Source: an uncultured Fibrobacterota bacterium
GTDB taxonomy: Bacteria > Fibrobacterota > Chitinivibrionia > Chitinivibrionales > Chitinispirillaceae
NCBI GenBank assembly: GCA_903888815.1
Contig: CAISVC010000657.1
Coordinates: 1 to 29,410 of the forward strand
Reading direction: 5' to 3'
Length of the DNA: 29,410 nt
Shown here: positions 1 to 29,410 of the stretch, in pieces
How the letters are laid out: the number at the start of each line of letters is the position of its first letter
Numbering within the stretch: position 1 is the stretch's first letter
Program-made: the position numbers and the translations under genes
The notes under the pieces: generated by a model
Told to the model about the DNA's origin: nothing
What the model saw: only the letters and a program-made list of their open reading frames with translations
Database searches by the model: none

Positions 1-784
1 AAACCTCCTCGCTCGAAAAACCCGCCTGCGAAGCGGCGGTCAACGCGTCTGTCGCAGGGTTCTCCCGTACGATCTGCTTCACATGATGAATCCGCACCTG
101 GTCGATATAGGCCGCAACACTCATGCCGAGCTCGCGTTCGAAAAGCGCTTCCAGGAATGGCTCGCCCGTAATTATGGCGGTGCACACACCTGCCGGTGTG
201 AGGGCCGGGTCAGTGTAATGTTTTTCGATATGTAAACATGCTCGCCGTACCTCGCCATCCATGAGCGACAATCGGGTCGTGGTCATGAAGCGTTTCTCCA
301 GCTTTTTCCCGGAAACACGCGACACCGCAATCCACAGGATAATGAGCAGTACGGCACATCCCAGCGCAATGAGCAGCCATCCGCGGTGCCGCGCAGCAGA
401 TGCCAGCTGCACTATAATGTTCCAAAAGCCGCCGGCTGCACTCCTTTCCCCGGCCGGTACGCGGGCAGAAACGGTTGTTTCACGATGCTGGAGTGCATTT
501 AAAGAATCTTCCTTTGCAAGCGTCGACAGAAGGTTGCGCAGTGTTGAGTCGCGGCGGCTTTTTATGTCAGCTTTCACATTGCGGCGCGGCTTTTGCGCCA
601 GCGGCTTTGGCGCGGAATCCCTGGTCGGCTGCAGTGAATCGCCTTTCTGTATGACTTCCGCATCGGCAGTCCCTGTTGCTCCCGGCCACCCCCCCTGCGA
701 AAGAGTATCCGCACTCAGGGTACCCGCCGCTGATGAAAGTATAAAGGCGGCGCCACATACTGCGGTTATGATTTTCCTGGACAC
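1..784 (-). CDS. Membrane-anchored AraC-family (HTH_18) transcriptional regulator; 3' end truncated by the window edge
   Basis: Absent from the ORF track because it has no stop in the window. Manual translation from GTG 784: VSRKIITAVCGAAFILSSAAG (signal-like), a low-complexity linker, TM helix WLLIALGCAVLLIILWIAV, then CLHIEKHYTDPALT...FLEALFERELGMSVAAYIDQVRIHHVKQIV...AASQAGFSSEE, matching the AraC double-HTH pattern. Starts 15 bp after the murA stop. Confidence 0.8.
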   Translation of the reverse strand, partial: MSRKIITAVCGAAFILSSAAGTLSADTLSQGGWPGATGTADAEVIQKGDSLQPTRDSAPKPLAQKPRRNVKADIKSRRDSTLRNLLSTLAKEDSLNALQHRETTVSARVPAGERSAAGGFWNIIVQLASAARHRGWLLIALGCAVLLIILWIAVSRVSGKKLEKRFMTTTRLSLMDGEVRRACLHIEKHYTDPALTPAGVCTAIITGEPFLEALFERELGMSVAAYIDQVRIHHVKQIVRENPATDALTAASQAGFSSEEV

Positions 785-799
785 TGTTCCATCCGTTCC

Positions 800-2146
800 T
801 TAAGTCTGGTTGTTTTTTCTCCTGTCAACAATACGCTGGATGCGAGCGCCAAGGCGCGAGAGGCGTGTATCGATCTGCTGGTAACCTCGGTCGATCTGTT
901 CGATATTATAGATGACACTCCTGCCTTCGGCGGCGAGCGCTGCAATAAGGAGCGCCATGCCGGCGCGGATGTCGGGCGAGCTTATGGTCGCGCCGTAGAG
1001 CGGTGACGGGCCTGCGATGACGGCCCGGTGCGGATCGCACAGCACGATCGAGGCGCCCATGGAGATCAGCTTGTCAACAAAGAAAAGTCTGGATTCGAAC
1101 ATTTTTTCATGGATCACGCAGGTGCCCGCGGACTGCGTGGCGACCACGAGCAGAATGGACATGAGGTCGGTCGGAAAACCCGGCCACGGGCTGTCTTCGA
1201 TACGGGGTATCGAGCTTACCAGATCCTTGCGGACCGAGAGCCGCTGCCGTTTCCGCACCAGGAGCGTGCCGCTTGCCGTATCGGCCTCAACCCTGACGCC
1301 CATGCGCTCGAACTGATAAAGTATCATGCGGAGCTGCGCCGTATCCACGCCCTGTATCGTAAGTTCAGATCCGGTCGCCGCGGCAAGGCCGATAAAAGAT
1401 CCGGCCTCGATGTAATCGCCGCCTACTTCATGATTCGCCGATTTGAACGCCTCCGTCCCGTGCACGGTGAGAAGGTTCGACCCGATGCCTTCGATGCGAA
1501 CACCGCATTTCTCCAGGAACCGGCACAAACCCTGCACATGCGGTTCAGAGGCGGCATTGGCGATGACCGTGACGCCGTGCGCGCCCGCCGCCGCGATCAG
1601 CGCGTTTTCGGTCGCGGTCACCGACGCTTCGTCGAGGTAAATGGGCGTTCCCTGCAATCCGCTTTTCGGCGCACTGAGAATGTAACTGGTTTCCTGCGTC
1701 ACGCCATCGGCGAGAACCGTATGCTCGACTTTGATCCGGGCGCCCAGCTCCCTGAATACGGCGAAATGGGTGTCGAGCCTTCTCCGGCCGATGGAATCAC
1801 CGCCGGGCTGGCGGATCACCGCCTTTCCTTTCCGTACGAGAAGCGCTGAGGCGAAAAGTATCGAAGCGCGGATTGCGCTCGATTCTTTTACCGGGAGTTC
1901 GGGAGTCGCAAGCTTTTGAGCATCAATCGTCACCGTTCCGCCGCTCAAGTCCGCCACGCGCGCGCCGAGAAGCTTCGCGATGGAAAGCATGGTGCGTACG
2001 TCGCCGATATCGGGGACATTCGAGAAGGTTACGGGCGCAGGGCACAGGAGCGATGCGGCGATGAGCGGCAGCGCTTCGTTTTTATTGCCGGTGACAGCTA
2101 TGCTTCCGTGAAGTCTCCGCTTTCCTTCGACAATGAATCCGCTCAT
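800..2146 (-). CDS. murA: UDP-N-acetylglucosamine 1-carboxyvinyltransferase (Cys-to-Asp active-site variant)
   Basis: Motifs GNKNEALPLIAASLL, RASIL, PGGDSIGRRRLDTH, PWPGFPTDL, FESR, SPDIRAGMALLIAAL, IDRGY. SD AGGAG upstream. Confidence 0.97.
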   Translation of the reverse strand: MSGFIVEGKRRLHGSIAVTGNKNEALPLIAASLLCPAPVTFSNVPDIGDVRTMLSIAKLLGARVADLSGGTVTIDAQKLATPELPVKESSAIRASILFASALLVRKGKAVIRQPGGDSIGRRRLDTHFAVFRELGARIKVEHTVLADGVTQETSYILSAPKSGLQGTPIYLDEASVTATENALIAAAGAHGVTVIANAASEPHVQGLCRFLEKCGVRIEGIGSNLLTVHGTEAFKSANHEVGGDYIEAGSFIGLAAATGSELTIQGVDTAQLRMILYQFERMGVRVEADTASGTLLVRKRQRLSVRKDLVSSIPRIEDSPWPGFPTDLMSILLVVATQSAGTCVIHEKMFESRLFFVDKLISMGASIVLCDPHRAVIAGPSPLYGATISSPDIRAGMALLIAALAAEGRSVIYNIEQIDRGYQQIDTRLSRLGARIQRIVDRRKNNQT

Positions 2147-2336
2147 GGACAGCTCCTGTTATTTACCGTTAGGACAGATCCTGTGCCGGCTTGCCGGACC
2201 CCGCTTTTGCGAACACCCGCAGCCGTCCGGTGATGCTTGGAAAATAGAAAACGCTGGCAGCCGGTTCCAAAATTTTTTAGGTTCTGAAATTTAAACAGCA
2301 CGTATTGTATATTTCAGCAATAAGGGCATGGCGCGG

Positions 2337-2520
2337 AAATCCGCTCTGCCTGCGTGTTCTGTAATTTCTTGACTAACACTTTCATACAGGGGATTCGGCT
2401 TTGGGTGGCAAGAGCATGCCGTTCTATTTCGGTAGTCAACGGACTTCGACCCATTCAAGAGAATACCCACCCTTTCGATGAGAGGGATCAAGAAATACGA
2501 CCGCGGGCAGGGCTTTTTAT
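2337..2520 (+). ncRNA. ssrS: 6S RNA (probable)
   Basis: Folds by hand into one long irregular hairpin of ~180 nt. Pairings: 2343-2354 with 2502-2513 (12 bp incl. GU), 2364-2372 with 2488-2496 (9 bp perfect). Central bubble has 5' CUAACACUUUCAUACA and a 3' mini-hairpin at 2470-2486. Apical stem is closed by a UUCG loop (2428-2431). UUUCAUAC and GAGCAUGC recall E. coli 6S RNA segments. Ends are approximate. Confidence 0.75.
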
Positions 2521-2552
2521 TTGTCTACAAACGGTAACCGCTTAAAAATTAA

Positions 2553-2590
2553 GAGCGGGACTCACGCTCGTGAACCCCGCCCTTTATTTT
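2553..2590. terminator. Probable bidirectional intrinsic terminator between the 6S RNA and the convergent lipoprotein gene
   Basis: GCGGG-ac-TCAC-gctc-GTGA-ac-CCCGC hairpin with TTTATTTT on + and an A-rich run upstream that gives a U-rich tail on -. Confidence 0.6.
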
Positions 2591-2635
2591 AATCCCATTC
2601 TTTATTTCGGCCGATAACTTCCAGTTACCCGGCTA

Positions 2636-3373
2636 TCATTTTTGATCGACGTGGATCGCTAGTACCCTTGTCTTGTCGGTTGATTTATTTGTGATCGTCA
2701 ATGTCGCATTCCCGTTGCCGGTGAATTCGACCTCATACGAACGCCGCGGAAAATCAGCCATAATGTTCCCGCTCCGGGGGAACTGCCAATGACCGCCCGT
2801 ATACTGTCGGGTGACATTCGTGATGGTACCGGTTACCGCCTGCTCGCCGTCATAGGTTCCGGTGATGGTTCCGTTTTTTACGTGTGTGGTATCGGGCGAC
2901 AGATTAATGGCGGAAGTTATATCCACGGTGACATCCAATTCGTTGCCGCCCTTATCGCGCTTTACATGACGGACATGGTGGATGGTTTTGACCGTCGCAA
3001 ACGTAGGATATTGAAGTTTGTTAAGGCTGACATCGAAGAAGGTCACGGTATCTATACGTTCCCGCTCATAACCATCCGACAAATTGGAGAATGTTGCCTT
3101 GCGGATATAACTGCTGCTCACTGCATCCCATGCATAGGGAGAAATCTTCCAGTCATAGTAAACCGTATCTCCGACGGCAGCCGCCATTTTCGGAAGCGGC
3201 CCGAGAGCGCCTATCATGGTGCTTGAATTGGCGTCCATGTTGGAAACTTCCTGCGCCGAGATACGCGCGAATTCGTCGCTGATATCCTCCCTCGCGCATC
3301 CGGCAAAAAATGCGGCAATTCCGGAAATGACTGAAACAATAACGACTCCCGCCACACGACCATTCAACTTCAT
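2636..3373 (-). CDS. Hypothetical beta-rich lipoprotein
   Basis: ATG 3373 has a strong AGGAGG SD. MKLNGRVAGVVIVSVISGIAAFFAG-C is a lipoprotein signal with lipobox. The mature part is Thr/Gly/Val-rich and I recognise no family. Confidence 0.8.
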   Translation of the reverse strand: MKLNGRVAGVVIVSVISGIAAFFAGCAREDISDEFARISAQEVSNMDANSSTMIGALGPLPKMAAAVGDTVYYDWKISPYAWDAVSSSYIRKATFSNLSDGYERERIDTVTFFDVSLNKLQYPTFATVKTIHHVRHVKRDKGGNELDVTVDITSAINLSPDTTHVKNGTITGTYDGEQAVTGTITNVTRQYTGGHWQFPRSGNIMADFPRRSYEVEFTGNGNATLTITNKSTDKTRVLAIHVDQK

Positions 3374-3454
3374 ACACGCCTCCTTTGAAAAATTGTTTTC
3401 CATCAGTTAGACCATCTCATCAAAATATTTGTTACCATTCTATTGCTGTTTTTA

Positions 3455-3484
3455 ATTTTAGCATTCCATCCAGTTGATTTTCAA
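3455..3484 (-). promoter_or_regulatory. Sigma70-type promoter for the lipoprotein gene
   Basis: TTGAAA-N18-TAAAAT on the minus strand with extended -10 TGn. Confidence 0.5.
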
Positions 3485-3522
3485 TAAGTTAATAAAAATT
3501 TCTCGGGCCGATATTAAAACCG

Positions 3523-5649
3523 CTATTTCAATCCCGCCTTGAAGTTAAAAAGACTTGTATCCGGCATTCTGGTATTGTTCTTATAGCAATCGATCAGCCG
3601 GGACAGAAAATCAGGGTCAGGCCTGCAGAAGGTCAGATCAATCAGGAAGTCATGAATGCCTGCTTCCGAAAGTTTCCGGCGTCGATGCGTCAGACAGAAG
3701 GGTTTTTTCGATACCAGGTAGAAGAGGCCATCCGCCTCAATAGCAATAAATTCGTTTTCATACGGATCGGAAATGACTGATTGCAATTGAACGGCCGGAC
3801 GGATCCGTGAAATAAAAAGCGGAACGTGCGAAAAGAGACAGACGATCCCGTTCTCCGATGCTGAGACGTAAGTCGAAGCCTTGATGTTGAGATAATCATC
3901 CTCGTATGAATGGATAAAACCACTGAATCCCCTATTCTTCAATGCACGCTGGCACGCTCGGTTGAGGCAGCCGAACGGAGAATCGGCGATACGTTCAAAA
4001 CCATTCGGAAAAATTGCCGCATGGCCGATGTTTGAGCATACTCCCCTGCTTATCCCTGCATTTTTGCCTTGATTGATCAAAGCCCGCCAGCCGCTGATTT
4101 CATGCTCGGGAATAAACGGAGGCAGAGCAATCAGCAACCGCGATCTCCAGACTTTAAGCCGCGGCCCGTCATTGAGCAGTTTTCCCGTCTCGTGCCGGTC
4201 CCCGGCGAATATCAAACGTTGACAAGGGGTATTCGCGGCATGGTCAAGCCACTCGACCGTGTCGGTTTTGATCCAGAGAGTGTCACGGTACGATACGTTC
4301 GAAGAAGTTCCGGAGAAGGGGGGTATGGACGTCTTCGAAGAGCGGGTGCCCTGTCTGAGCCTGCCCCAGGCAGGCGAGTTAGGGCTGCTCTGAGAAGATG
4401 CGCCATGCCCCCCTTCTATAGAATCACTGGTGATATTTTGCATGATTTTACTGACAAAGGGGCAATGAGCACGGAAACGTACCGGTTCGACGCCACTCAC
4501 CCTTTTCCGGTCGAAACGCCCCTCTTCCCCGCAACGGCCGATCAGAAAAACCGTATCACCGGCAGTGCAATCGATCGCCGTTTTCAGACGCACGCGCGCT
4601 CGATCGTTTTCATACACAACGGACCGGATGTCGGCGGCCGTTCCTTCGAATCCGCTCTCCGGTTGAATGCGGACGCGGTCCCCGGCAGAAAGAGGCGGCG
4701 TTGATTCAAGGACGATTTGACCGTTGCATGTTCCCATCACCGTGCCGATTAATTCGCCGACGCCGGACCGGGCTGCGGCTTCGATTATGCCTGACTGGTG
4801 CACGCTTCCGAGAAACAGCGATGTTTTTCCCCGCGCCAGATCATGCTGCAGCAGCTCTCTGGCTTCGTCAACAGAGATCGTACCGTCGATTACTTTACGA
4901 TACGCATTGACCACCGTGTAAACGTATTCCGGCCCCTTCATGCGGCCTTCGATCTTTAAACCGGCGATCCCGAGTTCGATCACCTGCGGCAGAAAACCGA
5001 TTGCACTGAGGTCGTTCGGCGAAAAAAAGTATCCTGCTCCGGTTTCGGTACGGAATTTTCTCCGGCACACCTGCGTGCAGCGCCCGCGGTTGCCGCTCGA
5101 TCCGCCCAGAAAACTTGACGCAAGGCAGATTCCGGAGATGCTGTAGCAGAGCGCGCCGTGGACAAACACTTCCAGTTCGATAGCCGCCTGCTTTTTTATC
5201 GAACGGATCTCCTCAAGGGTGAGCTCGCGCGAAAGGATTGCCCGGCGCAGGCCGAGGCTTTGGGCCGCCCTGACCCCTGCGGAATTGTGGACTGCCATCT
5301 GAGTGCTGGCATGCAGGCACATTCGTGGAAAGTGTTTCCGGGCCATGTCGATAATGCCCGCATCAGTCACGATCACGGCATCAACGCCGATCTGTTCGAG
5401 CTGATACAGCGCATGGATGACGGGTTCGAGCTCGGCCTGCTTTATGAGCGTATTGAGCGTGACATAGAGCTTAACGTTATGCAGGTGCGCATAGGGCACG
5501 AGGTACGACAGGGTTTTAGGAGTGAAATTTTTCGCCCGCAGCCGTGCGTTGAAATCCGCCAAACCCAGATACACCGCATCGGCTCCGGCCTCGATCGCAG
5601 CATGAAAGCTTTCGATGGAGCCGGCAGGCGCAAGGAGTTCCGGTTTCAT
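3523..5649 (-). CDS. Peptidase U32-family Fe-S protein (RlhA/TrhP-like RNA hydroxylase, long form)
   Basis: MKPELLAPAGS, GADAVYLG, FNAR, LHASTQM, LSRELTL, EVFVHGALCYSISGICLAS...GNRGRCTQVCRR (Fe-S Cys motif), LKIEGRMK. Start moved to Met 5649 to avoid overlap with thyX. Confidence 0.9.
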   Translation of the reverse strand: MKPELLAPAGSIESFHAAIEAGADAVYLGLADFNARLRAKNFTPKTLSYLVPYAHLHNVKLYVTLNTLIKQAELEPVIHALYQLEQIGVDAVIVTDAGIIDMARKHFPRMCLHASTQMAVHNSAGVRAAQSLGLRRAILSRELTLEEIRSIKKQAAIELEVFVHGALCYSISGICLASSFLGGSSGNRGRCTQVCRRKFRTETGAGYFFSPNDLSAIGFLPQVIELGIAGLKIEGRMKGPEYVYTVVNAYRKVIDGTISVDEARELLQHDLARGKTSLFLGSVHQSGIIEAAARSGVGELIGTVMGTCNGQIVLESTPPLSAGDRVRIQPESGFEGTAADIRSVVYENDRARVRLKTAIDCTAGDTVFLIGRCGEEGRFDRKRVSGVEPVRFRAHCPFVSKIMQNITSDSIEGGHGASSQSSPNSPAWGRLRQGTRSSKTSIPPFSGTSSNVSYRDTLWIKTDTVEWLDHAANTPCQRLIFAGDRHETGKLLNDGPRLKVWRSRLLIALPPFIPEHEISGWRALINQGKNAGISRGVCSNIGHAAIFPNGFERIADSPFGCLNRACQRALKNRGFSGFIHSYEDDYLNIKASTYVSASENGIVCLFSHVPLFISRIRPAVQLQSVISDPYENEFIAIEADGLFYLVSKKPFCLTHRRRKLSEAGIHDFLIDLTFCRPDPDFLSRLIDCYKNNTRMPDTSLFNFKAGLK
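4308..4423. repeat. Palindromic element inside the U32 CDS (in frame)
   Basis: AGAAGGGGGGTATGG (4314-4328) vs CCATGCCCCCCTTCT (4403-4417) is 14/15 complementary. Nested stems AGAGC/GCTCT, GCCCT/AGGGC and GCCTGCC-cca-GGCAGGC (4359-4375). Confidence 0.7.
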
Positions 5650-5671
5650 GGGGATTTTCGCGTAAAGATGT

Positions 5672-7024
5672 TCACTCCGGCTCCGCGGTCCCCACCTTGA
5701 TGAACGGCGCAAGTTCAGGCATGATTTTTACCAGTTCGGCGCATGCGGCCGACAGATGCTCGGCGTAACGGAAATGCGCCCCCAGTCCGGTGCGGAGTTC
5801 GATTTCGTAGATGAATTTGTCGAGGTGCATGGAGTGTTCGAAGGCCACCTGCGTACCCAGAAGCAGCCCGTAGACAAACGCCTCACCGCCGTCATGCGAC
5901 GCCAGTTTTTCGACAACCGCCTTTTTTCTGGCCAGAAGCTCCGCCAGTTTCCCGTGCTTGACGTCCGGCGGCAGATAAAAACCAACCGGTGCAAGCGGGC
6001 TGAACCTGAAGCCGGTGCGGTGGCGGTTGAGGTCGCGCAGCTCCGCCAGCCCCACGTTGTTCCATGCCGCGCGCACCAAGATCCGCCGGATTGCGGTGCC
6101 TGCGCTGCTGTAGCGGCTTGCCTTACCCTTAAAGGCTTCTTCGACCGGCTGGAACTGCGGCAAAAACGGCGGAAATTTTTTTTCCACTGAAACGTGGACC
6201 ACGTCCCCGAGCCGCTGCACCGGCACGCCGTGCTCGCGGATGCGCTGCACCGCATGCATGAAAAACTGTTCCGTCTGAGCAGCACTTGCCGCATCCGCAG
6301 CGCTGTGCTTTGTCAGGCGCGGCGTGAATTTCGCCAGCTCCGCGCGCAGCCCTGCGGCGCAGGCGCGCGCCTCAGGCAGCCCAAGCGAGTGGAGCTGTTT
6401 TATGGTGTCGGCCCAGGCGCGCGCGGTCATGATAAGCGCCGCGTTGGTTTTCGTCGCGAACGGGATAAAATAGCGGGCCCGGTCGAGCGCGAAGTTCTTG
6501 CGCAGCCGGTCCGCGATTTTGGGATTTGCCCCTTCGGGAACGCGTACCACCTCCGGTTTTTTCCGCGCCATGGTATCAAGCGTATCGTACGTCTCCTGAT
6601 ACAGCGCAAAAGCAAGCGAAAGGTATTCTTTCCATTCGCCCGAAAGCGCGCCGGGAATGCCGATTTCGTCAGGATCAGGGATACCGCTCTTGTCAAGCTT
6701 TATGTAGCGGGTGCTGCACTCCTGGCCGTCGGCGTATTGCGACAGTTCAAAGAGCTTGTAGGCGAGAAACATGGAACAGCCGTCGATCACCATGGCAATG
6801 CCGCCGGTCATTCCGGCGATCGAGGCGTGGCCGTAATCGACGAATCTGAAAATGCTGTCCACCGATTTGTCCGGATCGTTCCAGTCGATGGAGGCGAGGA
6901 TCGCGTCGATGCCTTTATTGGAACGTGAGTAGCGCGCAAGGCAGCTTGCGAGCAGCTCCGGGGTCACCGCAGGATTATTCTTTGCGCCGGGAGGAGGGCA
7001 AATACCTAATCCGATAATTCTCAT
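5672..7024 (-). CDS. thyX: FAD-dependent thymidylate synthase, tandem two-Thy1-domain type
   Basis: N-domain has LARYSRS, DYGHASI and GQECSTRY. C-domain has RDLNRHR and ELRTGLGAHFRY. At 450 aa it is about twice the size of a single-domain ThyX, as in chlamydial-type enzymes. Confidence 0.75.
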   Translation of the reverse strand: MRIIGLGICPPPGAKNNPAVTPELLASCLARYSRSNKGIDAILASIDWNDPDKSVDSIFRFVDYGHASIAGMTGGIAMVIDGCSMFLAYKLFELSQYADGQECSTRYIKLDKSGIPDPDEIGIPGALSGEWKEYLSLAFALYQETYDTLDTMARKKPEVVRVPEGANPKIADRLRKNFALDRARYFIPFATKTNAALIMTARAWADTIKQLHSLGLPEARACAAGLRAELAKFTPRLTKHSAADAASAAQTEQFFMHAVQRIREHGVPVQRLGDVVHVSVEKKFPPFLPQFQPVEEAFKGKASRYSSAGTAIRRILVRAAWNNVGLAELRDLNRHRTGFRFSPLAPVGFYLPPDVKHGKLAELLARKKAVVEKLASHDGGEAFVYGLLLGTQVAFEHSMHLDKFIYEIELRTGLGAHFRYAEHLSAACAELVKIMPELAPFIKVGTAEPE

Positions 7025-7026
7025 AT

Positions 7027-8460
7027 TTAATATCTGTAATGTTCCGGTTTATACGGCCCCTCGACCGGGACGCCGATATAGTCGGCCTGCTGCTTTGAAA
7101 GCTTCGTGAGCTTCGCACCCAGCTTGTCAAGATGCAGCCGCGCCACCTCTTCGTCGAGCTTCTTCGGCAGCCGGTACACGCCGACCTTGTACGAATCGCG
7201 CTTTTTCCACAGGTCGATCTGCGCCAGCGTCTGGTTGGTGAAGGAACTCGACATCACGAACGACGGGTGGCCGGTGGCGCAGCCGAGGTTCACGAGACGG
7301 CCTTCGGCCAGGAGGTAGATCGCGTGGCCGTCCGGAAAAATGTATTTGTCAACCTGCGGCTTGATGGTGACGCGCTTTATGCCCGGAAATTTGTTGAGGT
7401 TGTCGACCTGGATTTCGTTGTCGAAGTGGCCGATGTTGCAGACAATCGCCTGGTCCTTCATTTTCGCCATGTGGTCAATGGTGATGATGTCGCAGTTGCC
7501 CGTCGTGGTCACATAGATATCCGCAAAAAGCAGCGCATCCTCCACGGTAGTCACCTTGTAGCCGGCCATGCACGCCTGCAGCGCACAGATCGGGTCGATC
7601 TCGGTGACCCACACCCGCGCCTTCTGGCCGGCCAGCGATTCGGCCGAGCCTTTTCCCACATCGCCGTAGCCGCATACGAGCGCGATTTTGCCCGCGATCA
7701 TGACATCCATGGCGCGCATGATGCTGTCGACCAGTGAGTGGCGGCAGCCGTAAATATTATCGAATTTCGACTTGGTAACCGAGTCGTTGACATTGATGGC
7801 CGGCACCAGAAGCTTCCCGGCGGCTTCCATCTGGTAAAGCCGGTGCACGCCGGTCGTGGTCTCTTCGGAAACGCCCTTCCACTCCTTCACCACCTCCTGC
7901 CAGAGCGCGGGTTTTTTTTCATGCACTTTGATGAGCAGTTCCTTGATGACCTGCTCTTCGTGGCTTGACGAGGGCGTCTTTACCCAGCCGTCGCCCTTCT
8001 CAAGCTGGTACCCTTTGTGGATCAGAAGCGTGGCGTCGCCGCCGTCGTCAACGACAAGCTGGGGGCCTTTGCCACCCTGGTGCATAAGGGCCTGAAACGT
8101 GCATGCCCAGTAATCCTCAAGCGTTTCAGCTTTCCAGGCAAACACCGGTATGCCAGCCTTTGCGATTGCAGCCGCTGCATGGTCCTGGGTCGAAAAGATA
8201 TTGCACGAAGCCCACCGTACCTGTGCGCCGAGGAGGCGGAGCGTTTCGATCAGCACCGCGGTCTGTATCGTCATATGCAGTGAACCTGAAATACGCACGC
8301 CGGCGAGCGGCTTAAGGGGAGCGTACTTTTCGCGGATCGCCATGAGGCCCGGCATCTCTTTTTCGGCGATCTCCATCTCTTTGCGGCCCCATTCGGCAAG
8401 AGAAATGTCCGCGACCTGGTGCGGGATGTTTGTCCATATGTCAACATGCGGTGTCATCAT
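7027..8460 (-). CDS. ahcY: Adenosylhomocysteinase (SAH hydrolase)
   Basis: [85 protein letters not shown]-terminal [18 protein letters not shown]. Confidence 0.98.
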
Positions 8461-8524
8461 GCAGCTCCTTGTCTGATCGATTATTTGATTTCAACTGAAC
8501 CAGGAAATCGTGCTCATCGCATCA

Positions 8525-8554
8525 ATAGTATGATAAAAAATACAATATGGTCAA
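8525..8554 (-). promoter_or_regulatory. Sigma70-type promoter for the ahcY-thyX-U32 operon
   Basis: TTGACC-N18-TACTAT on the minus strand in an AT-rich gap about 65 bp upstream of ahcY. Confidence 0.45.
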
Positions 8555-8567
8555 TAATGGGTTTTAT

Positions 8568-9527
8568 TTATGCCGCAGGCAGTGAGCATGATGAAAGCCA
8601 GTAACGGTAAAGATCTTCCAGTGTTTTAGAAAGTGGAATTTCGGGCTCCCAGCCGGTAGCACGGGTAAGTTTCGACCGGTCGCCCACTGTTTTCCTGCCG
8701 GTTTTATGCATTTTTAATCTGGTCGAATCCTGTTCAATGACAATTTTTCTGCCGGATTTTGCAGTAATCAAAGTAAGCAGCTCCTGCAGCGGAACCGCTG
8801 TACCGCTGCATACATTGTATACTTCGCCTTTTGTTCCCTTCTCCATGATCAGCGCGTACGCGCGGACCACATCGCGGACATCGGTGAAATCGATGGCAGG
8901 GCTCGTGTCGCCGACCCATATCCGCGCTTCCGCTTTTCCGAGCTCGATCTCAGCCGCCTGTTTTGTCCAGTCGGAACAGACAAAGCGCTCCGATTGTCCG
9001 GGGCCGGTGTGATTGAATGACCTCGTGAAACGGATATCCATCCCGTGCTGCCGTGTATATTGCATGCCGATCAGTTCGGCCGCATATTTCGAGATCCCGT
9101 AGAAACTCGTGGGCCGGCAGGGCGTTTCCTCTGTTATGGGATCGGCGCCGGCTGTGTCGCTGTACTGTTTTGACGAACCGATACAAAGGATGCTGCTTGA
9201 CGGACACGCCTGAAACGCGGCGTCGAGGACTGATACCGCCCCCATGATGTTGATGTCAAGCGCATACCGCGGAGATGTATCTGCGTCGGACGGGAGACTC
9301 ACGCCCGCAAGGTGAAATATCCGGTCAGGCCTGATCGAGGAAAACAGCTGCGCCAGGGCCGCGGTATCAAGGATATCCCCTTCAAAATAGGAAACCTTCG
9401 GAATATCGCAGGCCGGCCGCCGGTCAATGCCGGAAACTTTATTGCCTTGCGTGTTCAGGTATTCTGCCAGATATCTGCCGACAAAGCCGGTAATGCCGGT
9501 GATGAATGCGCTTTTTGAGGAAGACAT
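8568..9527 (-). CDS. NAD(P)-dependent epimerase/dehydratase, GDP-sugar type (Rmd / GDP-mannose 4,6-dehydratase-like)
   Basis: Rossmann GITGFVG, catalytic YGISK, SSKQY, and RSFNHTGPGQSERFV, typical of Rmd-like extended SDRs. Confidence 0.85.
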   Translation of the reverse strand: MSSSKSAFITGITGFVGRYLAEYLNTQGNKVSGIDRRPACDIPKVSYFEGDILDTAALAQLFSSIRPDRIFHLAGVSLPSDADTSPRYALDINIMGAVSVLDAAFQACPSSSILCIGSSKQYSDTAGADPITEETPCRPTSFYGISKYAAELIGMQYTRQHGMDIRFTRSFNHTGPGQSERFVCSDWTKQAAEIELGKAEARIWVGDTSPAIDFTDVRDVVRAYALIMEKGTKGEVYNVCSGTAVPLQELLTLITAKSGRKIVIEQDSTRLKMHKTGRKTVGDRSKLTRATGWEPEIPLSKTLEDLYRYWLSSCSLPAA

Positions 9528-9567
9528 GGGAAGAAAATACTATGAGGTGAAGGTCTGCCGGTCAGGT

Positions 9568-10530
9568 TTACTTCACCCCGACAAGCTCCCGCACCCGCTC
9601 AAGGGTTTTCATTGCGATGGCGCGCGCCTTGGCCTCGCCTTTTTTTCTTATTTCGTCAACAATGCCCGGATTTTTCACGAGCGCTTCCCTTTTATCCCGG
9701 TGTGGCCTGAAATACTCCCACAGCATGGCGAAAAGCTCTTTTTTCGCATCGCCGTACCCGTACCCGCCGGCGCGGAATCTGTCAGCCATCTCCTTTGCCC
9801 GCGCTGGCGATGCAAACAGCTGGTAGAGGGCATAGATGACGCTCTTGTCCGGATCCTTGGATGCTTCGACCGGCGTCGGGTCAGTGACGATACTCATTAT
9901 TTTCTTTTTAAGCACGTTCTCAGGCGCAAAGATCTCGATCGTATTGCCGTACGATTTCGACATTTTCTGTCCGTCAATGCCGGGGATCACGGCCAATTCC
10001 TCGGTGATCTCCGGTTCCGGAATGGTAAAAACCTTCCCATACGTGTTGTTGAACCTGATGGCAATGTCCCGCGCCACCTCCACATGCTGTTTCTGGTCCC
10101 TGCCCACCGGAACCCGGTGGCTCTGATAGAGCAGGATATCGGCGGCCATGAGCACCGGATATGAAAAGAGACCGTTGGTCGCCGGAATGTTCCTGGCAAC
10201 CGCGTCCTTGTAGGCGTGGCACCGTTCGAGAAGGCCGACGGCCGTGACGTTGTTCAGGTACCAGGTGAGCTCCGCGACCTCGGGAACGTCCGACTGCACC
10301 CAGAACACCGACCGCTCAGGGTCAATGCCGAGGGCAAGAAGGTCAAGGATGGCTTCGCGGGTATATTCCGCCATTTTCTTGCCGTCAAACAGGGTCGTGA
10401 GGCTGTGCAGGTTGGCGATGAAGCAGAAAAGCTCGCCCCGCGATTGCGATTCTACCATGGGCCTGATCATGCCCAGGTAATTGCCGATGTGAATGGTACC
10501 CGAAGGCTTGATGCCGGATAAAATGCGCAT
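9568..10530 (-). CDS. trpS: Tryptophan--tRNA ligase
   Basis: SGIKPSG, HIGN, YPVLMAADILLY, VPVGRDQKQH, KMSKS. Confidence 0.98.
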   Translation of the reverse strand: MRILSGIKPSGTIHIGNYLGMIRPMVESQSRGELFCFIANLHSLTTLFDGKKMAEYTREAILDLLALGIDPERSVFWVQSDVPEVAELTWYLNNVTAVGLLERCHAYKDAVARNIPATNGLFSYPVLMAADILLYQSHRVPVGRDQKQHVEVARDIAIRFNNTYGKVFTIPEPEITEELAVIPGIDGQKMSKSYGNTIEIFAPENVLKKKIMSIVTDPTPVEASKDPDKSVIYALYQLFASPARAKEMADRFRAGGYGYGDAKKELFAMLWEYFRPHRDKREALVKNPGIVDEIRKKGEAKARAIAMKTLERVRELVGVK

Positions 10531-10573
10531 GATAAATAAAATCTCCTGTTGCTGTTATGGAAAAAATATGTTG

Positions 10574-11980
10574 TCAACTATTGTCACGCGTTACGTCTTT
10601 CGAATAAAATCGGCCCATAAACGAATTAAAACCCGCCGATTCGGCGGTCTCATCGGTTTCGGCGGTTTCGGGTTCGCCATCGTCAGGGTCTTCGAATGCT
10701 CCCTGACTTTCGCAATACTTTGTATCAGCCTCATCAACCTGCGGATCAAAGGTATCGGGCGTGAGCACCCATCCGCCGGCGCCGTACCCCGAATCGTTTG
10801 TGAAGTCGCCGACGTCGCTGTTTTTAAACGCCGCTTCCGCGGCAGCCACGCCGTCCATGGCCTTGCACCGGCCTGCTGCGACGTTATCCTTAATCAACAA
10901 TGTTTTTTTTCCTTCAGGCTGTGCCGGAGCGCCGTCATACGCGACCGGTTTTCCCTCTCCGTAAAAAAGGTTTTGCCGGACAACGCTCGTCGAGCCCTCA
11001 TCAATGCGAATGCCGGCGACCCGTTCCGCGGCGCCATTCCCTTCAGGCGTTCCGCAGTCGATGCAGGTATTATTCTCGACAAGAACGTTGAATGCTGCGC
11101 CGTACACCCTGACCGCTTCGCTGCCGCACCGCACGATGCAATTATTGGTGATTGAATGGCCGTCGCCGCGAACGGCTATGCCGCGTGCACAGTCAAGAAT
11201 CCGGTTTGATTCAACCACGCTGCCTTTGCCGGCGCCGATGGAAATCGAGCTGTCGGGGCACCGCTCGACCCGGTTGCCGCGCACCAGCGTATCGCCGCAT
11301 TTGACAAGAATACCTCCGGCGCGGCACTGTTCGAGAGTGTTATACTCAATGATATGCCCGTATTGCCCGGCAGGCGCGTCACCGGTGCCCGCCAGAATGC
11401 CGTAATCGTAATTGACAAAACAGTTCTTGCGGAACACATGGTTGGTAAGCGGCGCTCCCCCATCGCTGTCGCCTTCGCTCACCATGAGTCCTGCGGCGCG
11501 CCCGACTGCCGCGGCGCGCTCAAACCGGCAGTTTTCCACCACATTGCAGCTTCCGCCGGATCCGCCGAAAAAGAACGTGCACGATTCTTTTGCGCGCGCG
11601 CCGCAGTCAACGAACCGCAAACTATCAAAACGGTTGCGGCTGCAGGCGCCGATCACGGAAACGGCGCCGGACGGCGCATCCCTGAAAGTCAGATTGGAGA
11701 CGATGAGATCGCTCACGTCATAAAAGAACCAGCATGCGTTCAGGATCTCAACGTCCGCATCCTGCTCCGCCACAATGCGGATCGGCTGATGCGGTGTTCC
11801 GGAAATATCGAACGTCATATCGCGGCGGTATACGCCGCCTTTGAGCATGATCGTGGCGCCGGGCTTGACCATAGCGAGCGCCCGCTCGACAGCGCCGAAA
11901 GGATTTTCGAACGTGCCGTCGCCGCTGCCGTTGGCTGAAGGAGAAATCCAGAGAATGAAGGGGCCGTTCTTATCGAACAT
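10574..11980 (-). CDS. Right-handed parallel beta-helix (pectin-lyase-fold) protein with acidic C-terminal tail
   Basis: N-terminal SGDGTFENPF...GATIMLKGGVY...GTPHQPIRIVAE, then repeated VENCRF / IEYNTL / VRGNRV / VESNRI / ITNNCI / VENNTC rungs. No signal peptide. Confidence 0.8.
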   Translation of the reverse strand: MFDKNGPFILWISPSANGSGDGTFENPFGAVERALAMVKPGATIMLKGGVYRRDMTFDISGTPHQPIRIVAEQDADVEILNACWFFYDVSDLIVSNLTFRDAPSGAVSVIGACSRNRFDSLRFVDCGARAKESCTFFFGGSGGSCNVVENCRFERAAAVGRAAGLMVSEGDSDGGAPLTNHVFRKNCFVNYDYGILAGTGDAPAGQYGHIIEYNTLEQCRAGGILVKCGDTLVRGNRVERCPDSSISIGAGKGSVVESNRILDCARGIAVRGDGHSITNNCIVRCGSEAVRVYGAAFNVLVENNTCIDCGTPEGNGAAERVAGIRIDEGSTSVVRQNLFYGEGKPVAYDGAPAQPEGKKTLLIKDNVAAGRCKAMDGVAAAEAAFKNSDVGDFTNDSGYGAGGWVLTPDTFDPQVDEADTKYCESQGAFEDPDDGEPETAETDETAESAGFNSFMGRFYSKDVTRDNS

Positions 11981-11985
11981 TATCC

Positions 11986-12351
11986 TTATTTTTCTTTGTC
12001 TGATTCGTCTTTTTTAGAGAAAAACTGCGAAATCTTCCTGGCCGCGTCCGGGGCCATGGCAATGATTTTACTCAGGAAGGGATCAAACGGCGTGACCGGA
12101 TGGACCTGTACCCGGTCGTCCCGTACCGAAATGAAAGCAACCGGCGTGATGCTGATGCCGCCGCCCGTGCCTGCGCCGGTGGAGGCCTTGTCATCCTTGC
12201 CGGCGCCGCCGGCCGCAAAACCGATCGAAACGCGCGACACCGGAATGAGCGTGACATTGCCGACATTGATCGGTTCGCCGATCACGGTCTCGGTCTTGGC
12301 AATATACTGCATCTGATCAAGCGCGGTCTTGATGACATCAGCAAGCGACAT
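11986..12351 (-). CDS. gerW: GerW/YtfJ-family protein
   Basis: TETVIGEPINVGNVTLIPVSRVSIGFAAGG...GAGTGGGISITPVAFI, the family signature. SD GGAGG. Confidence 0.85.
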   Translation of the reverse strand: MSLADVIKTALDQMQYIAKTETVIGEPINVGNVTLIPVSRVSIGFAAGGAGKDDKASTGAGTGGGISITPVAFISVRDDRVQVHPVTPFDPFLSKIIAMAPDAARKISQFFSKKDESDKEK

Positions 12352-12428
12352 GGGCGCCTCCGTTGGGTTAAAGTATAAAAATATATAGCCATGCCTGAGG
12401 ACGTCAAAAATTTCATGAAGAGAAGCTA

Positions 12429-12478
12429 TAGACTCTCTTTCTTGTCATTAATTATAATTGACCCTTTCCGTAAAGCAA
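12429..12478. promoter_or_regulatory. Possible overlapping divergent promoters (gerW on -, lamin-tail gene on +)
   Basis: ATTATAAT at 12451-12458 gives TATAAT on both strands. TAGACT-N18-TATAAT on +, TTGCTT-N16-TATAAT on -. Confidence 0.35.
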
Positions 12479-12488
12479 AAAACCGTCT

Positions 12489-14231
12489 ATGCATAATGCA
12501 CAAAAACAAAACGCTGCGCAAAACATAATCATGCTGCTTGTGTTCTGCTTTTCGTATTCCGTTTTTCCCCAGATCGTCATCACCGAGATCCAGCGAGACC
12601 CCCACGGCGGCGAGACCGCTTCGCCCGGAGGAGCAAGCCATGAGTTCGTGGAGATTACCAATTTCGGCAGCGACACGGTGGGCCTCGATTCCCTCTGTCT
12701 CACCGACGGTGTTGAGGCCGATACAATCATTCCGTGGCCTGCTCCCCTGCAGATACATGATGACTGCGTTACCGGAAGCGTCCTGCTCCGGCCCGGAGGA
12801 ACCGCGGTAATTCTTGACCGCGACTATCCTGCGGCCGTGGCAAGCGTGCCGTCGAGCCGGCTGCCGATCCGGGCCGGTACCGTGCTCCTGACCGTGGGAG
12901 ACGCGGAACTCGGCAACGGCCTTGCCGGTGATGACGGAATTGTGGTTTATAAAGGGAATAAAACGCTCATCAGCCGGATCGTCTGGTGCGCTGCCGATGC
13001 TCCATTTGTTGGTACATCACCAACCGGTGGAAAGGTCGTTTTAGCCGAACCGCGCAGTGTTCCCGAAGGGTTCTCGGTTGTTCCAGTCTCATTTCTCTTT
13101 GACAGCATCCGTTATGCAATCTGCATAGACTCGCTGACTCCGGGTTCTTTTGAACTGCTCAACAACAACTGGTTTGCAGAGTGGAGGTTCGGGGCACTCG
13201 ATACCGTTCATCGGAGCTTCGCCTGTACCCTTGCCTGCCTTAAATCAGGAGCGCTGCCCGATGCTCCTGTGGGCTGGTCGGTAATCATGCAATCAACCGC
13301 AAAGACAAACACCGCAGGGCAGGGCACCTGTGCTCTGCAGGGGAATAAAGCCACGGCTTCTTTCACGCTTCCGCTCGATTCGCTCCTGTATCTTGTACAC
13401 CTGACAGAGACTACTGCCGAAACGGTCTGGCCGCTTGACGTGTCCCGGCTCTGGACTCCGGCTTCTCCGCTTAAAATCAACGAGCTCTTTCCCCGCGCCA
13501 ATGCCGGTGAGCCCGAATGGTTCGAGGTGGTCAATGTCTCTCAAATGACAATCAATCTGAAAAACTGGGCCTTCGGCAACAGCGAGGACACCGCCCTCAT
13601 TACCGCCCGGGATCTTTTCGTGCGTCCCGGCGATTTTCTCGTGCTCTCGGCCGACCGTCCGCTTTTCAATCAGCGGTATCCGGCGAAAAACAACGCGGCC
13701 GCACCCCCGCACTGGCATGCGCTTGACAATTACAATGATACGCTCTGCCTCTGGGACGCCAAAAGAAATCCCAAGGAGCGTGTCTGCTGGCGCAGCGAGT
13801 GGTTTCCCGGCTGGGGCAGCCAGTCGCTTGAACGGATTTCTCTTTCGAACTCCGGCATGGATGCCGCGTCATGGACGCTGGCCTCCCCGCCGACGCCGGG
13901 CCAGCCGAACAGCGCAATTTTCTGGCGCGCGGGCCCGCAGCCGCACCTTGACGCCGGGCCAATTCCCTTCACTCCGAACAACGACGGCCGTGATGATCGG
14001 CTTTCAATAATCATTGACTTGCCGGCAGGGTATTCGGCTGCGGTGGCAATTTACGGCTTTTCAGGGAAAAAGCTCAGAGAGTTTTCCGGCCTGCTGTCGC
14101 ACCAGATCTTCTGGGACGGCAGGCAGGACAACGGCCTGGCCGCTCCGGTAGGCCCGTTCTTCGTGGTGATGGAAGCCACGTCGGCGAAAGGAACAACTAT
14201 AGTGCGAAAAAAAGGAGTTTTATGGAGATAA
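12489..14231 (+). CDS. Secreted lamin-tail-domain (LTD) protein with gliding-motility/T9SS type-B-like (CHU_C / FlgD-Ig) C-terminal domain
   Basis: Signal peptide. Two LTD-like units (IVITEIQRDP...EFVEITN; LKINELFP...EWFEVVN). C-terminal FTPNNDGRDD...IYGFSGKKL...FWDGRQDNG..APVGPF. Confidence 0.8.
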   Translation: MHNAQKQNAAQNIIMLLVFCFSYSVFPQIVITEIQRDPHGGETASPGGASHEFVEITNFGSDTVGLDSLCLTDGVEADTIIPWPAPLQIHDDCVTGSVLLRPGGTAVILDRDYPAAVASVPSSRLPIRAGTVLLTVGDAELGNGLAGDDGIVVYKGNKTLISRIVWCAADAPFVGTSPTGGKVVLAEPRSVPEGFSVVPVSFLFDSIRYAICIDSLTPGSFELLNNNWFAEWRFGALDTVHRSFACTLACLKSGALPDAPVGWSVIMQSTAKTNTAGQGTCALQGNKATASFTLPLDSLLYLVHLTETTAETVWPLDVSRLWTPASPLKINELFPRANAGEPEWFEVVNVSQMTINLKNWAFGNSEDTALITARDLFVRPGDFLVLSADRPLFNQRYPAKNNAAAPPHWHALDNYNDTLCLWDAKRNPKERVCWRSEWFPGWGSQSLERISLSNSGMDAASWTLASPPTPGQPNSAIFWRAGPQPHLDAGPIPFTPNNDGRDDRLSIIIDLPAGYSAAVAIYGFSGKKLREFSGLLSHQIFWDGRQDNGLAAPVGPFFVVMEATSAKGTTIVRKKGVLWR

Positions 14232-14277
14232 ATAAAAAAGCCGATAGTTATAACTATAGTTCTAATGCGATTTGAAT

Positions 14278-14445
14278 GGGTGTCCCGTATACTGTTTCTG
14301 AACGTGCACACGTGGCCCGCGAAACGCAAGCGCGAATCTTCGCCTCTTGGCGAATGTTTTACCACCGCTGCTGCAAAGTTGGACGCTTGCGTTAAGCGGA
14401 GTAGTGCCACATTGTGTGCCGTGAAGAGCAGCATGCGGGACACCC
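14278..14445. repeat. Structured palindromic element, copy 1 (168 bp)
   Basis: GGGTGTCCCG...CGGGACACCC terminal stem, AACGCAAGCG/CGCTTGCGTT 10-bp stem and TTCGCC-TCTT-GGCGAA hairpin. Homologous to 18626-18792. Confidence 0.8.
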
Positions 14446-14486
14446 CAAATGATGACCCGTTTGAATCAAACTGGAACCATAAAAAT

Positions 14487-15374
14487 ATGGTCAACCCGAA
14501 AATCCATGATATATTCCGAGTCTTTCTATCACCCATCACCCTGACGGTATATATACTTTTATCTGTAAATTCTATAGCCGGTCTGCGCGATCCGTTCCCG
14601 CCCGGATTCTCAATGGGAACGCTCGGTTCCATCATTGACGAAAAAGGGGCGAGCGGCCGCGAACCATGGACAAGCGCCGCTTTCTGCGCCGATTCTGCGG
14701 GTTTCGGGTTTGCGCTGAGCGGCACCTCCTACTACGGTTCCGTGAGCGGGAGCGCAGGTAAGGACGGCATCAGCCAGGCCATGGGCGGCGGCTGGTATAT
14801 CAGGAAACATCTTGTCTGTAAAGCTTCCATCGCCCACCTGAATGCTTTCGGCGCGTACTTTGAGCAGTCCGGCTTTATTTCAATCGGGTCCGATTTTTTC
14901 CCGCTTGCCCGCCTGAGCCTTGAAGCGACCGGCTTCCGTTTTGGCGTTCATATCCCCGATAGCCCGGTGCGCACCATCGGCGAAGGGGGCGTTTCACTAT
15001 GGGTACCCTGGTCATGGGCGGCGATTTCGCTCCGCCTGCAGCATCTGGTGCTTGAAACCGCGCAGAGTGACGGCACCGATCCTACATTTACCATCCGGTG
15101 CGGCATCCATACGATGCAGAACAGCTTCGGCGGCCAGGGTGCGCTCGTCACCGTACTACCCGGCGAGCCGAAGCCGGTATGCTTTACCATCGGAGAAGAA
15201 TACTTCATAACCCCTGCAATCGCTTTCAATGCGGCGTTCTCGAACAATCCGCTTCTCATCAGCTTCGGCATGGCGTTCTCCCTCGGCCGGTCCGGCGCCG
15301 CCGTTGCTCTTGTCAACCACCCCGTCCTCGGCTGGTCCCAGGGGTTCGGGGCGGAATATTTTCGGAAAAAATAG
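14487..15374 (+). CDS. Hypothetical outer-membrane beta-barrel protein
   Basis: Start placed at ATG 14487, after the palindromic element. Signal-like N-terminus, alternating amphipathic strands, C-terminal NHPVLGWSQGFGAEYF resembling FCB-group barrel ends. Confidence 0.6.
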   Translation: MVNPKIHDIFRVFLSPITLTVYILLSVNSIAGLRDPFPPGFSMGTLGSIIDEKGASGREPWTSAAFCADSAGFGFALSGTSYYGSVSGSAGKDGISQAMGGGWYIRKHLVCKASIAHLNAFGAYFEQSGFISIGSDFFPLARLSLEATGFRFGVHIPDSPVRTIGEGGVSLWVPWSWAAISLRLQHLVLETAQSDGTDPTFTIRCGIHTMQNSFGGQGALVTVLPGEPKPVCFTIGEEYFITPAIAFNAAFSNNPLLISFGMAFSLGRSGAAVALVNHPVLGWSQGFGAEYFRKK

Positions 15375-15384
15375 GCGTTTCAGT

Positions 15385-15413
15385 TTGACAGATTATAGTT
15401 TTTTAACTATCTT
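15385..15413 (+). promoter_or_regulatory. Sigma70-type promoter for the GH53 gene
   Basis: TTGACA-N17-TATCTT. The spacer/-10 overlaps the palindrome ATAGTT-TTTT-AACTAT (15395-15410). Confidence 0.65.
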
Positions 15414-15421
15414 AATTCTTG

Positions 15422-15473
15422 ACCTCACCCCCTTCGCCCTCTCTCCCAAATAGCGAGGGGGTTGATTAGAGGT
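15422..15473 (+). promoter_or_regulatory. 5'-UTR hairpin overlapping the GH53 ribosome-binding site
   Basis: ACCTC/GAGGT (the SD) plus ACCCCC-T-TCGC/GCGA-GGGGGT stem. Confidence 0.4.
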
Positions 15474-15479
15474 AATACT

Positions 15480-16796
15480 ATGTTCAGAAATGGCGCATTC
15501 TCTCCCTTTTTACCATTTTTGTTTTTTATTGTTGTATTGATTGCCCCGCTATCTTTATCGGCCGCTCCCTTTGCTCTCGGCGCGGACGTGAGCTGGCTGC
15601 CGCAGATGGAAGCGCTGGGCTATTCGTTCTATAACGATGCCGGGGTCAGGCAGGACTGCATTCAGATACTGAAGGACCACGGCATCAATACGATAAGGCT
15701 GCGGGTATGGGTGAATCCCTCGAACAATATTTATAACGGCCATTGCAGTAAAGCCGAGACCGTTGTCATGGCGAAACGCGCGGCGGCCATGGGGTTCAGA
15801 ATCATGATCGATTTCCACTACAGCGATTCATGGGCAGACCCGGGGCAGCAGACCAAACCTGCGGCATGGTCGTCACACGGCATCAGTCAACTGATAACCG
15901 ACGTGTACGATCATACCTACGACGTTCTGGATTCCCTGAAATCCGCCGGCATAATCCCGGAATGGGTGCAGGTAGGAAATGAAACCAACGACGGCATGCT
16001 GTGGGAAGACGGGAGAGCTTCCGCAAACATGGGCAGCTTTGCATCGCTCGTCACGAGCGGCTGCAATGCGGTCAAGGCAGTTGACAGCAGCATAAAAGTG
16101 ATCGTACATATTTCCAACGGGTATGACAACGCCCTGTTCAGGTGGATATTCGACGGACTTAAAACCAACAGCGCACGCTACGACGTTATCGGCATGTCGC
16201 TTTATCCTGCATCGGGCAACTGGAGCACCCTGACCGGCCAGTGTCTGACCAACATGAACGACATGGTATCCCGGTACGGCAAGCAAGTCATGATCTGTGA
16301 AGTGGGCATGGCGTACACTGCTGCACAGGCCTGCAAGGACATGCTGACTGACCTGATCAGCAAGACCAAATCGGTTTCCGGCAACAGCGGGCTCGGTGTG
16401 TTCTACTGGGAGCCTGAGTGCTACAACTGGAACGGTTATAACCTGGGCGCATGGAACACCAACGGACGGCCCACCATAGCGCTCGACGCGTTTTTAACCG
16501 GCACCCTTGTTTCGCACCCGCTTTCCGGTTCACTCCAAACTCCGGGATTTCTGCGGATCGCTGCCGACCCGGTTGCTTCCGCCCTGACGATATATTATCG
16601 AGTGCAGAGTGCCGGTCATGTTTCGCTCTCAATAGTTGATATTCAGGGGAAAAAGACGGCAACAATCATGCGGAAATCGCTGCAGCCCGGCACGTATACG
16701 ACAACCTGGAAAACAGGCGGGTTTGCCGCAGGACGATATTACTGCTCCATGCAGTCGACCGGCGGCAGATCATACGAAGCGTTTTGCATAAAATGA
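15480..16796 (+). CDS. Arabinogalactan endo-beta-1,4-galactanase (GH53) with T9SS type-A-like C-terminal sorting domain
   Basis: GADVSW, IRLRVWVNP, IDFHYSDSWADPGQQTKPAAW, VQVGNE (acid/base), MICEVG (nucleophile), GVFYWEP. C-terminal LTIYYRV...VSLSIVDIQGKK...PGTYTTTW...AAGRYYC. Signal peptide. ATG 15480 after GAGGT. Confidence 0.93.
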   Translation: MFRNGAFSPFLPFLFFIVVLIAPLSLSAAPFALGADVSWLPQMEALGYSFYNDAGVRQDCIQILKDHGINTIRLRVWVNPSNNIYNGHCSKAETVVMAKRAAAMGFRIMIDFHYSDSWADPGQQTKPAAWSSHGISQLITDVYDHTYDVLDSLKSAGIIPEWVQVGNETNDGMLWEDGRASANMGSFASLVTSGCNAVKAVDSSIKVIVHISNGYDNALFRWIFDGLKTNSARYDVIGMSLYPASGNWSTLTGQCLTNMNDMVSRYGKQVMICEVGMAYTAAQACKDMLTDLISKTKSVSGNSGLGVFYWEPECYNWNGYNLGAWNTNGRPTIALDAFLTGTLVSHPLSGSLQTPGFLRIAADPVASALTIYYRVQSAGHVSLSIVDIQGKKTATIMRKSLQPGTYTTTWKTGGFAAGRYYCSMQSTGGRSYEAFCIK

Positions 16797-16915
16797 TCCT
16801 GCTTACTACCCTTAACTGTCAAGCCCAACAATTTCCCCTTGCAGGATTCTGTTCGGCATTTTACAATTATACGGTGAACTGAATAAGCACCTATGACCGA
16901 CAGAAAGCAGCAGCG

Positions 16916-17395
16916 ATGAACCAGAAAATTACAATTCGCAGATTCGAGGGCAGCGACGCCGACAAGGTCAGCCGTCTCATTATCGAAAATCTGACCAGAA
17001 AAAATGTTCTTGAATTCGGGAAAGTTGCGGTGGCGCAGTTATCCCAATTTTATGCACCGCAGCAATTGCAGGAATTTGCAAAAAATGAAGAGATCTATAT
17101 TGCTTCCGATGCTTCGGACCTGGTCGGAACCGCCAGCCATGATAATGGCCGCATCAGGAATGTATTCGTTAAAATGGGCCGCCACCGGCAGGGGATCGGA
17201 TCGCAGCTGATCCGGCACTGCGAGGAGGTGGCGGCGCATCAGGGCAAGCTCAATGTGTTCCTGCTTGCTAATCTCTCAACCGTGGATTTTTACCAGGAGT
17301 TGGGGTACTCGATTATTGAAGAAAAAACCGAAATGATCGGCGCCGCTTCGCTGAACATGATGCTCATGGTAAAACGGCTGCCTCACCACAAATAA
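16916..17395 (+). CDS. GNAT-family N-acetyltransferase
   Basis: IRNVFV...HRQGIGSQLI (acetyl-CoA motif A), ANLSTVDFYQELGY. Confidence 0.85.
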   Translation: MNQKITIRRFEGSDADKVSRLIIENLTRKNVLEFGKVAVAQLSQFYAPQQLQEFAKNEEIYIASDASDLVGTASHDNGRIRNVFVKMGRHRQGIGSQLIRHCEEVAAHQGKLNVFLLANLSTVDFYQELGYSIIEEKTEMIGAASLNMMLMVKRLPHHK

Positions 17396-17460
17396 TTATT
17401 TTTGTTATCTATCTATCTTCACCTGCTCCACCTTTCTGCTGCCAATTACTATTCGCGGAA

Positions 17461-18438
17461 TTACACAAGCGGCAGTTCATGTAACGCTGATAAAAACTCC
17501 TGGTCTGATATCCCGGTGTTCTGGATTGCCTCCGCGCACAGCGCGATGCGGGGCATGTCGCGCCGCAGATTATTCCATGAGTATCCGGCGTCAAACAGGT
17601 GGCCGGCAAACACGGGCAATCCGCGTACATTTTCCGACATTATCGGGGACAGGCTATAGTCCGGCGGCATTTCGGTATACGGCGCAACACTCCGGCAGAA
17701 CGCAATCGTGTCGTTGATGACCTCAGCTGCCGTAAAGGCCTTTACGGCGCTCCTTTCCCGTTCCTGGATCTCGTTCTCGTGGTGCAGACACACATGAAAA
17801 CTTTCGCGGATTTCGGAGAGCGGCGGCCCTGCGGCGAGCAGGCGGGAAACATCGAACACGTGCTTGAGCCGCTGCGCTTCTTTCCCTTTACCCACCGGAA
17901 TGCCGAGTGTGTTCGGGCCTAAGGTGAGCAGCTTGTCGCCGATGATACTCGACGGAAACGGCAGCTCGACAAGCGTTGCGCTTTCGTAAAGTTTTCCGCA
18001 CACGATTTTTTTCTTTTCGGTTTTGTACGGGGTGCGGCGCAGCTGCGCGTCGAGCATGATGGAGGTCTCGGTTCCGCCCTTTATCGCAGAATCAAAATAA
18101 AGGTAATAGCTCGCTATGGGCAACCACGGTTTTGTTTTATGCTGCCTTTTTTCCCAGCGCTTAAACACCCGGAACCGTTTAACAATCGCATCCAGTGTTT
18201 CCTCAATCTGTTCACGCGATGCGCCGGTTGCGATGTCCACGTCGATTGAAAACCGTTTCGGCTCAGGGAGAATGAGTAGCAGCGAATTGCCGCCCTTGAA
18301 CTGAAATTGCAGCCCGGCTTCGACCAGCTCGGCAACCAGCTCAAGACAGTGCACCGCCTCTTCGGCCAGTGTTGCCGGCGCATTGAAGCGATGTTTCTCG
18401 ATATGTTCGCGGGTAAAGAATCGAAGATTAGTTATCAT
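17461..18438 (-). CDS. AbiEii/AbiGii-family (DUF1814-like) nucleotidyltransferase
   Basis: FKGGNSLLL...KRFSIDVDI (NTase motifs I/II), IIGDKLLTLGPNTLGIP, and KHVFDV (motif IV-like). Confidence 0.8.
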   Translation of the reverse strand: MITNLRFFTREHIEKHRFNAPATLAEEAVHCLELVAELVEAGLQFQFKGGNSLLLILPEPKRFSIDVDIATGASREQIEETLDAIVKRFRVFKRWEKRQHKTKPWLPIASYYLYFDSAIKGGTETSIMLDAQLRRTPYKTEKKKIVCGKLYESATLVELPFPSSIIGDKLLTLGPNTLGIPVGKGKEAQRLKHVFDVSRLLAAGPPLSEIRESFHVCLHHENEIQERERSAVKAFTAAEVINDTIAFCRSVAPYTEMPPDYSLSPIMSENVRGLPVFAGHLFDAGYSWNNLRRDMPRIALCAEAIQNTGISDQEFLSALHELPLV

Positions 18439-18445
18439 AATAATA

Positions 18446-18475
18446 AGTTTATCATTTGAAGTAAAAAATTAACAA
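18446..18475 (-). promoter_or_regulatory. Possible promoter giving a leaderless transcript of the AbiEii-like gene
   Basis: TTGTTA-N18-TAAACT with extended TGn. ATG lies 7 nt after the -10 and there is no SD. Confidence 0.35.
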
Positions 18476-18492
18476 CTTATAAATTCTTGTTC

Positions 18493-18870
18493 TGGGTGGC
18501 TGAGCCCAGTGCGCCGCCCGTTTCTAACGGTACCAAGCAATACACTCCTGATGGCGGGCACTGTCAAGCTGTCGTCTCACTTAAAATCAACTTCAAATAC
18601 AAACATCGCTGACCGGAGCTCTGAAGGAGCACCCCGTAGCTGTTTTACAGGCACACGCGCGGCCCGCGAGACGCAAGCGTGACCTTTCGCCGTAAGGCGA
18701 ATCGGCCTTGCAACACTGCAACAGAGCTGGACGCTTACGGTGAGCGGGGCAGTGCCGCATTGGGTGCCGAAAAAGAGCACACGGGGCGCTCCGTTGAAGC
18801 AGGACAACCTCGGTAATCAAAGTATTTGTAAGTAATATTTTTTGCTTGAGGCATGCGGCTCAGCCATCCA
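18493..18870. mobile_element. Putative non-autonomous (MITE-like) nested palindromic unit, 378 bp
   Basis: Terminal inverted repeats TGGGTGGCTGAGCC / GGCTCAGCCATCCA (13/14), ends TG...CA. Internal arms ACTTCAAATAC / GTATTTGTAAGT bracket element copy 2. No target-site duplication seen. Confidence 0.45.
18626..18792. repeat. Structured palindromic element, copy 2 (167 bp)
   Basis: GGAGCACCCCG...CGGGGCGCTCC terminal stem and TTCGCC-GTAA-GGCGAA hairpin. Blocks of 26/31 and 35/42 identity to 14278-14445 by manual alignment. Confidence 0.8.
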
Positions 18871-18889
18871 AAAAATCATTTTTATGTTA

Positions 18890-19987
18890 TTATTTAATCT
18901 CCACCAGCTCATACTTATCTTCCATTCCCAGTTTCCGGCAATAATCAAACATATACCCGCTTTTTATCTCCGGGCGCAGAGCGTCGAATACGTTCCCGGA
19001 CTTTACCTCCGCAGCGGCGCTCCCGGCAAGCTTCGGCGCTTTATTAATCATGTCAAGCGTTGCCCGGTCGAGCGCCAGGGGGTTGGCCGATGCTACAATG
19101 CCGATGTCCTGCACAACAGGCGCATCGTTGTAATCCCAGCAATCACAGTCCGGGCTGATTGACAGCGCAAAATTGACATACAGCGCCTTGCCCGCGAACC
19201 GCTCATGGAGCGCGGCAGCGTATTCGGCGACTTTTTCAATCAATGCCTCCCCATGTGAGTCCCATTGTATGCCCATTGCTCCGTAATTGCATGCCGCAAT
19301 GCACTGCCCGCAGCCGATGCAGGTAGTATAATTGATAACCGCCTTTTTATCCTTCATTGCAATCGCATGAACCGGACATCGACGGGCACACTGCTGACAT
19401 CCAACGCACTTTTCCGGTTTCTGAAGCGGATTGGAACCGGAATGGAGCTCAAGCTTGCCCGGCACTGCGGCGCAGCCCATGCCCATGTTCTTTATTGTGC
19501 CGCCGAATCCCATTTCGCAGTGGCCCTTGAAATGCGAGAGCATGACCAGCTTATCGGCCTGGCAGAGTGCCCCGCCGATCCTCGCCTTTTTCACGTGCTG
19601 TCCGTTCACCGGCAGTTCTTCGCAGTCAAGCCCGCGCAGTCCGTCGGCAACGATGAACGGCGCGCCGGCGGTTCCGCTGAAATAACCGTGCATCACCGCT
19701 GTTTCGTTATGATCAACCGCATTGTGCCTGCTGCCGCTGTAAAGCGTATTGGTGTCGGTCAGGAATGGCTTGGCGCCGCAGGCTTTCAGCTCCCGGACTA
19801 CCATCCGGGCGTAGTTATGGTTTACATAGGCAAGGTTGCCGCTTTCACCCACGTGGACTTTTATTGCGACAAGTTCACCGCGGCCGGCCAGTGCGTCCAG
19901 CCCCGCGCGTTTCAGCAGCCGCCCGAACTTGTCTTCGAGCGAGCAGCCGGCGCCGGCATGCAGGTTCATCCAGAATACGTTATCCAT
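18890..19987 (-). CDS. DUF362 domain protein with 2x[4Fe-4S] ferredoxin-like domain
   Basis: VAIKVHVGESGN, PFLTDTNTLYSGSRHNA, SHFKGHCEMGFGGTIKNMGMGCA, CVGCQQCARRCP and CIGCGQCIAACN, SPDCDCW. Start ATG 19987 with GGGAG SD. Confidence 0.9.
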   Translation of the reverse strand: MDNVFWMNLHAGAGCSLEDKFGRLLKRAGLDALAGRGELVAIKVHVGESGNLAYVNHNYARMVVRELKACGAKPFLTDTNTLYSGSRHNAVDHNETAVMHGYFSGTAGAPFIVADGLRGLDCEELPVNGQHVKKARIGGALCQADKLVMLSHFKGHCEMGFGGTIKNMGMGCAAVPGKLELHSGSNPLQKPEKCVGCQQCARRCPVHAIAMKDKKAVINYTTCIGCGQCIAACNYGAMGIQWDSHGEALIEKVAEYAAALHERFAGKALYVNFALSISPDCDCWDYNDAPVVQDIGIVASANPLALDRATLDMINKAPKLAGSAAAEVKSGNVFDALRPEIKSGYMFDYCRKLGMEDKYELVEIK

Positions 19988-20140
19988 TATCACTCCCTTG
20001 TGTGCCCTTTTAAGAATCAAAATACTTTTCTCTCGGCAGCTTCGCCTCTTTTAAAAAAGGAAAATATCATTAATTGCAATGCAGTTGAATTATATTTTTA
20101 AACAGTCGCCGATATTCATTATTTACATAATTGATTTACC

Positions 20141-21271
20141 ATGAAAAATATTCCGGGTTCTAAAATACTGACTGTTGCTGCAGCAGGTATTGTTGCGTTT
20201 TTTATTTCCTGCCACTTTCCCTATCAACCGGAACCTTTTGTTCTTCCGGAGATACCGTATAAATTTCCGAGCAGCACCGAAATTTCCGGCTTTTTCGGCA
20301 CTTCAAATGTGAAAATAGCCTATACGCTCAACGATAACGGAGTACGAACAGTGTATTACGTCGATTTGAGCGATACGGCGCCTTCGCCGAAGAAACTCAG
20401 GAAGCCGGCGGGCAAGGAAAATATCAATTCGGACAGCCCCCTGATTTCACCTGACGGATCGTTCGTCGTTTATTGTTTGCTGATGGGCAATACCGCCTAT
20501 GGGGCATACATGCAGAAACTCGATCCTGATGCGCCGCCGGTCCTCATCGCTGCAAACGGAACCCAGCCCCACTGGTGGACGGATATAGCGGGTCGCGTTT
20601 TTATTATTTATTCGGACCAATTTTTTGCTTCTAATCTTGTAACCGGCATCCATGCTACCTATAAACAGCAGGTCTCTTGTGCGGCCAACGGTTCGCTGAC
20701 AGGAGCAGCGGAAGTAATCGCTCCCTATCCCATGAACGGCGGTGTATCGAAGGATGGAAGATACCTCTGCACCGGCTATGCGGTTGCGGCGTTTTACGAC
20801 ATACCCTCCCTTACACTGGTTAATATTGATATAGGAGTACAGGTCTGCAACCCTTCAATCGATCCGGACACTATGCATCCCGACTGGATGATGTTCTTAA
20901 ACTTTGCCGGGAAACAGAATCTGAACAACCCCTATGAGCATAACGCAGATTTTCCTGCTGATGCGCAGGGTAATCTTGGCATGCATACGGTGCTCCTTAT
21001 TGTTGATGCCGGCAATACGGTGAAAGATTATGTGCCAATCAGTATCATGAAAGACAAGAACGGCGCTGCAATATGGCAGTGTCCCGAATGGTCCAATAAT
21101 CCGAACTTCGCGGCAGCGCTGACTTTAGCTAATGATAACGCAACTTCGGGAGACGGCGTCATCATTAAAAACATCGGGAATCCGACGGCCGCGAAAGAAA
21201 CGTTGATTTTCACAAGGGGAAACGGCAAATTGAATTCGAACTCTACCCCCTGCGTCTGGATCGGGAACTGA
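20141..21271 (+). CDS. Lipoprotein with TolB-like beta-propeller region (resembles the Fibrobacter TIGR02171-family domain)
   Basis: Lipobox VAFFIS-C24. SPLISPDGSFVVYC, NGGVSKDGRYLCTG, QVCNPSI, FLNFAG, MHTVLLIVD, PEWS. The family resemblance is from memory and was not searched. Confidence 0.65.
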   Translation: MKNIPGSKILTVAAAGIVAFFISCHFPYQPEPFVLPEIPYKFPSSTEISGFFGTSNVKIAYTLNDNGVRTVYYVDLSDTAPSPKKLRKPAGKENINSDSPLISPDGSFVVYCLLMGNTAYGAYMQKLDPDAPPVLIAANGTQPHWWTDIAGRVFIIYSDQFFASNLVTGIHATYKQQVSCAANGSLTGAAEVIAPYPMNGGVSKDGRYLCTGYAVAAFYDIPSLTLVNIDIGVQVCNPSIDPDTMHPDWMMFLNFAGKQNLNNPYEHNADFPADAQGNLGMHTVLLIVDAGNTVKDYVPISIMKDKNGAAIWQCPEWSNNPNFAAALTLANDNATSGDGVIIKNIGNPTAAKETLIFTRGNGKLNSNSTPCVWIGN

Positions 21272-21272
21272 A

Positions 21273-22469
21273 ATGAAGACGTTGTTCCGCCAATTGCCGA
21301 ACATGAAAAAAGTGCCATGGGTTCTGACCGCGGCGCTGATGCTTGTCGGTATCGGCGTGTTCCTGTGCATCCTGTTTCTAAAGCAGCAGACGGACGCGGA
21401 CCTTTTGTTGCTCACGCCGTGGCAATGCGTGGGCGGATGCGGGGCCGGAGGATCCGGAGGGACCGGCGCGGAGGTGAAATGGATCGGTACCGGCGTGAGC
21501 GGCGGTCTTATCGACATGGAAGTGATGGGAGCGAACACCATCGGCGAAAACTACCGATATCAGCAGATCAAGACACGGCTGAGTTATAAACCGACATGGA
21601 CAACCAACCTCGGTCTTACCATTCCAATCGTTTCGAAGATCGGAATGCTGCAGCCGAAAACAAATATCGATGACAAGACCGAAATGACCGGCGGCCTGGC
21701 GGACATCATGATCGATTTTTCGAAAAACATCGGCATGGAAGGCCAGTACTCATTGACGTTCAATCTGACGCTTCCGACCGGTCAATACGATATTAAAAGG
21801 GGTAAGGAACGTGAAATGGTCTACCTGCCCACCACGCTCCAGCGCGGGAGCGGCACCTACACCGCATCTCTCGGCATCTGCCGGACCACCGATGTCGAAA
21901 AAGGCCTGTGGATCATGGAGGCCTATTATAACCATCCTTTTGCCGTCAATTTCCATGGAAAGAACGCCTTCATCAATGACAGCTACGATCAGTACTCGGA
22001 CCTGAACAGCCGCTGGAACCTGCTTTCCGCAAAAGACAGGGGGCGGTTTGAGTACTGTTTCAAGCCGTACGGAGAAAACGATCTTGGCGGCTATACGCCG
22101 CCGAGTATCACTGCGGCAGTTTACTATGGATACCGCGGGATAGAGCACTACGTACACTCGTTCGGCGCAAAAGTATGGGTACCGCTGGGAGTGATGTGGA
22201 TTCCCGATTTTTCCGCGAGCAGCTATAATCCGGTTCCTGACCCGGATAATAAAACATGGTCGCTGACACTCCATTACGGGCTCGAATTCTCACGGCCCGA
22301 GTATCCGATCTTCATTGCAATCAATAAAATCATCACCAGCGGATCCGATAAATCAGATATGAAAAATGCCTTCGATGAACGCGCCCTCAGGAAATGGAGA
22401 ACGCCTGACATGAAAGACCTGCTCAATATGTGGACGTTCGCGATCGGCATCAAGACAACAATGTTTTAA
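21273..22469 (+). CDS. Hypothetical outer-membrane beta-barrel (transporter-like) protein
   Basis: Hydrophobic N-terminus, CVGGCG motif, GGLADIMIDF...LTLPTGQYD resembling MetA-pathway/transporter barrels, C-terminal Phe. Starts 1 bp after the upstream stop. Confidence 0.55.
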   Translation: MKTLFRQLPNMKKVPWVLTAALMLVGIGVFLCILFLKQQTDADLLLLTPWQCVGGCGAGGSGGTGAEVKWIGTGVSGGLIDMEVMGANTIGENYRYQQIKTRLSYKPTWTTNLGLTIPIVSKIGMLQPKTNIDDKTEMTGGLADIMIDFSKNIGMEGQYSLTFNLTLPTGQYDIKRGKEREMVYLPTTLQRGSGTYTASLGICRTTDVEKGLWIMEAYYNHPFAVNFHGKNAFINDSYDQYSDLNSRWNLLSAKDRGRFEYCFKPYGENDLGGYTPPSITAAVYYGYRGIEHYVHSFGAKVWVPLGVMWIPDFSASSYNPVPDPDNKTWSLTLHYGLEFSRPEYPIFIAINKIITSGSDKSDMKNAFDERALRKWRTPDMKDLLNMWTFAIGIKTTMF

Positions 22470-22494
22470 TGGCGCCCCGGCGGTCTGATTGCTT

Positions 22495-23481
22495 ATGCGC
22501 CTTCCCTATTTCCGACGTACGTTTCTCCTCCTGAGTGTTGCTTTTTTCGTCATCGGCTGCGCGACTGATACCCAAAAAAAATCCGGAAACGCCGACACTG
22601 CCTTCCCTTTTCTTGACGACACCCTTTCGCTGCAAAATGCCTGCTGTCTGATTTCATCACATCTCTGTTCCGTTCTTCACAGCAACGATACCGCTTCCCT
22701 CGCATCGTTCAATCGCACGCTTGACAGCGCAGCAGAGGCGATCCGGAAAAAATCAGGGAGCGGAAAAAACAACTATGCGACACTCGACGCGATCCGGAGC
22801 CTTGTTTATGGGACGTGGAACATCGGTTTTGACCCCCGCGATACCCTGATCGAAACCCTGCTCCCGCATCTGGTGTTCCGGAACAGGAAAGGGGCCTGCC
22901 TCGGCGTCTCACTTGTCATTCTTATGCTTGCCGAGAAGCTTAGCTGCCCGGTCTACGGCGTCATGCTGCCAGGCCACTTTTTCTGCCGCTACGATGACGG
23001 CGCGCACCGCATCAATATCGAGCCCAATAAACAGGGGTGCGCCCATCCCGACGATTACTACCGCAAACGCTATCCTGCCGAAAACCGGCCGTGGTACGAC
23101 CTCGGTAACCTGACGCCCGCCGCGGTGGTGGGCGTCTATTGCTACGATGCAGGCACGCTTTGCCTGAACCGGAAGCAGTCCGCTGCCGCAATTGACTTTT
23201 TCAAAGAGAGTATCCGCCGGATTCCCGATTTCGCCGAGGCACAGGGCAATCTTGCCGTATCATATGCACAGAAAAAAGCCTTGGACACGGCCATGACCCT
23301 GTTTGAAAAGGTATATGGCGCGCATCCCGATTTAATCAACCTTACGGCGAATTACGGTGCTGTCGCGATGGCGGCCGGCCGATACGGCAAGGCACGGGAG
23401 GTATATCTGAAGGGTCTGGAGTTTTTTCCGGATGATACGATGCTACATAAGGGATTGGAAGAGGCAAAAAGGCATCTGTAA
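22495..23481 (+). CDS. Transglutaminase-like (SirB1-type) domain protein with C-terminal TPRs, exported
   Basis: Signal/lipoprotein-like N-terminus (FFVIGC). KGACLGVS...MLPGHFFCRY...NIEP. TPRs (AEAQGNLAVSY, NYGAVAMAAGRYGKAREVYLKGL). An alternative TTG start lies at 22489. Confidence 0.75.
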   Translation: MRLPYFRRTFLLLSVAFFVIGCATDTQKKSGNADTAFPFLDDTLSLQNACCLISSHLCSVLHSNDTASLASFNRTLDSAAEAIRKKSGSGKNNYATLDAIRSLVYGTWNIGFDPRDTLIETLLPHLVFRNRKGACLGVSLVILMLAEKLSCPVYGVMLPGHFFCRYDDGAHRINIEPNKQGCAHPDDYYRKRYPAENRPWYDLGNLTPAAVVGVYCYDAGTLCLNRKQSAAAIDFFKESIRRIPDFAEAQGNLAVSYAQKKALDTAMTLFEKVYGAHPDLINLTANYGAVAMAAGRYGKAREVYLKGLEFFPDDTMLHKGLEEAKRHL

Positions 23482-23494
23482 CCTATTTTTTCAC

Positions 23495-23584
23495 GTAGGG
23501 GCGGGGTAATCCCGCCCGGAAAAGTTTCCTGACCATCCGTATAACCACGTAAATTAGACTTGGGCGCGACAACCGCGCCCCTAC
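23495..23584. repeat. REP doublet (REPIN-like), GTAG family
   Basis: GTAGGGGCGGGGTAATCCCGCCC (23495-23517) and inverted GGGCGCGACAACCGCGCCCCTAC (23562-23584). Each is GTAG plus a GC hairpin, separated by a 44-bp spacer. Confidence 0.75.
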
Positions 23585-23619
23585 ATGGGGAACTACTGGT
23601 GTATTTTAAAATTGCCCGT

Positions 23620-25296
23620 ATGAAAAATTTCTGGCCTGAAATCAGACCTTATTCCCCGGTACTTCTGTGTGCGGTCCTGGCCGCCTTTTTCGTTTACTTC
23701 CCCATCACCGACGCCGACATTTTCTGGCACCTCGCAGCCGGAAAGGAAATGGTCGCCCATAAATGCTTTCTCCACACCGACCCGTTTGCCTATACGCTCG
23801 CATCACCGCGCTGGATCGATCTTCACTGGCTTTTCCAGCTCCTCGTATACGGCCTTTATTCTGCGGGCGGAGAACGGGCGCTTATTTTTTTCAAACTGGC
23901 CGCCGTGTCAGGTGTTTCTGTGCTGCTCTGCCTGACCCACCGATCTTCGAGATATATGCTTTGCGCAGCATTCCTCACTGCACTCCTGTTCTACGAAGCG
24001 CGCTATCTGATCGATATCCGTCCAGTCCTTATTACCATGCTATGCATGGCAGCGTATGTCTTTCTCTTTGAGCATGCCCGGCTGAAAGGGAAAATGGGGC
24101 TCCTCTGGCTGTGCATGCCTTTACAGATCGTATGGTCCAACTCCCAGGGTCTCTATATGATCGGCCTGCTTATCATCGGCGCCTACTGGGTGGAAAGCCT
24201 GTGGCATTTTTTCAGGCATACGGGCAACCCACCGATACAAGAAACCGCGCTTCTGCTGCTCTGCGCCGCTTCCTGCCTGATAAATCCCTACGGGATTGCC
24301 GGGCTTCGGCTGCCGTTCGAGCTTTTTTCGCGCATCACCCCTGCTGTCAAAAACATTTACTCCCTGAATATCTCCGAAAACGTGCCGCTGTTTTCCTGTA
24401 CCGGTTATGATGCAGTCTATCGGACTACGGTCATGGTTACCGCTATTATTGCCTGCCTTCTTTTCATGTACCGCAGAAAAAACGTTCGTCTCGCCCATAT
24501 TGTTCTTTTCACGGGATTCCTATTCCTTGCCATGAATGCGATGCGTAACGTTGTGCTCTATATTGTCATTATCGTTCCGATCATCGGCTATTACGCGGAT
24601 TTCCATGGGGCAGAAAGCTTACACGGTATACTGCCGGTACGGATTCGCCGCGGTATCGCGATTGCCGCATCGGCAATCGCCGCATCAGCACTCGCGGCTC
24701 CCCTTGTTCATCATATCTCGATAGTCAAGCTCTATCCTCCCCATCGAACCCTCTCCCCTTTCCGCTTCCCGGAAAAAATCACCGCCCATATTGAACGCAA
24801 TCCGATCCCGGGCAATATGTTCAACGACATCAGGTACGGCGGCTATCTGCTCTGGCGTCTCTATCCGGACAAAAAAGTATTCATCGATACGCGTCTCATT
24901 ATCCGCCAGCCTGAATTTTTCGCTGAATATCTGGCCATCAGCGACCATCCGGAGCTTTTCGAGCACGTCGCGGAGAAATTCAACATTACCCATGCAATAC
25001 TGCCGTCCGCCCTTTTCACCAGACACCTGAAACTGATCCGGCGGCTCTATAAATCCGGTGAGTGGCATCTCGAATATACGGACGGCGCATCGGTTCTTTT
25101 TGTCCGGAACGGTATTCCGGGCCGGCCAAGCCTCGACCTTTCAAACGATGCCACGGTACGGAACATCATGGACAGTATAAGGGTGCAGTGGAACGATGCC
25201 CCCGGTGTTTATCGGGAGGCTATAAGCTATTTTTCCGATCTGCTTGAAAACTTTGAATTACATGAAGCTGCGATGCTGGTTAAACGCGGAAAATAA
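23620..25296 (+). CDS. Polytopic membrane protein, GT-C-like (DxxWHLxxG family)
   Basis: DADIFWHLAAG...DPFAYT...WIDLHWLFQ, RPVL, WSNSQG, LINPYG, many TM helices, and a C-terminal soluble domain MFNDIRYGGYLLW...KVFIDTR. Start moved to ATG 23620, outside the REP. Confidence 0.65.
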   Translation: MKNFWPEIRPYSPVLLCAVLAAFFVYFPITDADIFWHLAAGKEMVAHKCFLHTDPFAYTLASPRWIDLHWLFQLLVYGLYSAGGERALIFFKLAAVSGVSVLLCLTHRSSRYMLCAAFLTALLFYEARYLIDIRPVLITMLCMAAYVFLFEHARLKGKMGLLWLCMPLQIVWSNSQGLYMIGLLIIGAYWVESLWHFFRHTGNPPIQETALLLLCAASCLINPYGIAGLRLPFELFSRITPAVKNIYSLNISENVPLFSCTGYDAVYRTTVMVTAIIACLLFMYRRKNVRLAHIVLFTGFLFLAMNAMRNVVLYIVIIVPIIGYYADFHGAESLHGILPVRIRRGIAIAASAIAASALAAPLVHHISIVKLYPPHRTLSPFRFPEKITAHIERNPIPGNMFNDIRYGGYLLWRLYPDKKVFIDTRLIIRQPEFFAEYLAISDHPELFEHVAEKFNITHAILPSALFTRHLKLIRRLYKSGEWHLEYTDGASVLFVRNGIPGRPSLDLSNDATVRNIMDSIRVQWNDAPGVYREAISYFSDLLENFELHEAAMLVKRGK

Positions 25297-25299
25297 AAT

Positions 25300-25320
25300 A
25301 GGGCTCCAATAGAGCTTTTT
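25300..25320 (+). terminator. Weak intrinsic terminator
   Basis: GGGCTC-caata-GAGCTT followed by a T run, right after the stop at 25296. Confidence 0.35.
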
Positions 25321-25394
25321 CAGGTTAGCAGCGCGTCATATATTATAAAAGGCGATGAATTATATTTGAAAACAATCAATCGTTGGAGGATTCG

Positions 25395-25943
25395 ATGAAA
25401 GCTTTGCAAGTATTAACCACAGCGATCTGTTTTGCCCTGGTTTTTTCAACAGGCGCCCAGTGCCGCGACAGTTCGTCTGTTGTAAAAAAGAGTGCCTCGT
25501 CTGCTGTAAAATCAGAAGTAAAAGCGATTGTACCTGATACTGCGAAGCAAAAGGCCAAAACACCCGTTGTTTTATCGAAAGCGGCGCAGGATACGCTGAT
25601 TATCATCGCACGTCTTGTTGAAATCCCCGGAAAGTTTCCTTCCAACGACGCGTACGATTACCTATATCTGGTTAAATACCGTGTTATAAAAGTCCTTCGG
25701 GGTGTCTATCCGGCGCAGGAGATACTGGTCGGTCACTATAACCCCCGCATTCCGCGATCGCAGATAAAAGACAGAATGGCACCGTTCGTGGCAGGTAATG
25801 TCACGAAATTCGAGACTGGCGACAAACATCGGCTGGTGCTCATCACTCCTCTCGAACGTGTCATAGAAGATCGCGTTGAGAATGATTTCCCTGAATCCGA
25901 CCTCGAAAAATATTACGCCCTCAGAGCGGACGTCGCTCAGTAG
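25395..25943 (+). CDS. Hypothetical exported protein (Ser/Lys/Ala linker plus small beta domain)
   Basis: GGAGGA SD before ATG 25395, signal peptide, and 11 bp upstream of the MBOAT gene. Confidence 0.75.
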   Translation: MKALQVLTTAICFALVFSTGAQCRDSSSVVKKSASSAVKSEVKAIVPDTAKQKAKTPVVLSKAAQDTLIIIARLVEIPGKFPSNDAYDYLYLVKYRVIKVLRGVYPAQEILVGHYNPRIPRSQIKDRMAPFVAGNVTKFETGDKHRLVLITPLERVIEDRVENDFPESDLEKYYALRADVAQ

Positions 25944-25954
25944 AAATAGAATTC

Positions 25955-27382
25955 ATGGTTTTTTCGTCCCACATTTTCCTGTTTTACTTCCTGCCTGTTT
26001 TCCTCTTTGCATACTTTCTGCTTCCTTTCCGGTGGAAAGGGTTCTATGTAAAGAACGCCTTTATCACCATCATGAGCTATGTTTTCTACGGCTGGCTGGT
26101 GCCCTGGTTCGTCATTCTCATGTTCATCACGACCCTGAAAGATTATTACTGCGGCCTCGTTATCAGCAGGCCGGGACAGCTCCAGTGGAAGCGAAAGGCC
26201 GCGCTTGCTTTTGCCATTGTAGCCGACCTCGGCCTTCTTGCCTATTACAAATACTATATGTTTTTCATGGGAGAGGTCGTCAACAAGGCGGCAATGCTTT
26301 TCGGCGGCGGGCCGCACGCTTTTTCAATTGCCACGGTTCTTCTGCCGTCAGGAATTTCCTTTTATACCTTCGTCGCCCTGAGCTATACGATCGACGTGTA
26401 CCGGGGCGATGCGAAGCCGGCCCGGAACTTCTCCATGTTCTCCTGTTTCGTGGGGCTGTTCCCGCACCTTATCGCGGGCCCGATCATCCGCTACAGCTCG
26501 GTGGCCGAACAGCTTGACTATCGTGAGCATATCATTTCGAAGTTCGCGAGCGGCGTGGCCGTTTTCTGTCTCGGGCTCGGCAAAAAAATCATTCTGGCAA
26601 ACTCGGTCGCACCGATCGCCGACGCCGCGTTCGGCAGCGACAGCCCCGGCATGCTCAACGCGTGGTGGGGCGTTCTGGCCTACGCCTTCCAGATCTATTT
26701 CGATTTCTGCGGCTACTCCGATATGGCTGTCGGCCTCGCGCGCATGATGGGGATCGAATTCCTCAAGAATTTCGACGCGCCGTACCAATCGAAAAGCATT
26801 ACCGTCTTCTGGCGCAGATGGCACATATCGCTGTCAAACTTCATCAGGGACTATCTTTACATTCCGCTCGGCGGCAACCGGGTGAGCACCGGGCGGATGT
26901 ATTTCAACCTGTGCCTCTGCTTTTTTCTCTGCGGACTGTGGCATGGCGCAAAATGGACGTTCGTGGTCTGGGGAATCTATCAGGGTGTGTTTCTCGTCCT
27001 GGAACGCATCGCAGGCAAACGCACGGTATATTGGCGCCTGCCCACTTTCGGGCAGATCGCATTGACCTTCATAATCGTGCTGTTCGGCTGGGTGCTCTTC
27101 AGATCACCGGATCTTTCTCAGGCTATGCACTACTGGGGGGCAATGGTGGGGGCAGTACCGGGCGCCGCATCGGCGCCGCTCCTCGGCACAGAGCTTTTTA
27201 CGCTCCGCCACATTTTCGAAATGGCGGTATGCGCTTTCTTTGTCTGGCAGCCGATTCAGGCTCACGAATGGGGGCTTGAGGTAACCATGAAAAAAGCACT
27301 GCTCTGCATTGTGGTGCTCATCCTGGCCATTGCCATGATGTTCACGCAGAGCTACAATCCGTTCCTTTACTTCCAGTTCTGA
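25955..27382 (+). CDS. algI: MBOAT-family O-acyltransferase (AlgI/PatA/DltB-like)
   Basis: MVFSSHIFLFYFLP, LPSGISFYTF, FPHLIAGPIIRY, QIYFDFCGYSDMAVG, FWRRWHISLS, GLWHGA (catalytic His), FLYFQF end. Confidence 0.92.
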   Translation: MVFSSHIFLFYFLPVFLFAYFLLPFRWKGFYVKNAFITIMSYVFYGWLVPWFVILMFITTLKDYYCGLVISRPGQLQWKRKAALAFAIVADLGLLAYYKYYMFFMGEVVNKAAMLFGGGPHAFSIATVLLPSGISFYTFVALSYTIDVYRGDAKPARNFSMFSCFVGLFPHLIAGPIIRYSSVAEQLDYREHIISKFASGVAVFCLGLGKKIILANSVAPIADAAFGSDSPGMLNAWWGVLAYAFQIYFDFCGYSDMAVGLARMMGIEFLKNFDAPYQSKSITVFWRRWHISLSNFIRDYLYIPLGGNRVSTGRMYFNLCLCFFLCGLWHGAKWTFVVWGIYQGVFLVLERIAGKRTVYWRLPTFGQIALTFIIVLFGWVLFRSPDLSQAMHYWGAMVGAVPGAASAPLLGTELFTLRHIFEMAVCAFFVWQPIQAHEWGLEVTMKKALLCIVVLILAIAMMFTQSYNPFLYFQF

Positions 27383-27400
27383 CGGAGCGTGAGATACACG

Positions 27401-29041
27401 ATGAAGAACATGACTAAAATCGCGGCGATCCCGCTCATTGCGGTGTTCCTGCTTGTCATCTATGCGGTGCCGATCACGCAGGGTGTGGCTGAGCTTCGAA
27501 GGGGCAGGAGTATCCAGGCGCTCGACCTTGTCGTTGACGCAACAGCAACCCCTTTCCGCAACGCGTCCGCGCAGCATGCTCTCGCTGATAAATTTTCTTC
27601 ATATACGGACAGTATCGCCAGCGAGCTCTCGATGGCGAATGATTCGGTATGGAACCGCGAAAGAATCCAAGGCCTCGCCGAGGAACTGCTTTACACCGCC
27701 CAAGATCTCAGGAAAACAGTGATCAAGAAAAACCGCCATGTACGGGCCGATTCTGTCTCCTTGCCGGTTATGCGGCTTGACACGCTTTCCGGACAATGCG
27801 CGGGTTTTCTGTCCGCGCTTAGAAACGGAACACCGTCTGCCCTTTTTGCTGCGATTCGCAGTAATGGAAAGACGCTTGCGCAGGAATATCGGCAGCCGTC
27901 ATTCCTCGATATACCGCTCCTTATAGTAAAAAATATACGCTACATTCTCTGGAACGACCGTTACCTGCGACCGTACGAAAAGGAAATGGAAAATTCGTCG
28001 GTGTTCGCCCTTGGGGCACGTCCCAAAATGTTGTTAACTTACTACCGTCTGTTCAGGGACCTCGGTGAAAAAGGAATCCGTGGCAGAAACGGCTGGTTCT
28101 TTTACAAACCGGACGTTGATTTTCTCATCAAACCGTATGTCAGGGACCGGCGCTCCATCGTGGTGGACCCGAATGACAGACCGGTAAGCGACAATCCGGT
28201 CGCGGCGATTAAAAAATTCAAAGAACAGTTAAACGCCAGAGGCATTGATATGCTTCTGGTCATTATGCCGGGAAAGCCAAGCATCTATCCCGATGTTGTT
28301 TCATCCCGGATGGCGCCTGGTTCAGCGGGCTCGTTCAGCCATTCGCTCCGCATGCTGAGCGATCTGAAAAAACAGGGTGTCGAGGTCGTCGACCTGTTTA
28401 CCCCCTTTGCGCGTGAGCGCCTGCGCGACCACGAGGCGGGCGATTCGATATATCTGCATGAAGATACCCATTGGAAGGCGCGCGCCGTGCGCCTGGCCGC
28501 ACGAGTGGTCGCCGACCGCATCAGGCAGTATCCTTGGTTCGCGGCGGGTTCGACCGAATATATACTTGATTCAATAACAATCGACCGGATTGGCGATGTC
28601 GGTACCATGTCGACGCTGCCTTTAAATAAAGTACGCGGCCTGTACGGATTATTCATGCCGGAAAAGACAAAGTGCTATAAGGTGTACCGGATAATCAGGG
28701 ATCCGCAGGGCGTCGAGACAGAACGGATACCGTATAAAGATGACTTCCGCACCTCGATCATCCTTCTACTGGGTGACAGCTTTTCGCGGATCTATCAGAC
28801 CGACGATCCGCGAAGTGCCGGATGGATTTCCCATCTGGCCCTTGAGCTGGCGCAGCCCATCGCTTCTCTAGTTAATGACGGCGGCGCCTCCACGCTCGTG
28901 AGGCAGTCGCTGGCCCGGAAACCGAACCTGCTCAAAGGAAAAAAACTGGTCGTATGGGAGATTGTTGAGCGCGATTTCCGTTTCGGCGATGAGGGGTGGA
29001 AGGACGTGCCGATCGTGGACAAAGACTTGGGGAAAGAATAA
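27401..29041 (+). CDS. AlgJ/AlgX-like SGNH O-acetyltransferase with N-terminal membrane anchor
   Basis: GRNGWFFYKPD, PGKPSIYP, EDTHW (D-x-H), LGDSFS (catalytic Ser), VVWEIVER. The start is uncertain (27389 GTG, 27401 or 27410 ATG). Confidence 0.85.
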   Translation: MKNMTKIAAIPLIAVFLLVIYAVPITQGVAELRRGRSIQALDLVVDATATPFRNASAQHALADKFSSYTDSIASELSMANDSVWNRERIQGLAEELLYTAQDLRKTVIKKNRHVRADSVSLPVMRLDTLSGQCAGFLSALRNGTPSALFAAIRSNGKTLAQEYRQPSFLDIPLLIVKNIRYILWNDRYLRPYEKEMENSSVFALGARPKMLLTYYRLFRDLGEKGIRGRNGWFFYKPDVDFLIKPYVRDRRSIVVDPNDRPVSDNPVAAIKKFKEQLNARGIDMLLVIMPGKPSIYPDVVSSRMAPGSAGSFSHSLRMLSDLKKQGVEVVDLFTPFARERLRDHEAGDSIYLHEDTHWKARAVRLAARVVADRIRQYPWFAAGSTEYILDSITIDRIGDVGTMSTLPLNKVRGLYGLFMPEKTKCYKVYRIIRDPQGVETERIPYKDDFRTSIILLLGDSFSRIYQTDDPRSAGWISHLALELAQPIASLVNDGGASTLVRQSLARKPNLLKGKKLVVWEIVERDFRFGDEGWKDVPIVDKDLGKE

Positions 29042-29054
29042 CTTAATCAACCTT

Positions 29055-29405
29055 TTATTTTTTAGCGCGCAACTCGGCAAAAAACGATTTTATCTGCGGA
29101 ATTAATGCAGGCAATTCCTCTTTTACGGCGGCCCATACGATTTTGTAATTTATTCCCCAATATGCATGAATGCATTTGTCGCGCATGCGGGCCAGATCCG
29201 ACCATGGTATCGCCGGACGGAGATTCTGTATATCTTCAGGAATATTTTTTGTCGCCTCACCGATAATTTCAAAACACCGGATAACCGCATACGCTGTTTT
29301 ACGATCCGCAGCGAACTCATCAAAAGACATCGTACCGACGAAGCTCACGGCCTGGGCCACGTTCTCGATAATGTCTGAAAGGTAGACTGTATAATCCCGC
29401 GTCAT
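29055..29405 (-). CDS. hepT: HepT-like HEPN ribonuclease toxin (DUF86)
   Basis: YLSDII...AVIRCFEIIGEATKNIP...IPWSDLARMRDKCIHAYWGINYKIVW. RX4HXY motif at R75-H80-Y82. Confidence 0.9.
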   Translation of the reverse strand: MTRDYTVYLSDIIENVAQAVSFVGTMSFDEFAADRKTAYAVIRCFEIIGEATKNIPEDIQNLRPAIPWSDLARMRDKCIHAYWGINYKIVWAAVKEELPALIPQIKSFFAELRAKK

Positions 29406-29410
29406 ACCTG

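Follow-up and report, generated by a model that had tools for sequence, protein, structure and literature searches.

A putative lineage-specific MITE family with a covarying structured core in Chitinispirillaceae

Introduction

MITEs are usually AT-rich elements. They are described as bearing terminal inverted repeats (TIRs) and direct repeats, inserting at AT-rich intergenic sites and forming stable stem-loops (PMC10969869). In the ISL3 family of insertion sequences, ISArsp7 has a 24-bp repeat, GGCTCTTCGCGGTTGGTGGTGAAT, and 8-bp direct repeats, and ISPst2 likewise yields 8-bp repeats (PMC6305408, Table 3).

Here we analyze 29,410 nt of DNA (the window) from an uncultured member of the Chitinispirillaceae, Fibrobacterota: contig CAISVC010000657.1 (C657) of assembly GCA_903888815.1. 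The metagenome-assembled genome (MAG) to which it belongs, G000, comprises 752 contigs and is 82% complete. We assign a probability of roughly 0.8 to the reading that a structured element in the window is a lineage-specific MITE, lacking a transposase of its own and moved in trans by a DDE transposase, most likely of the ISL3 family. No previously described MITE in Fibrobacterota or Chitinispirillaceae was found in a limited literature search.

Results

Two structured copies in the window

A preliminary description of the window had reported an element of ~168 bp, present twice in the same orientation, that folds into a long rod. Both copies were found at the positions given there, on the + strand:

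14278 to 14445, + strand: rod copy 1, a structured core (fold z -8.8; covariance model (CM) score 178.8 bits; covariation)
18626 to 18792, + strand: rod copy 2, in which neither terminal repeats nor a target duplication can be recognised (CM score 160.8 bits at 18627-18791)

Aligned with the CM, the two rods share 71% identity; when extended by 50 bp of flank at either end, to stretches of 268 bp, they align with a mean column identity of 78%. Copy 1 folds with an energy of -90.6 kcal/mol and copy 2 with -80.8 kcal/mol, corresponding to z values of -8.8 and -4.1 relative to shuffled sequences. The reverse strands fold about equally well (z -8.4 for copy 1 and -5.6 for copy 2). A CM search of the window against Rfam 15 returned zero matches at the gathering threshold and none overlapping either rod at E<=10, in agreement with the earlier failure to place the element in a named family. 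The neighboring genes of the two copies are unrelated to each other, as had also been observed. The compensatory changes quoted for the pair (in the outer stem, and GTGGC/GCCAC versus GCGGC/GCCGC) are genuine, as is the change of the loop from TCTT to GTAA, and compensation generalises to 15 family members.

Family size and distribution

Beyond the two copies first described, there are many more, in G000, in a second MAG and in metagenome contigs. Searches of G000 by BLAST, nhmmer and covariance model R1 identified six full rods (two in the window and one each in C367, C489, C659 and C189) and one truncated copy (a 5' fragment in C694). G000 also has two rod-less mini forms, and the family occupies at least 9 loci there. 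The C367 rod is 96% identical to copy 1. Two rods are present in G004 (Chitinispirillaceae MAG SPRUCE 591), the sole other carrier when six other genomes of the genus were examined (2 of 7 in total). Across the phylum, rods were confined to two of the ~150 Fibrobacterota genomes sampled, G000 and G004, and none was found in the other ~150. A pattern scan of the genome collection produced 44 loci, 42 of which were chance matches in G+C-rich genomes; only SPRUCE 591 was genuine. Seven more rods were recovered from related sediment metagenome contigs by pattern scan followed by CM confirmation, the contigs being 76-91% identical to G000. The viral contigs, plasmids and phages searched contained zero rod homologues. 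The copies are dispersed and intergenic, and their orientation relative to the adjoining genes is mixed.

The fold of the rod is conserved by covariation

Fifteen family members were aligned (alignment A10). Standard pairs are formed by 95.4% of the cells in this alignment, and double-sided changes occur at 20 of the 53 pairs. None of 500 shuffles attained the observed values, and slid registers paired at 31-55%. In the rod, an outer helix of 20 bp leads into three inner helices. Conserved, asymmetric loops separate the helices (GARA facing GUGA, and a bulge of 6 nt, AGNAGU). At the tip lies a three-way junction, in which a conserved hairpin covaries from TTCGCC/GGCGAA to CCTGCC/GGCAGG. The rod subfamilies have diverged to 61-75% identity. 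Because compensatory substitutions preserved pairing during this divergence, the fold-back of the rod is under selection. The substitution pattern is that of compensatory pairing and is not codon-like. The G+C content of the rod core is 56-64%.

Wobble pairs had been reported to favor the + strand in copy 1 and the - strand in copy 2. This holds for these two copies (G-U 6 and A-C 2 in copy 1; G-U 1 and A-C 3 in copy 2), but not for the family, in which the + strand is favored, significantly so when cells are counted (G-U 47 versus A-C 12). The + strand is thus suggested as the functional strand, though not settled as such, because the sequences are related and the independent pair columns number only 19 versus 10 (p 0.14, not significant).

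The rod is the core of a larger unit with terminal repeats and target duplications

When copy 1 was compared with its 96%-identical sister in C367, homology extended from ~14258 to 14478, with the sequences diverging beyond these points. The previously reported length of ~168 bp therefore applies to the rod core, but not to the whole of copy 1, which forms the core of a 221-bp unit (14258-14478) bounded by repeats and 8-bp duplications:

14250 to 14257, no strand: left target-site duplication of copy 1, ATAACTAT (6/8 positions match ATAAAAAT; local null mean 2.0, P 0.006)
14258 to 14277, + strand: left terminal inverted repeat of copy 1, AGTTCTAATGCGATTTGAAT (family form GGCTCTAGTGCGATTTGAAT; shared among copies)
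14446 to 14458, + strand: unpaired 13-nt spacer between the rod and the right repeat, CAAATGATGACCC (11-13 nt in every repeat-bearing copy)
14459 to 14478, + strand: right terminal inverted repeat of copy 1, GTTTGAATCAAACTGGAACC, reverse complement GGTTCCAGTTTGATTCAAAC (19/20 positions match the family form)
14479 to 14486, no strand: right target-site duplication of copy 1, ATAAAAAT, partner of ATAACTAT

Family-wide, the full unit measures ~218-222 bp and consists of a 20-bp left repeat, which directly abuts the rod, a core of 165-170 bp, a spacer of 11-13 nt and a 20-bp right repeat. The terminal inverted repeats (GGCTCTAGTGCGATTTGAAT / GGTTCCAGTTTGATTCAAAT) are imperfect: the reverse complement of the right repeat, ATTTGAATCAAACTGGAACC, and the left repeat agree at 14 of 20 positions. 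Terminal repeats are present in 8-9 copies, the left repeat being common to copy 1, C367, C104, C638, C694, C659 and the metagenome copies. The duplex between left and right repeats has a z value of -1.9 in copy 1 and of -3.8 and -4.5 in sister copies. In comparisons between subfamilies, identity is 82-90% for the repeats and 71-75% for the rods.

Just outside the ends are AT-rich direct repeats of 8 bp. Over seven units together, the two flanks agree at 45 of 56 positions (local null 13.9, P<1e-5). The duplication is perfect (8/8) in C367 (TAAATTAT/TAAATTAT) and C638 (TAATTATT/TAATTATT); in C659 it reads CATATTGT/CATATTAT.

Rod-less units of 49 bp are present in C104 and C638. They contain both repeats and the first 9-10 bases of the rod, and each lies at a separate locus with its own 8-bp duplication. 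The end of the spacer (TGACCCG) and the start of the rod (TGTCCCG) form direct repeats, and the 49-bp units look like deletions between the two. As these forms have kept the repeats and possess duplications of their own, the repeats, and not the rod, suffice for mobility. Neither the 218-222-bp units nor the 49-bp derivative has coding capacity.

A solitary match to the right repeat, GGTTCTCGTTTGATTCAAAT, was noted in G000 (C80:10277-10296); an ORF with an N-terminus that by eye resembles thioredoxin reductase begins ~20 nt downstream of it. A similar match occurs in G004 (C65:16226-16245). The solitary sequence may be a relic of a MITE end or a native promoter-like motif.

Two long ORFs cross the unit of copy 1, one at 14265-15374 (+), which begins inside the element, and one at 14051-14725 (-). 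The 5' part of the former is probably spurious, because alignment with the downstream gene's orthologue in G004 does not begin until ~14505.

The target duplications bear on the REPIN-like half of the original MITE/REPIN-like proposal, taken here as an ssDNA hairpin moved by an HUH (Y1) transposase or a RAYT. A long imperfect hairpin with compensatory changes would suit such an enzyme, and G000 and G004 each contain a long Y1_Tnp-like ORF (324-330 aa). HUH enzymes make no target duplications, as is the case for the rods that lack terminal repeats (see below), whereas the bounded units have duplications of 8 bp. Moreover, no conserved tetranucleotide adjoins the rods, and the copies amount to a handful rather than hundreds. 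Y1_Tnp matches were found in 7/7 genomes of the genus, including five without rods, and neither Y1 contig of G000 carries a rod. The duplications point to a DDE transposase, not to an HUH enzyme, and we regard the REPIN reading as very improbable. The MITE half of the proposal is supported by the repeats, the duplications, the dispersal, the differing presence between genomes and the mobile mini forms.

Presence and absence at orthologous loci

Rod presence differs between related genomes at five orthologous loci. The rod is absent in G004 from both window sites and absent in G000 (C80) from the site of the G004 C9 rod, while at the L087 and L099 rod sites G000 has other sequence. The preliminary description had suggested looking for empty sites in relatives; no exact empty-site junction was recovered in the comparisons of G004 and G000, because intergenic DNA has turned over or is not alignable between these species. 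Comparison of metagenome contigs with the window yielded no excision allele either: its one signal, a skip of 172 nt with 23 letters to one side, represents the rod-less form of other loci.

Separately, at the G000 site (C443:~2790-2900) orthologous to the one where the related contig L087 has its rod, there is a short repeat-like insert with TTCGGATTTCGAATT-type units and inverted ends. Small insertions seem to accumulate preferentially at this AT-rich intergenic site.

Candidate sources of the transposase

The 8-bp duplications, together with ends of the form GGCTCT...GAAT, suggest the ISL3 family as the most likely source of the transposase, which would be a DDE enzyme acting in trans. No autonomous element with the ends of the MITE was found in G000, G004 or 46 genomes of the family. 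Insertion sequences are often missing from MAG assemblies. The only trace of ISL3 in G000 is a 77-aa remnant at a contig edge (C747:1-231; DDE domain positions 4-82), which runs directly into an unrelated proline-rich ORF; this fragment is a relic that has been truncated, or else a chimera produced in assembly. No ISL3 transposase was found in G004.

An ISL3 element of 1.43 kb is present in 15 copies (e.g. L180:973-2391) in G006, a congener without rods. Five of the six copies examined have a perfect 8-bp AT-rich target duplication, and in blastn comparisons 11 copies share 99.6-100% identity with L180. The near-identity and the perfect duplications point to a recent burst. This element was rejected as the parent of the MITE, its ends (GCCGCATCGGTAG / GGGTCATCGGTAC) not matching those of the MITE.

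A fuzzy scan of G000 for the MITE ends produced 14 left-repeat and 27 right-repeat matches. The contig with a DDE_Tnp_1 domain, C39, was not among them and was dismissed as a transposase source. Helix 1 of the rod was also considered as an alternative transposon end, but its pattern matches in 46 genomes were little above controls and none was confirmed by CM or Rfam.

Transposases of the IS256, IS6 and IS110 families are absent from G000 (for IS110, no PF01548 match), and no nuclease or recombinase gene is adjacent to the rod at any of 15 loci. The preliminary description had suggested looking for a copy beside a transposase or HUH nuclease gene; none emerged. These results also bear on whether the rod is a transposon guide RNA (an IS110 bridge RNA or a TnpB/IscB omega RNA) or a known RNA family too divergent to be recognised. 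Its size of ~170 nt, its internal loops and its association with mobile DNA would be compatible with such a role. Given the lack of IS110 in G000 and of adjacent nuclease or recombinase genes, and zero Rfam matches at the gathering threshold or at E<=10, we give this explanation almost no credence.

Rods without terminal repeats

About six of 16 rods have neither terminal repeats nor duplications: copy 2, C489 (with its G004 C53 orthologue), C189, L087, L121 and L099. Their positions are spread over the subgroups that have repeats, and they share 74-88% identity with repeat-bearing relatives, which is not predicted by simple decay of whole MITE insertions. At L087 and L099, native sequence abuts the rod directly. 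Target duplications around the repeat-less rods showed no common offset, with only copy 2 giving a 7/8 match, and pairing of the outer flanks was no better than in shuffles (copy 2 z +0.4). We read copy 2 and the approximately five other repeat-less rods as putative rearranged or nested derivatives.

Copy 2 is enclosed by a second repeat:

18481 to 18597, + strand: F2, 5' module of a second, unrelated multi-copy structured repeat enclosing copy 2 (nhmmer; alignment A11)
18857 to 18894, - strand: partial copy of the F2 5' end in inverted orientation, at the close of the enclosing unit (blastn reverse-strand matches to other F2 5' ends)

In G000, nhmmer gave 9 matches to F2 at 8 places, those outside the window being in C602, C695, C75, C243, C671, C245 and C465. 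With a 1.6-kb query, 7 further matches in G004 fell on the stretch of the window that contains F2. The second family has a hairpin module of ~110 nt (TGGATGGCTGAGCCCAGTCACCCCC...GGGGGCACTGTCAAGC), often followed by a module of ~130 nt (GCGTGAGGCAGGCG...GCCAGTCGCGAAGCGACCGACCGGAGGGTAGCCC...ACGCCCAAAA), and its ends are complementary (TTTTGG.../...CCCAAAA). The F2 hairpin shows a compensatory change in the window copy (A11), and an Rfam search of this family produced zero matches. The 5' flank of copy 2, up to ...GCTCTGAAGG, is common to a rod-less second-family copy in G000 C465, which has a different insert of 64 nt between the same flanks. A third repeated module, CCGGGGTTGTTCCGCGAACATAGGGGAYCGCCCATCG.GCGGGG, was observed in G000 (C465:2890-3134) and G004 (C13:~5750-5800); in C465 it takes the scaffold position that rod copy 2 holds in the window. 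Such repeats thus appear able to swap their inner parts.

Note that the repeat-filled gap with copy 2 lies directly upstream of a gene for an AbiEii-type nucleotidyltransferase toxin at 17461-18438 (-), beside which there is no obvious antitoxin gene.

Two readings would give the rod an existence apart from the transposon ends. It could be a self-standing structured RNA or ssDNA module that relocates, or is exchanged, independently of these ends, riding in MITEs and in the second repeat family that surrounds copy 2 but also standing by itself beside native sequence. We consider this quite unlikely. If true, it would represent a mode of mobility not described before for a structured non-coding element.

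Alternatively, the rod might be a functional multi-copy ncRNA or cis RNA module, with the repeat-less copies primary and one lineage captured between transposon ends. The covariation-conserved structure, the asymmetric internal loops and three-way tip conserved in A10, and the G-U excess on one strand (47 versus 12) would all be expected of a functional RNA, although by columns the strand bias (19 versus 10) has a p of 0.14. The repeat-less rods adjoin native sequence, and one rod has been kept at an orthologous locus in two species, with 94% identity, upstream of an RlmL-like gene. However, the copies have no promoter or terminator motif in common and no terminator 3' of the rod, in a scan without promoter rules for this phylum. 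Their mixed orientation relative to neighboring genes and their narrow range (2 of 151 genomes in the phylum and 2 of 7 genomes in the genus) also count against this explanation. In addition, the repeat-bearing copies span all rod subgroups, so that the repeats look ancestral. On this evidence the independent multi-copy ncRNA gene that had been proposed as the alternative to a mobile element is not upheld, and a functional ncRNA or cis module in the broader sense appears unlikely.

Discussion

We favor the MITE reading, with a transposase acting in trans. The element is short and non-coding, has target duplications, and is dispersed in copies whose presence differs between genomes; terminal inverted repeats are found in 8-9 copies, while ~6 rods, including copy 2, are without them. 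Several observations count against a MITE: the G+C-rich core, the match of left and right repeats at only 14 of 20 positions, the failure to find a cognate autonomous element in G000, G004 or 46 family genomes, the differing ends of the G006 ISL3 element, the lack of an exact empty site in the species compared, and the bare rods.

A transposase supplied in trans would act on the terminal repeats of the unit. The unit inserts into AT-rich intergenic sites and duplicates 8 bp, as the flanking direct repeats demonstrate. The rod, by folding back, whether as ssDNA, in cruciform shape or in read-through RNA, would most likely serve to bring the two ends of a very short element into proximity or to stabilise the element or its transcript.

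These results add a well-delimited MITE family, with terminal repeats, 8-bp duplications, mini derivatives and a covarying core, to Fibrobacterota and Chitinispirillaceae. The family accounts for assembly breaks and spurious ORFs in these MAGs, a probable example being the 5' part of ORF 14265-15374. The occurrence of the core without transposon ends would deserve study if it reflects independent mobility or exaptation.

How does the element compare with known systems? With REP/REPIN-RAYT systems it has in common intergenic hairpins, compensatory changes and a possible strand preference. REPINs, however, are shorter and far more numerous, lack target duplications and flank a RAYT gene, none of which is seen here. 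The likeness to ISL3 elements lies in the 8-bp target duplications and the AT-rich targets in this genus. Like ISArsp7, the MITE ends begin with GGCTCT and finish with GAAT, a resemblance limited to the first 6 and the last 4-5 bases. Unlike ISL3 elements, the MITE carries no transposase gene. Closest in kind are QMITE2 of Coxiella burnetii, Correia and ERIC, which likewise are short and non-coding, have terminal inverted repeats and direct repeats of 7-9 bp, and occur in multiple copies at AT-rich intergenic sites, the whole unit forming a very stable stem-loop (PMC10969869). The present family has no sequence similarity to these elements. It differs from them in that some cores occur without repeats, in its G+C-rich core with a three-way tip and conserved internal loops, and in that covariation of the core is documented across subfamilies.
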